From: Candidatus Poribacteria bacterium
GTDB lineage: Bacteria > Poribacteria > WGA-4E > WGA-3G
DNA length: 64,000 nucleotides
Direction: 5' to 3'
Assembly (NCBI GenBank): GCA_965214095.1
Contig: OZ243938.1
Span: forward strand, 544,001-608,000
Part shown: one piece after another, positions 1 through 64,000 of the stretch
Position numbering within the stretch: position 1 is the first letter of the stretch
How the letters are laid out: every line of letters begins with the position of its first letter
Made by a program: the position numbers and the translations under genes
The notes under the pieces: generated by a model
The model's database searches: none
What the model saw: the letters and a program-made list of their open reading frames with translations, nothing else
What the model was told of the DNA's origin: nothing

Positions 1-1
1 C

Positions 2-484
2 ACTGCTGTACATATTGATGGTTATCATGGTGATAACGCGTTTACTTTTCCCGTAGGACAGATTCCACCTGATGCACAGAAGTTACTTGAAGTGACAAAA
101 GAGTCATTATATGCAGCAATCTCAGAAGCAAAACCCGGGAACCGTATGGGTGATGTCTCTTATCAACTGCAAAATGTTGCTGAAAAAGCCGGTTTTTCTG
201 TGCTGCAGAACTATTCCGGACACGGAATCGGTCGTAACCTACATGAAGACCCACAAGTACCTACTAACGGAACACCGGGACGCGGAACACGACTCAGACC
301 AGGTATGGTGCTGGCAATTGAGGCTATGGTGAATGCTGGTCATCCCGATGTTGATGTTATGGACGATGGTTGGGGGATTGAAACTACCGATGGAAGTCTA
401 TCTGCACTCTTTGAACATACAGTAGCAATCCTATCTGATGGACCAGAAATACTAACGGGGAGTCCGATATGGGAAGATCTGTAA
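2..484 (+). CDS. map: Type I methionine aminopeptidase (5' end outside window)
   Basis: Frame is open from position 2 (TAVHIDGYHGDNAFTF...). Motifs GHGIG, LHEDP, AIEAM and FEHTV. Confidence 0.93.
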   Translation, partial: TAVHIDGYHGDNAFTFPVGQIPPDAQKLLEVTKESLYAAISEAKPGNRMGDVSYQLQNVAEKAGFSVLQNYSGHGIGRNLHEDPQVPTNGTPGRGTRLRPGMVLAIEAMVNAGHPDVDVMDDGWGIETTDGSLSALFEHTVAILSDGPEILTGSPIWEDL

Positions 485-1143
485 AAATCCTTACGGTCGT
501 TATTGCAGTCTTATTTTTTATCTCGTTGTATCTGATTTTTAGTTACGCACAGGTTGAAAAGACAATGTTAGAGGTGCAGAAGATTTTCTATCTGCACGTA
601 TCAGCTGCGATGACTGTTTACCTTGCGTTTGGAGTCAACTTTCTCTTTAGCATCAAGTATCTGGTTAAACGCAAATTGAACGATGACCTATTAGCTGTCG
701 CAGCCGCAGAAATAGGTCTTGTTTTTTGTACTATTGTCCTACTTTCTGGTCCTATTTGGGCAAAATACGCGTGGAATACTTGGTGGAATTGGGAGGCACG
801 CCTGACCAGCACACTCGTTCTGTGGCTAATGTATGTTGGCTATTTCATTCTTCGTTCTGCTTTAGCTGAAGACAAACGTAGACAATATTCGGCAGTACTT
901 GGTATTATTGCTTTCTTTGATGTACCAATAGTTCATTATGCTACAAAATTCTGGGAAGGAAAACTTCATCCGGAGCGAGGATCTAAAATCAACGTCGAAC
1001 CAACAATCCTACATACATGGCTAATCGTGTTAGTAGTATTCATTGGACTTTTTTCGTTGCTGTTAATTTTACAGTTTCTGAACAAAAAGGCAGAATCACG
1101 CTATGAGGCTCTCCGCCGAAAACACATAGAGGAATCATCTTGA
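469..1143 (+). CDS. ccmC: Cytochrome c biogenesis heme exporter, CcmC/CcsA family
   Basis: About 6 TM helices, FYLHV, GPIWAK, Trp-rich WNTWWNWEARLT motif and LHP. Confidence 0.85.
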   Translation: MGRSVKILTVVIAVLFFISLYLIFSYAQVEKTMLEVQKIFYLHVSAAMTVYLAFGVNFLFSIKYLVKRKLNDDLLAVAAAEIGLVFCTIVLLSGPIWAKYAWNTWWNWEARLTSTLVLWLMYVGYFILRSALAEDKRRQYSAVLGIIAFFDVPIVHYATKFWEGKLHPERGSKINVEPTILHTWLIVLVVFIGLFSLLLILQFLNKKAESRYEALRRKHIEESS

Positions 1144-1493
1144 TGCGAATTATAATTATAATTAGTTTTCTAATCGTTGTCGGTTTGGTATTTTTAGCAA
1201 TTCAGGTGCCAACGTTGGACGAAAAAAAGGTTGACGCAGCTATTATGGAAGCAATATCAGACTCTCAAGTTGCTACGGAGAACCAAGACACAATAAAACA
1301 AGCTGTTACACTTACGATAGAAAAACTGGAAATGGCACAACAAAAACGTCTCAAATACCTCGTCTCTGCCTATCTTGTTATTTGGTTGGTATTCATGCTT
1401 TACTTGGTGCGATTAGGGAAGCAGCAGAGCAAACTGGACCAACGCCTCTCCCAACTCGAACAAGACACACCAAACAGCGAAGAAGACGAGTAA
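1140..1493 (+). CDS. Membrane protein with CcmD-like C-terminal part
   Basis: Overlaps the ccmC stop. C-terminal YLVSAYLVIWLVFMLYLVRL followed by a charged coil resembles CcmD. Confidence 0.55.
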   Translation: MMRIIIIISFLIVVGLVFLAIQVPTLDEKKVDAAIMEAISDSQVATENQDTIKQAVTLTIEKLEMAQQKRLKYLVSAYLVIWLVFMLYLVRLGKQQSKLDQRLSQLEQDTPNSEEDE

Positions 1494-1547
1494 TCTCACC
1501 CTCCATTTTCTCGTTTCACTGTCATAAACGCAGAAAGATCCAAAAAA

Positions 1548-3161
1548 ATGACTAAAAGAAAAATCGCTAATTTCAGCGAAATAAATGACCGTGAACCCCT
1601 CTATGCACTCGTAGCAAATGTTGATTTAGTTATAATTCGGTATGACAACCAAATATCTGTCCTATACGGACGTTGTCATCACCGCGGCGCGCTTCTCGCT
1701 GATGGTTATATTGATGGTGAGAACCTAATTTGTGGCGTTCACTTTTGGGATTACCGATACGATACAGGAATCAGCGAATACCATAATACAGAGCAACTCG
1801 CAAAATTTAATGCTTGGGTTGAAGACGATATCATTTATGTAGACGAAGATGAAATCAAAGAATGGGAAAAAAACAACCCGCAACCCTATCACCGCGATCA
1901 ATATCAAGGTACATATCAAGATGTTCACGGGACACCCGATGAACCTTATATCACAGAAATTCATGAATTAGCGACAAATGGTCTGAGTAAGGTTGGACAG
2001 CACGGGAAAACCGAAGCGATGGGTGTATTGCGAAAAGACCTACCGAATTGGGACGATCTACAATTCGTCGTTGCACAACTCCATAAAACACCTCAACTTG
2101 ACGAAGCAGAAGTTGACACAGAATTGGTCGTCGGTCCGCGTGCAAAAAACCCAGTAAAGTTGGAAATTCCTATATTCGTCTCCGATATGAGCTTTGGAGC
2201 ACTCTCTGCAGAGGCGAAAATTGCTTTAGCAAAAGGTGCTGAACTCGCTGGAACTGCTATCTGTTCTGGTGAAGGCGGGATGTTACAAGCAGAAGCAGTT
2301 GAAAACTCACGCTATTTCTACGAACTCGCATCCGCAAGATTTGGATTCTCTTTTGATAAATTGGATCATGCTCAAGCTTTTCACTTCAAAGGCGGACAAG
2401 GAGCAAAGACAGGAACTGGTGGACATCTACCAGGAAACAAGGTGACTGAGGAGATCGCCACCGTTCGCGGATTATCAGCAGGACAACCCGCAATATCACC
2501 AGCAAGGTTTCCTAATTGGGAAACTTTAGAGGACTATGCAAAATTCGCTGAATTAATCCGAAAAGAAACTGGTGGAATTCCAATTGGATTTAAACTCTCC
2601 GCGCAACATATAGAAAAGGATATTGAAGCAGCTCTTCACATCGGAGTGGATTATATCATCTTAGATGGACGGGGTGGAGGAACAGGTGCTGCACCTCTAT
2701 TGTTCAGAGATAACATCTCAGTGCCTACAATGCCTGCGTTAGCTCGTGCACGGAAATACCTTGATGATACAGGAAACAAGGACGTTACGCTTATTATCAC
2801 GGGTGGATTAAGGACTGCAGCAGATTTTGCTAAGGCTTTAGCACTCGGTGCAGATGGAGTTGCAATAGCCAACTCCGCAATGCAGGCAATCGGGTGTATT
2901 GGCATGCGAGCATGTCATACGAACAACTGTCCTGTCGGCATTGCAACACAAAAGGATCATTTACGTTCACGTCTAAAGGTGGAAATAGCAGCACAAAGGT
3001 TGAACAGATTCTTAACATCTTCAGTTGAATTGATGCAGGTATTAGCGCGTGCTTGTGGACATACCCACCTGAATCAATTTAACATTAACGATCTCACGGC
3101 ATGGAAACGCGAAATAGCATATTTAACAGGTGTTCAGTATGCAGGAGTAGTTCCGTTGTAG
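1548..3161 (+). CDS. Rieske domain fused to FMN-binding glutamate synthase-like protein
   Basis: Rieske CHHRG...CGVH motifs, MSFGALS, GQGAKTG, and 3Fe-4S motif CIGMRACHTNNCPVG. Confidence 0.9.
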   Translation: MTKRKIANFSEINDREPLYALVANVDLVIIRYDNQISVLYGRCHHRGALLADGYIDGENLICGVHFWDYRYDTGISEYHNTEQLAKFNAWVEDDIIYVDEDEIKEWEKNNPQPYHRDQYQGTYQDVHGTPDEPYITEIHELATNGLSKVGQHGKTEAMGVLRKDLPNWDDLQFVVAQLHKTPQLDEAEVDTELVVGPRAKNPVKLEIPIFVSDMSFGALSAEAKIALAKGAELAGTAICSGEGGMLQAEAVENSRYFYELASARFGFSFDKLDHAQAFHFKGGQGAKTGTGGHLPGNKVTEEIATVRGLSAGQPAISPARFPNWETLEDYAKFAELIRKETGGIPIGFKLSAQHIEKDIEAALHIGVDYIILDGRGGGTGAAPLLFRDNISVPTMPALARARKYLDDTGNKDVTLIITGGLRTAADFAKALALGADGVAIANSAMQAIGCIGMRACHTNNCPVGIATQKDHLRSRLKVEIAAQRLNRFLTSSVELMQVLARACGHTHLNQFNINDLTAWKREIAYLTGVQYAGVVPL

Positions 3162-3165
3162 TCAT

Positions 3166-3930
3166 TTACGTATCGTTATCTGGAATCTCATCCCAATTAT
3201 ACTCAGGTGAATATCCCAAATCCTTCTCTGCTTGCTTCCAATCATAACGCGAGTCTTCTCGACCTGCGACTGCGTTATATGCACCATAATTGATTGTTTC
3301 GCTCTCAATAGCACGTTCTACGCACTGTGCTACATCCCTCGGATCCACATAAACAAACCAAGGTTCGGTAACAACAGCAGGGACAGAGGGACCAGGATTA
3401 AGTCCATCACCATCTATTACTCCCGGACGGATATGTATAACTTTTAACCCGTGTGCCTGATGGTAGGCTAAACATATTTCCTCTCCAAGATGTTTTGAGA
3501 GTGAATAATATATGTCACCCCCGCCAAACTGAAACGCATCTCCAACTTTGTACGGTATCTCAACACCTGCTGCAGGTGGACATGCTGAGATACTTGAGAT
3601 ATTCACAAGTTTTTGCACACCCTGACGAACACAAGCCTCCGCTATATTCCAAGTGCCTTTGACCATCACTTCAGTATATAATGAGAGCGGTTTACCATGT
3701 CGTTCACGCACCAAAGCAACCAGATGGATTACCGCATCGTGTTCAGCACAAGCAGCTTCAATTTCTGACAAATCTGTTACATCTGCTTTGATGAACGTAG
3801 CACCATCAGACACTTGATCCGGTTCAACTATATCAGTTAATGTTAGTTCGTAATTTGGGTGCAACCGTTCAATAATAAATTGTGCAAGGTATCCAGATGC
3901 ACCGGTGATCAATATATTTTCTATTGCCAT
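3166..3930 (-). CDS. NAD-dependent epimerase/dehydratase (extended SDR)
   Basis: ITGASGYLA Rossmann motif and YSLSK catalytic motif. Confidence 0.88.
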   Translation of the reverse strand: MAIENILITGASGYLAQFIIERLHPNYELTLTDIVEPDQVSDGATFIKADVTDLSEIEAACAEHDAVIHLVALVRERHGKPLSLYTEVMVKGTWNIAEACVRQGVQKLVNISSISACPPAAGVEIPYKVGDAFQFGGGDIYYSLSKHLGEEICLAYHQAHGLKVIHIRPGVIDGDGLNPGPSVPAVVTEPWFVYVDPRDVAQCVERAIESETINYGAYNAVAGREDSRYDWKQAEKDLGYSPEYNWDEIPDNDT

Positions 3931-3941
3931 CAGTTGAAATG

Positions 3942-4286
3942 CTATCCATTTACAAAAGGAGGATCGGTATAGAGCGTATCATTGTAACCCACATAAAATA
4001 CATTCCCAGTCCTAATAGTCGGAGCACGCAAACTACCACTACGTCCAAGTACTGCTTTGAGCACGGATTCACGATCATCTTCGTTAGGTTGGAAGGTTGC
4101 CACACTTTTCCCTTTTGCCACAACGATACTTTCAGCAGATTCCAACAAATCCCATACCGCATCTGCCTCTAACTTCTCTTTTCGTGCATCTGTCCGTTCT
4201 TTTACTTCTAAGTCATTCGTGTCAAGAAACTCTTGAACTTTCTTACACGAGTTTCAACTGTTCCTAAAATATATCCAATCAATCAT
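3942..4286 (-). CDS. ArsC-family thioredoxin-fold protein, probable selenoprotein (UxxC), 114 aa
   Basis: ATG at 4286 overlaps the upstream TAA. Reads MIDWIYFRNS-TGA(4254-4256)-NSCKKVQEFL... in frame into the 68-aa ORF containing GSLRAPT. Confidence 0.85.
4217..4250 (-). promoter_or_regulatory. Candidate SECIS stem-loop
   Basis: UCGUGU-AAGAAA-[GUUCAAGAG]-UUUCUU-G-ACACGA begins 3 nt after the in-frame UGA. Confidence 0.6.
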
Positions 4287-5284
4287 TATAAATCCTCCAC
4301 TCTGACAAATTTTCCAGTATTACGGCTATTAATCGCCGCGTCAATCAATGCCAGTGTTTCAAGTGCATCTGCAAAATCTGAACGGATTAACGTCCTATCA
4401 CCCGTTTCAATTGCACGCAGCCATGCACCTGTCTTGTCTAAACCTAAACTGTTAATCGGAGCTGCAGGTTCATCTATTGTCTCACCATTTAGATAACCGC
4501 GTATTGCATTGTCCGACATTTTACCTTGTAAGTGTATATGAGGTCCGATCACCTCAACATCAAAACAGAAACCTTCGGTTCCACAATGATTCATGTGTGT
4601 CCCAAAGACACCGTTATCCAATTCGTAAGTCATTTGGATGGCGTTTTCAGCATCAAATTCTGTTCTATCCAACGCCATGTTTTTGACTGCCAACGCGTGT
4701 GCTTGTATCGGTTTAGGCTTTCCCAACACATAACGCGCACAATCCAACACATGCACTGCTTGTTCCGCTAATGGACCACCACTGATGTCTGACTGCAGAA
4801 ACCAATACGGCATTTGGAAATTGAGATAGTAACTTATTGTGCAGACTGTTCTGACAAGATGGACAGTTTCAGCTGCAATCAATTCCTTCATCCGCTCATA
4901 AAGTGGATGGTAGCGGAGTTGAAATCCAACGGCTGCAATCATACCCGATGCCTCAATGTATTCAAGACATTTTCGTCCATCAGAAATATTTAGTGCAGGT
5001 GGTTTTTCAACCAGAATTGGGATGCCACGTTCACATGCCATCTGGATAGGTTCTAAACGAACAGGGGGTGGTGTTGTAATCACCACCCCGTCCAATTCTA
5101 CGTCAAAAAAAGCATGTAATACATCGGTAAAATGTTCAGCATTTGCATGGGTTGTCAACGCTTTCGCAGCATCAGATAGAACATCGTGAACAGCAACAAC
5201 ACGAGCACCGTAATTCGTTACCGCATCACAGTGGTGTCTACCCATTCTGCCAGCACCGATAATACCAATTGATAATTGATTCAC
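4286..5284 (-). CDS. Gfo/Idh/MocA oxidoreductase
   Basis: GIIGAGRMG, EKP and VGFQLRY motifs. Confidence 0.9.
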   Translation of the reverse strand: MNQLSIGIIGAGRMGRHHCDAVTNYGARVVAVHDVLSDAAKALTTHANAEHFTDVLHAFFDVELDGVVITTPPPVRLEPIQMACERGIPILVEKPPALNISDGRKCLEYIEASGMIAAVGFQLRYHPLYERMKELIAAETVHLVRTVCTISYYLNFQMPYWFLQSDISGGPLAEQAVHVLDCARYVLGKPKPIQAHALAVKNMALDRTEFDAENAIQMTYELDNGVFGTHMNHCGTEGFCFDVEVIGPHIHLQGKMSDNAIRGYLNGETIDEPAAPINSLGLDKTGAWLRAIETGDRTLIRSDFADALETLALIDAAINSRNTGKFVRVEDL

Positions 5285-5319
5285 GCTGTTATATTACTCA
5301 CTGAAGTTTGTCGTGGTAT

Positions 5320-5434
5320 TATACCATTTCTAATTGAAAACACCGCATTATTGTAGCACAAACTGCCAGTTTGTGCCGTCCTTCAAGACATTCTTAACAA
5401 ATGTTAATGGGATAAGCATTTATAGAAATGGTAT
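5320..5434. mobile_element. MITE-like element with internal GTAG REP hairpin
   Basis: Terminal inverted repeats ATACCATTTCTA / TAGAAATGGTAT. Internal GTA-GCACAAACT-GCC-AGTTTGTGC at 5353-5376. Confidence 0.65.
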
Positions 5435-6144
5435 TACTTACGCTTTAAGCTTCCCCAGGTAACTGCAATTTTACCTTTAGGTTCAACTGGTGTGGCTGCT
5501 CCTCCTGGAGTTACGACAAATATATTATCGTACTGAGCGTGTTCAGCACCACTCATACGGAAACCAATCTTTCCCATTGAGAAAGCCTTTTGCGAATCTG
5601 TCCATTCACTCACGAAAGATAACTCAGTACCAATTCCACCAACCGGTCCGATGTAAGCCTTAAAATTGGATCCTGACCGCACCTCAAATTTGGCACGATA
5701 CCAGATACCTTGTTCACGGTCAACACCATCTTCAAATGCACCTGGTTCAGCAGCCCATCCACCGTTTACTCTTCTGTGCCAACGGATGTGTTGTGGTGTA
5801 TGTCCAGATGCTGCAGTAGAAACTTGGTGCATATAGATATTGTTCGCATCTTGTCCATGGAAAATAAATCCTGTTAAACCATTTTGGACTGCTTTAAAAT
5901 CAGCATAGTAGTCATATTCTTCTGGAAACTCATCAACACTAAGTCCAACATCACCGCCGGGAACAAATAGAACATTGTTGCCTAATGCATCATGACCATC
6001 TGCATTCTCTTCAAGCACCCAAGTATTTTTGGGAACCCATTTTGTATCGTCAATGTTTTCACTCTCAAAATCATCATGAAACAGTATTTCTGCTGAAACA
6101 GTAGCAGCACATAGTATTAGTATTAAACAGACAAAGTAACGCAT
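5434..6144 (-). CDS. Secreted ConA/DUF1080-like beta-sandwich protein with C-terminal TWG motif
   Basis: Signal peptide, ILFHDDFE, GKIGFR...YDNI. Ends VEPKGKIAVTWGSLKRK. Confidence 0.75.
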   Translation of the reverse strand: MRYFVCLILILCAATVSAEILFHDDFESENIDDTKWVPKNTWVLEENADGHDALGNNVLFVPGGDVGLSVDEFPEEYDYYADFKAVQNGLTGFIFHGQDANNIYMHQVSTAASGHTPQHIRWHRRVNGGWAAEPGAFEDGVDREQGIWYRAKFEVRSGSNFKAYIGPVGGIGTELSFVSEWTDSQKAFSMGKIGFRMSGAEHAQYDNIFVVTPGGAATPVEPKGKIAVTWGSLKRK

Positions 6145-6335
6145 ATAAAAGAATCTCCTTGTGTTATAAGAAAACAGATGAAACGATGTTCATCCTGACT
6201 ATCATTTATATTAGATTTTTAAACTCTAAAGTAATTTCAATCAACTATATTTGAATTATACCATATTTCTGTATTTTTGGTTACATTAATGGCATATAAA
6301 CAGGTAAAATAATAGAATATGTCATGAATAAATAT

Positions 6336-6583
6336 TATACCATTTCCAATTAAGAATATACCATTAATGAAATCGCTTGTTCGTAGTCGCGCAATTCATT
6401 GCGCCTCTTACATTTATAGTAAAAACCATAAATATTTACACACTACGGTAGGTTCGGTTTCCTAACCGAACCGGTGTTTGTTCAGTCTCATAGATGTGGT
6501 TAGGAAACCGCATCTACCGAGGAGTGTGCACGTATTTTTACATTTCACTATAAAAAAGTGCAAATCATTTTTAGAATTGGTAT
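6336..6583. mobile_element. Outer MITE (TACCA-type ends) with REP, interrupted by a nested second MITE
   Basis: Ends TATACCATTTCCA and TAGAATTGGTAT resemble those of 5320-5434. REP GTAGTCGCGCAATTCATTGCGC at 6383. Confidence 0.55.
6415..6552. mobile_element. 138-bp TATAGT...ACTATA MITE carrying an inverted REP pair (REPIN-like)
   Basis: Close reverse-complement copy of the same length at 32812-32949. Confidence 0.8.
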
Positions 6584-6601
6584 TACGTTTATTCTATTGG
6601 C

Positions 6602-7312
6602 TTATTTCTTCTTTATACTCCCCCATGTCACAGCGAGTTTCGCTTTTGGTTCAACAGGGAAGATGTCAAATCCTGCGGCAGCGACAACAATATTGTCATA
6701 TTGAGCCTGCTCTCCACCGCTCTTACGAAAGCCAATCTTTCCTTTCTCAAAAGATTTAGCACTATCCGTCCATTCACTTACAAGTGTAAGATCTTCATCT
6801 TCTGAACCGACATCACCTATAAATGCCTTAAAATTATAGTTCTTACGCACCTCAAACTTGATACGATACCATACATTCTGTTTTCGGTTTACACCATCTT
6901 CAAATGCACCGGGTTCTGCGGCCCATGCACCGTTAATTCTTCTGTGCCATCTGATGTGTTGCGGTGTATGTGCAGAACCATCAGTTGAAACTTGATGCAT
7001 GTATATGTTATTACCGTCTTGTCCATGGAACACAAATCCAGTCAAACCGTTCGTTGTGGCTTTAAAATCCGCGTAATAATCATATTCTTCTGGAAAATCA
7101 TCCACACTAAGTCCAACATCACCACCCTGGATATCAATGACTTTATTACCCAGTACATCATGATCATCCTCATTATCCACTATTTTCCAACTGGCTTGTG
7201 GTGACCATTTATCTTCATCAATCTTTCCACTTTCAAAGTCATCTTGAAACAGTATTTCAGCTGACACTGTGCTGACACATAATATCAACAACAAACAAAT
7301 TGCATAACGCAT
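6602..7312 (-). CDS. Paralog of 5434-6144; secreted beta-sandwich protein with TWG tail
   Basis: Same length (236 aa) with long shared blocks (GGDVGLSVD, FPEEYDYYADFKA, HTPQHIRWHRR). Ends VEPKAKLAVTWGSIKKK. Confidence 0.75.
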   Translation of the reverse strand: MRYAICLLLILCVSTVSAEILFQDDFESGKIDEDKWSPQASWKIVDNEDDHDVLGNKVIDIQGGDVGLSVDDFPEEYDYYADFKATTNGLTGFVFHGQDGNNIYMHQVSTDGSAHTPQHIRWHRRINGAWAAEPGAFEDGVNRKQNVWYRIKFEVRKNYNFKAFIGDVGSEDEDLTLVSEWTDSAKSFEKGKIGFRKSGGEQAQYDNIVVAAAGFDIFPVEPKAKLAVTWGSIKKK

Positions 7313-7330
7313 AATTATTCTCCTATTTTA

Positions 7331-8044
7331 TTAGTATTTATCAGTTTTAACTAGTCCCCAGACCGTTGTTAGTTTTGCGGTTGGCTCAACAGCAGTCGGA
7401 TCACTACCACCATAGATTTCTATTTCATCAATACGCGCACCATCATTTGAACGAATGTGGATACGCAACCACCGTGCCTCTACATCATCAAAAGTGACCT
7501 CTGTGGTTTTGCTAACTGGCGCACCTTTATGTGTATAGACAATATTCCAAGTATTTGCTTCTGAGTCGGCATCAGCTACCTTTGTTGCAACAAGGATATC
7601 AAAATCGGCAGCTGTTCGGTCAAGAAAACCTTGCGAATGGTCACTGCCAAAAATTATACGATTCACATTCGCGACTTCTCCAATATCAATCTGTGCCCAA
7701 CCGGGTACAGCGCCAATAATCCAACTTCTGCAATTGTTATAAAAACCATCATTAAGATATTCAGTACAGTGCCGTTGTGGACACCATCCATCTAACAAAG
7801 AAGATGCTTCTGGTTTAGTATCTTTCAGTAATGCCAAATTCGGTTCTTTATCCCGAACGGTCGGTACAAATTCTGGTCCTGGTTTTCCACCTGCTTCACA
7901 TGCCTTCGTTGCTGCATCAATATCTTGCTCTTTGAATTCGTAACGTCCGAATTTCTCTGGTCCCTTCTCTTCATTATGTTCAGCGAAAACCGAAGGAGTG
8001 TTTATTATTAATGTCACGAGTAAACAGAAAAGTACTATTCTCAT
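7331..8044 (-). CDS. Secreted discoidin/F5-8 type C-like protein with TWG-type tail
   Basis: Signal peptide, WAQIDIG, ARWLRIHI and IDEIEIYG. Ends AVEPTAKLTTVWGLVK. Confidence 0.7.
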   Translation of the reverse strand: MRIVLFCLLVTLIINTPSVFAEHNEEKGPEKFGRYEFKEQDIDAATKACEAGGKPGPEFVPTVRDKEPNLALLKDTKPEASSLLDGWCPQRHCTEYLNDGFYNNCRSWIIGAVPGWAQIDIGEVANVNRIIFGSDHSQGFLDRTAADFDILVATKVADADSEANTWNIVYTHKGAPVSKTTEVTFDDVEARWLRIHIRSNDGARIDEIEIYGGSDPTAVEPTAKLTTVWGLVKTDKY

Positions 8045-8172
8045 TTTTCATTCCTCCAGAGGTTTTGTGTATATTTGTTATTAGTTACATTTATTGATAG
8101 TTTCTCATGCTAGGGGTTCACTTAAACGTATACCTTGATTACATTCTCCATAAATTGAAAGAGTGATTATAT

Positions 8173-8260
8173 TATAGTAAAGTTTAGAATTAAGAAGACA
8201 TTTCAATGCACTTTCAAATTACACAAGTCCCGTAGGGGCGAGGTTGCCTCCCCCTCTGAG
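8173..8260. mobile_element. IS630-like left end plus GTAG REP (partial MITE)
   Basis: TATAGTAAAGTTTAGAATTAAGAAGACAT matches the IS630 end at 40985 at 23/29 positions. REP GTAGGGGCGAGGTTGCCTCCCCCT near 8232. Confidence 0.6.
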
Positions 8261-8278
8261 GTGTGTCCTATTAATAGT

Positions 8279-9268
8279 TCAATCTGCGAAATACTCATTT
8301 GCAACTACATTTACAAAATTATTTCCCATAACTCTATAACCTTCAGCATCAGGATGTAAGTTATCTGGGAGCAGGTCAACAAAATCTGCACCAAAGACAT
8401 CTAACCCGCTCACATAATGTATGTTTTCATCACCGTAGGATTCCAGTGCATTCGCAGCAGCTTGTACCTCTTCACGCATTTTCTGTAGATTGAATCCGAC
8501 AGCATTTGGGTTTTCTTCTCTGTTTGGACAATAGATGGGTGACATCAAGACTATTGGTATATCAGTGTGTTTTTCACGAATAATTTGCACAGCACCAATG
8601 ATTGCAGGTCGGAATGCACGCGGTCCTAAACTAGATGCACCTTGTATGTTAATTCCGAGACACATTGAAATGTAATTCGCGGGTAGATCCCGGATCATCT
8701 TTGCTACCATTGAATCAAGATGACACTGTCCACCATATCCAAGACAAGTTAGGTTGAAGTTTTTGCTACGAGCAGCAATTCCAGGCCACGTCTGTGTTGG
8801 TGAAGCAGCAGAACGACACTGAGTAATTGAACTACCATAGGTAATCCACTTTGGACGTTTGTCTATGTATGGATCTATTGATGCACCATCATCAATTTCT
8901 ATATTACGAAGTTGAAACCTGCCAAACTGTGGCAACCACAATTCTATCAATTTATCCTTATCAGGAAGATTCTCAAACACGAAACTGTTCTTTCCCCGAA
9001 GATCGGACGATGCAATGAACTCTCCATTGCAGCATAGATCAAGCATACCAGAATCGCGTTGTTCAACAATACTACCAGATATGTGGGTTGTGTTACTACG
9101 AAAACTAATTCGCACACCTGCTGGCATTGCTGAACGTTCCAATAATGGTTCTGGAAACAGAACATGCTGGTCGTGTGGTGTTCGCCACGGCATGAGTGCA
9201 TCACCTGTTTTTTCTACAGATACAACTCCTTGCCAATTCAAATTTGGTGAATCAGGCTTCAAATGCAT
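8279..9268 (-). CDS. SGNH/GDSL hydrolase
   Basis: YGSSITQ, LGIN and DNLHP blocks. Confidence 0.88.
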   Translation of the reverse strand: MHLKPDSPNLNWQGVVSVEKTGDALMPWRTPHDQHVLFPEPLLERSAMPAGVRISFRSNTTHISGSIVEQRDSGMLDLCCNGEFIASSDLRGKNSFVFENLPDKDKLIELWLPQFGRFQLRNIEIDDGASIDPYIDKRPKWITYGSSITQCRSAASPTQTWPGIAARSKNFNLTCLGYGGQCHLDSMVAKMIRDLPANYISMCLGINIQGASSLGPRAFRPAIIGAVQIIREKHTDIPIVLMSPIYCPNREENPNAVGFNLQKMREEVQAAANALESYGDENIHYVSGLDVFGADFVDLLPDNLHPDAEGYRVMGNNFVNVVANEYFAD

Positions 9269-9300
9269 TACAATAGCTCTCCTTACAATTCTTAATATGA

Positions 9301-10146
9301 TTACATCGCGTCAACAACTGCACGTAGTTGTCGGACACCATCTAACATCTCTTGCGGGTTACCCCAATGTTCAATACTTGCTGCTCCTTCAAAACCATCA
9401 TTGATGAGCGTTCTTAACAGTTGCTCATAACGTAAATCCGTATCTCGGATCGGATCCAGATTTTTCTCACGATTCGGTTTCACATGAACATGTCGCACAA
9501 GTCCCTTTATGTGTGAATACCCATCAGGCAATGGACGTTCACCACAGTGTATTCCGTTATTGACATCCCAGCATGAAGCAAGTGCGGGACTATTGCCAAG
9601 GACATCTATAACTGCCCGTGTCTCCTCGCAGGAACCGGCAAGTGTAGCATCTTCATTTTCAAATGCAAGTATTACGTTTTCGCTTTCTGCAATTGGCACA
9701 ACAGGAGAAAGTTTCTCTGCAATCTGTTCAAGATAATCGTTTATATCCGGTCGGGATGACTCCTTCAACCTGCGATTTGGATTCCAAAACGCAAAACCAC
9801 GAATGATTGGTGTATCAAAGGCGTGTGCCAGTTCAACCATTCGGTCAAAATGTCGTAGGTGTTTTTCATACTCCTGTTGATTGTCTATGGGACATTTTCC
9901 AAAAGGTGAACCGATGCTTGCCACGCTAACACTATACTTACTCAGCACATCCTGGGCGCGTTTAACATCATCATCGTCTATCTCAGTAACATGCTTTCCC
10001 CATACACCTCCACGGATTTCAACAGTTGTAGCACCTGCTTCTTGTCCGAGTTTGATAGCTTCTTCAAAATCATCTCTGGAAACTTCATCTGCGAAAAAAC
10101 ATACATCTATCATTTGAAATTTACTGTGAGTTCTCAAGGAATACAT
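9301..10146 (-). CDS. Sugar phosphate isomerase/epimerase (TIM barrel); start may be 10113
   Basis: ADEVS, IGSPFGK, FENE, WDVNN, HVHVK and SIEH metal ligands. Confidence 0.85.
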   Translation of the reverse strand: MYSLRTHSKFQMIDVCFFADEVSRDDFEEAIKLGQEAGATTVEIRGGVWGKHVTEIDDDDVKRAQDVLSKYSVSVASIGSPFGKCPIDNQQEYEKHLRHFDRMVELAHAFDTPIIRGFAFWNPNRRLKESSRPDINDYLEQIAEKLSPVVPIAESENVILAFENEDATLAGSCEETRAVIDVLGNSPALASCWDVNNGIHCGERPLPDGYSHIKGLVRHVHVKPNREKNLDPIRDTDLRYEQLLRTLINDGFEGAASIEHWGNPQEMLDGVRQLRAVVDAM

Positions 10147-10267
10147 TTAATCAGATTGAGTAATTTGAATGGTAATCCCATCCAGACAAGTCTTCAACGA
10201 GAGAACGTACACTCCTTTATATAATCAATAGAACTTCTAAAATATTGGACATCAAAAATATGAATAC

Positions 10268-10570
10268 CTAAAAGATCCACCATGCAATTATTAGCAGAAC
10301 TGTGCCGACAACCATCAAAAGTGCTTCAGACACCTTAGCAACTAACTGACCAACCTCATCTAGAAATCGTGAAAGCAATTCAAGACCGCCGCAAAAAAAA
10401 CCTAACGATCCAGCAATCATATATAACAAACCTTTATTGTATTCAAGATGATCATGCCAAATAGAATATCCTGTCACGATAAAATATAATCCAATGATTG
10501 GTAAGCAAACAACATCTATCCACTTTACCCATTTTGCATTCTTATAGTAGTGATAAATCTTTGTAAACAC
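10268..10570 (-). CDS. Small membrane protein (3 TM)
   Basis: Three hydrophobic segments and a GGGAG RBS upstream. Confidence 0.6.
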   Translation of the reverse strand: MFTKIYHYYKNAKWVKWIDVVCLPIIGLYFIVTGYSIWHDHLEYNKGLLYMIAGSLGFFCGGLELLSRFLDEVGQLVAKVSEALLMVVGTVLLIIAWWIF

Positions 10571-10594
10571 AATTATAAGCTCCCATTATTCAGA

Positions 10595-10726
10595 CTAGTA
10601 GAATGTCCATTCTTATATTGTAGGTCGGGTAGAGGGACGACACCCGACTTTATTGATGATAAATGGCTGCATGTCGGGTTTCGTGCCTCTACCCGACCTA
10701 CAAGATTTGTGTAGACAAACCACTAG
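10595..10726. mobile_element. CTAG-ended MITE-like element containing a REPIN
   Basis: Ends CTAGTAGAATGTC / GACAAACCACTAG. Inverted REP pair GTAGGTCGGGTAGAG...CTCTACCCGACCTAC at 10620-10701. Confidence 0.6.
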
Positions 10727-12405
10727 AAAGAATTAGAAAGAAGAAAAGGCACTAATTTTAGTAGCTCTTCAAGCGGTGACTCTTTATCTGATACCATAAC
10801 CTCTAACATAACCGTATTTTCCTTAACATTGATCCACGCAAGCAGAGGAGAAATTTCAGTGTCTATTTCATCTTCGTTTATTGTGATTTCACCTTCACTG
10901 ACCAATTCTAAAACCTTCAGAACATTAAGTTTCGCGAATGCAAGTGGCTTTTTTGGAACCTGTTTCATATACGACAATTTGTTCTTCTTCTCTAATCCAT
11001 CAATCATTGAAAACATCTGATCATCAGAAAAGCTTATTAGTGAAAGTCCATCCTTTTCAGCATAATATAAATTTGTGGCAATTATAGAGATATCGGTATC
11101 TTTATGATCAATCTTTGATACTGACGTATTGTGTAAGTTTGAAAGACTATTCTTAATCTGTTCCCATTTATCCGTATTTGATGAATTGAAGATAATGCCA
11201 CCACTCGTCCGAACATGACCAGCATCAATCTGAAAACTACCAAATATTTCAAGATGAAGATTCTCAATGGAATTCGGATCAAACAGGGAGAGATTATTAA
11301 CAGACAATGCAATTTCTCCAGTCAAACCAGCAACAACATCCTCATCAAAATTGAGATTCAATATCCCTTCCAAAAAGGTGATGAATCCAAAGGCATCATC
11401 CGTATCACTATTTTCTAATTCTTCGTTGATAAGTTCCCAGACCGTATTCAATATCCCAGGGGCAATAGATACAAATAGATCTTCATCACCAGATATACTC
11501 TTTAATGTTGATAGTTCTTTACCTTCTTCCAAGAAACGACTAATATAACTTTCAGACCTTTCTGGATCAATTTTCGTTTGCAATTGAAGTATAGGACCTT
11601 TTTCTAATAAATTCAGGACAGCACTAACATTGGTAATAACTTCAACTTGTACTCGTGTTTCTTCATCTATATCTTCTAAATAAGGTAGGACATGACCAAA
11701 ATCAAGATAAATGTTCACTTGACCAGTTCCCATTGTTTTAGAGGTTTGAACAAAAGATTCGTTCCGTTTAATAGAATCTGATTTTTTACGATAAGTGTCA
11801 ATCAATTGTTCAAAACTATTCTGTTGAATCCCTACTACGAGAAAATCTCCGACAAATCCATAAGCCAAAAGGAAGTCAGGCATTTGGAGTGTGTCGTATT
11901 TTACTTTCCTATGTTCACCCGCATCAAGTGTTAAAATGCCTTCTGACATCCCAATAAAACCAGTTACGATTTTTGTAAATCTTTTAAGTTCTGCCAAATT
12001 CCCGCCTGAATGCACTACTATGCCACCTTGTTGGTTTCCTGTTTCATCCAACCACATCGCACCGCCAATCTGGTAACCAACTGCTTCAATGACGGTGTAA
12101 AGATCTGTTCCAATGATGGTTTGTACTAACATCAGACTGGTCTGTATCCTTTTCCTTAGGTCTTCATCTATGAGCGGTTCAAGATCTTTTTTCCAAGTCT
12201 CTGACATTTTAATTTCGTTATATATTTCATCTAAATCATTTATTTGTAAATATGCTACACTCTCTTTAGGTATAAAATCTGTTACTTTGGCAGCATGGGA
12301 TAATATTGGAAAAGATAATAATAGGGTGCAGATAATAACTTTAAATATGTCAAACCAAGGGGATATTGATATAATGTCATCTCTAAAAATGATTTTGGAT
12401 TTCAT
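10723..12405 (-). CDS. Exported hypothetical protein (DUF3352-like)
   Basis: 560-aa ORF with a signal-like N-terminus. LTGEIAL and repeated beta/alpha pattern. Confidence 0.6.
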   Translation of the reverse strand: MKSKIIFRDDIISISPWFDIFKVIICTLLLSFPILSHAAKVTDFIPKESVAYLQINDLDEIYNEIKMSETWKKDLEPLIDEDLRKRIQTSLMLVQTIIGTDLYTVIEAVGYQIGGAMWLDETGNQQGGIVVHSGGNLAELKRFTKIVTGFIGMSEGILTLDAGEHRKVKYDTLQMPDFLLAYGFVGDFLVVGIQQNSFEQLIDTYRKKSDSIKRNESFVQTSKTMGTGQVNIYLDFGHVLPYLEDIDEETRVQVEVITNVSAVLNLLEKGPILQLQTKIDPERSESYISRFLEEGKELSTLKSISGDEDLFVSIAPGILNTVWELINEELENSDTDDAFGFITFLEGILNLNFDEDVVAGLTGEIALSVNNLSLFDPNSIENLHLEIFGSFQIDAGHVRTSGGIIFNSSNTDKWEQIKNSLSNLHNTSVSKIDHKDTDISIIATNLYYAEKDGLSLISFSDDQMFSMIDGLEKKNKLSYMKQVPKKPLAFAKLNVLKVLELVSEGEITINEDEIDTEISPLLAWINVKENTVMLEVMVSDKESPLEELLKLVPFLLSNSF

Positions 12406-12420
12406 TTGAAAATCTCCATT

Positions 12421-14112
12421 TTATGGCACCCGAATTTCTTCTACCATTGCTTGCACCTCTTCGGGTGGGGATGGGGTATAAGCCGATACTACGGATGCAA
12501 CTATGAAATTTAATATCATACCAATTGTGCCGATTCCTTCAGGGGATATTCCCCACAACCAGAATTCTGGCGTGTCAAGATCTTTATTGATCAATTTGAA
12601 GAAGATAATATATGCTGCTGTGAATGTAATACCAACTATCATACCTGCTACCGCACCGTTCTTGTTCATCCGTTTAGTGAAAATACCCATAACGATTGCG
12701 GGGAAAAATGAACTTGCAGCGAGACCGAAAGCAAATGCAACGACTTCGCCGACAAATCCTGGTGGATTGATACCTAAATATCCAGCTATACACACCGCAA
12801 CACCTGCAGCAATACGTGCAGCTGCCAATTCCTGTTTTTCTGTGAGATGTGGGGCAATACAACCTTTAAGCAAATCGTGGGCAATTGCTGTTGAAATTAC
12901 CAAAAGTAATCCCGCTGCTGTTGACAACGCTGCTGCTAAACCGCCAGCAGCGACTAAACCTATGATCCAATTCGGAAGTTTGGCAATTTCTGGATTTGCC
13001 AACACCATGATGTCTTTATTGATCTCAAGTTCATTTTGAGTTTCGGATTCTTTTCCACGGTATTGAATCTTACCATCATTGTTTATGTCATCAAATTTAA
13101 TTAACTCTGTTTTTTCCCAATTTTTGAACCATTCAGGGACATCCTCATATCTAATATCTTGTAATTCACCATTCTGTTCATAGGTTACCGTTTCAAGTAG
13201 GTTTGTTCTTGCGAAAATTGCAACTGCCGGGGCAGTTGTGTAGAGTAATGCGATGAATAGCAACGCCCATCCAGCTGATGCCCGTGCTTCGGAGGCTTTG
13301 CGCACTGTGTAGAAACGGATAATTACATGCGGAAGTCCTGCCGTCCCTAACATCAAGGCTGCAGTAAAGCAAATGACATCAATTTTGGATTTACTTCCAT
13401 CTGTGTATCGGTCAAAACCGAGTGCTGTGTTTAATTCATTCAGTCGATCTAACAGATTGACACCTGAGGCATCTACTGCACCCATGCCCAACTGAGGAAT
13501 AGGATTATTGGTAATTAGGATAGAGATAAAAATCGCAGGAACCATATACGCAAAAATTAGGACACAATATTGTGCAACCTGTGTATATGTAATTCCCTTC
13601 ATCCCTCCGAGTACAGCATAGAAAAACACAATTCCTATGCCTATGATGACACCAAGCGTAGCATTGACATTTAGGAAACGCGAAAGTACTATACCCACAC
13701 CTTGCATCTGACCAGAAACATAAGTAAATGAAACAAAAACAGCACAAATAACTGCTACTATCCTTGCCGACTGTGAATAATATCTATCTCCAACAAAATC
13801 TGGAACTGTATACTTACCGAATTTTCTTAGGTAGGGTGCCAAGAGTAATGCCAGCAGGACATAACCACCTGTCCATCCGAGTAGATAGACTGAACCATCA
13901 CGTCCCATAAATGAGACTAGGCCTGCCATCGAGATAAAGGAAGCAGCACTCATCCAATCTGCCGCAGTTGCCATCCCGTTTACTATCGGATGAACATTGC
14001 TACCTGCGACATAGAAGTCACCTGTAGAACGTGCTTTTGACCAAATCGCAACCCCGATATACAATGCGAAGGAGAGACCAACCATGACGAAAGTCCAGGC
14101 TTGTACATTCAT
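12421..14112 (-). CDS. Sodium:solute symporter, ActP-like (cation/acetate)
   Basis: NGMATAADWMSAASF, GTAGLPH and AAALSTAAGLL motifs; many TM helices. Confidence 0.92.
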   Translation of the reverse strand: MNVQAWTFVMVGLSFALYIGVAIWSKARSTGDFYVAGSNVHPIVNGMATAADWMSAASFISMAGLVSFMGRDGSVYLLGWTGGYVLLALLLAPYLRKFGKYTVPDFVGDRYYSQSARIVAVICAVFVSFTYVSGQMQGVGIVLSRFLNVNATLGVIIGIGIVFFYAVLGGMKGITYTQVAQYCVLIFAYMVPAIFISILITNNPIPQLGMGAVDASGVNLLDRLNELNTALGFDRYTDGSKSKIDVICFTAALMLGTAGLPHVIIRFYTVRKASEARASAGWALLFIALLYTTAPAVAIFARTNLLETVTYEQNGELQDIRYEDVPEWFKNWEKTELIKFDDINNDGKIQYRGKESETQNELEINKDIMVLANPEIAKLPNWIIGLVAAGGLAAALSTAAGLLLVISTAIAHDLLKGCIAPHLTEKQELAAARIAAGVAVCIAGYLGINPPGFVGEVVAFAFGLAASSFFPAIVMGIFTKRMNKNGAVAGMIVGITFTAAYIIFFKLINKDLDTPEFWLWGISPEGIGTIGMILNFIVASVVSAYTPSPPEEVQAMVEEIRVP

Positions 14113-14450
14113 ACTTTATCAGAGTCCTCCACATTTTCCTGCTCCTTTCGGTATTTTTTATCTAAACGGTTCATCAACCATGTATAGACAAAAATCAACT
14201 CAACAAAAATCCAGATTGAACCTTGTTGTGCAATATAGAAACCAAGACGGAAACCACCGATTTGTATCTTGTCAAGTTGTTCCACAAACACAATTGAGCA
14301 TAGAAAGGAGGTGACAAACCAAATACCAAGAAGGATAGCGAGGTATTGCAGATTTTTCCGCCAATATGAACGTTGATTTTCTGACACTGCCAAAAGAGTA
14401 GCCTCCTCGGTTGTAATGGGTGGGATTATGTGACTTTCAGATTCCTCCAT
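14109..14450 (-). CDS. DUF4212 small membrane partner of SSS transporter
   Basis: YWRKNL and GFRLGFYIAQQGSI motifs. ATGA overlap with the symporter. Confidence 0.88.
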   Translation of the reverse strand: MEESESHIIPPITTEEATLLAVSENQRSYWRKNLQYLAILLGIWFVTSFLCSIVFVEQLDKIQIGGFRLGFYIAQQGSIWIFVELIFVYTWLMNRLDKKYRKEQENVEDSDKV

Positions 14451-14483
14451 ATTGTTGTATCATATCAGAATAACCTAATTCTG

Positions 14484-15071
14484 TCAATAGTTTTCTGGGA
14501 ACATTATCCGCTCAACTTGCTCAATGAGAATATGTAAGACCTTTATATGTATTTCTTGTATGCGATCAGCAGTTTTACCGGGGGCTATGAGACAACTGTC
14601 ACAGTGCTCCGATAGTTGTCCACCATCCTTTCCGAGTAAACCGAACACGTGCATCTCTTTTGATTGTGCTGCTTTTGCTGCTCGGACAACATTCTCGGAA
14701 TTTCCGCTTGTAGAAATCGCAATTAGCAGGTCTCCCGGTTGACCGAGTGCCAGTAGCGGTCTTGCAAATATCTCAGCAAACCCGTAATCGTTTGCTGTAC
14801 AAGTGATGTGACCAGCATCACTGAGTGCAATTGCGGGAAGTGGATCCCGATCTTCACGAAATTTACCGGTACATTCCTCTGCAAAGTGGACTGCATCGCA
14901 TAAACTGCCACCATTTCCACAAGTAAAGACTTTCCCTTGTTTTTCAAATACGGTGGTTATCAAGGATGCAGTATCAGCTATGACTCTGATATTGGCTGGA
15001 TTGTTGATAAATTGATTTAATGTGTCTTGCGCATCCAATAGTGAACTTTGAATGCTTTGCAAGATGTCCAT
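14484..15071 (-). CDS. gmhA: Phosphoheptose isomerase
   Basis: CGNGGS, ANDYG, STSGNS and RIQEIH motifs. ATG at 15071 follows an AGGAG RBS. Confidence 0.93.
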   Translation of the reverse strand: MDILQSIQSSLLDAQDTLNQFINNPANIRVIADTASLITTVFEKQGKVFTCGNGGSLCDAVHFAEECTGKFREDRDPLPAIALSDAGHITCTANDYGFAEIFARPLLALGQPGDLLIAISTSGNSENVVRAAKAAQSKEMHVFGLLGKDGGQLSEHCDSCLIAPGKTADRIQEIHIKVLHILIEQVERIMFPENY

Positions 15072-15099
15072 TTTTTTACTCCTACTGTTAAGATTTTCA

Positions 15100-16926
15100 T
15101 TATATCCTAAATATCTCTCCCAACTTACCACCAAGCACACGACCCGCACCCATCAGACATGCAATTAATATCAACATCCCAACAACACCAAGCGCACTTG
15201 CAATGTATGGACCTTCACCGAGACGTTGAGACAATGACCAAATTGCTTTAGTTATTGGATAAAACTGGTTTTGTTGTGCCAAAATCAGACTCTCACTCAC
15301 TTCCAACATGGAAAAAGAAAAAACCAAAATTGCACCAGCAAGAATATTGGCAAAAACTAATGGTAACGTAATTTTGTATAAGGTTCTAACGGGTGTTGCT
15401 CCCATGTTCTGCGATGCTTCTTCGTATGATACACTCGTCTGTTGGAATCCTGCATAGATAGAACGTAACATATATGGCAATCGCCGAACTGCATAGCCAA
15501 CGATCAAGAGAAACGTTGGGTTTTTTCTTGGGTCAATGATTCCTATGATCCCATCTGGCAGAAATTTTAACAGAAGTGAAGTATCTGAGAAACTCCCCAT
15601 ATATCCGAAAGCAATTGCAACACCAGGCAACGCTAAAGGTAACATGGCAATCGCATCTAACAAGTTCTGAAATGGAATACGTTTTCGCGTCAGTAGATAG
15701 GCTATGGCAACGCCTACAAGGAGCGCAATCAATGTGCTGAAAATACTATATTTCAGACTATTAAGAATACTCGGTAGTGTGTCAGAATGCGTAAATGTAT
15801 CAATATAATGTTCAAAGGTATAGGATTTGGGTAGAACCGTCTGATACCATTCACTTGGTCCAGGAGTAACAGAAACTAATATGACACTGATATGTGGTAA
15901 CAACGCCATGAATGTCAATCCACCAATAAATAGATATATGATTGCTCGCATCCAATTGTTCGCATCTGTCTCACGTGTTGTTACATGTCCGCGTCCAAGC
16001 ATCTCATAATGTTTTGTTCCTGTCCATCGTTTAGATACGTAGAATGCCATAGCGGTCAACACAATTACAAGCACAACAAGTGCATACCCCATCGGATTCA
16101 GGTTAGCTTCGGTCACAAGTCTGAATATCTCAACTGCGATAACATCATTGTAATTAAAAATTAAAGGTGTACCGAGATCTGTAAATGCCCAAATAAAAAC
16201 GAGAATCGCACCCGCAAAATATCCTGGCATCATTAAGGGTAAGGTTATTCGTCTGAATATATTAAACCGTGAAGCACCAAGATTTTCTGCAGCTTCCTCC
16301 AAACTTGGATCAACATTCGCCAATGCCGCAACAATGTTGAGATACATTATTGGATATAAATGCAATGTGGATAATAATACAACACCCCAAAAACCACCTG
16401 CGAACCAGTCTATCGTATTACTCATATCCATTAAACCGAGTTTCACAAGCAACATGTTTATACTACCATATTTACCGAAAAACTGTTGCATGCCAAGTGC
16501 ACCAACAAATGGAGGCATAATCATCGGGATGAGAATGACAGAACGCAGCAGATTCCGACCCGGAAAACGGAAGCGAGTCAGGAAGTATGCCAACGGAAGA
16601 CTAAAGATGCTTGTCAGCAGTGTAACCATGACACCGATTTTAAAACTATTGACAACAAGTTGCCGTTTATTTGGGTCAGTTACCATCAGTTTGAAAAATG
16701 TAAGGTCAAACCTACTGTTAATCCAGAAGGCTTCTTTAAATACATAAAGGAGGGGATAGATGAGGAATATTAGAAAAAATAGAGTGGTGAATCCAAGGAT
16801 GAGTATAATTGGTGGAGTTAAATCATATTTTCGCTTTATTCTATCTATAAAGGAAAGATTATTCGGTGAATAATCATTATCCGGTTGAGGCTCAAGCATC
16901 TGTTTCTCCATAATGAAAATGGACAA
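15100..16926 (-). CDS. Fe3+/thiamine-type ABC transporter permease (two domains)
   Basis: Two EAA loops (EEAAENLGA, EEASQNMGA). Confidence 0.9.
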   Translation of the reverse strand: MSIFIMEKQMLEPQPDNDYSPNNLSFIDRIKRKYDLTPPIILILGFTTLFFLIFLIYPLLYVFKEAFWINSRFDLTFFKLMVTDPNKRQLVVNSFKIGVMVTLLTSIFSLPLAYFLTRFRFPGRNLLRSVILIPMIMPPFVGALGMQQFFGKYGSINMLLVKLGLMDMSNTIDWFAGGFWGVVLLSTLHLYPIMYLNIVAALANVDPSLEEAAENLGASRFNIFRRITLPLMMPGYFAGAILVFIWAFTDLGTPLIFNYNDVIAVEIFRLVTEANLNPMGYALVVLVIVLTAMAFYVSKRWTGTKHYEMLGRGHVTTRETDANNWMRAIIYLFIGGLTFMALLPHISVILVSVTPGPSEWYQTVLPKSYTFEHYIDTFTHSDTLPSILNSLKYSIFSTLIALLVGVAIAYLLTRKRIPFQNLLDAIAMLPLALPGVAIAFGYMGSFSDTSLLLKFLPDGIIGIIDPRKNPTFLLIVGYAVRRLPYMLRSIYAGFQQTSVSYEEASQNMGATPVRTLYKITLPLVFANILAGAILVFSFSMLEVSESLILAQQNQFYPITKAIWSLSQRLGEGPYIASALGVVGMLILIACLMGAGRVLGGKLGEIFRI

Positions 16927-17102
16927 TAAGCAATTTTACTGCTTTGTAATTATACCTTGAATTCCGTTGAATTGCACCAAATTTTTCAAGACCTACAAAT
17001 CTCAATATTTAACCGACATTTCTATCGTAATATTCATTGTCGCAACAGCACATGTTGAATGAAAATTAAGTTCTTAATTGGGTAATTCTCATTTTCTCAA
17101 AC

Positions 17103-17268
17103 CCGGTAGGTTCGGTTTCCTAACCAAACCCTATGTGTCAAGTTATGAGAAATTACGCAATAATCCCTGGCCGGTAGGTTCGGTTTCCTAACCAAACCAT
17201 AGGTGTCAAGTTATGAGAAATTACGCAATAATCCCTGGCCGGTAGGTTCGGTTTCCTAACCGAACCGG
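17103..17268. repeat. Tandem 68-bp repeat (about 2.4 copies), each with a GTAG REP
   Basis: CCGGTAGGTTCGGTTTCCTAACC at 17103, 17171 and 17239 with nearly identical intervening sequence. Confidence 0.9.
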
Positions 17269-17828
17269 ACATCTCAAGGAAATTACTCGGTCAGATGTCT
17301 CAAATTTGACACATAGGTGTTTCTTAATATCACCCAAGAATATAAACATCTGCAATTACCTAAATACAATGTCTCCGTAAAGTATAGATACCTCTACTAC
17401 CTTTCTGATTCTGGAGTAGTCAATATGTACTAAATCGGTGTTTCTAGAAATGGCATCATTATTGCATATCAGATAAATAAGAATACAAGATTTGAAACGA
17501 ATAAAGAGAAAATTCGTTATGTAATGCAACACTTTTGCAACAATTTTATGAAACAGATTCAAGTTTAAAAGTCGTAAGGGTGTTATTGTTGGAACGTTCC
17601 TTTGAGGTCTTATCTGCAAAATATATGGTGAATATCTGTATATATGCTGAAATACCACAAAGTTGTTGATTGATTAGTATTTATCTACTTTGTGCATCTC
17701 TATTGAAATACGCAAGTTATAAATAAACAGAATTCAGATGGAAAATTGCAAACCAGTGTACATATTCAATTTGTAAATGACTTATATTGAGTAACAAGAC
17801 AAATAGAGGTTTGCAGGAGGAATTGTAA

Positions 17829-17966
17829 ATGTTTAACGTAATTGTCCTAGGGGGTATTGGCTCCTTAGTTGGTGTTGGTGCGGGATACCTTGTACTGAAT
17901 GCCTTTTTTGCTGGAGTTGAACATATTGCCAAACCTAACATTGAATCATTGAAACCAAAAAAGTAA
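17829..17966 (+). CDS. 45-aa single-TM small protein (below ORF-track cutoff)
   Basis: AGGAGG RBS upstream. Sequence MFNVIVLGGIGSLVGVGAGYLVLNAFFAGVEHIAKPNIESLKPKK. Confidence 0.65.
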   Translation: MFNVIVLGGIGSLVGVGAGYLVLNAFFAGVEHIAKPNIESLKPKK

Positions 17967-17977
17967 TACAAAAGTTT

Positions 17978-18006
17978 TTGACATCTGCCAAAAGTGCAGC
18001 TAGTAT
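17978..18006 (+). promoter_or_regulatory. Sigma70-like promoter upstream of nfi
   Basis: TTGACA-17 nt-TAGTAT. Confidence 0.55.
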
Positions 18007-18057
18007 GTTTTATATTGGACTCATCAATGCATCAATCAGAAAAGATACACATTCAGT

Positions 18058-18786
18058 GTGAATGTTACCCACATAATGGAATATAGAGAACTACACACTT
18101 GGAATGTTACAACTGATGAAGCACGACAAATTCAAAATGAGTTATGTCATCAGATAGTCCAGATAAACCGGTTTGATGAAATCAGGACAGTCGCTGGTGT
18201 GGATATCGGCATCAGAAACGAGATCGCAACAGCATCAGTGGTCGTCCTCAACCTACCTGATCTACAAGTTGTAGATGGAGTAGTTGCTGAAAGTCGTATA
18301 GATTTCCCGTATATACCGGGATATTTATCTTTTCGCGAAATACCACCACTTCTGGTGGCTTTCGCGCGCCTACAGACAGAACCGGATTTAGTTATCGTAG
18401 ATGGTCAAGGAATCGCACATCCAAGAAGATTTGGACTTGCATCCCACTTAGGACTGATATTAGATAAGCCTACGATTGGATGTGCTAAATCTCGTTTGTG
18501 CGGACAATATACTGAACCTGATAAAGAAAAAGGATCATGGTCCTACCTTTTAGATAATGGCGATGTCCTTGGAATCGCATTAAGAACGCGGACAAATGTC
18601 AGTTGTGTCTATGCATCTGTCGGTCATCTAATTTCACTGGAAACAGCACGAGAGATAACCTTGACGTGCTGCCCAAAATACCGCTTACCCGAAACGACTC
18701 GGCTTGCACATCAAGCTGCAACTGGTACAATCCCCGATGGTGTCACATTTGTTGAATTGGATAGTAAACCCATCATAAAACACTAG
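18058..18786 (+). CDS. nfi: Endonuclease V (start may be 18076)
   Basis: AGVD, FPYIPGYLSFRE, DGQGIAHPRRFGLASH and GCAKS motifs. Confidence 0.95.
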   Translation: MNVTHIMEYRELHTWNVTTDEARQIQNELCHQIVQINRFDEIRTVAGVDIGIRNEIATASVVVLNLPDLQVVDGVVAESRIDFPYIPGYLSFREIPPLLVAFARLQTEPDLVIVDGQGIAHPRRFGLASHLGLILDKPTIGCAKSRLCGQYTEPDKEKGSWSYLLDNGDVLGIALRTRTNVSCVYASVGHLISLETAREITLTCCPKYRLPETTRLAHQAATGTIPDGVTFVELDSKPIIKH

Positions 18787-18851
18787 ACTCACAGTAATAA
18801 TAAACATCATAAACTAACCACCATTCACTCTTTCCTAACAGACATAATAAA

Positions 18852-19649
18852 ATGAACGATAGGATACAACCCCTACATTGGTCGTTTAACTACAATCATG
18901 GTGCACAGAAACCCTATTATGCCGAGGAATTCCTCAAACTTCTTCATGAACTCCAGATAAATACACAAAATGATGACTATAGCGATGAACACCCAGAATA
19001 TATAAAACAAGTTTATGAGATCTTACCGAATTTCTGGAACGGATATTGTAGAACAAGTGAAGCATTAGCGATAGGAAATGTTGTTATAGAACGGAAACAT
19101 GAGAACAGTCATAATTGGTATTATAATGTTCACTACCAAAATACTTCAAGTGGAGAGAATATAAGATTCAATTTCCGTTGTCGTGATGATGCTTACCGTT
19201 CGCTTCTCGGCAGCTGGCAAGTTGATGTACAGAATAAGTCTGGAGATAGATATTCCAAAATTGAATTGAATGGAAATCTCATTTCTGATACCGAAATTCA
19301 ACTATACATCAATGATATTCAAATTGCTGCAGGAACTGTAGATAATTCCTCACCACTAACATGTAATTGGGCTTTGTACGATGTTATACCATCAATACTA
19401 AGTGACAACAGACAATTAGGTTTTTCTGTTGAGATCGCATTGCTTGATGACCTTGAACATCTTAGACAAAAATGCAATCTTGGTTTTCTCAATTCAATAC
19501 AAGAACCGTTACCGCTTGATGGATATTTCCTTTATGGAGAGGGACTCTTACCATCATATTGGTGGATAGATGCTAACCAAACCGTAGTTATCGTATCTAC
19601 TGTCTTTGAGACTTTGGTGTTAAAAGAGATTACAGGAGGTGTATCATGA
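18852..19649 (+). CDS. Hypothetical protein
   Basis: 265-aa ORF translationally coupled (ATGA) to the sulfatase. Confidence 0.7.
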   Translation: MNDRIQPLHWSFNYNHGAQKPYYAEEFLKLLHELQINTQNDDYSDEHPEYIKQVYEILPNFWNGYCRTSEALAIGNVVIERKHENSHNWYYNVHYQNTSSGENIRFNFRCRDDAYRSLLGSWQVDVQNKSGDRYSKIELNGNLISDTEIQLYINDIQIAAGTVDNSSPLTCNWALYDVIPSILSDNRQLGFSVEIALLDDLEHLRQKCNLGFLNSIQEPLPLDGYFLYGEGLLPSYWWIDANQTVVIVSTVFETLVLKEITGGVS

Positions 19650-21070
19650 ACGAACACCCAAACATTCTCTTTATCAACACTGACCAACACACTTGGGATG
19701 CAATATCCGCCTATGGAAATCCGTATCTTAATACTCCGAATATTGACCTACTCCACCAGAACGGAACTTCTTTTAGGAAATCCTACTGTACCGATCCTGT
19801 CTGTGCTGCTGCACGATCAAGTTGGGCAACTGGACTATACACATCGGAAACTGGTGTGCCTTTCAACGGCGGACAACTACATCCCGATATTCCTGATATC
19901 GGACAGCTACTTAGTAGCAACGGTTATAAGGCTTTCCATTGTGGTAAATGGCATGTACCAGGTAGAAATGTCCGCGATAGTTTTGAAGTCCTGTATTACG
20001 GAAACCGAAATATAGGTGCTGGTGGTGCTGCATATTACGATTCAGCGGCAACACATGCAGTCGCTGATTTCCTTACGAATTATGATGGCAAAGAACCTTT
20101 CTATCTGCAAATCGGATACATTGACCCTCATGATGTATGTGAATATTTACACAACCATGAGGAAAAACATATACCGAATCCATTAGAACAAGGAATACTT
20201 ACTGAAGACGATTTACCGCCATTACCGGAAAACTTCAACTATGATGAACGAGAAACTGTCCTACATCGTGTCTGTAGGAGGATTGATGGGGCACTGATCC
20301 ATGACAGAATCTTGCAAGCAGTCAAGAACTGGGATGAATATCATTGGCGATATTTCAGATGGAACTATTATAAATTTATTGAGAAAGTTGATGCCGAAAT
20401 TGGGAGAACACTTTCACTGTTAAGACAAACTCCTTTCTACGATAATACGGTGATTATCTTTAGCACTGACCACGGCGAAGCATCAGGAAGTCATCAAGGA
20501 TTCCAGAAATTCGCGCTATATGAAGAAGAAGTACATGTACCTTTTATCATCTCATGTTTAGGTGAAGGAGTACCGGTTCAGAAAGAACATTTAGATGAGA
20601 AGTATTTTGTCTCTGGAGTGGACATATTTCCAACCATCTGTGACTATGCCGGTATTGATATTCCTGAAACGTGTCAAGGAATGAGTCTCCGTCCGTTAGC
20701 AGAAGGCGAAGATATTCCTTGGCGGGAATATGCTTACATTGAAAGTAATTATTGGGGACGCTCAATTGTCACTGATGCCTACAAATACATTACTGAATAT
20801 AAGCCAAAAGATATAGAAGACTTCATACCACCCGGTCCAGATTCTGAACAACTTGGTCTTGTGCAGCTGTTTGATAGAAACAAAGATCCTTATGAAACTT
20901 TCAATCTCGTTGATTCACCAGAACATCAGAACGTTATTAATGCTTGTAGAGATAAACTCATTGAACAAGAAAATCGTCTTAATAGACGAGAAATTGTCCA
21001 GCAGAATCCGAAGAGAACTATAACAAATTGGGGTAATCGCCTCCGTGAGTATTGGATACACGGAAGGTAA
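19646..21070 (+). CDS. Sulfatase
   Basis: PNILFINTDQH, CAAARSSWATG, GKWH and STDHG motifs. Confidence 0.9.
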   Translation: MNEHPNILFINTDQHTWDAISAYGNPYLNTPNIDLLHQNGTSFRKSYCTDPVCAAARSSWATGLYTSETGVPFNGGQLHPDIPDIGQLLSSNGYKAFHCGKWHVPGRNVRDSFEVLYYGNRNIGAGGAAYYDSAATHAVADFLTNYDGKEPFYLQIGYIDPHDVCEYLHNHEEKHIPNPLEQGILTEDDLPPLPENFNYDERETVLHRVCRRIDGALIHDRILQAVKNWDEYHWRYFRWNYYKFIEKVDAEIGRTLSLLRQTPFYDNTVIIFSTDHGEASGSHQGFQKFALYEEEVHVPFIISCLGEGVPVQKEHLDEKYFVSGVDIFPTICDYAGIDIPETCQGMSLRPLAEGEDIPWREYAYIESNYWGRSIVTDAYKYITEYKPKDIEDFIPPGPDSEQLGLVQLFDRNKDPYETFNLVDSPEHQNVINACRDKLIEQENRLNRREIVQQNPKRTITNWGNRLREYWIHGR

Positions 21071-21082
21071 AACATAAATCAT

Positions 21083-21185
21083 TATAGCGAATTATAAATA
21101 TAAGTTGACACTTTCGACCCACGGTAGGCGAGGTTTCCTAACCTCGCCTACGCAGAGTGTTCAAGTAATTTCAAAATCTACTATA
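21083..21185. mobile_element. 103-bp MITE with single REP (copy 1 of 3)
   Basis: TATAG...ACTATA ends with REP GGTAGGCGAGGTTTCCTAACCTCGCC. Near-identical copies at 24262 and 63774. Confidence 0.85.
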
Positions 21186-21209
21186 ACACAAAATTCAGGA
21201 TAGAAGCAG

Positions 21210-22385
21210 ATGAATATTTTTTCAAAAAGGTTAAATCGTCTACCACCATACATGTTTGGTAAACTCAAGCAATTGACTTATGAAAGACGGCAACAGGGAA
21301 TAGATGTTATCGATTTAGGGATGGGCAATCCGAATCAACCCACCCCGCAACCTATAATTGATAAACTCACAGATGCAGCCCAAGAACTGAGAAATCACCG
21401 TTATTCTGCATCTCGTGGGATATACAATTTTCGTAGAGAAGTGAGTTGGCACTATGAACGTAGGTACAATGTAGATATTGATCCAAATGAAGAAGCAATT
21501 TCTGTCATCGGGACAAAGGAAGGTTTTGGACACCTTGCTTTAGCATTGATTGATGAGGGCGACCTGGCGATGGTGCCTAACCCGACATTTCCTATTCACA
21601 TGTATAGTATCGTTCTTGCAGGTGGTAGTGTTGTCAGTATCCCATTGTCTGAAGAGAATGATTTTGTGCCTTCTCTTGAAGAGATAACTCGGGATATATG
21701 GCCAAGACCGAAGGTGTTGATATTGAGCTTTCCCCACAATCCAACTGGTGCTGTCGTGGAATTAGATTTCTTTGAAGAAGTCGTTCATTTTGCAAAACAG
21801 CAAGATATGATAGTCATACATGATTTAGCGTACGCTGATATTGTGTTTGATGGGTACCAAGCACCGAGTTTCTTGCAAGCAAAAGGTGCGAAAGATGTTG
21901 GCGTAGAGTTTATTTCTCTTTCCAAATCGTATAACATGGCAGGGTGGCGTTGCGGATTCGCTGCCGGAAACAGAGACATTATTGAGGCACTCGCAAGAAT
22001 TAAAGGCTATTACGATTACGGTATCTTTGCTCCCATTCAGGTTGCTGCAATCATGGCTCTCCGCACACCAGAAGATGTCGTTGCAGAAAACGCAGATATA
22101 TACCGCAAACGGCGAGATGTGCTTGTTGAAGGACTAAACCGTATGGGATGGAAAGTGTCAAAACCGCAAGCTTCTATGTTTGTCTGGGCACCAATCCCTG
22201 AAACCTGGAAACACCTTAACTCATTGGATTTTTCCATGAAACTCCTGAATGAAGCGGAGGTATGCGTTTCACCGGGGGCTGGTTTTGGACACAACGGTGA
22301 AGGATATATCCGTATTGCACTTGTAGAAAATGAGGATAGAATTCGACAAGCATTGCGCCAAATTCGCAGGGCATTGTTTGGATAA
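21210..22385 (+). CDS. PLP aminotransferase class I/II (AlaC/DapL-like)
   Basis: FPHNPTG, HDLAY and SLSKSYNMAGWRCG motifs. Confidence 0.92.
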   Translation: MNIFSKRLNRLPPYMFGKLKQLTYERRQQGIDVIDLGMGNPNQPTPQPIIDKLTDAAQELRNHRYSASRGIYNFRREVSWHYERRYNVDIDPNEEAISVIGTKEGFGHLALALIDEGDLAMVPNPTFPIHMYSIVLAGGSVVSIPLSEENDFVPSLEEITRDIWPRPKVLILSFPHNPTGAVVELDFFEEVVHFAKQQDMIVIHDLAYADIVFDGYQAPSFLQAKGAKDVGVEFISLSKSYNMAGWRCGFAAGNRDIIEALARIKGYYDYGIFAPIQVAAIMALRTPEDVVAENADIYRKRRDVLVEGLNRMGWKVSKPQASMFVWAPIPETWKHLNSLDFSMKLLNEAEVCVSPGAGFGHNGEGYIRIALVENEDRIRQALRQIRRALFG

Positions 22386-22487
22386 CGATTAATCAATATG
22401 TATACAAAGTATACATATCAGTCGGGATATGTATAGAAAATGCGAAAAAGTATACATATCCGACCAAAGATTATAGAAATTGCCTTG

Positions 22488-22577
22488 TACCAAATTAACC
22501 TAAATCGTAGGGGCAGGGTTCCCCTGCCCGCCCGTGTTTTCAGCATCAAAAACAATACAGATCTCGTTAATTTGGTA
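22488..22577. mobile_element. 90-bp MITE-like element with REP
   Basis: Perfect 12-bp TIR TACCAAATTAAC / GTTAATTTGGTA. Internal GTAGGGGCAGGGTTCCCCTGCCC. Confidence 0.65.
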
Positions 22578-22605
22578 TTAGAACTCTACCGTATAAAGGC
22601 TAATT

Positions 22606-23508
22606 CTATTCCAATCCCCACTGTTTCTTCGCTTCTTCAAATGAAATCTTCTGACCGCCAGTATGGGATATTGGATTTTTACCCACCCAACGCTCATCAA
22701 TCGGGTGTTCAGCGGGTTGAAATCGGATGTCACAACTGATACGCCACCGATCTGATAGATTCTTCGTTGAGGTGTGCATCGTGTGCATCGTAAAGACGAT
22801 TATATCACCCATCTCAAAATCTGTCGTTTTCCATTCTCCTCCATACTTATCACTGATTGCCATAGGATCTCTACCAAAATGTCCTGGTGTGCCATCCTTA
22901 TCCACATCGGTTTTGCCATAAGTGTTACGCACAGGTGCAAAACTATCCAAACGATGTGAACCTTCAAGCAAAGTGAGTGTACCCATCGTCGCAGGCACAT
23001 CCCCGAAGGGAATCCAGCAGGTGTGTAACTGCTTTGAACCTCTTCCCATATAGACAAAATCAAAATGCGGACCAGACCAACCATCAGGTCGGACAAAACG
23101 TAGCCACTTGTAGTCAAACGTACGTGTCTCACCTTCAAAGAAATTGCGGAAGAACGCAAAAAGTTCATCACCTTCCAAAACAGAAAGTACATCTGGATGA
23201 TGTGTAACAGCAGGTGCACCCATCGTACGTCCCGGACTACCTGAACCAGCAATTGCATCCATCATATCAGTTCCCGGTTTGAATACTTCATCTTTCCCAT
23301 TTCCTTCTGCATATTCAAGAATAGCGCGTCGTGCTGCATTAACCTTATCCTTATCAATTAAGCCCCGAACGAGTAAATACCCATCTTCTGCTATTTGTTG
23401 ATGCAGTCCTTCTGCGGAATCAAGCACGTCGTTGCAATCCCGCAATACACCAAGGTGTGGTCCAGGAAAGGATACCTCGTGATCTCCGACAAATACGGTT
23501 TCAGCCAT
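22606..23508 (-). CDS. Phytanoyl-CoA dioxygenase (PhyH) family
   Basis: PHFD (HxD), EGSH, GD...H and RISCDIRFQ motifs. Confidence 0.88.
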   Translation of the reverse strand: MAETVFVGDHEVSFPGPHLGVLRDCNDVLDSAEGLHQQIAEDGYLLVRGLIDKDKVNAARRAILEYAEGNGKDEVFKPGTDMMDAIAGSGSPGRTMGAPAVTHHPDVLSVLEGDELFAFFRNFFEGETRTFDYKWLRFVRPDGWSGPHFDFVYMGRGSKQLHTCWIPFGDVPATMGTLTLLEGSHRLDSFAPVRNTYGKTDVDKDGTPGHFGRDPMAISDKYGGEWKTTDFEMGDIIVFTMHTMHTSTKNLSDRWRISCDIRFQPAEHPIDERWVGKNPISHTGGQKISFEEAKKQWGLE

Positions 23509-24148
23509 TGTTTTCCTCCGAATAGGGTTTTACCCCAAGTTGTAAAAGTGCTTTGTTATACGATGAATCAAAGGTGTAAACTGGTTTTCTCCATTTCAAT
23601 ATTGTATGTGCAAATTCTAAGGTCTTACTACCTTCAGCAGCATGTGCAATCAATACCTTATTTGCTAAAGCAGCGACAAATGCATTGCGTTTACTTGCCA
23701 ATTGAGCATTTTGCTTCGGTCTGTTTTCAAAAATGGATACAATCAGTAACCTGTCTTCTGCTAAAGGCTTTATCCATTCTTGTTTTATACGCATATTTTC
23801 AATACTTCGTGCTGGACTAATAATAATCGGTTGTGAACCACGAAGCAACACTCGTAAACATTCCTTTTCAATAGGTGAATGAAACCCACCGATTGTTGGT
23901 ATACCTTTATTTTTGAACTCCTGTGCTAAGTCGTGTGCCTTTAGTATAATCTCTCCAGGACATTTGCTGGAACAGAATATTGCCCACAGAACTCCTTCGT
24001 CGGCATCGTTTCGTCTACATGTCAGCAGATCTAAATCCCCACGCGTCCATATCGTTTCTGGAGTATCGGCATTTAAATATACCTTTATTGAAGATGGATA
24101 GTTTTTGTCTGTTTGCGTAATGTGTTGAATTTGCGGTGTCGCTTCCAA
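23501..24148 (-). CDS. Short DprA/Smf-like (SLOG) protein
   Basis: FCSSKCPG, GGFHSPIEKECL and RNAFVAALA motifs. Confidence 0.8.
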   Translation of the reverse strand: MEATPQIQHITQTDKNYPSSIKVYLNADTPETIWTRGDLDLLTCRRNDADEGVLWAIFCSSKCPGEIILKAHDLAQEFKNKGIPTIGGFHSPIEKECLRVLLRGSQPIIISPARSIENMRIKQEWIKPLAEDRLLIVSIFENRPKQNAQLASKRNAFVAALANKVLIAHAAEGSKTLEFAHTILKWRKPVYTFDSSYNKALLQLGVKPYSEENNG

Positions 24149-24172
24149 AGTTAATAATTTATTATGCGGTAT

Positions 24173-24210
24173 TTAATCGTTCACTTAATCGTTCACTTAA
24201 TCGTTCACTT
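24173..24210. repeat. 12-bp tandem repeat TTAATCGTTCAC x3
   Basis: Read directly. The same unit recurs at about 24394-24431. Confidence 0.85.
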
Positions 24211-24261
24211 TTCCGATAAATCCATTTATATCCTTTCTATTAGAAAGCAGTGAACGCCTAT

Positions 24262-24364
24262 TATAGTAAATTATGAATAAAAGTTGACACTTTCACCCCA
24301 CGGTAGGCGAGGTTTCCTAACCTCGTCGATGCAGAGTGTTCAAGTAATTCCAAAATCTACTATA
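24262..24364. mobile_element. 103-bp MITE with single REP (copy 2 of 3)
   Basis: TATAGT...ACTATA ends; near-identical to 21083-21185. Confidence 0.85.
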
Positions 24365-24417
24365 TACAAGTATTTATGGAGAATATCAGTTGCCTAATCG
24401 CTTACCTAATCGTTCAC

Positions 24418-25815
24418 TTAATCGTTCACTTTCTTAATATATCTGGTTCCTCTACCTTTTCCTTCCACAGTTAATAATCCTTTATCCACCATATCCCTTA
24501 AGTCCTCATAAGCAATGCGAAATGAAATCTGGTTAATTTCTACGTATTCCTTTCTTGCAATCTGTCCATTCGTTTGTACATAGAACAACGCATTCTTTTG
24601 TCTATCATTTAATTGTTCCGAAATATCATCAATTTCTACAAAAGTCGTATCTTGGATCGGTGAATCAAAGATCACTTTGGTTTCAAGTGGGTGCAGCTCG
24701 TAACGTGGTTCTTTGTTTTTCCACTCTTTACACAATCTCTGCATCATTATAATGCCAGATCCGTACTTTTCAACGAAACCCACATCATACATCAATTGGC
24801 TCAATATAGGATTTACCGGTCTGTGGATTGGTTTATGTGGACTAACGTCTTCAGGAAAACTGCCAGGATTAATAACCTCAACTCGGTCATCAAAGATAAA
24901 AACTCGCACATCAGCAGGTTCTTGATAATTGCGATGAATTAATCCGTTGATAATTGCTTCCCGTAGTGCTTCAATTGGATACTCAAACTTATCGTCTCGT
25001 TGAAAACTTCTTGACCCTCGAAGACTGAGCAGTCGAATATTTCTTCTAATAAATTCCTCAGCAGCATTAACGATTTCCCAGAGTGTTCCTGAACAATCGA
25101 GTCTATCAATGACTGGGTGAGTTACCGATGTTCCCCTAAATTTGACTACCCGCAATTGTGCATTTTGGAAAAATCTTTGAGGATGTTTACCAAAAAAGAG
25201 AATTCCCGCATGAGTCGGTGTTTTTTCATCGTCAATACAATTAATATTCCTCAACAAGTCTGTCGTCCTCATGCTTTGTAATTGTGTTACATTCCGTCGC
25301 GTTTCTCTTTGAGTCAGGTACCATTGGATCTTTTGTTCATCTATATCGTCATTTCTGGCACTTGCGACTGAGAGTTGATCCCACGTTTGACCGACAGACT
25401 TGAGGTGCATCTGCGCAATCTCTTGTGGTGACATGACTCGGTTGCTATTCCCTACTCTCTTATAGCATATTCCTTTAGCAGAGACAGGTTTTATTGAAGA
25501 TTCTGTAATATGCACTAAAAGCACTGATTTTCCTTCTACGTCAACCGATTCAACTTCCAACATCACTCGCGGATCAATTGCTTGTGAAATCCAGTTCGCC
25601 GCATCTCTTAGTGTTTCTTTCCCGATGGTAATGCCAATAATTTTCCCAACATCAGAAACACCAACGAAAATAATACCAGTATTAGTATTCGCAAATGCAA
25701 CAGCGGTTTCAATTGCTTCTTGTCCAACCCGTTCTTTAAATTCGGTTGTGTTACCTTCACCTTGCTTAATGAGTTGTTTGAGTTCTGCTGTTTGCATAGT
25801 GTTGATAACTGCCAC
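24418..25815 (-). CDS. AlbA_2/Schlafen domain + RecG-C/HATPase-like ATP-binding + wHTH protein
   Basis: GEGNTTEFK, VAFANT, ALREAIINGLIHRNY, NPG and GSGI motifs; C-terminal GKGRGTRY. Confidence 0.88.
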   Translation of the reverse strand: MAVINTMQTAELKQLIKQGEGNTTEFKERVGQEAIETAVAFANTNTGIIFVGVSDVGKIIGITIGKETLRDAANWISQAIDPRVMLEVESVDVEGKSVLLVHITESSIKPVSAKGICYKRVGNSNRVMSPQEIAQMHLKSVGQTWDQLSVASARNDDIDEQKIQWYLTQRETRRNVTQLQSMRTTDLLRNINCIDDEKTPTHAGILFFGKHPQRFFQNAQLRVVKFRGTSVTHPVIDRLDCSGTLWEIVNAAEEFIRRNIRLLSLRGSRSFQRDDKFEYPIEALREAIINGLIHRNYQEPADVRVFIFDDRVEVINPGSFPEDVSPHKPIHRPVNPILSQLMYDVGFVEKYGSGIIMMQRLCKEWKNKEPRYELHPLETKVIFDSPIQDTTFVEIDDISEQLNDRQKNALFYVQTNGQIARKEYVEINQISFRIAYEDLRDMVDKGLLTVEGKGRGTRYIKKVND

Positions 25816-25846
25816 TTACCTATTTTTCAAAGGGTTTCAGTAAAGG

Positions 25847-26281
25847 TCAAACAGTCCGTTCCTGTTTGAGTTTTTCTATCTCCTGCAGTAAGTTTTCAAT
25901 CTGCTTGTGTAGTGATTCTATTTGATGATCTTGTTTTTTGATGTTTTTTCCCTGCATTGCAACGATGATTTGGGGTATACCAACAACCGCAGCAATAAAT
26001 CCGACCAAAACGATAACTAACGTGAAAATATTGTCTAAACGTTTACCCATTTCAGTAATTGAAGCATTTACCGGACGAATTTCCTTTGCTATCTCTTGTG
26101 TGACATATTCTTTCATTCGCTTCTCAGTGGTATCTACATATTCTTTCATTCGCTTTTCAGATGCTTCAACTTCCTCTTTGACAACTAACCGAATCTTGTT
26201 CAGGTCCGCATCTATTAGTTGACTGTAAGCAGTTAAATTAAAGAACAATAGTCCAACGATCAAAGCCATCATTAATTTCAT
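25847..26281 (-). CDS. Signal peptide + coiled-coil + TM hypothetical protein
   Basis: Internal duplication EKRMKEYV x2 and an AAGGAG RBS. Confidence 0.7.
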   Translation of the reverse strand: MKLMMALIVGLLFFNLTAYSQLIDADLNKIRLVVKEEVEASEKRMKEYVDTTEKRMKEYVTQEIAKEIRPVNASITEMGKRLDNIFTLVIVLVGFIAAVVGIPQIIVAMQGKNIKKQDHQIESLHKQIENLLQEIEKLKQERTV

Positions 26282-26313
26282 TTACGTCTCCTTCAACATG
26301 TTGGTCATTTATT

Positions 26314-26513
26314 TTATTCTTCCCAAAAATTTTCAACAGGAAACGGTTTGCTGTGTCCTTTGTATATCAACTTAACCCGTATTGTCCCAATTCACGTGGT
26401 GGCGTGGTTATAGTAGCACCCCAATCAAGTAGACCTTCTTCGTGATATGAAAGAAAGGTGAAGTGTTGCTCCTGTTTGCCGTTAGTTGTGTTTGTGTGTT
26501 GTGGTGTTTTCAT
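26314..26513 (-). pseudogene. Small ORF, possibly frameshifted
   Basis: AAGGAG RBS, then a 48-aa ORF (MKTPQH...) stopping at 26367. An alternative frame continues GTIRVKLIYKGHSKPFPVENFWEE to TAA at 26314. Confidence 0.35.
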
Positions 26514-26542
26514 GAGATGTTTAAAACTCCTTGTTTACAATT

Positions 26543-26884
26543 TTAACAGAAGTTGTAGGTTAGTGCAACCACATTACAAAGGAAAGAATACACTCGGACA
26601 ATGGTCTTGAATCCCATACCATTGCAGGCACCAATTGCCAATTCTTGTTTTTGGTCTTGATACAGTAAAATGCTCTCTTCTTTAGGAAGGTACTTTCTTT
26701 CTTTTAACCGTTCCATCGTTGACCAAAGACTGTCTGTCGTCTTTAGTTTTTCTATGAGATGGTTAGCGCGGATAACTGGAATATCTGGAGATTGGACATT
26801 GCCATAGCCAATCCAATTCTCCGATACGACGGCTCCTTCATGTCCTGTGGTTGGTACCATAAACCATTTTAGTTCCAATAGCAA
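26543..26884 (-). pseudogene. Gene fragment / hypothetical
   Basis: No good start or RBS, and coding-like sequence appears to shift frame. Confidence 0.35.
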
Positions 26885-27031
26885 ACAAGTTTTTTCTGAA
26901 TGACTTACAATGGCAAGATCAACTTCCTTTGAGGTATATTTAAGTGTCCCATTCTGTTTATTGGTTTTGATATTCTATCAAATATTGACACAGAGTGCAA
27001 CAATATAACCGATAGAAAAAACAAAAAGGCA

Positions 27032-27060
27032 TTGACAGCAAGGTGTATTTACAATAAAAT
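27032..27060 (+). promoter_or_regulatory. Sigma70-like promoter
   Basis: TTGACA-17 nt-TAAAAT. Confidence 0.65.
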
Positions 27061-27089
27061 TCTACAAAACCAATATAGGGAAAATCACT

Positions 27090-27962
27090 ATGGAACACTA
27101 CTTAGATATACAAAAACCTGAGTTAGGATATACTTACGAGTTTGAAACTGACCAACTATTTCAAGCATCTGAATGTATCGAAGCACACGGATTCGCTATT
27201 ATCAAGGACGTTTTGCCGGATGAATTAGTAGACAGTTTAAAGCAAACCGTATTTGATGGCACTGATCCAAATAGAGAATTGCAACATGGACAGAGTCGTA
27301 CACGACACGCTTGGATTGAAACTGGTGAAGGTGCATGGCAATTATTAGAATACGAACCGTTTATGAAGGTACATCAACATCTTATCGGGAATGATGAGTT
27401 GACTGTGCATAGATCAGCAGCTATCATTCGGATGCCGGGTTCACATCCAGTAGCGTGGCACACAGATTGGTGTGGATTCTCACAAGACACACCAAAAAAC
27501 TCTGGTGATGTGCTTAATAGAGGCATGTGGCCATCTGGTAAATGGTTTTATATCACAGGTTCGCGTCCAGAACACGGAGGTCTCTGCGTAATTGAAGACT
27601 CGCATGTGGAAAACTGGGAAGGACCAAAAGGCTTCAAACTGACTGCAGATAAACGTTCATTCTACAAAGAGGGTGGAGAAGAAAAGGCATACAATGACTT
27701 TGATATTCCGGGTTGTGTCCCACTATTTACCAATCCTGGTGATATGATTGTATTCGCACATAGAACCTATCACGGTGCATTTCCAAACCAGATTGATGAC
27801 ATACGTTTATCATGTGCTATTGGTTTTCGTAGACGCGACCATCACATAGATATTCCTTGGGAGATACCAGAAGTTGGTAAGCAATTCTTAGCAGATTTGC
27901 CACCACATCTACACAAATATACACATGGATATACCAGCATTGATACAGGTTGGCGAGGATAG
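27090..27962 (+). CDS. PhyH-family dioxygenase
   Basis: WHTD, GGLCVIEDSH and PGD...TYHG motifs. Confidence 0.88.
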   Translation: MEHYLDIQKPELGYTYEFETDQLFQASECIEAHGFAIIKDVLPDELVDSLKQTVFDGTDPNRELQHGQSRTRHAWIETGEGAWQLLEYEPFMKVHQHLIGNDELTVHRSAAIIRMPGSHPVAWHTDWCGFSQDTPKNSGDVLNRGMWPSGKWFYITGSRPEHGGLCVIEDSHVENWEGPKGFKLTADKRSFYKEGGEEKAYNDFDIPGCVPLFTNPGDMIVFAHRTYHGAFPNQIDDIRLSCAIGFRRRDHHIDIPWEIPEVGKQFLADLPPHLHKYTHGYTSIDTGWRG

Positions 27963-28511
27963 TCATTTAGTTGGTTGATATGTCGATAATTGACGATGAA
28001 CTTCAGGTAGTGCCCCGTTTTTTAGCCAAGTAATTGGTTGTTCTTCTGTTGTCCGTTCAGGATTTACCCAGATGATGTACCGGATTTCCCTAACTTGGCG
28101 TGATGCGTAAGCGAAAAGTGATCGGATGGTCTCGTCAAGTGAAACGATTGTTTTATCAGTTTGCATTGCCGCTTCAAGAAGATGCATATCTTTTTGTATT
28201 GCTTCAGTATCATCCTCATTGTCGGTTGTTTTGGCAATCTTGTCTTGGAGTTCTCTACTTTCTGGTGGATTTATACGAACCACTTTTCTACGTGCATCCA
28301 TTGACAACCGCCACCTTCTGGCAAAACGGGATTGATGTTGTTTCCATTCATCACTAATTTTATTGGTCATTACAAGTTTATGATTCTCTGATCTAACCAC
28401 TATTAGGAAATCACGACAATTAACAGCACGCGGGTGCGTCGCTGTTTCGCTGCCGGCGGCTTGGGCAACATCCGCGTCAATAACCAATTGTTTTGTATCG
28501 GTATGCCTCAC
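27963..28511 (-). CDS. PIN-like protein
   Basis: N-terminal LVIDADV and later DMHLLEAA...IVSLD acidic pattern typical of PIN folds. Confidence 0.6.
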   Translation of the reverse strand: MRHTDTKQLVIDADVAQAAGSETATHPRAVNCRDFLIVVRSENHKLVMTNKISDEWKQHQSRFARRWRLSMDARRKVVRINPPESRELQDKIAKTTDNEDDTEAIQKDMHLLEAAMQTDKTIVSLDETIRSLFAYASRQVREIRYIIWVNPERTTEEQPITWLKNGALPEVHRQLSTYQPTK

Positions 28512-29812
28512 TCTACCTCCGATTGCCCAAATCTAAGTTTGTCTACGGCATCAAGATAACGACTCTCCGTTCTGAGATCCACCTCATCAAAATCTACAGG
28601 CCACTCACCGTAAGTGCCTGCTTCATCTAAATCAACGCTGTCAATCTTAGTAATACCATCTTTGTTACGTGAAAACCAGTGCAGCTTGACTAAATCTGGC
28701 GACAGTTTGCCTTCTGCAACGAGTGTTTGTATCCCCAATAGTAATAATGAACTGTGTGTTTCAGCAACAACCCGTACACCACGTTTTGCTGCATCAGCTA
28801 ACACTTGCGCTAACTTGACTTGTGCGTTAGGATGTAAATGAAGTTCCGGCTGTTCAATATAAACTAATTGACCTGGTTCTGCAGCTATCAGTGCCACTAC
28901 AACAGGTAGAACTTGTGAAATTCCGAATCCTACATCAACAATATTAACCATGTCTACGTCACTCATGTTGCGGCGAGTCAGGCGACTAACCTGAATTTCA
29001 ACACCAACATCACCGATCTTTTTTGCACTGACTCGTCCTGTCAATTCAAGAGTATAAAGTGAATCTAACAACGTTCTTAAGCGTTTATCTCCGGTTTCCT
29101 GCCATTCGTGGATAATGCTTGCCATATAGTGTTCAAACGTGCCGTGATACCGTGGCCCTGTACTACTTAGTTTGTATAAACGTTCAGGATTTCCACGTAA
29201 TCCAAGTAGGTGAATGGTATCGCTGATGTATTGGCCAAAACCAGAGGTGGCTTCATAGAATTTATTGCTATCAAGCGATCCAATATACAAGAAACAACGT
29301 GATCGCTTCACTATATTATAACCATTAATAGACGAATCTTGATTGACTAATAACTTGATTTCATCAGGAGACATGCCTGGATGCAAAGTAAAATTTTGAG
29401 GAAAAGATGATTGATCAATCTCAAAATTAGTTTTCTTGCTCATTTCAACAATTTCAATCCCATTTTTCCGTTTTCTGAAGGTCGTTCCGATAGAGATAAA
29501 CATTTCAGAAACACAAGTCTCTACCTGAACCTGAAATTGATCTGTCTGTGTTTCATTCTTTAGTTTTGACAAAAATTGTTCTGCAAAAGTAAACCGGACG
29601 TTTGGTCCATCAATCAACAAAGGTCCAGGATCATACGGTGCCTCCAATGTCTGCTTTAACATCAATAACGGCTGCATTATACTGGATTTTCCAGAACTAT
29701 TGGCACCAACAAGAATCGTTAAGGGGAGGATGTCAATTTGACATTCTTCCACAATTGATTTAAAACCTTTTACAGATATCTTGGTTATGCCTTTATCTCT
29801 TTTACTCAACAT
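28508..29812 (-). CDS. ABC-type ATPase (AAA_21/DUF3696-like)
   Basis: GFKS, Walker A GANSSGKS, VGFGISQVLP, EQPELHLHP and ETHS motifs. Confidence 0.9.
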   Translation of the reverse strand: MLSKRDKGITKISVKGFKSIVEECQIDILPLTILVGANSSGKSSIMQPLLMLKQTLEAPYDPGPLLIDGPNVRFTFAEQFLSKLKNETQTDQFQVQVETCVSEMFISIGTTFRKRKNGIEIVEMSKKTNFEIDQSSFPQNFTLHPGMSPDEIKLLVNQDSSINGYNIVKRSRCFLYIGSLDSNKFYEATSGFGQYISDTIHLLGLRGNPERLYKLSSTGPRYHGTFEHYMASIIHEWQETGDKRLRTLLDSLYTLELTGRVSAKKIGDVGVEIQVSRLTRRNMSDVDMVNIVDVGFGISQVLPVVVALIAAEPGQLVYIEQPELHLHPNAQVKLAQVLADAAKRGVRVVAETHSSLLLLGIQTLVAEGKLSPDLVKLHWFSRNKDGITKIDSVDLDEAGTYGEWPVDFDEVDLRTESRYLDAVDKLRFGQSEVE

Positions 29813-29980
29813 CCGATCCTACTCCTAATATCAATCTTATAAGTAATAGCTGCTATGTGTTTACTGATCTTTCTTCATTTATCTCAATCTCTATTACTTT
29901 TCTTGATACAACTTCCTGAGAATGTGCACCTCAATTATAGGGCATGTTGCACCGATCAGTCAAGTTTTTATATATCTGCC

Positions 29981-30168
29981 CACGGTTATTTAGTTTTCGG
30001 TTTTTCTGCTGTATTTTCACATTTCAATATAACCACCTGTAGGTCGGGTAGAGCTTGCGAAACCCGACACGTCTGGTATATGTCGGGTTTCGCAAGCTCT
30101 ACCCGACCTACGACATAAACTCTCAGTAACGTTCATCAACTGAAAATTATTAGAACTAAATAACCCTG
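29981..30168. mobile_element. MITE-like element containing a REPIN
   Basis: Perfect 12-bp TIR GGTTATTTAGTT (29984) / AACTAAATAACC (30165). Long inverted REP pair at 30039-30111. Confidence 0.7.
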
Positions 30169-30364
30169 ATATGTGTCAAGAATGGCACAAGTGTTTGGAG
30201 ATTTTAGGAATAGAAAAACGATTGATACAACTTGTGCAAGTTCAAAATAATTTTTCCTTGACTAATTTTGTAAATCTGTTATATTAATATCATAAATCAT
30301 TTCAGTAAGCACATCATCATTACTGGCAGATTTTCATTATTATACCTGAGGAGGAACTACTAAG

Positions 30365-31768
30365 ATGACCCGTTTTTTACCCGGTTTCGTTCAAAAAATA
30401 GATCGGAACCACATTATCATACTCTTACTTGGCATACTACTCATACCGAATATCGGTTGTTTAGGCGGCGTTAGCCTCGTGCCGTTGAGTGCGAAAATTC
30501 AGAATGCTGATAATACCTTTGAACAAGCAGAAGCTGTTTCAACACGATCAGATGATGCAAGTGAAAAAGAAAAAGCAGTAGCGAAACAGAAAAAACTATA
30601 CGATTCAGCATTATCACACTATCTTGAAATAATTGAAAAAGATGTTAAAGGGAAATATGCACAACGCTCCCACTATCAGATAGCAAAAATATACAAGAAA
30701 TACTATGAGTGGGATAAGGCGAATGAGCACTATCAAGCAATCGTTGATCTTGCACCGACCGGATATTATGCTAGTGAAGCAAAAACTGGTATTGCGAACA
30801 TTCGTAAGAACCGTGCATTAATACAGACCGAATTGGCAAATTACCAGAACTATAAAGCTTTATATGACACCGAACCCTCTCAAGAATCTTATGATATTGC
30901 TGCTGAATCTTTATACAAGGTCGGTCAATCGTACGAAGCTTTAGAAAACTATACAGAAGCGATCATTACTTATGAGAGATTAGTTTCTGAGTTTCCAGAA
31001 CACGAAAAAGCAGTACAAGCACAATTACGAGTTGGGAATATCTATTTTTATGATTTATATGATTATACCAATTCCGGTGGATGGGGGGCATTTGTTGCTG
31101 TTGCACAAAAATTCCCTGATACTTTTGAAGCACAAGAAGTTGTTAAAGACCTAAACCAAACTGAAAGCTTATTGAAAGAAATCAAAAATCTTCAGGATGA
31201 AATTCATCGGAACAAAAGTGTAAAGGCGAAGCAGTTTGAAGAAATGGGGAGATATGTACTACCCTCAGAGAAATACATTCAAGGTAAAGCTGATTTGATT
31301 GTACAGAATTACCAACAAATTGCACGAAATTGGGAGAAACTACGTAACTACCCGAATGCAATAGAAACAAATAAAGTGCTAATTGCTGATCTGTCTCATA
31401 AGAAATTTGCTGTTGCTGATGCTCTCTACAAAGTCGGGGTACTCTACCAACAAAACGGACAGTATGAACGTGCAATTGAAGCGTATGAAGACTTGCTTCA
31501 AAATGCACCAGAATCAATCTGGCGGAATGAAGCCGCCTATCAACAGGCAATTTGCTACCGCGCTATTCGTGAATTCCGTTCTGCCTACGAAGGTTTCAAG
31601 ACTTATATGAGCCTTACAAAAGGAGAAACTCCACATCAACGTGAGGCACAACAGATTATTCGGCAGTTTGAACTAGATCAAGACCAAGATGGATTTATGT
31701 TTTATGAAGAACAAGAGGAAGGCACTTCCGACCAGGACCCAAATTCTTATCCTGGAGCAGAAAAATAA
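30365..31768 (+). CDS. TPR-repeat protein, probable lipoprotein
   Basis: Hydrophobic N-terminus ending NIGC and multiple TPRs. Confidence 0.85.
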   Translation: MTRFLPGFVQKIDRNHIIILLLGILLIPNIGCLGGVSLVPLSAKIQNADNTFEQAEAVSTRSDDASEKEKAVAKQKKLYDSALSHYLEIIEKDVKGKYAQRSHYQIAKIYKKYYEWDKANEHYQAIVDLAPTGYYASEAKTGIANIRKNRALIQTELANYQNYKALYDTEPSQESYDIAAESLYKVGQSYEALENYTEAIITYERLVSEFPEHEKAVQAQLRVGNIYFYDLYDYTNSGGWGAFVAVAQKFPDTFEAQEVVKDLNQTESLLKEIKNLQDEIHRNKSVKAKQFEEMGRYVLPSEKYIQGKADLIVQNYQQIARNWEKLRNYPNAIETNKVLIADLSHKKFAVADALYKVGVLYQQNGQYERAIEAYEDLLQNAPESIWRNEAAYQQAICYRAIREFRSAYEGFKTYMSLTKGETPHQREAQQIIRQFELDQDQDGFMFYEEQEEGTSDQDPNSYPGAEK

Positions 31769-31828
31769 GAGTGGTTTGACACATAAGAAACAAGAATGTT
31801 AGTCAAACAAGTTCGTTAAATTATATGT

Positions 31829-31951
31829 TATAGTAATTGCAAAAATATGTGCCATAGGCATCAATTTAGGGGAATAACGCTATAATCCCACGCCGGTAGG
31901 TTCGGTTTCCGAACCTACCGTAGTGTGTAAATAATTGCGGTTTCTGCTATA
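31829..31951. mobile_element. TATAG-ended MITE with collapsed REP pair
   Basis: Right half matches the 138-bp family (CCGAACCTACCGTAGTGTGTAAATAATT). Confidence 0.65.
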
Positions 31952-31970
31952 ACATGACAATGAGACTTGT

Positions 31971-32792
31971 CTAAAGAAACAGTTTTACACGATCATGTTC
32001 AGAGGTAGGTAGTTGTTTGTACACCTCATGCCGTATTAACTCAGGTGTGTACCTACGAGAGAAGTGATTTAGGACGATATGATTGCTCTTAAATTGTTCC
32101 AATAGCGAGGGAATCATATCCAGATGTAAATGCTTTGTTTTCTTAGCACGGTCACGGTGATCTGGCGTTATAAACGTACATTCACATATAAGAAGTTTAC
32201 AGTGCTTAAGTAATGGATGTGCGTCAACGGAAAAACCGCGGGTATCACCCAAATAGGCAACCAATGGTAGTTGTACCTCGTTAGTTATTTCAACTCCTGA
32301 ATGCTTGAGTGCCACGATTTCTCTATCCGATAAATTGTGGTATTCAGGCTTTAGTTTTTTACGAATTTCGCAAATCAGGTAGGAGACAGATGGCACACTA
32401 TGGTTACCCGGTAAGATGTGGGCAACTAAATTCTGCCGAAACTGAATTGAACAACCAACATCAACCGGTGTGAGATGATAATTCCAACTTCTACCTCCAT
32501 CTAACATTGAGATTCTGTTGAGAATATTATGTAATTGCTTGAACCCGTCTGATGGAACGAAAATATTTCCCGGTGGCATATCAGCAAGCCAACGTTGACT
32601 AATATAAATCGGCAAACCAAAATAGTGGTCAAGATGAAAATGAGATATAAATACATGGTTCGTCCCAATAAAACGCATCGGACATCTACCTAAATCAAAT
32701 ATTAGGTCTAACTCTTTTATTCTTATATAAGTTGCAACAGCAGAACTGGATTTGCCTTCAAGCGTCCAATTTCCACATTGTAACATAGGCAT
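31971..32792 (-). CDS. Metallo-beta-lactamase-fold, RNase Z-like hydrolase
   Basis: SHFHLDH, GDT, ECTF and HFSRRY motifs. Confidence 0.85.
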   Translation of the reverse strand: MPMLQCGNWTLEGKSSSAVATYIRIKELDLIFDLGRCPMRFIGTNHVFISHFHLDHYFGLPIYISQRWLADMPPGNIFVPSDGFKQLHNILNRISMLDGGRSWNYHLTPVDVGCSIQFRQNLVAHILPGNHSVPSVSYLICEIRKKLKPEYHNLSDREIVALKHSGVEITNEVQLPLVAYLGDTRGFSVDAHPLLKHCKLLICECTFITPDHRDRAKKTKHLHLDMIPSLLEQFKSNHIVLNHFSRRYTPELIRHEVYKQLPTSEHDRVKLFL

Positions 32793-32811
32793 AGTAAATT
32801 ATTATTGCAAT

Positions 32812-32949
32812 TATAGTCAAATGTAAAAATACATGCACACTCCGCGGTAGATGCGGTTTCCTAACCGCATCTATGAGACTGAACAAACACCGGTTCGGTT
32901 AGGAAACCGAACCTACCGTAGTGTGTAAATAATTATGATTTTTACTATA
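32812..32949. mobile_element. 138-bp MITE/REPIN (inverted copy of 6415-6552)
   Basis: TATAGT...ACTATA ends, two inward-facing GTAG REPs, same length. Confidence 0.8.
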
Positions 32950-32978
32950 AAATTGCTTCCTTTGGAGTATAGTTATTT

Positions 32979-33842
32979 ATGCAGGTTAAAATAGGTATAA
33001 TAGGTGGCAGCGGATTCTATCAGATTGAAGGTCTAACCGAAATAGAAACCATTGATATTGATACGCCATTTGGTAAACCGAGTGATACTTTTATATACGG
33101 TAAACTTGATGAACAAACTGTTGTTTTTTTACCGAGACACGGTGTCGGTCATCCACTCCTTCCTTCAGATATTAATGTTCGCGCTAATATATATGCCTTG
33201 AAAACACTTGGAGTAGAATTTGTCATCTCTGTCAGTGCAGTTGGGAGTCTAAAACAGGAAATTGAACCGCGTCATTTTGTTGTTCCTGATCAACTTTACG
33301 ACCACACAAAAAACCGAATATCAACCTTCTTCGGAGATGGAGTAGCTGCGCATATCAGTATGGCACACCCATTCTGTTCGCACCTAAGCACACTTCTATA
33401 CAGTACTGCAACAGAAGAAGGCGCAACTGTTCATAATGGTGGCACCTACTTATGTATGGAAGGACCCGGGTTCTCTACACAAGCCGAATCAAATGTCTAC
33501 AGACAATTAGGTTGTGACATCATTGGAATGACGGCTGCACCAGAAGCTAAACTTGCACGCGAAGCAGAAATGTGCTATGCCATCCTTGCCTGCTCAACAG
33601 ACTATGATTGTTGGCATCCTGAACATGATAACGTAACAACTGAGATGATCCTGGACAATCTTCGATCCAATGTGGAATTATCCAAACAAATTGTGAAAAA
33701 TCTGGTATCAAAAATATCAATTGAACAACGTGAATGTACTTGTGGCAACGCCCTTCAATATGCTATCGCTACACAACCCGATAAGATACCACTCACTAAA
33801 CGCCATCAGTTAAAACTATTGTTGGATAAGTACCTCGTGTAA
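32979..33842 (+). CDS. mtnP: S-methyl-5'-thioadenosine phosphorylase
   Basis: GIIGGSG, PRHG, MEGP, GMT..PEAKLAREA and TDYDCW motifs. Confidence 0.93.
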   Translation: MQVKIGIIGGSGFYQIEGLTEIETIDIDTPFGKPSDTFIYGKLDEQTVVFLPRHGVGHPLLPSDINVRANIYALKTLGVEFVISVSAVGSLKQEIEPRHFVVPDQLYDHTKNRISTFFGDGVAAHISMAHPFCSHLSTLLYSTATEEGATVHNGGTYLCMEGPGFSTQAESNVYRQLGCDIIGMTAAPEAKLAREAEMCYAILACSTDYDCWHPEHDNVTTEMILDNLRSNVELSKQIVKNLVSKISIEQRECTCGNALQYAIATQPDKIPLTKRHQLKLLLDKYLV

Positions 33843-35162
33843 TGTGTTGTAGATTGTATCTGCCTCCGCTTCAGTGAGAATAAGTGGTGGTGCGATATAG
33901 ATGATATTCTCTGGTTCATCAACGGCATGACCAATTTTGCCAACAATCACACCTTTTTTTCTTAATCGTGCTACAATACTATTGGTCACTTCAGTTTCAA
34001 GGTGCACACCGTTGTCTTTGATGAATTCCACAGCAAGCATCAATCCCTTACCACGAACATCACCAACAATTTGCAAATCCTTTAATGTCATTAGTTTTTC
34101 AAGAAGATAACTACCTACCTTTTCTGCATTTTCACTAAGTCGTTCAGATTGCAAGATTTTCAAATTCGCGACACCCGCGGCACATGCTACAGGGTGTCCA
34201 CCATAAGTACAAACCTGCGAAAACTCAAGATTATCATCTGGCTCCCCAAGAAATGTGTTGAAGACAGACGTTGACGTAACACATGCTCCAAGTGGAATAT
34301 AGCCACTTGTCAATCCCTTAGCCAAGGTGATGATGTCAGGTTGTACATCCCAATGCTCACAAGCAAACATTTTGCCAGTCCGTCCAAATCCCGTAATCAC
34401 TTCATCAAGAATAAGTAATAAACCGTAATCGTCACAGATTTTTCTCAATTTTGGAAAATAATCGTCGGGTGGAACAATCACTCCACCACCACCGATAATG
34501 GGTTCAGCAATAACAGCGACTACCGTTTCTGGTCCTTCTGACTGTATTATACGTTCAATATCATTGACACATTCAATATTACATGATGACGGCTCTAAAC
34601 CGAGTGGACACCGATAACAGTATGGTGGATGCGCGTGATGAAATCCAGGGGCTAACGGTTCAAATGCTTTCCGTCTACGGGCTTGTCCCGTTGCTGACAT
34701 CGCACCATAGGTAAATCCGTGGTACCCTCTATACCTGCTAATAATCTTGTACCGGTTTTCTCGGGGATAGGTTTGTCTGCCATACTGCCGTGCAATCTTT
34801 ATAGCGGTTTCATTTGCTTCCGACCCACTGTTACAGAAGTAGACATGGTTCAAATCACCTGGAAGACAATTTGCTAACTGTTCTGCTAACTCAGTTGCAG
34901 GAACATTTATCTGTGAGTGTGGATAGTAAGGAAGTTGCTGTATTTGTTCATAAACCGCATCTGCAATTTCTTGCCTCCCATAGCCTACGTTTACATTCCA
35001 CAAAGCAGAATATGCATCTAAATATTCCCGTCCATCAATATCTACAAGTGTAGTGCCGTGTGCTGATTTGAAAACTATCAGATCCGTCTCGTCAAGACGT
35101 TGGTGTTGAAACAGTGGATGCCAAACGTGGGATTTGTCTGTTTCTCTATAATTTGATTCCAT
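33816..35162 (-). CDS. Class III PLP aminotransferase
   Basis: [21 protein letters not shown] and AKGLTSGY motifs. Likely ATG at 35162. Confidence 0.92.
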
Positions 35163-35184
35163 GACTAAAATTCTCCGTGATAAA

Positions 35185-36894
35185 CTACATAACTTCTGGG
35201 GCTGATATACCCAACAAGTCCAATCCATTTGCTAAAACCGTTTGTACACAACGAACAAGGGTAAGCCTTGCATTCGTCCGTTCCAAACTGTTTGCATCTA
35301 AAACACGATGTTGGTTATAGTAAGGATGAAACAGGCCTGCTAATTCATGAAGATAATGCGGAATACGGTGTGCTTCACGCTCCTCAGCACTGAAAAGAAC
35401 AATAGATGGAAAGTCTGCTAACTTCCGAATTATCTCATGTTCTGAGGGTTCAGAAAGCATCTGCAAGTTTATTTCTTCTATAGGTTTCAACTGTATCTCT
35501 TGTTCAGCTGCTTGTTGGAAAATACTACAACATCGCGCATGTGCATACTGGATATAAAATACAGGATTTTCATTCGCTTGTGTAACAGCTAATTCAAGAT
35601 TGAAATCAAGGTGTGTGTTGTTTGCACGCATAAGGAAAAAATAACGCGCAACATCAACCGCGAATTGTTCGCCAATAGCATCCGATAACTCGTCAATCAA
35701 AGCATCAAGGGTCAAAAATTGTCCTTGACGTTTAGACATATCCTTACGATTGCCTTCAGAATCAACCAGATTGACCTGTTGGATAATGTCTGCCTCTAAC
35801 CAATCATCCTCAAATCCGAGTGCTTTGACAAAGTTCTTTAATCGCATGACATGTCCTTGGTGGTCAGGACCCAGCAAATCTATAACTTTGTCAAATCCAC
35901 GCTCATATTTGTCACGATGATACGCTGCATCTGGAACAAAATAGGTGTATTCACCGTTTGAACGAATCACAACACAATCTTTTTCGTCTCCAAAATCTGT
36001 CATTCGAAACCAAGTTGCACCATCTGCCTCATATAGGTAATTCTTTTCACGAAAGAAGTCAATAATTTCGTCAGGCTTTCCACTCTCACGAATGACCTTT
36101 TCACTTGACCAAACATCAAAACTGACCCCAAACCGTTCCAATGATTCTTTTTGCTGTCCAAGTAGATATTCTATTCCCTTATCTCTGAATAATTCTATCC
36201 GTTCATTTGGTGCAAAATTGAGATATTTATCACCTTCGTCAGCAACGATAGATTCTGCAAATTCCTGTAAGTATTCACCTTGATATCCACCTTCAGGTAT
36301 TTCCAGATCGGTTTCACCCAGTGATTGTCGATAGCGTATGTCTATGGATTCTCCGAGCCTTTCCACTTGTCCACCTGCATCGTTCACGTAATATTCTCGG
36401 ATTGCGTCATAACCGATAGCATTTAATAAGTTGACAAGTGTATCACCTACAGCTGCTGCACGACCACTGACAATGTTTAATGGACCCGTTGGATTAGCAC
36501 TGACGAACTCAATTTGAATTCGCTTCCCTTTACCATTGTCTATTCTACCGTAATTGTCATTTTGTGATATTATTGCCCTGATCGTATCAAACAACCATTC
36601 ATGTGAAAGATAGACATTAATAAAACCCGGTCCCGCAATCTCAACCTTGCGAATACTCGGGTGTTCATTTTGATTGACATGCTTTACAATTGTATCTGCA
36701 ATTAACCGTGGTGCCATCTTTGCTTGTTTTGCCAACCCTAAAGCAATTGGCGTAGCAATATCCCCATGTTCAGGGGTCTTGGTTGGTGAAAACGGGATTT
36801 CAGGCACTTCAGATATTGGCAACTCTCCTGTCTCTATTGCAGCACGAATTGCAGATTCTAATATGTCGTAAATGTCTGATTTTATTTCATCCAT
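35185..36894 (-). CDS. argS: Arginyl-tRNA synthetase
   Basis: GPGFIN, EFVSANPTGPL, MSKR and YIQYAHAR motifs. Confidence 0.96.
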   Translation of the reverse strand: MDEIKSDIYDILESAIRAAIETGELPISEVPEIPFSPTKTPEHGDIATPIALGLAKQAKMAPRLIADTIVKHVNQNEHPSIRKVEIAGPGFINVYLSHEWLFDTIRAIISQNDNYGRIDNGKGKRIQIEFVSANPTGPLNIVSGRAAAVGDTLVNLLNAIGYDAIREYYVNDAGGQVERLGESIDIRYRQSLGETDLEIPEGGYQGEYLQEFAESIVADEGDKYLNFAPNERIELFRDKGIEYLLGQQKESLERFGVSFDVWSSEKVIRESGKPDEIIDFFREKNYLYEADGATWFRMTDFGDEKDCVVIRSNGEYTYFVPDAAYHRDKYERGFDKVIDLLGPDHQGHVMRLKNFVKALGFEDDWLEADIIQQVNLVDSEGNRKDMSKRQGQFLTLDALIDELSDAIGEQFAVDVARYFFLMRANNTHLDFNLELAVTQANENPVFYIQYAHARCCSIFQQAAEQEIQLKPIEEINLQMLSEPSEHEIIRKLADFPSIVLFSAEEREAHRIPHYLHELAGLFHPYYNQHRVLDANSLERTNARLTLVRCVQTVLANGLDLLGISAPEVM

Positions 36895-36956
36895 ATTTAA
36901 AAACAGATACTTAATCTATAATTTCCTTTTATACGTCAAAATATTTCAATCAACGA

Positions 36957-36985
36957 ATTATAACACAATAGATGTGTCAAGTCAA
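36957..36985 (-). promoter_or_regulatory. Sigma70-like promoter for argS
   Basis: Minus strand TTGACT-17 nt-TATAAT. Confidence 0.65.
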
Positions 36986-37002
36986 CTTTCATTGATTTTT
37001 TG

Positions 37003-37061
37003 CAGAGTTATTTAGTTTTAGGTATTTCTTGCGTTTTTTTCACAAATGCTAAATGCCCCTG
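37003..37061. mobile_element. Short remnant related to the 29981-30168 element, without REP cargo
   Basis: CAGAGTTATTTAGTTTT...CTAAATGCCCCTG. Confidence 0.4.
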
Positions 37062-37157
37062 ATAACCATGTTATATTCTTGCGATAATTACACGGTTGTG
37101 CTAATATCACTATACGGTTAAATAAACTACAAACATTATGAATTTAAGGAGTATTAA

Positions 37158-37580
37158 ATGGCAGTATTTTTACATACACGCGTTCGCGTCAGCGACCTTG
37201 ACAATTCAATAAAATGGTATTGTGATCATCTGGGTTTCAAAGTGTTGAGCCGGAGTGACAAATCACCCGCAGGCAATCAAATTGTTCATCTTGAACTTCC
37301 AGGAAATGCACACACATTAGAGTTAACCTATTCACCCGATTTTGACCTTCAGGTGCAGGAAGACCTGATGCACTTTGCAATTGGAGTCCCCGATATTGTC
37401 GAATTTTGCGACGGTTTGGAGAAGGCAGGATTAGAAATATGGCCCGATGAATGGCGTAAACAATTTACATCGGGTGGCATGAAGATGGCATTTATCACCG
37501 ATCCTGATGGATATGAAGTAGAACTTTTGGAACGTAAAGATACTTCAGGAGATCCGCTTGATGTCCTTGAAGAATCCTAA
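37158..37580 (+). CDS. VOC/glyoxalase family protein
   Basis: HTRVRV, LELT, HFAI and DPDGYEVEL motifs. Confidence 0.9.
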   Translation: MAVFLHTRVRVSDLDNSIKWYCDHLGFKVLSRSDKSPAGNQIVHLELPGNAHTLELTYSPDFDLQVQEDLMHFAIGVPDIVEFCDGLEKAGLEIWPDEWRKQFTSGGMKMAFITDPDGYEVELLERKDTSGDPLDVLEES

Positions 37581-37660
37581 ACGGATGTGTTGATTTTTGT
37601 TGTAGTAGGCGCGGTTTCAGATCGCGCCCTAAATACTATTTCAAAACTTTACCATTTTAG

Positions 37661-37794
37661 AATGAGACCTCTGTAGTCGCGCAATTCATTGCGCCTCTTA
37701 CATTTCTTATCAAAATAGAAGTCATTTAATGAGACCTCTGTAGTCGCGCAATTCATTGCGTCTCTTACATTTCTTATCAAAATAGAAGTCATTT
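37661..37794. repeat. Tandem 67-bp duplication containing a GTAG REP
   Basis: Two near-identical units at 37661 and 37728. The core matches 6383-6415. Confidence 0.9.
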
Positions 37795-37809
37795 GTGGAA
37801 ATGATATAA

Positions 37810-38625
37810 TTACACATAGGACCAGAATTGATCCCATGCAGTCATCCAATCTTCTGCGCGGCTTTCTGCAGTGACAGGTCCTGTTATCTCAATGCCATGT
37901 CGTCCTTTGAAGTCAGCAAGTTTGTCCACACTTGACACTTCAATCTTGATTGTTGTCGGTTTGTCCGGCACATAAGGTTTAATGTTCGTAAGATCTGAAA
38001 GTGCTTCCTTGGATGCCTTTTCAATCATCTCACGAGCGCGAACGGGTGGGATTTGTCTGGCACTGTATCGACTGAGTCCCTTTTTCACAGCAACTGTCGG
38101 TAAACCCTCACCAAGGAGTTCTTTGGCTTCTCTGCAAACCGCTGTGTCACCTGTAACCAATGCAATCGGTACACCATAGTGTCCGTTAAGTGCAGCGTTG
38201 ACACCGGTTTCACCGACAAGATCAGCGTTAAACCATAAGTTACGATATCGTACCGAAGAAATAGTATGACACAGGACACCATCGGGAGTGTTGTTACGGG
38301 CATGCATACCGATAAGCAAACAGGCATCACACCCATCTTTCCACATATCATCAAAACGTCCCCAACCGTGATGTGCAACCCATTCACAGTCTGGATCAAT
38401 CTTTTCTGGAATAAGCGAATTAAATGTCCACCCTTTTCCTGCCCCGTGGCAATCAACGACGACAATCTCCGTAGCACCCGCCGCTTTAGCACCGCGTACC
38501 GCAGCATTTATCTCTTCAGTGTAGAGAAGTCTACCCTCTTCAAACATAGCAGCACCACCCTCAACCTGGTCCCACACAACAATACCGCTGACACCCTCCA
38601 TGTCAGACATAATCAATACTCGCAC
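37810..38625 (-). CDS. M55 family D-aminopeptidase (DppA-like)
   Basis: SDMEG, DCHG, GMHA, LCHT and TGD motifs. Confidence 0.92.
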   Translation of the reverse strand: MRVLIMSDMEGVSGIVVWDQVEGGAAMFEEGRLLYTEEINAAVRGAKAAGATEIVVVDCHGAGKGWTFNSLIPEKIDPDCEWVAHHGWGRFDDMWKDGCDACLLIGMHARNNTPDGVLCHTISSVRYRNLWFNADLVGETGVNAALNGHYGVPIALVTGDTAVCREAKELLGEGLPTVAVKKGLSRYSARQIPPVRAREMIEKASKEALSDLTNIKPYVPDKPTTIKIEVSSVDKLADFKGRHGIEITGPVTAESRAEDWMTAWDQFWSYV

Positions 38626-38756
38626 TTGTTATTTCCTCTCTTCTACAATACTATATTTGTTATTGAGTATAAATCAGTTAGTGATATAAAGCAAGCGTAA
38701 ATTGGAGAGATGCCACAGTGAAAAGGATTTATAATTGTTGGAAAACAAGGAAATGA

Positions 38757-40145
38757 ATGAATAATAAACGAGGTGATTTAACTCAAGGAAGTCTATTCAA
38801 ACATCTAATTCATCTTGCAGTCCCTTTAACATGTGGGTATATTCTACAGGATGCATTCAATATCGTTGACATGATTTTCGTAGGAAGATTGGGATCCGCA
38901 GCGATTGCAGCTGTAGGAGTAAGTGGGAATTTGCTCAGGTTAATTGGAGTTTTCTCACTCGGAATCTCAACTGGAGCCGGGATTATGGTAGCTCAATATC
39001 TCGGGGCAAGAAATCACGCACAAGCAGGACACTTAGCGATGCAGGCTATATTACTCGCTATTTTCTTTGCAATCGGTATCGGTATTGTTGGTTATCCTTT
39101 AGCTGAAATCGGTCTAAGAACTGTCCGTATAACTGATCCAGATGTGATAAAACTGGGCACAACCTATATCCAGATTATACTTGTCGGTATAAGCACGATG
39201 TTTTTATCAATGACACTCGGTTCTATCTTCCGAGCAGGTGGAGATGCCGTTACGCCAATGGTAGTGTTGGTGTTTGCTACGATAATTAACATCGGACTTG
39301 ACCCTATGCTGATTTTTGGGTTGTGGATTTTTCCCAAACTCGGTGTTGCGGGGTCTGCATTAGCAACCCTCATCGGAAGAGGAATCGGTGTAATCATTCT
39401 GCTTATTCTATGTTTCAGTGGAAAGGCACCAATCTCCTTAAAAAACGTGCCGTTCCGGGCAGATATTGTTGAAATGCTTGACATTTTAAGGTTAGGAATA
39501 TATAGTTCTATGCAAGGATTCTGGAGACATCTGTCTCGACTTGGATTCCTCTGGGTCATTGGACCTTATGGAAAAGTTGCTGTCGCTGCATATACGCTTT
39601 GCATGCGGCTACGGATTTTAGTGATGAACCCCGGTTTTGGTATAGCAAATGCTGTAGCACCTTTGGTAGGACAGAACATGGGAGCAGAACAGATTGACCG
39701 TGCTGAAAATTCTGCTAAAGTAGGAAATATTGTAGGCACTACGGTTATGTCAAGTATTGGCATTCTGTTTCTTGTATTTCCACAAATATTTATTCGTATT
39801 TTCACCGATGATGTAGAAGTAATTCAAATTGGAAAAGTCTACCTACAGTTTCTTTCACTAACATTCGGTTTCATTGCATTCTCATTAGTATTAGGAAAAG
39901 CCCTTAACGGTGCAGGGGACACTCTCTCACCAATGATAATCACCCTCGCAGCACAGATGGGTGTTGGATTGTGTCTTGTAATCATTTTATCACATTTCAT
40001 CGATCTGAAAGGTGTTTGGATTGGCATTGCTCTGTCAAATGTCGTACAAGGTGCAGCAATGTGGATTTGGTATAGAACTGGTAAATGGAAAAAAATAAAG
40101 ATTATTAAAAATGGTAGAGTTAATTCTCCCAGAAAGGTAGTATGA
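38757..40145 (+). CDS. MATE efflux transporter
   Basis: About 12 TM; DMIFVGRLG, RAGGDA and GVAGSALAT motifs. Confidence 0.92.
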   Translation: MNNKRGDLTQGSLFKHLIHLAVPLTCGYILQDAFNIVDMIFVGRLGSAAIAAVGVSGNLLRLIGVFSLGISTGAGIMVAQYLGARNHAQAGHLAMQAILLAIFFAIGIGIVGYPLAEIGLRTVRITDPDVIKLGTTYIQIILVGISTMFLSMTLGSIFRAGGDAVTPMVVLVFATIINIGLDPMLIFGLWIFPKLGVAGSALATLIGRGIGVIILLILCFSGKAPISLKNVPFRADIVEMLDILRLGIYSSMQGFWRHLSRLGFLWVIGPYGKVAVAAYTLCMRLRILVMNPGFGIANAVAPLVGQNMGAEQIDRAENSAKVGNIVGTTVMSSIGILFLVFPQIFIRIFTDDVEVIQIGKVYLQFLSLTFGFIAFSLVLGKALNGAGDTLSPMIITLAAQMGVGLCLVIILSHFIDLKGVWIGIALSNVVQGAAMWIWYRTGKWKKIKIIKNGRVNSPRKVV

Positions 40146-40148
40146 AAA

Positions 40149-40982
40149 ATGGCATATAAAGGTTATATTAATCCTCATCTGGTCATATCAACAGAGGAAC
40201 TAAAAAGCAATCTTGATGACGACTCCTTATGTATTGTTGATACACGTCCAACGCATGAATACATACAGGGACATATCCCAGGGGCACTTCATCTGGATCT
40301 GTTTGGATTAAGCCTCATCAATACGCAGAAAGAAAATATGGATACATTCATGTGGATGATCGCATACTTATTCCAGCAACGTGGTCTTGATCCAGCAAAA
40401 ACTATAATCTGGTATGAAAACATCACAGGAACAAAAGCATCTCGTGGTTTATGGTTCTGTGAGTATTTAGGACATACAAATACTCGGGTATTGGATGGCG
40501 GCTATAATGCTTGGTTAGCAGCAGATGGTCCGGTCAGCACAGAAGGTGTTGAACCCCCTGAAATGCCACAATTCCCAATAGATGCAAAGCATGTTACACA
40601 CATGGACGCTGATAGCATACATGACAGGCTAAACCAAGATGATTTCATACCACTCGACACACGCACTGATGACGAACATTTTGGTAGGGTTGCTCGTGCT
40701 GAACGGGCAGGGGCAATACCGGGTTCTATTCATATTGAGTGGGTCAATAACCTTGATGAAAATGGCGCATTCAAACCTGCAGATGAACTACGAGATATGT
40801 ATGTAACAGCAGGAATCACACCAGAAAAACAGGTAATGTGCTACTGACAGGGCGGATACCGTTCTTCCCAAACCTATCTGGCTCTGCGACTTATCGGTTA
40901 TCCGAAGGTCAGCAACTATATTGGGTCTTGGAAAGAATGGGGTGACCGGCTGGATTTGCCGGTCGAAATTCCTGAAGAATAA
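40149..40982 (+). CDS. Two-domain rhodanese/sulfurtransferase, probable selenoprotein (277 aa)
   Basis: GHIPGA. ...VMCY-TGA(40845-40847)-QGGYRSS continues in frame to the canonical C-terminal signature YIGSWKEWG. Confidence 0.88.
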
Positions 40983-40984
40983 TC

Positions 40985-41890
40985 TATAGTAAACTTTAGA
41001 TTTTATGATACATGTTTATAACTTCATCAATGGTTCCATCTGCCTTGTATTCTCTAAGCCGTTTGATATTGGCAAAGTCATGTTCAATCGGATTGTAGTC
41101 AGGTGAATAAGGTGGTAAAAACAATACCTCTGCTCCCGATGCTTCTATCAACTCACGGGTGCGATGTGTCTTGTGTATCTTGGCATTATCAAGAACCACC
41201 ACGTCTGAGACAGACAACTTTGGACATAAATAGGTTTCAAGCCAAGCATTGAAACACGCAGCATCGCAGCTACCATCAAACAAACATGGTGCCGTAAAAG
41301 TTGAATCAATACGCGCAGCGACGAGCGTCGTTGTTCGTGTTCTAGTGCCTGAGATCAAATCTAAAATAGTTTCACCTTCGGAGCATAAGCATGCCGTCTA
41401 TAACTCTCAGCGCGAAAACCGCATTCATCAACATAAACTATCTTTTTCCCAGCGTCGTGTTTCTCGGCGAGTGCCTGAAGGTAGACTTGTCGTTTCTCGT
41501 CGCACCGCTCCTTGTATCCGAGTGTCTTTTTTTTCGCGTGATACCGAGTTTTCGCAGTCCATAACCGATACAAAACTCTGAAACACCGAAGTGTGCAGCA
41601 CGCTCTTTTTGTGTCAAGTCTGGGAAATCAGCGACATGTTTCCTGAGTGCCTCCTCATCAATCACTCTCATTTTTTTGGGTCCCGTTTTTCTAATGGCAA
41701 ACGGGTCGTCAGATGCTAACCATCTATCAATAGTTGAGCGTGCAACGGAAAACAGACGGGAAGCTTCAGATTTTTTCCCGCCAGCTTCAACAAAATCTAA
41801 AATGCGTTTTCGTAAATCTGGTGAATGTGCCATGGGAACATATTCTAACAAAAAACAAAAAATGTATCAATAATTCTAAATGTCACTATA
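40985..41890 (-). mobile_element. IS630-family insertion sequence, transposase inactivated
   Basis: Imperfect ~29-bp TIRs TATAGT...ACTATA with TA ends. HTH orfA starts at 41833, A8 slippery site at 41527-41534. DDE motifs VDECG, LDNA and SPDYNPIE. Confidence 0.92.
40996..41833 (-). pseudogene. IS630 transposase with an additional 1-nt frameshift near 41378
   Basis: YAPK should continue GETILDLISG but shifts frame and stops at 41361. Confidence 0.75.
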
Positions 41891-42622
41891 AATTATCTCA
41901 GCAAGACTTTGACATATTTCAGCAACTGATGCTGGACATTCGTGTGGCAAGTAATGTCCAGCATTCTGCAACCACACTATCTGAATATTTGCGTTAGGTG
42001 GGATACGCAATTTTTGCTCAGTGAGTTCATTCCTTCCCATCTCACCGAATACTTCATAAATAGGTAGTGATGCATTTTCAAGATAACTATAGCCATCAAA
42101 TTCTCTGACAGTTGTCCAGAATCTGTTCCACACATCAGTTTCAAACATGCTACGAGTCTCTTCCAATTTATGTTGTATATCAGTAATCTGATCTTCCGAA
42201 AGCGAACCGTAAAATCTTCCTGTGTCAAACGCACTTCCCGCGGATGAAAGACTTGTCCATCCTTCAAGTAAAACAAGTCCCGAAACCTGCGGACATCGTT
42301 GAGCAACTGAAATTGCAACCATACCGCCAAGGCTATGTCCTACAAGGACAACTCTTTGAGGGTTAATTGTGTCTATGAGGTGAATAATATCAACTGCAAG
42401 GTCATCTAATGTAAACGGTTCGGAGGGTACACTGCTTTTTCCATGTCCACGAAAATCAAGTGTTACGAATCTTTGAGTCAATGGCAATCTATCAATCACC
42501 GACATCCAATCTACCGAGTCACAACCCGTACCATGCAAGAACAGAAGAGTACATCCAGTTCCACCAGAATCAGCATAAACCATCTCTCCCCAACTTGTTA
42601 GGAGATATTTCCTGTTAGACAT
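41876..42622 (-). CDS. Alpha/beta hydrolase
   Basis: FLHG, DFRGHG, GHSLGG nucleophile elbow and AGH. Confidence 0.9.
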   Translation of the reverse strand: MSNRKYLLTSWGEMVYADSGGTGCTLLFLHGTGCDSVDWMSVIDRLPLTQRFVTLDFRGHGKSSVPSEPFTLDDLAVDIIHLIDTINPQRVVLVGHSLGGMVAISVAQRCPQVSGLVLLEGWTSLSSAGSAFDTGRFYGSLSEDQITDIQHKLEETRSMFETDVWNRFWTTVREFDGYSYLENASLPIYEVFGEMGRNELTEQKLRIPPNANIQIVWLQNAGHYLPHECPASVAEICQSLAEIIYSDI

Positions 42623-42633
42623 AGTGATGTTAT

Positions 42634-43836
42634 TTAGTGCAGAAATTGTGCATCCACTGCCTCACCTGCAGCCAGAGTCGCACCAGATGGAATAGTAATC
42701 AATCCGTTTGCTAACACAAGGGAATGGAGGATACCTGAACCTTGTGGTCCTGTTGTCTTAGCAGTATACTGTCCATCTTTCTCTGCGAGAATAGACCGCA
42801 TAAAATTAACACGACCATCTTTATTCGTAACATCAGTTTCCAGAACTGCTTTGAAAGTTTGACGTAGTAGATTGGTGTGACCTGCCATTTTCAAAATTGC
42901 CGGACGTACAAAGAGTTCAAATACAACAAGGGATGACACAGGATTTCCGGGTAAACCGAATACAGGCTTACCATCAATTTTACCATAAGCTTGCGGTTTA
43001 CCGGGTTTCATCGCAACACGCCAGAAATTCATCTTACCCAATTTCGTTAGGACATTTTTCACTATATCGTGTTCCCCGACAGAAACACCACCACTTGTGA
43101 TGAGCGCATCTGCTTTTGCTATTGATTCTCGAAAGATGCGTTCAGTCTCTGCTTCATCATCTGGAGCAATCCCCATATCAATTGGGATTCCTCCTGCATT
43201 CTGCACTTGGGCAAAAATACCATACCTGTTGCTATCGCGTATCTTTCCAGGTGCTAATGACTCACCAAGCGGAGTGAGTTCATCGCCTGTTGAGACAATA
43301 GCAACAGTTGGCTTTTTATGAACTGTTACCTCTGCACAATTGAGTGATGCAAGCATTGACACTTCTGGCGGACGAAGCACCTTTCCCGGCGACATAACAC
43401 TATCACCCTGTGAAACACTTTCTCCAGTAAAACGGACATTTTCATTTTCCTCAACACTATCAAAGATTGTAACTTTATCACCGTTGAGTTCGGTCACCTC
43501 TTGCATTACGACTGCATCAGCACCTTCAGGCATCATCGCACCTGTCATAATCCGTGCTGCTTCTCCAGAAGTAACCTGTTGAGATGGCGCATACCCAGCA
43601 GCAATTGTCTCAACAACTGATAACACAATTGGATTGTCTTTGGATGCATTTTGCACATCTGTTGCACGAACTGCAAAACCGTCCATAGCGGAGTTGTCAA
43701 ATGGTGGAATATTCTCTGTAGACTTCAATTCTTCCGCGAGAACATAATTCACACATTCTAATATCCCTCGCTTTTTTGTTGGTAAAACAGGGATCGTCTC
43801 TAACATCTGTTCTCGTGCTTCTTCAACACTTAGCAT
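42634..43836 (-). CDS. moeA: Molybdopterin molybdotransferase
   Basis: PPFDNSAMDG, TGDEL, SGGVSVG, KPGKP and LPGNP motifs. Confidence 0.95.
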   Translation of the reverse strand: MLSVEEAREQMLETIPVLPTKKRGILECVNYVLAEELKSTENIPPFDNSAMDGFAVRATDVQNASKDNPIVLSVVETIAAGYAPSQQVTSGEAARIMTGAMMPEGADAVVMQEVTELNGDKVTIFDSVEENENVRFTGESVSQGDSVMSPGKVLRPPEVSMLASLNCAEVTVHKKPTVAIVSTGDELTPLGESLAPGKIRDSNRYGIFAQVQNAGGIPIDMGIAPDDEAETERIFRESIAKADALITSGGVSVGEHDIVKNVLTKLGKMNFWRVAMKPGKPQAYGKIDGKPVFGLPGNPVSSLVVFELFVRPAILKMAGHTNLLRQTFKAVLETDVTNKDGRVNFMRSILAEKDGQYTAKTTGPQGSGILHSLVLANGLITIPSGATLAAGEAVDAQFLH

Positions 43837-43870
43837 TTAATTTGCTCCAGTTCTTATATGTTATGATGTT

Positions 43871-44365
43871 TCATTCCGCATGCCCAATCAGTAGCACAGC
43901 CGCAGGCAAAGATGTTTCTTTCGTCTTAGCATAAACCCACGCAATACTATCTAAATCATCATCCGTTTCCAACTTTTGATACGGAAGATTCCATGCTTTG
44001 AGAGTCGGTTCAAGGAAGGTAGTAACAGAATCTACCCATTTACCATCTTCATCCCGATTATGATAACCACGGTATCCAATAAAAACAACAATAGGAATTT
44101 GCATATTAGAGACAGTGCCCCGGAATGCATCACCAGATTCAAGAAAACCTGTATTTTGAATAATTATCACAGGTTTCTTACCACCGATATATAAACCAGC
44201 AGCAATTGCAAACGCCTCTCCCTCACGCGTTACCGTAATCACCTCAATCTTTGGGTCTTCGCGCAACAACTCATATATTCGCGCACTGCCGTTATCAGGT
44301 ACACCAATTGCATGAGTAATGTTCTGTTTTTTCAACGCATCTACGATTTTTTGTGCTGATGCCAC
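43871..44365 (-). CDS. TPP-enzyme N-terminal subunit (sulfopyruvate/phosphonopyruvate decarboxylase alpha-like)
   Basis: GVPD, REGEAFAIAAG, QNTG and GYRG motifs. Confidence 0.8.
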   Translation of the reverse strand: MASAQKIVDALKKQNITHAIGVPDNGSARIYELLREDPKIEVITVTREGEAFAIAAGLYIGGKKPVIIIQNTGFLESGDAFRGTVSNMQIPIVVFIGYRGYHNRDEDGKWVDSVTTFLEPTLKAWNLPYQKLETDDDLDSIAWVYAKTKETSLPAAVLLIGHAE

Positions 44366-44386
44366 TTATGCTCCTCATTCATAGAA

Positions 44387-44412
44387 TTGGGTAGGTATAA
44401 ACACCTACCCAA
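44387..44412 (-). terminator. Hairpin downstream of acs
   Basis: 10-bp inverted repeat TTGGGTAGGT / ACCTACCCAA. Confidence 0.5.
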
Positions 44413-44447
44413 ATAAATTTACAATATAATGCACCTATTAACCAGAT

Positions 44448-46391
44448 TTACTGTCTGCCTTCAACTAATGCGTCAACGACTGTTGGATCAGCAAGAGTGG
44501 AGGTATCACCGAGATTAGAGACATCACCTTCTGCAATCTTACGCAGAATACGTCGCATAATCTTACCTGATCGTGTTTTCGGCAATGCAGGTGTAAATTG
44601 AATCTTATCAGGTGTTGCAATAGGACCGATATGTTGTCTTACTGCCTGTTTTATCCCAGTCTCCACATCTTCTGATGCAGATTCTCCTGTCATAAGTGTG
44701 ACATACGCATAGATACCTTGACCTTTGATGTCATGCGGATATCCGACCACAGCCGCCTCAGCAACAGCATCATGCTGTCCAATCGCACCTTCTACCTCCG
44801 CAGTGCCTAATCTATGACCTGAGACATTTAACACATCGTCCACACGACCTGTAATCCAGTAATATCCATCCTCATCACGCAAAACGCCATCACCTGTCAT
44901 ATAGTAGCCGGGAAATCTCCGAAAATAAACATCAAGGAACCGTTCATGATCACCATATACCGTCCGCATAATTCCTGGCCAGGCAGTTTTGATGCAGAGA
45001 TAACCTGTCGCAGGATTACCTTCCACTTCCTTTCCTTCTTCATCTAAAATCACAGGTTCAATTCCGAAGAATGGGTATGTTGCAGAGCCGGGTTTCAGTG
45101 GCGTAGCAGCGGGTAGCGGCGTAATCAAAATACCACCAGTTTCTGTTTGCCACCATGTATCAATAATCGGACAACGTTCTTCACCGACGATATTGTAATA
45201 CCACAACCACTCAGGTTCCTTAATCGGTTCACCCACAGTTCCCAGCAATCTGAGCGTTGACCTGTCATATTTGTCTACCCACGTATCGCCTTCTTTCATC
45301 AAAGCGCGTAAGGCAGTCGGTGCTGTATAAAAGAGATTTATATCATGTTTTTCAACAACTTGCCAAAACCGTCCATAATCAGGATAGTTCGGCACGCCTT
45401 CAAACATTACGGTAATCGCACGATTCGCGAGTGGTCCATATATAATATATGAATGTCCAGTTATCCAACCGATATCTGCCGTACACCAATAGACATCTCC
45501 TTCATGGTAGTCAAATATCTGTTCATGTGTATATGAAGTATAAACCAGATACCCACCCGTCGTATGCAATACACCCTTCGGTTTTCCAGTAGAACCTGAA
45601 GTATAAAGGATGAAAAGTGGATCTTCTGCATCCATTACTTCTGCTTCACATTCAGTACTGGCTGTTTCCATGGCTTCATGCCACCATATATCGCGCTTTT
45701 CATCAAAATCTACTTCGTCCCCCGTGCGTTTCACAACAACCGTTTTTTCAATAGATGGACAATTCACCACAGCGGCATCAGCATTCGCTTTCATCGGAAT
45801 ATCGCTCCGTGCACCTCGCATTGCAGTATCTTGTGTAATCAATAACTTACAAGCGGAATCGTTGATCCGATCTCTTAATGCCTCAGCAGAAAATGCGCCA
45901 AATACAATGGAATGTACAGCACCAATTCTTGCACAGGCCAACATTGCGACTGCTAATTCTGGCACCATTTGTAAATAGATACAGACACGGTCTCCCTTTT
46001 CAATCCCTTGTGCCTTCAAAACGTTGGCAAACTTTTTCACTTCTACAAGGAGTTCATTAAAACTGTAGGTCTTATCTTCAGATGGGTCGTTGCCTTCCCA
46101 GATAATTGCGGTCTCATCACCGTGTCCAGCATCCACATGTCTATCAAGGCAGTTATAACATGCATTGAGTGACCCACCTTCAAACCATTTTATCTCTGCT
46201 TTTACAAAATCGTAATCCCGAACAGTATCCCATTTTTCAAACCACGTCAACCGTTCAGCAATTTTTGCCCAAAATCCCTCTGGGTCTTTAATTGAATCAG
46301 CATAACGTTCCTGGTACACTTCCAAACTATTGACGTGCGCACCACCAATAGGATATGTAGTCTCATTCGGTGGAAATATATTATTAGCCAT
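44448..46391 (-). CDS. acs: Acetyl-CoA synthetase
   Basis: [21 protein letters not shown] and [12 protein letters not shown] motifs. Confidence 0.97.
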
Positions 46392-46460
46392 TTTATATTT
46401 TCATCTCCTCTAAAATCAATCTGCGGTTCTCAAAACGCCTCTACAAGTTGCAACGGACAT

Positions 46461-46489
46461 ATTTTATAGAAAAACAGTGTGGATGTCAA
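46461..46489 (-). promoter_or_regulatory. Sigma70-like promoter for acs
   Basis: Minus strand TTGACA-17 nt-TAAAAT. Confidence 0.6.
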
Positions 46490-46697
46490 CTGCAATTAGA
46501 GGGTATTTGTATCAGAACGTGAGTTTATAATCCCGGGGAATGCCAAAGGGCATTCATACCGTTGATTTCCAAATCTACTAATCCTGAAAATCCTGGTTCA
46601 GACAATAGGAATATATACCGATAATAGATCTAACGTTTGTGAATAATATTGAACAAATATCTTAAAACTAAATAATCTTACCAACAAGAGAATAAAT

Positions 46698-46752
46698 TTG
46701 ACTTTGCAGGTAAGATATACTATAATTATTGTCAACTGAATTGGTTAGGATT
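46698..46752 (+). promoter_or_regulatory. Sigma70 promoter plus candidate Rrf2 operator
   Basis: TTGACT-17 nt-TATAAT, followed by ATTGTCAACTGAATTGGTTAGGATT resembling the IscR type-1/Rrf2 box. Confidence 0.6.
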
Positions 46753-46767
46753 AAAAAGGGGGAGTAG

Positions 46768-47205
46768 ATGCATTTATCAGCAAAGTTAAAATATGCAATA
46801 TGTGCAATGTTAGAACTCGGTCTGCATTATCGAAAAGAATATGTTTCGGTTACAGTGATTGCGGAAACACGAAGTATTCCTAGACCCTTTTTGGAAAAAC
46901 TACTATTACAACTCAAGGAAGCTGGGCTGACAAAAAGCCGTCGGGGTCCTGACGGTGGGTATAGTTTAGCACTAGCTCCTGAAAAAATACGCGTTGGTGA
47001 TATATTTACTGCTGTAGAAGGTCCCGTAAATTTCACTGATGGATTTGAAGCACAAGAATCGTATGAATTAGTTACGTTCTTTGCAGAGATTGAAGAAAAT
47101 GTTCGAGAAGTGTTAAATTCAAAAACACTTCAAGAACTATGTACTCATGCTCGTAAATATAAAAAACTAACACAACCAACCCATTCGCACCCGTTCTTTA
47201 TATGA
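46768..47205 (+). CDS. Rrf2-family regulator (CymR-like, lacks the IscR Cys triad)
   Basis: FLEKLL..LK.AGL..SRRGPDGGY..AVEG. Confidence 0.9.
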   Translation: MHLSAKLKYAICAMLELGLHYRKEYVSVTVIAETRSIPRPFLEKLLLQLKEAGLTKSRRGPDGGYSLALAPEKIRVGDIFTAVEGPVNFTDGFEAQESYELVTFFAEIEENVREVLNSKTLQELCTHARKYKKLTQPTHSHPFFI

Positions 47206-48152
47206 AAATCGCGAAAAACCTGACAAAACTTATCGGGAATACACCTATGGTTCGGTTGAATTCCCTTCCAGTTAAAGATGGCGCGTCTATTTACGCAAAG
47301 TTAGAATCCTATAACCCCGGAGGCAGCATCAAAGATCGTATCAGTTATGGCATGATAGTTGATGCCGAACAACGCGGTATTCTTAAACCTGGTGATACAA
47401 TAGTTGAACCAACAGCAGGAAATACTGGAATCGGCCTGTCTATCGTTGGTGTCGCATGTGGGTATCAAGTCATTCTAACTATGCCAGAATATGTTAGTAG
47501 TGAAAAATATGCACTCCTTTCCGCTTTCGGAGCAGAAATAGTGTTAACGCCAGAACATGGCGGTATGGCAAGTGCCATTTGGGAAGCAGAAGAAATTCTT
47601 CGTCGAAATACTCGACATTATATGCCTAACCAATTTACAAATCCTGCAAACCCCAAAATTCATAGGGAGACAACAGCGGTTGAAATCCTCAATGCTACTG
47701 ACAAATTGATAGATTATTTTGTACTCGGTGTAGGAACAGGTGGCACATTAACCGGTGTAGGTGAAGTGCTAAAAGCACATAATCCAAAGACAAAGATAGT
47801 TGCGGTTGAACCATCTGTTTCATCCGTTCTATCAGGCGGTATGCCCGGTCCAACACGCATTGATGGACTTGGCGCAGGAATGATACCTGAAGTATTGAAT
47901 GTAGATATTATTGATGATGTAATTACTGTTTCAGAAGAAATAGCATATCAGACGATGAAAGAAATATCAAAAAAAGAAGGGTTGTTAGTCGGTATGTCCT
48001 CTGGAGCAAATGTATATGCGTCATTGCAGATTGCAAAAACTTTGGGACCTGACAAGACTGTAGTTACTATACTCCCTGATACTGGTGAAAGGTATTTTAG
48101 CTTAAGCCGATATTTTGAACTTGAAACCGATATAATGGAAACTCTATCATAG
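47202..48152 (+). CDS. cysK: Cysteine synthase A
   Basis: NPGGSIKDR, GNTG, GTGGT and PDTGERY motifs. Confidence 0.95.
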   Translation: MKIAKNLTKLIGNTPMVRLNSLPVKDGASIYAKLESYNPGGSIKDRISYGMIVDAEQRGILKPGDTIVEPTAGNTGIGLSIVGVACGYQVILTMPEYVSSEKYALLSAFGAEIVLTPEHGGMASAIWEAEEILRRNTRHYMPNQFTNPANPKIHRETTAVEILNATDKLIDYFVLGVGTGGTLTGVGEVLKAHNPKTKIVAVEPSVSSVLSGGMPGPTRIDGLGAGMIPEVLNVDIIDDVITVSEEIAYQTMKEISKKEGLLVGMSSGANVYASLQIAKTLGPDKTVVTILPDTGERYFSLSRYFELETDIMETLS

Positions 48153-48178
48153 TAGATATAGGTAGGTAAACAAACGAA

Positions 48179-48937
48179 ATGACATTTCAGATTCAGAATG
48201 CTTCAATGGTAGAATTGAAGAAACAGGTAAATCTAATTGAGAATCCTCAAGATGTTCTTTTTACCATATTTAAGCAGTTCAGTCATCGTGCAGCAATTGT
48301 TACAAGTGGTCAGTTGACCGGTATGGTTCAAATACATCTTGCAGCAGAAAATAATATACCATTCCGCGTCTGCACTATTGACACATTAAGACTGTTTCCA
48401 GAGACCTATACTTTCTTTGAGAAAGTTGAAGCACGCTACGGGGTTGACATAGAACGGATCAAACCTGATAATTCTGAAGTAGAAAAAATGGTTTCAGAAC
48501 ACGGTGAATTCCTGTTCTTTGATAGCAGAGCAAAGCAGAAATTTTGTTGTGAAATCCGTAAGATAAACCCCATGCAACGTTTGTTAGAATCATTAGACAT
48601 TTGGATAACCGGCACGCGTCATGATCAATCTGAAGATAGACAAAAGTTCAAAAAAGTAGAAACAATATCTTCAGCTTCACACCCTATTCTTAAAGTAAGT
48701 CCATTAATTGATTGGACGACTGAACAGGTATGGAAATTTGTTATAGAAAACGAAGTTCCTATAAACCCGCTTTTTCTACCAGATTCCAACGGCCATTACT
48801 TCGAATCACTCGGTTGTATGACATGCACAACGCGTATCCGACCAGGAGAACCAAAACGCGCAGGCAGATGGCGTTGGCAAAACAAAATGGAAACTGAAGA
48901 TAATAACAAAGAGTGTGGGTTACACTACGCAATATGA
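48179..48937 (+). CDS. cysH: Adenylyl-sulfate (APS)/PAPS reductase
   Basis: CC...CxxC Fe-S motifs (FCCEIRK, SLGCMTCT), RAGRW and ECGLH. Confidence 0.9.
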   Translation: MTFQIQNASMVELKKQVNLIENPQDVLFTIFKQFSHRAAIVTSGQLTGMVQIHLAAENNIPFRVCTIDTLRLFPETYTFFEKVEARYGVDIERIKPDNSEVEKMVSEHGEFLFFDSRAKQKFCCEIRKINPMQRLLESLDIWITGTRHDQSEDRQKFKKVETISSASHPILKVSPLIDWTTEQVWKFVIENEVPINPLFLPDSNGHYFESLGCMTCTTRIRPGEPKRAGRWRWQNKMETEDNNKECGLHYAI

Positions 48938-49026
48938 TTGATGTACATTGGTGGATCCAAACTACCACTAATAAGAAATAGAAAATAGATACGGTGTCTG
49001 TAGACTGACACGAAAAAGGAGGAAAT

Positions 49027-49302
49027 ATGGCAGTAACAGTACGAATACCGACCCCGTTGAGACGCTTGACACAGAATCTCGCGGAGGTTGAAGCAGAAGG
49101 TGCTGATATTCAAACCATCATAGATAATTTGGAAACAGAGTACCCTGGAATGAAGGAACGGATCTGTGATGATGGCGGCAACATACGTCGATTTGTAAAT
49201 ATCTATCTCAATGACGAAGATATTCGATTCCTTGATGGAAAAGAAACGCCTGTTACAGATGGTGCTGAAATATCAATAATTCCCGCCATTGCTGGTGGCT
49301 AA
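49027..49302 (+). CDS. MoaD/ThiS/CysO ubiquitin-like sulfur carrier
   Basis: RIPTPLR, RRFVNIY and C-terminal IAGG. Confidence 0.92.
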   Translation: MAVTVRIPTPLRRLTQNLAEVEAEGADIQTIIDNLETEYPGMKERICDDGGNIRRFVNIYLNDEDIRFLDGKETPVTDGAEISIIPAIAGG

Positions 49303-49325
49303 ATCATTTCATAACAACACATGTG

Positions 49326-49464
49326 ATAATGCTGTGTCTATTTTGAATCGTATGTTTTGGTGATGTTCATAAGTTGGAATTACTACTTACAATACTCAAT
49401 ACCTCTGTAGGAGTAATCTCCGAATTAAGACCATAATTCACCTATATTGGTGACACAGCATTAT
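49326..49464. mobile_element. MITE-like element with degenerate GTAG REP
   Basis: Perfect 13-bp TIR ATAATGCTGTGTC / GACACAGCATTAT. Confidence 0.55.
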
Positions 49465-49644
49465 ATACAATTTACATTCTTTAGCAATATTCTAAACCCC
49501 ACCCTTCATCACAGATTCAGTAAATCCATGAAACATGACTAAGCATGACTATTACCTATTCGTGAAGTTAACACCACATTATTCAATTGACCTAAGTTGT
49601 ATGCATCAGAAGGACTTTAGAAGTGTCTTCGGAGTTATTCCTTC

Positions 49645-50100
49645 ATGAACCGTTTTAATTCAAAGAATAAATTACAAATCAATGTATATATTCTGACACT
49701 ATTAGCGTTGACACTGACTATCTTTCTATTTTCATGTAGTGAGAAACCAATGAAACAAGAAACAATATTGATTGAAGATGACGAATATATGTATCTGGCG
49801 AAAGTTTTAAATGGATATTCTGAATCAGACAAACAAATAAAAGTCTACATCTTCAATGAGAAAATACGAGAAAAAATTGGGAACTCAATCCCAAATAGTA
49901 AGTTGGCTGCAAAAAGGACTGAACCCGAAAATGGATGGGGAACCCATCAACTTGCATTACAATATTACTGGAATGAAGAATGGATTTATTCTGAGAATGT
50001 AGTTGAATTTGAAGAATACTTTCTTATCCCAATTGAAGACGGAAAAGATAGAGAAATTGAACTAAAAAACATACGCATCCCAATCCCTGTTCAACGATAA
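49645..50100 (+). CDS. Hypothetical lipoprotein
   Basis: Hydrophobic N-terminus ending LFSC. Confidence 0.6.
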   Translation: MNRFNSKNKLQINVYILTLLALTLTIFLFSCSEKPMKQETILIEDDEYMYLAKVLNGYSESDKQIKVYIFNEKIREKIGNSIPNSKLAAKRTEPENGWGTHQLALQYYWNEEWIYSENVVEFEEYFLIPIEDGKDREIELKNIRIPIPVQR

Positions 50101-50154
50101 CAAAATCGATAAATCAATATATAATCAATACCCATCCATGTTTTATGAAATTAA

Positions 50155-51306
50155 ATGTTAGGAAGGACACTTAAATCTATGGAAAAATTGAAGTCTGCTC
50201 TTATCATAACACTCTCTCTCATTTTGATGAGTACTATTATATGTGCCATTCCTGCTGATGCCCAAACTGTCCATGCACTCTTGGTTATAATGGATGACGA
50301 TCCGAGAATAGGGACTAATGTGAAAGTTGACCGAAAAAATATCGTCCAACTCTTAGGTTCTATTGAAAACGAATTATGTGAAGTAAATACAACAACTCTG
50401 CTGAGTTCCAAAGATCAGGCAACACGAGACGGTGTATTACAATGGATTCGGAGTGTGAATACTGAGAAAAACGACATCCTCTTTATTTATTATGCTGGAC
50501 ACGGTGGTATGAACGACAAAGAGCAGACTTTTCTCGTTACTGAAGGAAAATGGCTATTTCGTTCAGAACTTGTCAATGCCATTGAACAGGTGAAATCTCC
50601 TCGACTGACACTGCTCATTACAGATTGTTGTAGTAGTCTTGTCTCACAAAAATTAGATCCTAACCTACAAAGCAGTCGAAGCATGACCCGTCTAACCGAG
50701 AAAATCTTGCGTAATCTGTTCATTGAACATCAAGGTTTCCTACATATAACTGCTGCAACTGAAAAGCAATATGGGTGGAGTAACATTGTAACAGGAGGTT
50801 GGTTCACCAACAACTTTATTAAGGCATTAAACAGTAATCCAGATAAGAATAGTGATAGTTTTCTTACATGGAAAGAAGTGTTTGAAACAGCACGTCAAAA
50901 CACTGAAAAAACCTTCAGTCAGGCAACTTTCACAACTTCACAACTGCAAGACATGAGACGAAAAGGTATTACCAGCCAAACGCCAAAAGCATATTCGTTT
51001 CCTACTCCACTCAATGTATCATCAAACGACGAAAAAGAGACTGTCAACTACATTTTTTTAGCAATTGTACTATTTACCTTATTCATTTCAAGCCGCATAT
51101 CTCGAAGTTTGAAAAAACAACATGTTGGCAGAAGAAAGTTGAGTTCTCATAGAAGTAAAGCATGGGGTGTTTTTGCTATAGAAGTATTAACATGGCTTGG
51201 TTTCAACATTTTTTGGACGTTTTTCAGTTCAAATTGGTGGGTTGTCATTATCAGTATTGTCTTAATTCTGATGATTCTTACAAGAAGATCAAAAGGGTAT
51301 GCATAA
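50155..51306 (+). CDS. Caspase-like (C14) peptidase with signal peptide and C-terminal TM helices (start may be 50179)
   Basis: YYAGHG and ITDCC His/Cys dyad, GGWFT, and three C-terminal hydrophobic segments. Confidence 0.82.
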   Translation: MLGRTLKSMEKLKSALIITLSLILMSTIICAIPADAQTVHALLVIMDDDPRIGTNVKVDRKNIVQLLGSIENELCEVNTTTLLSSKDQATRDGVLQWIRSVNTEKNDILFIYYAGHGGMNDKEQTFLVTEGKWLFRSELVNAIEQVKSPRLTLLITDCCSSLVSQKLDPNLQSSRSMTRLTEKILRNLFIEHQGFLHITAATEKQYGWSNIVTGGWFTNNFIKALNSNPDKNSDSFLTWKEVFETARQNTEKTFSQATFTTSQLQDMRRKGITSQTPKAYSFPTPLNVSSNDEKETVNYIFLAIVLFTLFISSRISRSLKKQHVGRRKLSSHRSKAWGVFAIEVLTWLGFNIFWTFFSSNWWVVIISIVLILMILTRRSKGYA

Positions 51307-51314
51307 AAAAATAG

Positions 51315-51812
51315 GTGTATATACTCTACAAAAATATGGTAACACTATTCAGAAAAACAATGGATGAAATCTGTGAACATGCTAAAGCAGATTTTCCTGA
51401 TGAATGTTGTGGAATGATTTTGCATACGGATACACAAGAATTTGTCAGACCTTGCCGCAATATCCAAAATCAGATGCATAAGGATGACCCAGATACCTAT
51501 ACGCGTGATGCACGGACAGCATACCTAATGCACCCTGATGATCTAATCACAATACATAAGGAAGCAGAGACACAAGACCGACCAATTAAAGCATTTTACC
51601 ATTCACATCCAAACCACGAGGCATACTTCTCAGAAAAGGACAAAGCAGATGCATTGGTGTGGGGTGAACCCGCATATCCAGGAGTAGCATACATCGTCAT
51701 ATCAATATACGAAGACACTATACGCGTTGTTAAAGCCTTTGCGTGGGATGAAGACACATCAGATTTTATTGAAGTTTCGGTTCAAACAACACAATCAGGA
51801 GCAAAAAAATGA
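51315..51812 (+). CDS. JAB/M67 metallopeptidase (Mec-like; start may be 51336)
   Basis: PDECCG and FYHSHP...FSEKD JAMM motif. Confidence 0.9.
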   Translation: MYILYKNMVTLFRKTMDEICEHAKADFPDECCGMILHTDTQEFVRPCRNIQNQMHKDDPDTYTRDARTAYLMHPDDLITIHKEAETQDRPIKAFYHSHPNHEAYFSEKDKADALVWGEPAYPGVAYIVISIYEDTIRVVKAFAWDEDTSDFIEVSVQTTQSGAKK

Positions 51813-52048
51813 AAGCATTAAAAGTACGGCTCACTTTTCCAACAGACAAAATCACTGAACCAATAATTTACAACATTGGACACAAATATAATGTGGTCAC
51901 AAATATCCGTCGCGCAAATGTTACCGAGGAAACCGGATGGGTGATATTAGAGATGCAAGCCACAGCAGAACAACTTGAACTTGCTATTCACTACCTAAAA
52001 AACATTAATGTCCAAGTTGAACCTGTTGAAGGTGATGTTGTACAATAA
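51809..52048 (+). CDS. NIL-domain protein
   Basis: LTFP...EPII...VTNIRRANV...GWVILE. Confidence 0.85.
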   Translation: MKALKVRLTFPTDKITEPIIYNIGHKYNVVTNIRRANVTEETGWVILEMQATAEQLELAIHYLKNINVQVEPVEGDVVQ

Positions 52049-52106
52049 AGTCTTCATTCTACATTGTATACAATTTGGTTGTTAGCAAGAGACTCTGACA
52101 AACATC

Positions 52107-54413
52107 ATGGAAATAGGACGTATCCGTTCCCTCCAAAGATTACTCCCAGACCTAAACATTAGTTACAGTGTCCACCTACGTCCTTATGTTCGCATAGTTG
52201 CAATATCGGCATTTTCATTAGCAATTGGAATAGGAATCGCACTACGCAACCATCTCAACTTTGAGTTTCATGACAGTTCAGGAGTAGTCGGTTGGATCAG
52301 TGTCCACCAGTATCCAAAACATCAAGAGTATTTCTACTATTTACTTGCTCTACTCGGAATACCGATCACCATTTGTGCCTATTGGTTCGTATGGCATACT
52401 TTCTCACAATGGGTGGCACAAGCAACCAAACAATCCCAACACAGAGTATTAAAGCTGAATGCCTTTGCATCAATTCCTTTGTGGTTGTGTTGGTTGCAGT
52501 TCCAAAACTATGCTGAAACTGATTATTTCTGGTTAATTCTACCCATAAGTTTATCACTAATCTTACATCTGATTCTATACTTGGTCAAGTATCAGTTTCT
52601 TCAAGCAAAACTGGATTCCGTATCATCTGAACCCTTAACCTTAATAGGTGGTACTACATCTACACAACCCAGCATTATCCTACTGATAAGACGTGCATGT
52701 AAATATATCATCATACCAATTTTTATCTATCTGCTCGTATATAATAGCGGCATAAATGGTAGAATCGATATGTTTCATGAGGGTGAAAGACTCGCGCCAC
52801 TGAATGAAATGCTACATGGGGGTGTCGTGTTCAAAGATGTCTATGTGCAGCATGGACTCTTCCAAAATGCATACTTAGCTTGGTTTGGCAGCAAAGTATT
52901 TGAGCCAACATTGATGGGTGTGCGTTCTATGGAACGCGTCTTGGGACCACTTGGATACATTGCCTTATACCTCCTCGGTCTACAAGTATTTCGTGGACGA
53001 TTTTTTACTGCTTTCTTATGTTTCCTGATAGTCTCTGGAAATAACTTCTCCATATCACCGAGACACTGCTTTGGTCTACTCAGTTTCACCTGTGTAGCAA
53101 ATTATCTCACATACAATAGAGATAAAGGGCTATTTGTAAGTTGGCAACGCACACCTTTTGATGAACGTAAATGGATTAGACATCTGTTCAAATTTGGGTG
53201 GAAACTGATTCTTGCAGGATTATTCACAAGCTTAGCATTTTGGTATAGCACGGAAGTCGGTCTTTATACACTCGGTGCAATCGGTCTGTTTTTATTCATT
53301 TACAGCCTACAACGTCGAATTCAGATGGAGATACGACCATTCCCGTTATCCAGTTATTGCTGCGGTCTACTGTTAGGTTTCCTCCCAGTTGCATTCTATT
53401 TTCTATCACACGGTGCATTTGATGATTTAATCTGGAATTCTTATATTCAGTGCAAATACCAACTTGCGACGTGGGGTCTCAAATACCCTTCACTTGCCAA
53501 CACACTGGCAATTATCTCAGATAGCGGATGGAAAGAATTCATTCTAAGCAATGGGTTTAGATGGTATCTTCCGATACTAATCTTTATGATTGCTGCGGGA
53601 TATCTTACATATCTGCGTTTGTGTAGAACAGACATCACACCTGAAGATACTATGAAACTTCTGTTGTTGTTACTTGGTGGCATCGCATTTTTCAGAACTG
53701 CACTTGGTAGATCAGACGGTGGTCATTTACATTTCGGATCAACATTCTTGTGGTTGCTCTGTTTATTCCCACTAGATAGAGGAATCTCTGGCATGATTGA
53801 TGGACTATTTACAGGTGAAGCAGTAGATGGTTTCCGTGAACGGTTGTCTCTACTCAAAGATAAAACACGTTGGCAACGAGTGTTGAAGTTGTCATGGATA
53901 CTTATACCAACAATAATGTGTATTTGGTATGTTGGGGCAGTTCATCACCCGTTGAAAGGATTAAGTAACAAGTGGAACAGAATGTTGGCAAACCAGTTTC
54001 AGACGAGAACTGCGCCTGCGGAATTGCAACGCGCAGGGAATGTTGATATTCCTGATGACCAAGTCGCACAGATACAGGAGGTGGTTACTTACATTCAGGA
54101 GAACACATCACCCGATGAGAAAATATTTGATTTTACAAGTCAAGGGGCATATTATTTCTTTGCAAACCGACCCAGTGTCACCCGATTCTATATGGTGTCT
54201 TACGCCGCAACGCCGGGGATGCAGCGAGAGGTAATTTCAGCACTTGAAAGCAATCAGACGCGTTTGGTGATATTCAAAACTGGGGGTTGGTTTGATAACG
54301 TGGATGGAGTACCAGTTGAGGAACGTCACCCGATAATTGCGGAATATTTAGATGAGCACTACGAACTCGATATCAATATAAACAATACCGAAATCCTGTT
54401 GCGAAAACAATAG
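52107..54413 (+). CDS. Polytopic membrane protein (possible GT-C-like glycosyltransferase)
   Basis: Many TM segments, DMFHEGE loop and a soluble C-terminal domain with YYFFANRP. Confidence 0.6.
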   Translation: MEIGRIRSLQRLLPDLNISYSVHLRPYVRIVAISAFSLAIGIGIALRNHLNFEFHDSSGVVGWISVHQYPKHQEYFYYLLALLGIPITICAYWFVWHTFSQWVAQATKQSQHRVLKLNAFASIPLWLCWLQFQNYAETDYFWLILPISLSLILHLILYLVKYQFLQAKLDSVSSEPLTLIGGTTSTQPSIILLIRRACKYIIIPIFIYLLVYNSGINGRIDMFHEGERLAPLNEMLHGGVVFKDVYVQHGLFQNAYLAWFGSKVFEPTLMGVRSMERVLGPLGYIALYLLGLQVFRGRFFTAFLCFLIVSGNNFSISPRHCFGLLSFTCVANYLTYNRDKGLFVSWQRTPFDERKWIRHLFKFGWKLILAGLFTSLAFWYSTEVGLYTLGAIGLFLFIYSLQRRIQMEIRPFPLSSYCCGLLLGFLPVAFYFLSHGAFDDLIWNSYIQCKYQLATWGLKYPSLANTLAIISDSGWKEFILSNGFRWYLPILIFMIAAGYLTYLRLCRTDITPEDTMKLLLLLLGGIAFFRTALGRSDGGHLHFGSTFLWLLCLFPLDRGISGMIDGLFTGEAVDGFRERLSLLKDKTRWQRVLKLSWILIPTIMCIWYVGAVHHPLKGLSNKWNRMLANQFQTRTAPAELQRAGNVDIPDDQVAQIQEVVTYIQENTSPDEKIFDFTSQGAYYFFANRPSVTRFYMVSYAATPGMQREVISALESNQTRLVIFKTGGWFDNVDGVPVEERHPIIAEYLDEHYELDININNTEILLRKQ

Positions 54414-54476
54414 TAGAAAATATGTGGAATATCTGCTTATAGACTTACGCCACCTATGTAGCAACCACTATGTTCA

Positions 54477-55544
54477 TCAACCTTTATGTTGGTCTACAAA
54501 AATACGGTAAATGTCCTCAAATAATCTTACATCTGTTAATGTGTCTTCAGCAGAGGAACGGAATGGTTCTGGATTACGTAGGTTCTTGATAAAATACTCC
54601 GCTTCCCTGTGGTATGCCCACGTCCATGATGGTCTTGGAATCGGACGTGTAATTTCCTGTTCGTCTCCAGCCCTATAGATCTCAACTTCTGCAGGTGTGT
54701 TCTTCAATAACAACGGTGGTGCCCAAGTGTGAACCCATCCGTGTTGAAAATATATCTGTGAATGTTCATCCCAACGGTAGTGTGAAATGTGTCCTGTCTC
54801 CAGTGTCACTCGGATACCGTTCATATCAAGAATGACAACACCTGTATACCCGTTGTCATTCAGATCAACTGCTTTCACCGTGACATTGTCGCCAGCATCA
54901 AGAAACCACCGCATCAGATTAATATTGTGTGTATATTGTTGTAAGTATCCGATGTATGCTCCCCACCATTTTTCAGGTAGCCAATCAGGGAATTTCTGTG
55001 GTGCACTCGGTTTCGGTTCATCTGTATTATCCATCTGTGTATCAAGATTGCACACCCAATCGCCTCCAAAAGCGTGATTTCTGGCATAAGTCAAGCGACC
55101 CAGTTCCTCTGTTTCACGAAATTGTGTGATCTTTTCTTTGACAATCTCGTTGCCAGCATCGTATCGTTTCATATAGCCGACCATCAGCTTTTTTCCCGAT
55201 TCTCTTGACGCATCTACCATTTTTTGTGCTTGTTCTATGGAAATAGCCATCGGTTTTTCCATAAAGACATGTTTACCAGCAAGTAACAAATCTTTAGCGA
55301 TTTCTCCTTGTAAGGAAAAATCGGCTGAAACTGCTACAGCTTCAATTTCTGTATTTTGCGCGAGTTCTTGATGGTCTTTGTATAGGTGCGGAATACCAAA
55401 TCTACTTTGTACTTTCTTACCCAGATCAGTACGTATCTCAGCCAACCCGATGATTTCACATTCAGGAATGCTTGCAAAATTCGGGATATGCACCTTTTGC
55501 GCCATAAACCCACATCCAATATACCCGATTTTGACTTTTTCCAT
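54477..55544 (-). CDS. Gfo/Idh/MocA oxidoreductase
   Basis: GYIGCG, MEKP and VGYMKRYD motifs. Confidence 0.9.
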   Translation of the reverse strand: MEKVKIGYIGCGFMAQKVHIPNFASIPECEIIGLAEIRTDLGKKVQSRFGIPHLYKDHQELAQNTEIEAVAVSADFSLQGEIAKDLLLAGKHVFMEKPMAISIEQAQKMVDASRESGKKLMVGYMKRYDAGNEIVKEKITQFRETEELGRLTYARNHAFGGDWVCNLDTQMDNTDEPKPSAPQKFPDWLPEKWWGAYIGYLQQYTHNINLMRWFLDAGDNVTVKAVDLNDNGYTGVVILDMNGIRVTLETGHISHYRWDEHSQIYFQHGWVHTWAPPLLLKNTPAEVEIYRAGDEQEITRPIPRPSWTWAYHREAEYFIKNLRNPEPFRSSAEDTLTDVRLFEDIYRIFVDQHKG

Positions 55545-55556
55545 TTGGTAGACTCC

Positions 55557-55988
55557 TTATTCCTTAGGCGATTCTATCTCTTCAATTGCAGTTTGTGCAC
55601 CTTGCCTCACAAGTGCCGAAGAGTCATTCTGAGCAAGTGCTTTTAGTCGTGTAAGACAATGTTCTGCTGCCAATTTTCCAAGCGCGACAGCAACAAAATA
55701 CCTCACGTCTGCGTCTTCATCGTCCAGTGCGTCAAGCAATGCATCAACATCTGAAGGACTTGCGATGTGTCGTTCAATGTCACCTATATTAATCAAAGCT
55801 TGTGCTGTAATCCGTCGAGTATGAATATCACCGTGTTTTAAAGAGGACAGCAATTCATCATTTCCATTGTTGATAGCAGACAAGTTATCCCAATCACAAT
55901 CTAAACAGAACCATGACTTTTCGTCTAACTTTTGCACATTAGCATGACCACATTGTGGACAAACTGCATACTCACTGGGTTGACTCAT
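55557..55988 (-). CDS. Zn-ribbon + HEAT-repeat protein
   Basis: CPQC...CLDC, then DADVRYFVAVALG HEAT repeats. Confidence 0.8.
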   Translation of the reverse strand: MSQPSEYAVCPQCGHANVQKLDEKSWFCLDCDWDNLSAINNGNDELLSSLKHGDIHTRRITAQALINIGDIERHIASPSDVDALLDALDDEDADVRYFVAVALGKLAAEHCLTRLKALAQNDSSALVRQGAQTAIEEIESPKE

Positions 55989-56359
55989 GATGGTCCAATT
56001 GCCTCCATTTCAGGTAAATCTCTCCATATTTCTGGTCCCTCTGGTTTGAAATTTATAGTTGCGATGAACTGCATGCCGTGATAGAAATTGATCTTGAACT
56101 TACCACCACCAAAATGCTGTTTCAGATAGTCTAACGGAGCATCAATCAATGGACCCATTTCGTCCGCATAATAAAATGCAAGTGGTTTGAATCGCACTGT
56201 GTTTCCAACAGGTTCCTGCACTAAGAGTTGTGCGGAGGTTGCGGGAAATAGCACCTGAAAAGCATCCCACAAATCAGCGACTGTCGGATTCGGATTACCT
56301 ATACGCTTTTTGAAGTCGTTATCAAGATATTCAGAAAATGTGTTAAAAACCCAGTCCAT
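55985..56359 (-). CDS. Hypothetical protein
   Basis: 124-aa ORF, ATGA-coupled to the HEAT protein. Confidence 0.75.
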   Translation of the reverse strand: MDWVFNTFSEYLDNDFKKRIGNPNPTVADLWDAFQVLFPATSAQLLVQEPVGNTVRFKPLAFYYADEMGPLIDAPLDYLKQHFGGGKFKINFYHGMQFIATINFKPEGPEIWRDLPEMEAIGPS

Positions 56360-56386
56360 AATGAAACCTTGTCAAGTAATAGCGAT

Positions 56387-56962
56387 TTATTGCTCTAAAT
56401 CCACGCGTCTATAAACTTCGTTTAAAGAAAGTTTGCATCCAATTGAGGAAAGTGTGAATGTCTCCTGAAGTTCTTGATATTCTTTTAATCTCCACTGAGT
56501 GCCTTGAATTCGATGATGTTCAACTTTAATCTTGTCTTGTGAAACGAGAATATATTCTTTTAAAGTGGCGATTTGTTTATAGTAATTGAACTTCTCTGTT
56601 CTGTCATATATCTCAGTTGAAGGTGAAAGCACCTCTATAATTACCACTGGGTTGAGAAGTGTATCAAAGGTATCATCCTCAAATTGTGATTCACCGCAGG
56701 CAATAACAACATCGGGATAGAAATATGATTCTGATTGACTTTCCTTGACACGCATGTCTCCTGAAAAAACTTCACAATCTCGGTCACGTAATTGGATATT
56801 TATCTCAGTTGCAATATCAAGTGTAATGTAATTATGTGCACGACTCGCACCCGACATTGCGAGTATCTCTCCTCTAAGATATTCACTCTTGAATGTTGCC
56901 TTGCGTTCTAAATATAGATATTCCTCAGGTGAATATATAGTTTGTGCTCCAAGAGATGACAT
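56387..56962 (-). CDS. Uma2 family endonuclease
   Basis: AMSGAS..HN, YPDV, IEVLSPST and EYILV motifs. Confidence 0.92.
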   Translation of the reverse strand: MSSLGAQTIYSPEEYLYLERKATFKSEYLRGEILAMSGASRAHNYITLDIATEINIQLRDRDCEVFSGDMRVKESQSESYFYPDVVIACGESQFEDDTFDTLLNPVVIIEVLSPSTEIYDRTEKFNYYKQIATLKEYILVSQDKIKVEHHRIQGTQWRLKEYQELQETFTLSSIGCKLSLNEVYRRVDLEQ

Positions 56963-57028
56963 GGTTCCCTCCTTAAAGGATGATAATTTACATTACAAAT
57001 ATTCATTGAAACAACAGATAGAAATATT

Positions 57029-57517
57029 TTACATTCCAGGAGCCTTTAAGAAGTCCTTCCAATCAAAATCTGGCAGAGGGAACTCCTCTGTGGCTTTACA
57101 TTGTCAAAAGGTGGCGGCACTTTCAAAGAATTCTATATCAACACGTTCAATCTCTGCTGAACGTGCATTTTCAGCAACGCGTTGAACAACCATCTCTCGG
57201 ACAAACGGAATAGGAATACGTTTGACGCGGTGAACAACTTCCTCTGTGCATGGAACATTTGTGTTGTCAAGGTAAGGTCCATCATGTAACGGTGTTTCTG
57301 CAGGATGATCGCATGTCTCAGGAACAAGTTGCTGTAATCGCATTGAAACGTAATCTGTGACCCACTGTTGAAATTTTTCAGTGTTTTCAGTTTCAGGAAC
57401 ACTTGGTTGATTCGTCTGATCTAACTTTTCATTTATGTTGACAAGTAGGTTTTCTAATCGTCCCAATCGGTCTTCCACATTTGTGAGACGTTCTTGAACT
57501 TTCGTTTGATCGCTCAT
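57029..57517 (-). CDS. Coiled-coil + PCP_red-like protein, candidate selenoprotein with U-x-C tail (162 aa; 137 aa if TGA terminates at 57104)
   Basis: KRIPIPFVREMVV PCP_red-like motif. ...SAATF-TGA(57104-57106)-QCKATEEFPLPDFDWKDFLKAPGM-TAA, with a hairpin 13 nt after the TGA. The CDS is solid; the readthrough is inferred. Confidence 0.65.
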
Positions 57518-57526
57518 GTTTCCTCC

Positions 57527-58246
57527 TTAGATTGTCCAATATTTCCATAGATCTTCCGGAATTTCGTATCTTATCTCTTCACGACGTTTATGATGATAGC
57601 GTGCAAATAGCCCAACTCGTGGGATGTCTCTGATATTGCCTGAACCTGTATGACACAAATATGCATGCCATAGCACGACATCACCCGCAGCTCCGATAAA
57701 CTCACGTGCTCCTTCTGGTGATGAATCAGAAAAAATATTCCAACCCCATCCCTCAATATCTCTAAAACTTCCATCAACCTGTTCAGGATATTTTAGGAAA
57801 TATTTGTGTGTTGTCCGATGGCTTTTTGGCCAAAACACGAAAGCACCACCACCCGGTTCAACATCATATAGATATGTGGTTGCACCCATCATGAATGGAC
57901 TCCAACCACCGGGACCGTAAGCATCAATGTGTCCGCTTCCAGGCAATGACCATTCTGCATCTGGGTTTGGCCATTTGACGAGAGGAGAACCCCCTCCGCC
58001 TGTAAATTCGCCTCCACTAAATTGCTGTATTATCGCTTGCATCTCCGGTAAATGTCCAAAGTTTGGAGAAAAACCGAAGTTTTCTACAACATAATTATCT
58101 GGCCATGTCTCTGGTGTTTCTAAACTGGAATTGAAATGCTTCCAAATCTGTTCACGCCAACCATTAATGACTTCTGTATCAATTAAGTTTTTAATAACCA
58201 GGTATCCGTTCTCTTGAAAAAACTCAACCTGTTTAGGTGCTAACAT
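57527..58246 (-). CDS. PhyH-family dioxygenase
   Basis: FFQENGYL, GHID, WPKSH and GDV..WH..LCH motifs. ATG at 58246 follows GAGGA. Confidence 0.85.
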   Translation of the reverse strand: MLAPKQVEFFQENGYLVIKNLIDTEVINGWREQIWKHFNSSLETPETWPDNYVVENFGFSPNFGHLPEMQAIIQQFSGGEFTGGGGSPLVKWPNPDAEWSLPGSGHIDAYGPGGWSPFMMGATTYLYDVEPGGGAFVFWPKSHRTTHKYFLKYPEQVDGSFRDIEGWGWNIFSDSSPEGAREFIGAAGDVVLWHAYLCHTGSGNIRDIPRVGLFARYHHKRREEIRYEIPEDLWKYWTI

Positions 58247-58313
58247 AAAAGTTTCCTCTATCGTCAAATGTTGTATTCGGGTAAAAGTCACTCCTACAGA
58301 AGAAATTACATAT

Positions 58314-59618
58314 CTAACTCTTAGGTCTGAAAGAGGGAATACCAGTCTTATCAAATCTGGATTTGACTGATTTCATAATTTCTGGAGTAATTTCCTGATA
58401 TCCGTGTTCACGCGCATATGTTTCAACACTCTTGACAACCATGCCACGCGCAAACGATGGCACACGTTTCAGTCTTTCTTCTGCAGCATCATTCCAAAGT
58501 AAATCGTAATCGGGTTCTGTGCCAAACGCTGTTCGTTTCTCAAGTTGTATAGGTTTATTGTCTCTTTGTCCTGGTTGGTATTCGCAAGATTCATCTGCTG
58601 CGAGATAGTTGCCAGTGGTAGCATAGGCACGTGCCCTACAACCACCGCATACTTCTTTAAATTCACATACCCCACATTTTCCCTCAAGCAAGTTCCGATT
58701 TCGTAATTCATCAAATGTTTCCGATTCATTCCACAGCTTGGAAAAACTTTCATCTTTAAGATTTCCAACGCTGACGGGAAGGTATGGACAAGGAGTCAAT
58801 TCACCTTCAGGACTAATGCGACAATAGTAGATACCACATGGACATGTGCCACTTGGATATCCCTGAAGGAATGCTGAGTCGGACTGCTGTTCATAAATGA
58901 CACGTTTGTAATGTGGTGCACATTTGGACGCAATAAGCATCTTCCCAATATAATCTTTCTGTAGTTTGAACATAGTATCCAGCATGTTCTCATATTGTTC
59001 TGGCGAGATGTCCATTACAGTCTTTCCTCTGCCTGTTCGGACGAGAAAATACAGATTTAGCACCTTTGCCCCTAACTGATATGCGAACTCAACGATCTTA
59101 GGAATTTCATCATAGTTCCACTGCGTAACTGATGTCTGTATAAGAAAATCAAGATGTGCGCGTTTAAGGGATTCTACCCCATTCATTGTCGCCTGCCATG
59201 CTCCCGGCATGCCACGAAACTTGTCATGTTCAGACGGTCGGATAGAATCTATACTTAATCCCGCTCCGGTTACACCGTGTTTTTGCATCTGCTCTACTAC
59301 ATCGTCATTGAGTAGCACACCGTTAGTTCCCATCACAACAAGAAAACCCGTATCCGATGCATATTTTGAAATCTCAAGAATATCTGGACGCAGCAACGGT
59401 TCCCCACCTGTAAGTATCAATAGGATATGAGGATTGATTTCCGCAATCTCATCAATAACGCGAAAGCATTCTGATTGTGTTAACTCAGATTCTCTGTGAT
59501 ACCCGTGCGGGAACTCGTCTGTGTCTACGAAACCCGCTGGTAGATAGCAGTGCATACATTTCAGATTACATAATCTGGTGATATTCCATGAGACTGCTTG
59601 AACTTTTGTTTTTTCCAT
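58314..59618 (-). CDS. Radical SAM/SPASM enzyme (NirJ/Ahb/PqqE-like) with C-terminal PCP_red-like domain
   Basis: CNLKCMHC, TGGEP, SPASM Cys pattern (CPC...PCPY...CGVC...CGGCRARA...C). Tail WNDAAEERLKRVPSFARGMV. Confidence 0.9.
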   Translation of the reverse strand: MEKTKVQAVSWNITRLCNLKCMHCYLPAGFVDTDEFPHGYHRESELTQSECFRVIDEIAEINPHILLILTGGEPLLRPDILEISKYASDTGFLVVMGTNGVLLNDDVVEQMQKHGVTGAGLSIDSIRPSEHDKFRGMPGAWQATMNGVESLKRAHLDFLIQTSVTQWNYDEIPKIVEFAYQLGAKVLNLYFLVRTGRGKTVMDISPEQYENMLDTMFKLQKDYIGKMLIASKCAPHYKRVIYEQQSDSAFLQGYPSGTCPCGIYYCRISPEGELTPCPYLPVSVGNLKDESFSKLWNESETFDELRNRNLLEGKCGVCEFKEVCGGCRARAYATTGNYLAADESCEYQPGQRDNKPIQLEKRTAFGTEPDYDLLWNDAAEERLKRVPSFARGMVVKSVETYAREHGYQEITPEIMKSVKSRFDKTGIPSFRPKS

Positions 59619-60077
59619 TTAATTTCTCAGTAGCAATGAAAGAGCAAAAACAACTGAACCCGATAACAGTGTTAGATATCCAAGAACATTGACATGTGTA
59701 GGTACAGTGATTGAACTGTCAGGCTCCACTGCTTCAAGGTGTTTGCGATATAATGAACTGTATAATCCCCAGCAAAGTGCCATAATGCCAAATGCTGCCA
59801 ATTTTGCTGCAGAATATATCATATACTCCGATTCTACTTGCATATTATTATTCCACGCAACAATGAAAATTACAATACCACCTGTCAATAGAATGATGTT
59901 TATTGTCAATCGCATTGCACCTTGAAAGCGATTGTGAATGTCTAACAACACATTTGCTTGGAGTTTTTTCTGGCCTAAAGGTATTGCTATGAAAGAATAA
60001 AAGAACACGCCTCCGAACCATAAGATTGCTGCGATTAGATGTATACATCGGAGGGAAAGTTCAACGACTTGGCGCAT
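59619..60077 (-). CDS. 4-TM membrane protein (CopD/DUF4149-like)
   Basis: IHLIAAILWFGG motif and four hydrophobic helices. Confidence 0.7.
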   Translation of the reverse strand: MRQVVELSLRCIHLIAAILWFGGVFFYSFIAIPLGQKKLQANVLLDIHNRFQGAMRLTINIILLTGGIVIFIVAWNNNMQVESEYMIYSAAKLAAFGIMALCWGLYSSLYRKHLEAVEPDSSITVPTHVNVLGYLTLLSGSVVFALSLLLRN

Positions 60078-60119
60078 TGGTTGATATTGACTGGCTTATC
60101 CTTTTTATATTATATGAGA

Positions 60120-60434
60120 TTATACATCATCACATCTCTCATAAAAACTAACCCCATGAAGTTCAATTTGTGCTACCATATCTGGATTTCCTATTTTACT
60201 AAAATCGGATATGTCAATTGTATAGGGTAGAAGCAGATCATCAAGATCAAAGTCAATTTTAGTGAGTACGCTGTGTGTTAATCCTTCACCACAGAATGTT
60301 AGGTCAATGTCAGAGCCGTTTCGATATGTACCCGTTGCACGTGATCCATACAAAATTGCTTTATAAATCTGTGGATACTTTTGAAAGACACTATGTATTT
60401 TTTCAATAGTGCTGTCTGATAATCCGTATTTCAT
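60120..60434 (-). CDS. Minimal nucleotidyltransferase (MNT antitoxin)
   Basis: LYGSRA...SDIDL. Confidence 0.9.
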   Translation of the reverse strand: MKYGLSDSTIEKIHSVFQKYPQIYKAILYGSRATGTYRNGSDIDLTFCGEGLTHSVLTKIDFDLDDLLLPYTIDISDFSKIGNPDMVAQIELHGVSFYERCDDV

Positions 60435-60439
60435 AAAAA

Positions 60440-60853
60440 CTATTCCTGTTCAAGTTGTTTTAATCTTGCTAACAACGTCTCAAACTCAGAGTAATAAATA
60501 TTGAGAATTGCCAATACCACCTCTTCTGCGGTATCTTCATTATATGTATGGGTTGTTAGATTACGATGTCGTATCATATCCATCCAGGCTTCTCCATTTT
60601 CGATTATTCCTTCTTTGAATGCTGCACGTGTTGTATCGCGAGAACCATAAAGTTTGAAATCTTGTGATTGAAGAAAATCCTTGAGGGTATTCCATGCTAA
60701 TTCATGAGTATATACAAATCCTTGTATCAAACCCTGGGCTTCTAAATCAGAGAGTTCCCGTTTCTTAGCAAGGTCTACAGCTTCCTTTAGTCGAGAAAAC
60801 GCTTTACGAAAACTATCAGCTCTCTGTTTCCAGCGGTTGGTAGGAAGGTTCAT
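60440..60853 (-). CDS. HEPN / nucleotidyltransferase substrate-binding protein (HI0074-like)
   Basis: RWKQR, ELAW and RNLTTHTY (Rx4H) motifs. Confidence 0.9.
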   Translation of the reverse strand: MNLPTNRWKQRADSFRKAFSRLKEAVDLAKKRELSDLEAQGLIQGFVYTHELAWNTLKDFLQSQDFKLYGSRDTTRAAFKEGIIENGEAWMDMIRHRNLTTHTYNEDTAEEVVLAILNIYYSEFETLLARLKQLEQE

Positions 60854-60911
60854 TGTGTACTCACATTTTATCTAAAATGAAACTGTATAGGATTTGAATA
60901 AGCGTTTAGAA

Positions 60912-61430
60912 CTACATTGGAAAGTTTCCGCGTGCTGCATCCATTACTTCAGCAGTAATTTCAGTATGTCCATTGTCTTTGGCAAAACCTTCAATTCCCA
61001 TTTTCGCCATCGGACGCACAAAACTTGGGATTCGCTCTAACCGTTCCAATGCTTCTGGAGTCCATTTTACTCCATCAGGTTCTGGTTCTGCTTGCTCCTC
61101 AAAAGCATCCGAGATAACTGAGGTAAAGGGACATTTACCGCCTTCTTCTGATTTGCTTATGTCTGTGTCAAAGGTAGTATCAGTCATCATATCTGGTTTA
61201 GAGGTCTCTAACTGTGAACGTATCAACTGCATTGGTTGAGCTGCAGCGTTACTTCCCCCGAGTTTCAGGTCTAAGGATTTCAACATCTGTGTTTCTGAAG
61301 GGTTTAGGAACATAGCAATCTCAGTGAAACACTCTGGACACTCAAATACTGCGGTGACAGATCCCTGTTCAGGTTGGGTTACGTCTTTGAATTTCATTGC
61401 CGTGTCGCAGTCTATACATAGGAATTTCAT
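60912..61430 (-). CDS. Zn-ribbon + CPF + PCP_red-like domain protein
   Basis: CIDC...CPEC, GKCPF, and WTPEALERLERIPSFVRPMAK. Confidence 0.85.
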   Translation of the reverse strand: MKFLCIDCDTAMKFKDVTQPEQGSVTAVFECPECFTEIAMFLNPSETQMLKSLDLKLGGSNAAAQPMQLIRSQLETSKPDMMTDTTFDTDISKSEEGGKCPFTSVISDAFEEQAEPEPDGVKWTPEALERLERIPSFVRPMAKMGIEGFAKDNGHTEITAEVMDAARGNFPM

Positions 61431-61466
61431 CTTCTCACTCCATTATTCTCTATAAATGCTAAAAAA

Positions 61467-62339
61467 CTAAATTTTGAAGAAATCTTGTATCTTCTGAGAT
61501 ACCTCTGATATGGATTTACTTGCTAAAGATTTCGGGTATTCGTGGACATAAGGTGTACCGTTGTCGTTACATAAAGACAACTTTGGATCGAAAGGTATCT
61601 TTCCAAGGAGCATTTGCTGAAACGATGTATCATCAGCAGAAAAGAGTTGTTCGTGTTCACCGCAGTGCTGGCATACATAGAATGCCATATTTTCAACAAC
61701 TCCAATGATTGGCACGTTGAGTATGTCACTTGCCATAGAAATAGATTTCTTTACGATCAGGTTTGACACATCGGAAGGAATGGTTACAACGACGACACCA
61801 CCGAGATTTGGAATGAGTTCAACAACATTTGGTAAACGATCAGAACCTGGTGGCAGATCAAGCAGTAGAAAATCTAACGCTCCCCAATCAGTGTCACCGA
61901 TAAACTCCCTTAATGCTCCTACTTCCATAGTGCTACGCCATGTGAATGCATCCTTTTGGGTGTGCGCGTTCCATAATACTGGTGCATCATCGTCTGATAG
62001 GAGTAGATCCATTGAAATGACTTTTGTACCGAGTGATGTTATAGCCGGTTTGACACCAGATTCAACATACTCAAGCGAGGTGTTTCGAACACCCATCATT
62101 TTGGCGATCGTAGGTCCGTTGATATCAGCATCAACAACACCGACAGCAAAACCAGATAATGTTAGGGCAGTCGCAAGGTTTACCGTTACAGCACTCTTTC
62201 CGACTCCTCCTTTTCCACTCATAATTGTGATGGTATGTTTCACCGATGCCAGGCGCGTACTGATTCGGTTCGCTTGTGCGGTGACTTGTCCAATTATGTT
62301 AGAACCTGCATCCTTTGGGAGTTCCTCGTAAGTTTTCAT
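61467..62339 (-). CDS. Mrp/ApbC/NBP35 Fe-S carrier ATPase
   Basis: SGKGGVGKS, DADINGP, DLPPG and ENM..CQHC motifs. Confidence 0.92.
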   Translation of the reverse strand: MKTYEELPKDAGSNIIGQVTAQANRISTRLASVKHTITIMSGKGGVGKSAVTVNLATALTLSGFAVGVVDADINGPTIAKMMGVRNTSLEYVESGVKPAITSLGTKVISMDLLLSDDDAPVLWNAHTQKDAFTWRSTMEVGALREFIGDTDWGALDFLLLDLPPGSDRLPNVVELIPNLGGVVVVTIPSDVSNLIVKKSISMASDILNVPIIGVVENMAFYVCQHCGEHEQLFSADDTSFQQMLLGKIPFDPKLSLCNDNGTPYVHEYPKSLASKSISEVSQKIQDFFKI

Positions 62340-63610
62340 TCTATCTTGCCGATTGCATACAAGGCATCATAACTCCGTAAATAGAGAGTGCCATCAGCAA
62401 CAATAGGTGATGCAGCAACGGCTTCATCTATTGAATTGGTCGCCACGACTTCAAATTCGCGTCCTGCCTTAACAACTGTGACAACACCGTCACGAGCTGT
62501 TAGGTAGATATTGCCATTAGCATAGACAGGTGAAGATCGATGACGATGGTTATGTGTTCGTTCCTCATAGAGTTTTTCACCTGTTTTGGCATCAAGACAG
62601 ATAAGTACACCGTTTTCTCGGCAAAGGTAGACTAAGCCATCGTGAATAAGTGGGGATGGCACATCAGGCGTTCCACGTCCAAGTTTCCATATCTGCCATT
62701 CGCTTTCCGTTATGTCACCTTGACCAGATGGGTCTAAACCCAGTACAGGACCATTTTTTGCCGATGGAACAACTATGAGTCCTTCAGTTGCTACTGGAGA
62801 GGCAACGAGTCGGAAGGAAGTATTATACCTTTGTTTAGCGTTTAGTCCACCACATCGCCAAATCTCACTACCATCATCAAGACTATGTGCGGTAACATAA
62901 TCTGCACCATGAACAATGAGTAATTCTCTCTCTGCATCTTTATATAATATTGGCGAGGTGTATGCATGTTCACATTCTGCCCTTGCGTCACTTTTCCTGT
63001 CGTGCATCCATATCTCTTCACCTGTCATCTTATCAAGTGCAAGAACTAACCATGCGTTGCTGTGGATGAGTTGAAGGTATAATCTGTCTTTGTATAGCAG
63101 CGGAGTCATTGACATCAGGAAACCGAGTCTAAAATTACCATATCGTTCCTCAATATTTGTCTTCCATATACTATTTCCTTCAAAATCGTAGCAAACAAGA
63201 TCCCCTGTTCCGAGAAATGCCCAAACATATTTACCATCGGTTGTGGGAGAAGGAGCAGCATAGTTGACTTCATCGCCTCGTTTAGTACGATTGCCTTCTG
63301 CTAATGTGCGTTTCCATAATTCTTCGCCATCTGTGTTGATACACATCAGAACTAATTCCATGCCATCTGCACATGTCAGAAAAATCTTATCATTCCAAAC
63401 AACAGGAGTAGATGCGCCTTCACCCGGTAATGGAAGTCTCCAACGTACATTCTCAGTCTGACTCCACTGAATTGGCACATCAGTTTCATTGCTGATTCCG
63501 TCATTGTTTGCCCCTCTCCACTGATGCCAGTTTTCAGAAAAACAGTCATCTATTGGTATGAGAGATAATATAAGGATTATAACCAAATTACTGATTAACA
63601 GTTTCCGCAT
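62336..63610 (-). CDS. Secreted PQQ-like beta-propeller protein
   Basis: WHQWRG and repeated SP...W blades. Likely ATG at 63610 after GGAGG; ATGA-coupled to Mrp. Confidence 0.88.
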   Translation of the reverse strand: MRKLLISNLVIILILSLIPIDDCFSENWHQWRGANNDGISNETDVPIQWSQTENVRWRLPLPGEGASTPVVWNDKIFLTCADGMELVLMCINTDGEELWKRTLAEGNRTKRGDEVNYAAPSPTTDGKYVWAFLGTGDLVCYDFEGNSIWKTNIEERYGNFRLGFLMSMTPLLYKDRLYLQLIHSNAWLVLALDKMTGEEIWMHDRKSDARAECEHAYTSPILYKDAERELLIVHGADYVTAHSLDDGSEIWRCGGLNAKQRYNTSFRLVASPVATEGLIVVPSAKNGPVLGLDPSGQGDITESEWQIWKLGRGTPDVPSPLIHDGLVYLCRENGVLICLDAKTGEKLYEERTHNHRHRSSPVYANGNIYLTARDGVVTVVKAGREFEVVATNSIDEAVAASPIVADGTLYLRSYDALYAIGKIE

Positions 63611-63773
63611 GATATTCCTCCATTTTCTCGGAATGCAAATAAAAGTAACTATTTCATTGTCTCTACCTTCGTCTATTTGTATATTTGTCACCTAACTTTT
63701 ACCTTGATTATGTTTATATTAAGATAGCATATTCTGAATGAATATGCTATGTATTTGTTGTATATTATAGTGA

Positions 63774-63876
63774 TATAGTGAATTATAAATATAAGTTAAC
63801 ACTTTCACCCCACGGTAGGCGAGGTTTCCTAACCTCGCTGATGCAGAGTGTTCAAGTAATTTCAAAATCTACCATA
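63774..63876. mobile_element. 103-bp MITE with single REP (copy 3 of 3)
   Basis: Near-identical to the 21083 and 24262 copies. Confidence 0.85.
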
Positions 63877-63895
63877 AATCAGATACGATTTCGAT

Positions 63896-64000
63896 TTATT
63901 CTGTATTTTCTGGTTGTTCAACTTGATAGTACTCACCTAACACTTCATTAGCAAGACTTCTCCCATCTTCAATGACCCGTGCAGCGAAATCTAGAGATAT
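63896..64000 (-). CDS. C-terminal end of a gene starting beyond the window
   Basis: Open frame ISLDFAARVIEDGRSLANEVLGEYYQVEQPENTE-TAA. Confidence 0.6.
   Translation of the reverse strand: MSLDFAARVIEDGRSLANEVLGEYYQVEQPENTE

Follow-up and report, generated by a model that had tools for sequence, protein, structure and literature searches.

Why should a small domain that is also found in a chlorophyll enzyme (PCP_red, in BchB/ChlB) be carried by several dissimilar proteins in one conserved gene cluster of a sponge symbiont? In the window, meaning the whole 64,000-nt stretch of DNA analysed here, I found the genes named by an earlier sequence-only reading at the positions it gave, every one on the minus strand, and the four-helix membrane protein, Mrp ATPase (PF10609), 124-aa hypothetical protein and Zn-ribbon-HEAT protein that it placed in the cluster are all present (Table 1). 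The cluster is larger than that reading had it. It continues beyond the window end with a 636-aa USP/PCP_red gene that extends to genome position C1:609806 (L007:896-2806), and in this genome family the conserved block closes with a GFO/IDH/MocA oxidoreductase. In 20 of 80 loci the USP gene and Mrp are separated by a PQQ-like beta-propeller gene, the stop of which here shares 4 nt with the start of Mrp. The HepT/MntA pair and the Uma2 gene are insertions at spots that vary between genomes. The PhyH gene likely starts near 58243, which would give 239 aa, as in other genomes. The Zn-ribbon-HEAT protein gave only weak matches to NblB, CpcE and CpcF models. A literature search found no published description of the cluster.

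Table 1. Features of the PCP_red cluster, in window coordinates.
Feature	Position	Strand	Remark
636-aa protein, two USP domains, rubredoxin-like knuckle, three PCP_red; 3' end	63896..64000	-	last 34 codons and stop
PQQ-like (BamB-type) beta-propeller, N-terminal hydrophobic signal/anchor	62336..63691	-	PQQ_2 83.6 bits
Mrp/NUBPL-type P-loop Fe-S carrier ATPase	61467..62339	-	PF10609 232.1 bits
172-aa Zn-ribbon protein, 4-Cys knuckle, G-G-K-C-P-F, PCP_red tail (nt 60930-61064)	60912..61430	-	
HepT-like/MntA-like toxin-antitoxin pair, insert	60120..60853	-	spot empty or otherwise filled elsewhere
152-aa four-helix membrane protein, distant CopD/HemJ-like relative	59619..60077	-	
434-aa radical SAM/SPASM enzyme, AhbD/NirJ2 family, PCP_red tail (nt 58362-58496)	58314..59618	-	
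PhyH-type Fe(II)/2-oxoglutarate dioxygenase	57527..58354	-	kept in 41/80 loci
162-aa selenoprotein: coiled coil, divergent PCP_red, then F-U-Q-C	57029..57517	-	UGA at 57104-57106
SECIS-like hairpin	57074..57090	-	starts 13 nt past the selenoprotein UGA
Uma2-family endonuclease, insert at variable spot	56387..56962	-	
124-aa protein, no known family	55985..56359	-	
143-aa protein, 4-Cys Zn-ribbon and PBS-lyase-type HEAT repeats	55557..55988	-	HEAT_2 43.9 bits
GFO/IDH/MocA oxidoreductase	54477..55544	-	41/80 loci

The Zn-ribbon protein (residues 123-167, 64.7 bits) and the radical SAM/SPASM protein (residues 375-419, 55.5 bits) both carry PCP_red above the Pfam cut-off for PF08369 of 32.5 bits, whereas the third tail that had been grouped with them, in the coiled-coil protein (residues 93-134), scores below it (22.2 bits, E 1.5e-4). 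By comparison with its relatives this tail is a true but divergent copy, since many orthologues have a precomputed PF08369 match (one is titled 'PCP reductase family protein' by NCBI) and its profile aligns with that of the Zn-ribbon protein tail (48 columns, E 3.4e-4, probability 37.7%). The 636-aa protein (Usp 112.9 bits; RUBY_RBDX 22.8 bits, under the cut-off of 26.5) adds three copies (94 bits over three stretches) and stands at the same place in 30 of 80 loci. All six PF08369 matches in the 5.2-Mb genome, in four proteins, fall within 7.7 kb (C1:601116-608771). The reuse of one module on differing proteins of a single cluster, as the sequence-only reading proposed, is thus both real and conserved.

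The radical SAM enzyme has a CX3CX2C motif and a SPASM domain, and its best NCBIfam matches, both full length, are AhbD (327.7 bits, E 1e-98) and NirJ2 (309.8 bits, E 3e-92), but it misses the AhbD equivalog cut-off of 500 bits. Whether it is a plain AhbC/AhbD orthologue had been left as a question; family scores and a tree indicate that it is not, and that it belongs to a paralogous, PCP_red-tailed clade of its own within the AhbD family. The tail is found in all 11 tree members of this clade and in two of five near-canonical AhbD proteins. The reaction of this clade may differ from that of AhbD, because three genomes (Brocadia, Kuenenia and G063) have a near-canonical AhbD (491-497 bits) as well as a member of the clade; Brocadia and Kuenenia also encode true AhbC (738-740 bits, cut-off 650). 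In the window genome a profile search found no AhbC, and since the cluster enzyme is the sole AhbD/NirJ-like gene there (next-best match 42.7 bits), no siroheme route is apparent. Judged by gene content, a coproporphyrin-type haem route is present: ferrochelatase adjoins a HemY-type oxidase (233 and 305 bits), a ChdC-like gene was found, and no true HemN was found. AhbD is described in a 2026 review (PMC13564367) from coproporphyrin-pathway organisms that have no other Ahb enzymes.

The setting of the cluster also points to haem. Upstream lie coxII, coxI, ctaA, ctaB, coxIII, coxIV and sco1, and in all three scanned loci without PhyH or GFO (L044, L032 and L065) the block runs on to DUF420 (CtaM) and then the ChdC-like gene. 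For families f2 and f3 the distance between the ChdC-like and 124-aa genes is 1.4-3.6 kb in 17 of 17 genomes. HmuY follows the PCP_red-tailed radical SAM gene in one locus (L049), and another haem-binding protein, EB_dh, is a neighbour in one locus. Given the AhbD-family enzyme, the cox, ctaA, ctaB, CtaM and ChdC-like neighbours and the single HmuY neighbour, a tetrapyrrole link is better supported than an Fe-S docking link.

The coiled-coil protein, proposed earlier as a candidate selenoprotein, is by its reading frame a real selenoprotein that has been overlooked and mis-annotated. The gene does not stop at 57104; the UGA is read through to 57029, giving 162 aa where the database annotation has 137, and the in-frame extension is conserved in every copy compared, both the Poribacteria-type ones (59 of 59) and the distant ones from metagenomes (80 of 80). 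SelB, SelD and tRNA-Sec are encoded in the genome. The SECIS-like hairpin has a 6-bp stem and a 5-nt loop with G at its second position, and 98.2% of cells are paired versus 50.6-67.0% when the hairpin is slid; its alignment holds no compensatory double change.

How far does this set of genes travel? Among 61 sampled genomes of the phylum, 54 have 5-6 PCP_red matches and the remaining seven have none. The 124-aa gene occurs in the same 54, its product being 74-100% identical among them (a fold search found no match for it, and its model is poor, pLDDT 65.1). The genes therefore co-occur elsewhere in the phylum, and this conservation excludes chance, but within a single phylum it is not independent evidence. 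The pairing that recurs over four phyla is that of the USP-PCP_red protein with the PCP_red-tailed radical SAM enzyme, without Mrp, which bears out the earlier expectation that PCP_red proteins recur in non-phototrophs. The two genes adjoin directly in Nitrospiria (L049) and Nitrospinota (L104), and Brocadia and Kuenenia encode both at separate places. At least 13 other genomes of 81 Nitrospirota have PCP_red frames of about 550-714 and 430-504 aa roughly 2 kb apart, a pair identified by frame length only. Outside Poribacteria no cluster neighbour is conserved except the USP protein.

The sequence-only reading took PCP_red for a docking tag through which its bearers would meet Mrp, in the way that BchB pairs with the SIMIBI ATPase BchL, and would receive Fe-S clusters from it as clients. 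This does not hold as stated, and I consider it unlikely. Mrp itself has a GKGGVGKS Walker A and a CxxC motif (C223 and C226 invariant in 23 sequences), and it scores below the cut-offs of the MrpORP (227.7 bits against 450) and ApbC (163 against 348) models. Its gene adjoins that of the Zn-ribbon-PCP_red protein, and the two stay paired even in one genus with a split cluster; an ArsA/Get3-type ATPase is encoded two genes from a protein with two PCP_red copies in one marine genome. However, Mrp stands next to the radical SAM gene in Poribacteria-type loci only: none of 21 Brocadiales, Nitrospirota and Nitrospinota loci has an Mrp orthologue within 10 kb of the PCP_red-tailed radical SAM gene (two have a weak Mrp match, of which the one scanned with Pfam, L029, is a ParA-type ATPase), and the partner across phyla is USP-PCP_red. 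PCP_red also sits on proteins without an Fe-S site, namely USP domains and repeat proteins made up of PCP_red alone (197 and 345 aa). The earlier reading had suggested folding each tail with the Mrp dimer; a fold of the dimer with the Zn-ribbon protein weakly supports docking, with a score of 0.53 (runs 0.57, 0.00 and 0.53) against 0.00 for the best of three controls; no interface was reported, partner pLDDT was 51-64 and runs agreed in at least 2% of contacts. In calibration the mark was reached by 58 of the 80 solved complexes and by 2 of the 110 mismatched pairs, with only seven of those 80 and both mismatches at 0.60 or below, so for a pair not already likely a result that passes at 0.53 is false more often than true. 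About equally improbable is that PCP_red is a lid or carrier for coproheme and haem, and its hosts haem chaperones or buffers rather than electron partners. The enzymes found here with a fused copy, BchB/ChlB and the AhbD family, are either tetrapyrrole enzymes or members of a family of these, the domain forms arrays of 2 to 5 copies within one frame or protein (up to 12 per genome), the invariant Arg of its P-x-F-x-R motif could meet a propionate, and both HmuY and EB_dh are neighbours. The Zn-ribbon protein (knuckle C5, C8, C31, C34) has an invariant G-G-K-C-P-F motif (C100), the Cys-Pro of which resembles haem regulatory motifs. Such signatures are so named in a published account (PMC2742820). 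Yet the three-helix domain offers only a small pocket from 45 residues and no conserved His, Cys, Met or Tyr able to ligate iron, and in the accessible parts of the records for 2L09 and 2KRU, solved stand-alone PCP_red domains by entry name, I found no binding data; nor did the accessible literature give a role for PCP_red in BchB.

A still poorer candidate is that the block serves mainly copper supply and the assembly of cytochrome aa3, with the radical SAM enzyme a neighbour on a separate task. This would make the membrane protein a CopD-type copper importer and the small Cys/Sec-rich proteins copper chaperones, and the selenoprotein's invariant C69, H71, C90, U138 and C140, Sco1 upstream and CtaM downstream in two families would suit it. 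All family matches of the membrane protein (pLDDT 88.6; His13, in 21 of 21 sequences, Trp20, Arg50 and Lys92 invariant) are under cut-off, the best being CopD, not HemJ (30.5 bits versus 195). In Bacillus subtilis, aa3 oxidases are reported to depend for support on a CopD domain and on CtaM (PMC13344008). But the membrane protein gene abuts the radical SAM gene with zero gap, adjoins it in 59 of 80 loci and stays with it where the cluster separates from the cox genes, and the tagged proteins, read from their sequences, have no signal peptide and so would be cytoplasmic. PCP_red proteins and the enzyme clade also occur in anammox genomes. The least probable proposal makes the enzyme a peptide maturase and PCP_red its recognition handle, like the Nif11 and nitrile-hydratase leaders of RiPPs, with the selenoprotein's C-terminal U-x-C peptide as substrate. 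Peptide maturation is common among SPASM enzymes, this one matches PqqE, MftC and SbtM models (E 1e-20 to 1e-36), and a 24-residue stretch C-terminal of the selenoprotein's PCP_red is conserved. The AhbD and NirJ2 matches are nevertheless 60 orders of magnitude better, the selenoprotein is absent from all 21 non-Poribacteria loci of the enzyme clade, its distant relatives have a radical SAM neighbour in none of 80 loci (phmmer; five also Pfam-scanned), and the other tagged proteins end in PCP_red with no core peptide behind it.

At this point the best candidate, which I put forward tentatively and somewhat short of an even chance, is a conserved accessory module for the biogenesis of haem and haem-copper oxidase in Poribacteria with PCP_red as a shared adaptor. 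Several points tell against it: the enzyme misses the AhbD cut-off and its clade coexists with near-canonical AhbD, no neighbour but the USP protein is kept outside Poribacteria, an oxidase link would not hold for anammox bacteria, which are anaerobes, haem b synthesis may already be provided for by the ChdC-like gene, and the best, weak match of the membrane protein is the copper protein CopD. The radical SAM enzyme would most likely decarboxylate the propionate side chains of tetrapyrroles oxidatively and without oxygen, in the manner of AhbD, which in this genome would turn coproheme into haem b, alongside the divergent ChdC-like protein of the coproporphyrin-dependent pathway. PCP_red partners each bear a redox or metal site, and the non-enzyme hosts are USP, Zn-ribbon and coiled-coil proteins. 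As a portable adaptor on the enzyme and on the small redox or metal proteins (the USP protein with its rubredoxin-like knuckle, the 4-Cys knuckle/Cys-Pro protein and the U-x-C selenoprotein), PCP_red would, through putative binding, keep these partners beside the enzyme, to supply or withdraw electrons and to pass on substrate or product. Mrp would supply the three [4Fe-4S] clusters of the enzyme, and the CopD/HemJ-like protein would tie the module to the membrane, where it may deliver haem or copper to the oxidase.

Six matches to PCP_red (PF08369) were found by six-frame search of the 5.25-Mb genome, all within C1:601116-608771 (whole-genome coordinates). Measured against the Pfam gathering cut-off of 32.5 bits, the C-terminal copies, or tails, of the Zn-ribbon protein (64.7 bits) and the radical SAM enzyme (55.5 bits) both pass and both span profile positions 1-45 of 45 (six-frame scores 67.4 and 59.9 bits), whereas the tail of the coiled-coil selenoprotein, at 22.2 bits (E 1.5e-4), falls below it. 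A precomputed PF08369 match is recorded for many orthologues of this selenoprotein, and hhalign pairs its tail with the Zn-ribbon family over 48 columns (E 3.4e-4, probability 37.7%). The sequence-only reading had claimed three PCP_red-like tails and no bchL, bchN or bchB. In line with it, all three tails match the Pfam model, the third below the cut-off, and none of the six genomic matches lies in a BchB-like gene. The other three copies are all carried by one protein of 636 aa. Only its last 34 codons lie inside the window, and besides the PCP_red copies it has a rubredoxin-like knuckle and two USP domains. All six copies align on the pattern W-x-x-E-A ... P-x-F-x-R ... A ... I-T.

The same Pfam domain forms the C-terminus of BchB/ChlB and the stand-alone PCP_red proteins of PDB 2L09 (Asr4154) and 2KRU; the Zn-ribbon tail aligns with ChlB residues 459-506 of 2XDQ (E 4.4e-5) and with residues 3-52 of 2L09 (E 5.1e-4). 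Unlike in BchB/ChlB, PCP_red is carried here by a radical SAM enzyme, a USP protein, a Zn-ribbon protein and a selenoprotein, and is also repeated. The available text of the reviews and of a 2025 cryo-EM paper contains no statement on the role of the BchB C-terminal domain. In the phylum, 61 genomes were sampled; 54 match PF08369 five or six times, and the remaining seven, which belong to other families, lack it; because the genomes are related, 54 of 61 is no independent count. The 124-aa gene is present in the same 54. In Nitrospirota, 39 of the 81 genomes sampled contain PF08369, with copy numbers as high as 12.

The cluster lies in a single run of co-oriented minus-strand genes (window 54477-64000). 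Directly beyond its last gene, on the opposite strand, is a 768-aa multi-pass membrane protein (52107-54413, +), kept in 35 of the 80 loci. Rfam and tRNA scans of the window gave no matches.

Genes of the cluster, with window positions and the number of the 80 fetched loci holding a match; many of these loci are truncated at a contig end or at the limit of the 10-kb flank, which limits the counts
Feature	Position	Strand	Loci with match
USP protein (636 aa)			30/80
PQQ-like beta-propeller	62336-63691	-	
Mrp	61467-62339	-	32/80
Zn-ribbon-PCP_red protein (172 aa)	60912-61430	-	30/80
HepT/MntA pair	60120-60853	-	
4-TM protein (152 aa)	59619-60077	-	59/80
Radical SAM/SPASM protein (434 aa)	58314-59618	-	80/80
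PhyH dioxygenase	after radical SAM gene in run	-	41/80
Coiled-coil protein	from 57517	-	58/80
Uma2 endonuclease	56387-56962	-	
124-aa protein, no family	between Uma2 and Zn-ribbon-HEAT genes	-	47/80
Zn-ribbon-HEAT protein	55557-55988	-	48/80
GFO-type oxidoreductase	last in run, after Zn-ribbon-HEAT	-	

The 80 loci were fetched by alignment of the radical SAM enzyme, and 59 are of the Poribacteria type (56 so labelled and three 'uncultured' with identical gene order). Their order is USP-3xPCP_red, propeller, Mrp, Zn-ribbon-PCP_red, 4-TM and rSAM-PCP_red (the radical SAM enzyme with its tail), followed by PhyH (0-2 copies), coiled-coil-PCP_red, the 124-aa gene and Zn-ribbon-HEAT. One genus has the block split in two, with the cox genes, USP, Mrp and Zn-ribbon gene in one part and the 4-TM gene, the radical SAM gene and everything downstream in the other. 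The HepT/MntA toxin-antitoxin pair and Uma2 occupy two intergenic spots inside this conserved operon; in other Poribacteria these spots either have no insert or contain different ones, 0.7-2.5 kb long, and they look like recurrent landing sites.

Upstream of the Poribacteria cluster are cox, ctaA, ctaB and sco1 genes, which in the window's genome continue past the USP gene as sco1, coxIV, coxIII, a methylase insert, a second coxIII-like gene, ctaB, ctaA, coxI and coxII. The insert between the two coxIII-like genes (L007:4888-5757; C1:611888-612757) encodes a predicted 289-aa DNA methyltransferase-like protein. In three loci without PhyH or GFO, the HEAT protein is followed by DUF420, a ChdC-like gene and an ABC-2 system. 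According to the accessible text of two papers, DUF420 is CtaM, needed for aa3 oxidase function in Staphylococcus aureus (PMC4958251) and tied to copper handling in Bacillus subtilis (PMC13344008). The PCP_red block has its locus in common with the haem-copper oxidase assembly factors CtaA, CtaB, Sco1 and CtaM, and its 4-TM protein is a weak CopD relative, CopD being the domain found in YcnJ. PCP_red proteins, the radical SAM enzyme and Mrp do not figure among oxidase assembly factors in the accessible text of the literature surveyed.

In the window's genome, ferrochelatase adjoins a HemY-type oxidase, a ChdC-like gene is present and no true HemN was found; the haem pathway is therefore of the coproporphyrin type. 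In each of the 17 genomes of families f2 and f3 of the phylum sample, coordinates place the ChdC-like gene at a distance of 1.4-3.6 kb from the 124-aa gene, including those of the genus whose 124-aa gene no longer lies in the radical SAM block. The window's own ChdC-like/ABC-2 pair is about 64 kb away, and its DUF420 is at C1:5112044. In all 54 PCP_red genomes the ChdC-like gene matches the second half of the Pfam profile only (56-70 bits); G052, a genome without PCP_red, has this half-profile form too, and a full-length ChdC of 190 bits occurs in two phylum genomes without PCP_red, from another family.

The best family matches of the radical SAM enzyme, both full-length, are AhbD (TIGR04545, 327.7 bits) and NirJ2 (TIGR04055, 309.8 bits), and it misses both equivalog cut-offs, each 500 bits. 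Besides full-length similarity it shares with them the CX3CX2C motif (PF04055, 81.1 bits) and the SPASM domain with its cysteines (PF13186, 33.8 bits); the radical SAM and auxiliary-cluster cysteines are invariant in seven sequences. Unlike AhbD and NirJ2, the enzymes of its clade carry one or three PCP_red domains. The same architecture occurs at about 50% identity in Brocadiaceae, Nitrospirota and Nitrospinota, the Brocadiaceae enzymes having three PCP_red domains in 612-687 aa; one of these is named 'nirJ 3' by a source.

Is the enzyme simply the organism's AhbD? A search of the window's genome found no second AhbD/NirJ-like gene and no AhbC, and the accessible text of one paper describes AhbD in coproporphyrin-pathway organisms without other Ahb enzymes (PMC13564367), a setting that this genome resembles in both respects. 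Five non-Poribacteria genomes with rSAM-PCP_red were searched whole for paralogues, and in all five a near-AhbD paralogue (459-497 bits, cut-off 500) exists beside the rSAM-PCP_red clade. Besides a near-canonical AhbD of 491-497 bits, Brocadia and Kuenenia encode a true AhbC (738-740 bits, cut-off 650); in a third genome the AhbD scores 496 bits, and the Nitrospiria and Nitrospinota genomes have an AhbD-like enzyme of 459-489 bits that itself bears a PCP_red tail. A tree was built from 21 rows, comprising 11 rSAM-PCP_red sequences from the 80 loci, spanning phyla, and ten paralogues from the five genomes, with no experimentally characterised AhbD among them; it separates AhbC/NirJ (support 99/99), near-AhbD (97/99) and the window's clade of 11 rows (96/100). 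These three supported clades identify the enzyme, as far as sequence can tell, as a distinct paralogue and no plain AhbD. I have dropped the simpler explanation on the strength of the separate clade and of the near-AhbD paralogues in the same genomes. The case of a plain AhbC/AhbD ortholog, which the sequence-only reading had set against itself, likewise fails on the separate clade and on the score of 327.7 against 500 bits. The tetrapyrrole radical SAM enzymes of AhbD/AhbC type thereby gain a third clade. As a separate observation, the near-canonical AhbD of Brocadia, Kuenenia and a marine genome has a His-rich N-terminal extension of 40-65 residues before the radical SAM core (L115:2974-4218, L116:2974-4206 and L117:2962-4152).

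Genes for Mrp, the 4-TM protein, the selenoprotein, the 124-aa protein and the HEAT protein were found near the enzyme in 0 of 21 loci outside Poribacteria. Brocadiales loci share instead a Cache-HAMP histidine kinase, a response regulator and a transglutaminase-like gene; in the three scanned (L014, L021 and L029), a dCache-HAMP kinase and a transglutaminase-like gene follow rSAM-3xPCP_red every time, with a single-domain response regulator between them in two. In two Nitrospinota/Nitrospirae loci the enzyme lies among housekeeping genes and is immediately preceded by an FmdB-type Zn-ribbon. The recurring partner is a tandem-USP protein with PCP_red. It is found directly upstream of the enzyme in a Nitrospiria locus (L049), where HmuY then follows, directly upstream of the second enzyme type in a Nitrospinota locus (L104), and elsewhere in the genome in Brocadia and Kuenenia, the Brocadia copy adjoining an EB_dh gene. 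Judged by frame lengths alone, a pair of PCP_red frames of about 550-714 and 430-504 aa, about 2 kb apart, is present in at least 13 Nitrospirota genomes besides G064 (81 sampled). Genome G063 offers a second example of PCP_red close to a SIMIBI-class ATPase: its gene for an ArsA/Get3-type ATPase (292 bits) is two genes away from that of a 197-aa protein in which PCP_red occurs twice (L110:1-2025). What can be said most safely is that BchB and the AhbD-family tetrapyrrole enzymes have PCP_red as an accessory domain. It is found also on small proteins with redox or metal sites in several phyla, and in Poribacteria the set is gathered into a haem-copper oxidase locus with Mrp and a membrane protein.

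The coiled-coil frame halts at a TGA (57104-57106) that is present in 59 of 59 copies (58 loci and the window). The reading frame continues in all 59 with Q-C-K/E-A-T/S-E-E-F-P-L... and reaches a stop after 23-24 codons; the read-through product is 162 residues long, with F-U-Q-C as the setting of U138. C69, H71, C90, U138 and C140 are invariant in 20 sequences. Around the UGA, third codon positions vary while residues hold (55 distinct sequences), with the exception of columns 30, 33 and 39, invariant in the 55 and inside a hairpin that starts 13 nt after the UGA (6-bp stem, 5-nt loop). I weighed this hairpin as a candidate SECIS element against the consensus rules for bacterial ones. Its cells are paired in 98.2% of cases against 50.6-67.0% when slid, the shuffle control being uninformative. 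It appears in the alignment and in the fold of a shorter segment only (z-score -1.45), and the minimum-free-energy fold of the 93 nt after the UGA is no better than shuffles (z 0.21). Because there were 0 compensatory double changes, I regard the RNA evidence as no more than suggestive.

The genome encodes SelB (355.5 bits, cut-off 242) and SelD (361.4 bits, cut-off 125), and tRNA-Sec adjoins selB. SelD (C1:1272212-1273138, L098) has one in-frame TGA and is probably itself selenocysteine-containing. A distant lineage, gathered from 50%-identity representatives and a metagenome scan, has a TGA after A-T-F in 80 of 80 copies, followed by Q-C-K-L-S-G-E-D... within a conserved extension that reaches a stop after about 23 codons (six of the 80 contigs end before it). 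These high-GC metagenome contigs (L124-L203) have the TGA at the same position as the Poribacteria copies. Their neighbouring genes, which encode a MaoC dehydratase, a UbiE-like methyltransferase, Smr and, once, URO-D with a RACo-type activator, have nothing in common with the cluster. Among the 120 matches listed of 1244, all stop before the UGA, most at exactly 137 aa, and none has Cys at the Sec position; nor does any of the seven sequences read of 67 representatives. One representative has W and one R there in its protein record, the W being taken to be a TGA read by another code. What the sequence-only reading had called a candidate selenoprotein is thus upheld by a conserved UGA and extension (59/59 and 80/80) and by SelB, SelD and tRNA-Sec in the genome. 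The accessible text of the literature on Poribacteria selenocysteine yielded nothing about this protein. It represents an additional selenoprotein family, whose members annotation pipelines cut short at the UGA.

Of the remaining partners, Mrp (PF10609, 232.1 bits, cut-off 27.1) has G-K-G-G-V-G-K-S, C223 and C226 invariant in 23 sequences, sharing the Walker A motif and invariant CxxC with the Mrp/ApbC/NUBPL carriers, including MrpORP of the Desulfovibrio Orange-protein complex. MrpORP is its closest NCBIfam match, yet Mrp misses that equivalog (227.7 versus 450 bits) as well as ApbC (163 versus 348); its 290 aa span MrpORP profile positions 2-249 of 365, and Orange-protein models had no match among the cluster proteins scanned. 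In the Zn-ribbon-PCP_red protein, C5, C8, C31, C34 and G-G-K-C-P-F are invariant, and Cys-Pro is the core of haem regulatory motifs. Cys-Pro signatures are named as such in the available text of one paper (PMC2742820). The 4-TM model is a confident four-helix bundle (pLDDT 88.6) with an invariant His13 at the start of helix 1. Its family matches all lie below cut-off: CopD (PF05425, 21.6 bits, cut-off 32.1; NCBIfam CopD, 30.5 bits, cut-off 195), HemJ/UPF0093 (PF03653, 17.6 bits, cut-off 34.2), DUF2269 and the urate oxidase N-terminal domain. A fold search of the PDB returned no relative at E <= 0.001, only generic four-helix bundles. For the 124-aa protein the model is poor (pLDDT 65.1) and the fold matches (TM <= 0.31) are unusable; its best ESM Atlas score was 0.80, and that of the N-terminal part of the Zn-ribbon protein, whose nearest clusters have PCP_red, was 0.88, scores below 0.9 being leads only.

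How might these pieces fit together? I propose that PCP_red acts as an adaptor that would gather redox or metal partners at the radical SAM enzyme. The enzyme would perform AhbD-type chemistry, its substrate in this genome most likely being coproheme, and Mrp, the membrane protein and the selenoprotein may each play a part in the set. The earlier model, in which PCP_red docks on Mrp, finds weak support in the predicted fold of the Mrp dimer with the Zn-ribbon protein: this scored 0.53 (runs 0.57, 0.00 and 0.53) against 0.00 for the best of three controls. In the calibration, 58 of 80 solved complexes and 2 of 110 mismatched pairs attained the mark, with only 7 of the 80 but both mismatches at or below 0.60. 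The partner's pLDDT is 51-64, agreement between runs covers at least 2% of contacts, and the output names no interface. Mrp adjacency was seen in 0 of 21 loci outside Poribacteria. Because of the weak fold and the missing adjacency, I keep docking on Mrp as a rival and not as the main reading.

The adaptor proposal can be taken further, to a portable docking module together with a clade that catalyses a tetrapyrrole reaction other than the AhbD step and has a U-x-C selenoprotein as partner. The separate reaction is suggested by the coexistence of the enzyme with both AhbC and AhbD in anammox genomes; as a whole, this extended version strikes me as possible and rather doubtful. If it held, PCP_red would bring several proteins together into a radical SAM machine in Poribacteria, anammox bacteria, Nitrospirota and Nitrospinota, and the new selenoprotein family (coiled coil, PCP_red and U-x-C) would be the redox or metal partner of the enzyme in Poribacteria.

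I found no description of the system in the literature on PCP_red with radical SAM enzymes, on PF08369 or on Kuenenia haem biosynthesis. The cluster would offer a first functional setting for PCP_red, a domain known to Pfam mainly from BchB though common in non-phototrophs. It also points to a haem-handling step, so far unassigned, in anammox bacteria and nitrite oxidisers. Finally, in sponge symbionts that live with oxygen swings, a last haem step that needs no oxygen and is linked to the oxidase locus would be an adaptation that can be tested.

Follow-up and report, generated by a model that had tools for sequence, protein, structure and literature searches.

Does the TGA at which a small gene of a sponge-associated member of the Poribacteria appears to end act as a stop, or does it encode selenocysteine (Sec)? 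The gene, hereafter the target gene, is annotated as encoding 137 residues and lies in the window, by which we mean the whole stretch of 64,000 nucleotides that was analyzed. According to the initial annotation, the TGA is followed in frame by Gln, Cys and 22 further codons before a TAA is reached, and re-translation agrees with this exactly. When TGA is translated as Sec (U), the product has 162 residues. The coordinates of the gene, of its parts and of the other features discussed here are listed in Table 1. The peptide ATEEFPLPDFDWK is part of the predicted tail beyond the UGA. In the window gene, no ATG, GTG or TTG occurs in the tail ahead of the final codon, and the tail therefore cannot be a separate gene.

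Table 1. Positions of the target gene, its RNA features, its neighbors and the further candidate selenoprotein genes in the window.
Feature	Position	Strand	Remarks
Target gene (162-aa read-through product)	57517..57029	-	ATG at 57517..57515; translated with TGA = U
Codons 1-137 of the proposed selenoprotein gene	57107..57517	-	ORF ending ...SAATF
Shine-Dalgarno sequence AAGGAGG	57522..57528	-	4 nt upstream of the ATG; shares bases with the stop (TAA) of the PhyH gene
In-frame UGA, codon 138, proposed Sec codon	57104..57106	-	TGA kept in relatives
Hidden C-terminal tail, codons 139-162	57032..57103	-	CAA TGT (Q-C), then KATEEFPLPDFDWKDFLKAPGM
True stop TAA	57029..57031	-	similarity between loci ends there
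Hairpin A, candidate SECIS	57074..57090	-	CAGAGG / loop AGUUC / CCUCUG; 13 nt after the UGA
Helix B, alternative	57042..57094	-	RNAalifold consensus, 14 pairs; excludes hairpin A
PhyH-like Fe(II)/2-oxoglutarate dioxygenase	57527..58354	-	Pfam PhyH 2.8e-9; directly upstream in 80/80 loci
Radical SAM/SPASM enzyme, AhbD/NirJ2-like	58314..59618	-	Pfam Radical_SAM, SPASM, PCP_red; 78/80 loci
Small membrane protein, weakly CopD/HemJ(UPF0093)-like	59619..60077	-	69/80 loci
Uma2 gene	56962..56387	-	between the target gene and the 124-aa gene in the window
124-aa protein, usual downstream neighbor	55985..56359	-	77/80 loci
HEAT-repeat protein, N-terminal Cys4 ribbon	55557..55988	-	Pfam HEAT_2 2.9e-11; 77/80 loci
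Rhodanese	40149..40982	+	in-frame TGA at 40845; read-through matches Pfam Rhodanese 1.6e-37
ArsC-like gene	4286..3942	-	U-N-S-C motif with its TGA at 4256

A scan with one genome per species returned 144 relatives, of which the best 80 loci were used. All of these loci come from MAGs, nearly all titled Candidatus or uncultured Poribacteria and a few titled uncultured bacterium. Codon 138 was TGA in all 80 loci as well as in the window, that is, in 81 sequences from separate species-level genomes; the initial annotation had named TAA or TAG at this codon in homologues as evidence against its reading, and neither occurs there. One locus (L033) is cut by a contig end, which leaves 79 loci and the window, or 80 sequences, with complete tails. 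Counted with the proposed Sec codon, the open tail is 24 codons long in 45 of these sequences and 25 codons long in the other 35, and it ends with TAA in 62/80 and with TAG in 18/80. The tail consensus is UQC[K/E]A[T/S]EEFPLP[D/N]FDWKDFLKAP, followed by one or two variable residues. Its amino acids are nearly invariant, and the Cys two residues past the UGA is invariant. Past the final TAA or TAG, the loci share no similarity.

The nucleotide changes within the tail follow the sense frame. Column entropy was 0.105, 0.015 and 0.486 at the first, second and third codon positions, respectively. When all sequence pairs were compared over codons 139-160, synonymous codon differences outnumbered non-synonymous ones (13781 vs 3347). 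The two shifted sense frames gave synonymous to non-synonymous ratios of 3110:11082 and 1586:12527 and contained stops in 80/80 and 77/80 sequences. At four-fold sites, all four proline codons occur at both P149 and P160, and three alanine codons at A159. The synonymous-biased, conserved tail that had been expected past the UGA is thus present in the relatives, the shifted sense frames fail the same comparison, and beyond the final stop the loci are no longer conserved.

Bacterial SECIS elements carry a G in the first two bases of the apical loop and lie about 16-37 nt from the UGA; the bSECIS model, which is said to go back to Zhang and Gladyshev in 2005, reportedly consists of a stem-loop just 3' of the UGA with a G starting the apical loop. 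The hairpin with a G in its loop that the initial annotation had described downstream of the UGA (hairpin A) could be read as described and is kept in 80/80 loci. It has 6 bp, with G as the second loop base. Among the 79 distinct sequences, 474/474 cells of the stem are paired; the only changes replace A-U by G-U (7 and 3 sequences), and no compensatory base changes were found in hairpin A. The shuffle control for this hairpin (500/500) is uninformative, because the stem hardly varies. Its mean energy is -8.75 kcal/mol, and it is part of the MFE structure in 44/79 sequences. Within the window, only 22 of the 2724 TGAs (0.8%) have a downstream hairpin like A, by criteria that were taken post hoc from hairpin A; together with the TGA, frame and hairpin kept in the relatives, this places the initial observation well outside what chance would give. 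The 65-nt stretch of the window, folded as a single sequence, gave z = -0.23, with 77 of 200 shuffles equally stable, so that its stability is not exceptional.

RNAalifold prefers helix B over hairpin A. Helix B consists of a GCC/GGC pairing (57094..57092 with 57044..57042) and of GAGGAGUUCCC paired with GG..GGACUUCUU (57088..57078 with 57060..57048), which correspond to columns 25-27 with 75-77 and 31-41 with 59-71 of alignment A3. Its mean energy is -14.2 kcal/mol, compared to the value given above for hairpin A, and none of its 14 pairs shows compensatory changes. The mean synonymous-codon entropy was 0.50 for 21 tail codons vs 1.24 for 49 upstream codons (Mann-Whitney p = 6e-6), indicating that a constraint besides the protein acts on the tail stretch. 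Synonymous sites are nearly frozen in codons 142-148, which contain hairpin A, and the pairing in helix B would explain why those of codons 154, 155, 156 and 158 are frozen. Of the frozen columns, 42 and 45 are paired in hairpin A only, and 27, 63, 66, 69 and 75 in helix B only; the unpaired neighboring columns 18, 21, 48, 72, 78 and 81 vary freely. The two structures are mutually exclusive, and yet the synonymous sites of each show hardly any change across about 80 species. Hairpin A fits the bacterial SECIS model, whereas helix B does not, and we propose hairpin A as the candidate SECIS.

The initial annotation had led us to expect homologues with Cys at position 138. A word-indexed search of 5.8 billion proteins returned 1244 relatives; the best 120 of these all end with ...TF and cover at most 85% of the 162-aa query. 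Likewise, 151/151 of the close homologues listed end at this TF, i.e. one residue before the UGA. The search was also scored on residues 100-162 alone, where tail-bearing proteins would rank first. Again, the best 120 of the 571 matches all stop at residue 137, with no Cys form and no longer form among them. An exhaustive phmmer search of 1.84 billion representatives gave 67 matches (50% identity representatives), none of which has a Cys aligned to the UGA. The expected Cys homologues were therefore found neither among the best 120 of 571 matches nor among the 67 representatives.

In ten representatives, several of them from organisms of high GC content, the sequence terminates precisely with ...[AS][AS]TF. 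A distant representative, P0133, has W at codon 138 and continues with QCKLSGEDLLSFDRWKEHVLGGPRL (QCK...FDRWK), as would be expected if the gene caller had read TGA as Trp. Two further representatives with R at this position, P0156 and P0164, look like poor sequences. A search for longer or fused forms, in which none of 16 candidates scored, gave no such form and no Cys aligned to the UGA, which is weak evidence. In the ESM Atlas, the 137-aa form led to unnamed clusters, one with Poribacteria at 0.97 and a related one with Rokuibacteriota, its commonest phylum, at 0.95. Cys homologues are a usual property of selenoprotein families and no strict requirement; almost all selenoproteins have them, as passages of the deep-Sep paper state (PMC12013277).

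Genes for selA, selB, selD or tRNA-Sec were not found in the 64-kb window or in the approximately 8 kb around each locus (aragorn was used for tRNA-Sec). A scan of the window for TGA read-through yielded two further candidate genes. The read-through product of the rhodanese gene aligns end to end with solved sulfurtransferases, and its TGA lies opposite the Cys of the HCQTHHRS active-site loop of 1e0c_A (E 2.7e-40), which we take to be the catalytic Cys. The ArsC-like product matches the NCBIfam model NF041106, 'ArsC family (seleno)protein', with 129 bits (cut-off 85), and in an alignment with Spx its proposed Sec falls on the first Cys of the CxxC. Both comparisons support the two other Sec candidates that the initial annotation had noticed in the window, and these two genes, as judged from their sequences, imply that the host uses Sec. 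TGA is the stop of 13/48 Pfam-supported ORFs in the window. UGA is therefore not reassigned genome-wide, and this explanation was rejected. In an excerpt of a study on sponge symbionts, SelA and SelB are reported for most bins, from various phyla (PMC5649159), and an excerpt of another paper lists Poribacteria among the phyla having Sec-containing hydrogenases (PMC13582414).

Two other readings of the UGA have to be considered. The codon could be a real stop of a 137-aa protein, with the conservation downstream of it due to an RNA element (attenuator, terminator, sRNA) or to a gene on the opposite strand. Such an element could account for the two conserved helices in the tail stretch, all database annotations listed end at the UGA, and the antisense frame that shares its wobble positions with the tail has a synonymous to non-synonymous ratio of 10099:4014 and no stops. 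However, it is mainly the third positions of the sense frame that vary, four-fold sites outside the helices change freely without altering the amino acid, and the frame keeps a length of 24-25 codons in 80 genomes, with conservation ending at its stop. The antisense ORF on the + strand (56889..57185) was rejected, since it starts in sequence that differs between loci. A terminator was rejected as well, as a simple terminator scan does not flag hairpin A or any other site in the tail stretch, and Rfam gave no match at the target region. We consider a real stop extremely improbable. Alternatively, the UGA could be read through by a standard tRNA (near-cognate Trp, Cys or Arg) or because of a leaky context, and not by the Sec machinery. 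The Sec machinery genes missing from the window and the locus flanks, the W in P0133 and the R in P0156 and P0164 at position 138, and a Sec assignment without an anchoring Cys homologue are all in line with this view. Yet a codon decoded in this way would be free to become any sense codon, and it is TGA in 81/81 sequences. In addition, the UGA sits in a U-x-C motif whose Cys is invariant, it is followed, at a spacing that would suit a bacterial SECIS, by a stem-loop with a G near the loop start, and elsewhere in this genome TGA replaces the Cys in the rhodanese active-site loop and occurs in the gene of the NF041106 ArsC (seleno)protein. Read-through by a standard tRNA is thus very unlikely in our view. 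The target protein of sponge-associated Poribacteria is almost certainly 25 residues longer than annotated, with the UGA encoding Sec.

With high confidence, we regard the target gene as a genuine selenoprotein gene that encodes 162 residues instead of the annotated 137. By the established bacterial pathway, SelB with Sec-tRNA(Sec) would bind hairpin A, 13 nt downstream, while the ribosome is on the UGA. Sec would then be inserted at codon 138, and translation would run through 24 further codons to the UAA. Without recoding, the tail-less 137-aa product would be made.

The initial annotation had also called the product a PCP_red protein. An AF2 model of the target protein, based on a 24-row alignment, reached a pLDDT of 72 and predicts helices at residues 2-35, 42-64, 92-99, 104-121 and 128-134, i.e. 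two long N-terminal helices and a folded three-helix PCP_red-like domain (about residues 90-135). The tail is of low confidence, with pLDDT < 50 over residues 138-147. C90 is invariant in full-length sequences, and C69 is invariant in Poribacteria. The best Foldseek matches are 2l09 and 2kru, both of the PCP_red type, with target-normalised TM scores of 0.65-0.66 and weak E values (0.06-0.11). Many orthologues carry a precomputed PF08369 label, and Pfam PCP_red matches the window protein at residues 93-134 (E 1.5e-4), with a score of 22.2 bits that lies below the gathering score of 32.5. The assignment to PCP_red therefore stands as far as the two best fold matches are concerned, but not by Pfam score: judged from the model, the target protein is a divergent PCP_red member by predicted fold and not by curated Pfam score. 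A PHROGs search gave weak coiled-coil-type matches only.

The target gene lies within a conserved gene order of CopD/HemJ-like, radical SAM/SPASM, PhyH, target, 124-aa protein and HEAT genes. The likely start of the PhyH-like gene is an ATG near 58249. Among the NCBIfam models, the radical SAM enzyme matches AhbD (9.9e-98, 328 bits) and NirJ2 (2.7e-92, 310 bits), both below the cut-off; its scores against peptide maturases do not exceed 132 bits. The C-terminal PCP_red domain of this enzyme is 35% identical to that of the target protein over 40 aa (E 5e-4), and both domains contain the motif R-[IV]-P-x-F-[VA]-R-x-M. In a complex prediction for the radical SAM enzyme with the tail-less 137-aa form, the score was 0.00, which has no bearing on binding. 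The Pfam matches of the small membrane protein are below the cut-off, as is its NCBIfam match to CopD (2.6e-7).

Downstream, the Uma2 gene is inserted after the target gene in 25 loci and the window. The 124-aa protein has no match in Pfam, NCBIfam or PHROG; its predicted structure (pLDDT 63) has no Foldseek match at E <= 0.001, and a likeness to GAF/phytochrome domains was rejected (TM about 0.2, rmsd about 16 A). No DPOR genes adjoin the target gene. Further upstream lie genes for an Fe-S carrier ATPase (MrpORP/ApbC-like) and for a second PCP_red protein, this one with a Cys4 ribbon.

In the structure prediction, the read-through product would have a flexible C-terminal arm whose first residues are U138-Q-C140 and which then carries a strongly conserved motif of acidic and aromatic residues. 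The U-x-C motif may form a redox-active selenenylsulfide, or serve as a Se/S metal ligand, on this mobile arm. We propose that the target protein works together with two co-transcribed enzymes, the PhyH-like dioxygenase and the radical SAM enzyme of the AhbD/NirJ type, and it could be the electron partner of the latter in a tetrapyrrole-type reaction. This functional reading draws on the motif, the predicted disorder and the synteny.

The main functional rival accepts the UGA as a Sec codon and makes the target protein a substrate. Its tail, U-Q-C...PLPxFDWKDF, would be modified by the radical SAM/SPASM enzyme and the PhyH-like dioxygenase, with PCP_red as the recognition handle, following a RiPP-like or cofactor-maturation logic. 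The genes for the two enzymes lie upstream in 78/80 and 80/80 loci, PCP_red occurs on both the target protein and the radical SAM enzyme, and a tail that is extremely conserved and predicted to be disordered would suit a substrate. Moreover, Sec peptides that are matured by radical SAM enzymes exist, namely the selenobacteriocin TIGR04081 with SbtM (PMC13188914, Table 1). The target protein itself has no TIGR04081 match, however, and no NCBIfam peptide-precursor model matches it. The radical SAM enzyme is nearer to AhbD and NirJ2 than to peptide maturases and scores 72 bits against TIGR04082 (SbtM), for which the cut-off is 350. The conserved cluster includes no protease or exporter, and a folded 'leader' of 137 aa with a coiled coil would be atypical. 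We therefore consider a substrate role improbable and favor the role of a redox or metal-binding partner. Going further, this could be an obligate-Sec family without any Cys form, in which the two-state RNA signal (A/B) could set the ratio of the 137-aa to the 162-aa product and the Sec arm serves, or is modified by, the AhbD-like enzyme that shares the PCP_red docking module. We put this forward as a speculative and rather unlikely extension.

The initial annotation had placed the protein outside the known selenoprotein families, and our comparisons gave the same picture. At E <= 0.01, no family of NCBIfam release 20 matched the 162-aa product. PCP_red/PF08369 is absent from the 119-family Table 1 of a 2026 review (PMC13188914), and the families of Haft and Tolstoy 2025 (mSystems) were compared as given in that review table. 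Terms for PCP_red or the target were likewise absent from the main text of the deep-Sep paper and from those of the Haft 2022 preprint and the BSepDB paper. We found no paper on a PCP_red selenoprotein or on a role of stand-alone PCP_red outside protochlorophyllide reductase, and in the literature on Poribacteria selenoproteins we found only hydrogenases. A selenoprotein family that combines a PCP_red domain with a flexible U-x-C tail is thus apparently undescribed in the catalogues checked.

In several respects, the target gene resembles the selenoproteins with truncated annotations described by Haft and co-workers (PMC13188914, 10.1101/2022.07.06.499078), in which a UGA called as a stop is followed by a conserved in-frame continuation. 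Like their families with C-terminal extensions, it has a stem-loop a few nt downstream and a proposed Sec paired with a nearby Cys; unlike these, it has the PCP_red fold, and no Cys homologues were found. The U-x-C spacing of Sec and Cys is shared with known thioredoxin-fold and membrane-transporter selenoproteins. Their folds are unrelated, however, and in the target protein the motif starts a predicted disordered arm after a helical domain. Mammalian thioredoxin reductase has a Gly-Cys-Sec-Gly C-terminal arm. By analogy, a flexible C-terminal extension that bears both Sec and Cys could pass electrons on through a selenenylsulfide, although there is no homology between the two proteins, the order is U-x-C and not C-U, 22 conserved residues follow the motif, and a flavoprotein domain is missing. 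The three-helix module is shared with PF08369 (the C-terminal domain of BchB/ChlB and the stand-alone Nostoc asr4154, 2l09, 2kru), beyond which the target protein has a pair of long helices at its N-terminus, two Cys residues that are invariant and the proposed Sec tail.

By our account, new selenoprotein families turn up regularly; two features are unusual in this one, namely the lack of Cys homologues and the competing conserved helices. Since no Cys homologues were found, methods that depend on Sec/Cys pairs would miss the family, a limitation that the authors of the deep-Sep paper state themselves in the passages concerned (PMC12013277). The close homologues listed all end at the UGA and therefore lack the likely active site. 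The catalogue of selenoproteins would gain the PCP_red fold together with neighbors that encode a radical SAM enzyme of the AhbD/NirJ type, a dioxygenase of the PhyH type and a membrane protein resembling HemJ/CopD, and the family would offer a first starting point for the function of PCP_red proteins that stand alone. The mutually exclusive conserved helices are a testable case for regulated Sec insertion. If the family is obligately Sec-dependent and under two-state control, and if its Sec arm serves or is modified by the AhbD-like enzyme, sponge symbionts would have a so far unknown pathway of the tetrapyrrole type that is linked to selenium.

An in-frame TGA is carried by two other genes of the window. 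In the ArsC/Spx-fold protein (114 aa), U-N-S-C occupies residues 11-14, and the protein's score against the NCBIfam model NF041106 ('ArsC family (seleno)protein') exceeds the family cut-off. A bulged 12-bp stem-loop begins 5 nt 3' of this UGA. In the two-domain rhodanese, the TGA falls at the position of the active-site-loop Cys (motif MCY-U-QGGYRS), and reading it as a stop, as an annotation would, removes 44 residues. Table 1 of PMC13188914 has selenoprotein rows for 'rhodanese-like form 2/4, UxxG', with which this protein agrees.

The conserved cluster around the proposed selenoprotein gene (PCP_red-like domain with a U-x-C tail) contains small mobile-type insertions. A second stand-alone PCP_red protein, with a CxxC...CxxC ribbon at its N-terminus, is encoded nearby, and there are therefore three PCP_red modules in 4.5 kb. 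Among the best 80 of 144 related loci, the flanks reached this gene in 10 and the adjoining ATPase gene in 4. The window as a whole contains three PhyH-family dioxygenase genes, as well as a sulfatase gene.

Features of the window (locus L019 in its own coordinates); counts refer to the best 80 of 144 loci
Feature	Position	Strand	Remark
ArsC/Spx-fold gene	3942..4286	-	TGA 4256..4254
Sulfatase gene	19646..21067
PhyH-family gene	22609..23508	-
PhyH-family gene	27090..27959	+
PhyH-family gene	57527..58354	-
Rhodanese gene	40149..40982	+	TGA 40845..40847
Split IS630-type transposase	40999..41851	-	directly downstream of rhodanese
Uma2 endonuclease gene	56387..56962	-	after selenoprotein gene; same in 25/80 loci
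Helix B, containing second frozen patch	57042..57094	-
Nucleotidyltransferase/substrate-binding pair (MNT/HEPN-like)	60120..60853	-	ahead of CopD-like gene; 16/80 and 6/80 loci
Second PCP_red gene, 172 aa	60915..61430	-
MrpORP/ApbC-like Fe-S carrier ATPase gene	61470..62339	-
Orthologue with 22-residue insertion, L019	4001..4552		also proteins P0055, P0063, P0072

Some orthologues of the proposed selenoprotein have 159 aa ahead of the UGA, owing to a 22-residue insertion (EELQQCLLDTIEKTVEETFSQNG-like) that separates the two N-terminal helices. Two metagenomic representatives, P0156 and P0164, have Arg followed by x-C at the Sec position, and both appear frameshifted elsewhere; the Arg could reflect sequencing errors, pseudogenes or a genuine TGA-to-CGA change.

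Synonymous sites are also frozen in a second patch of the gene, codons 153-158 (UGG AAG GAC UUC UUR AAG), and only the long helix B accounts for them. This helix competes with the SECIS-like hairpin A downstream of the UGA; the two could constitute an RNA switch.
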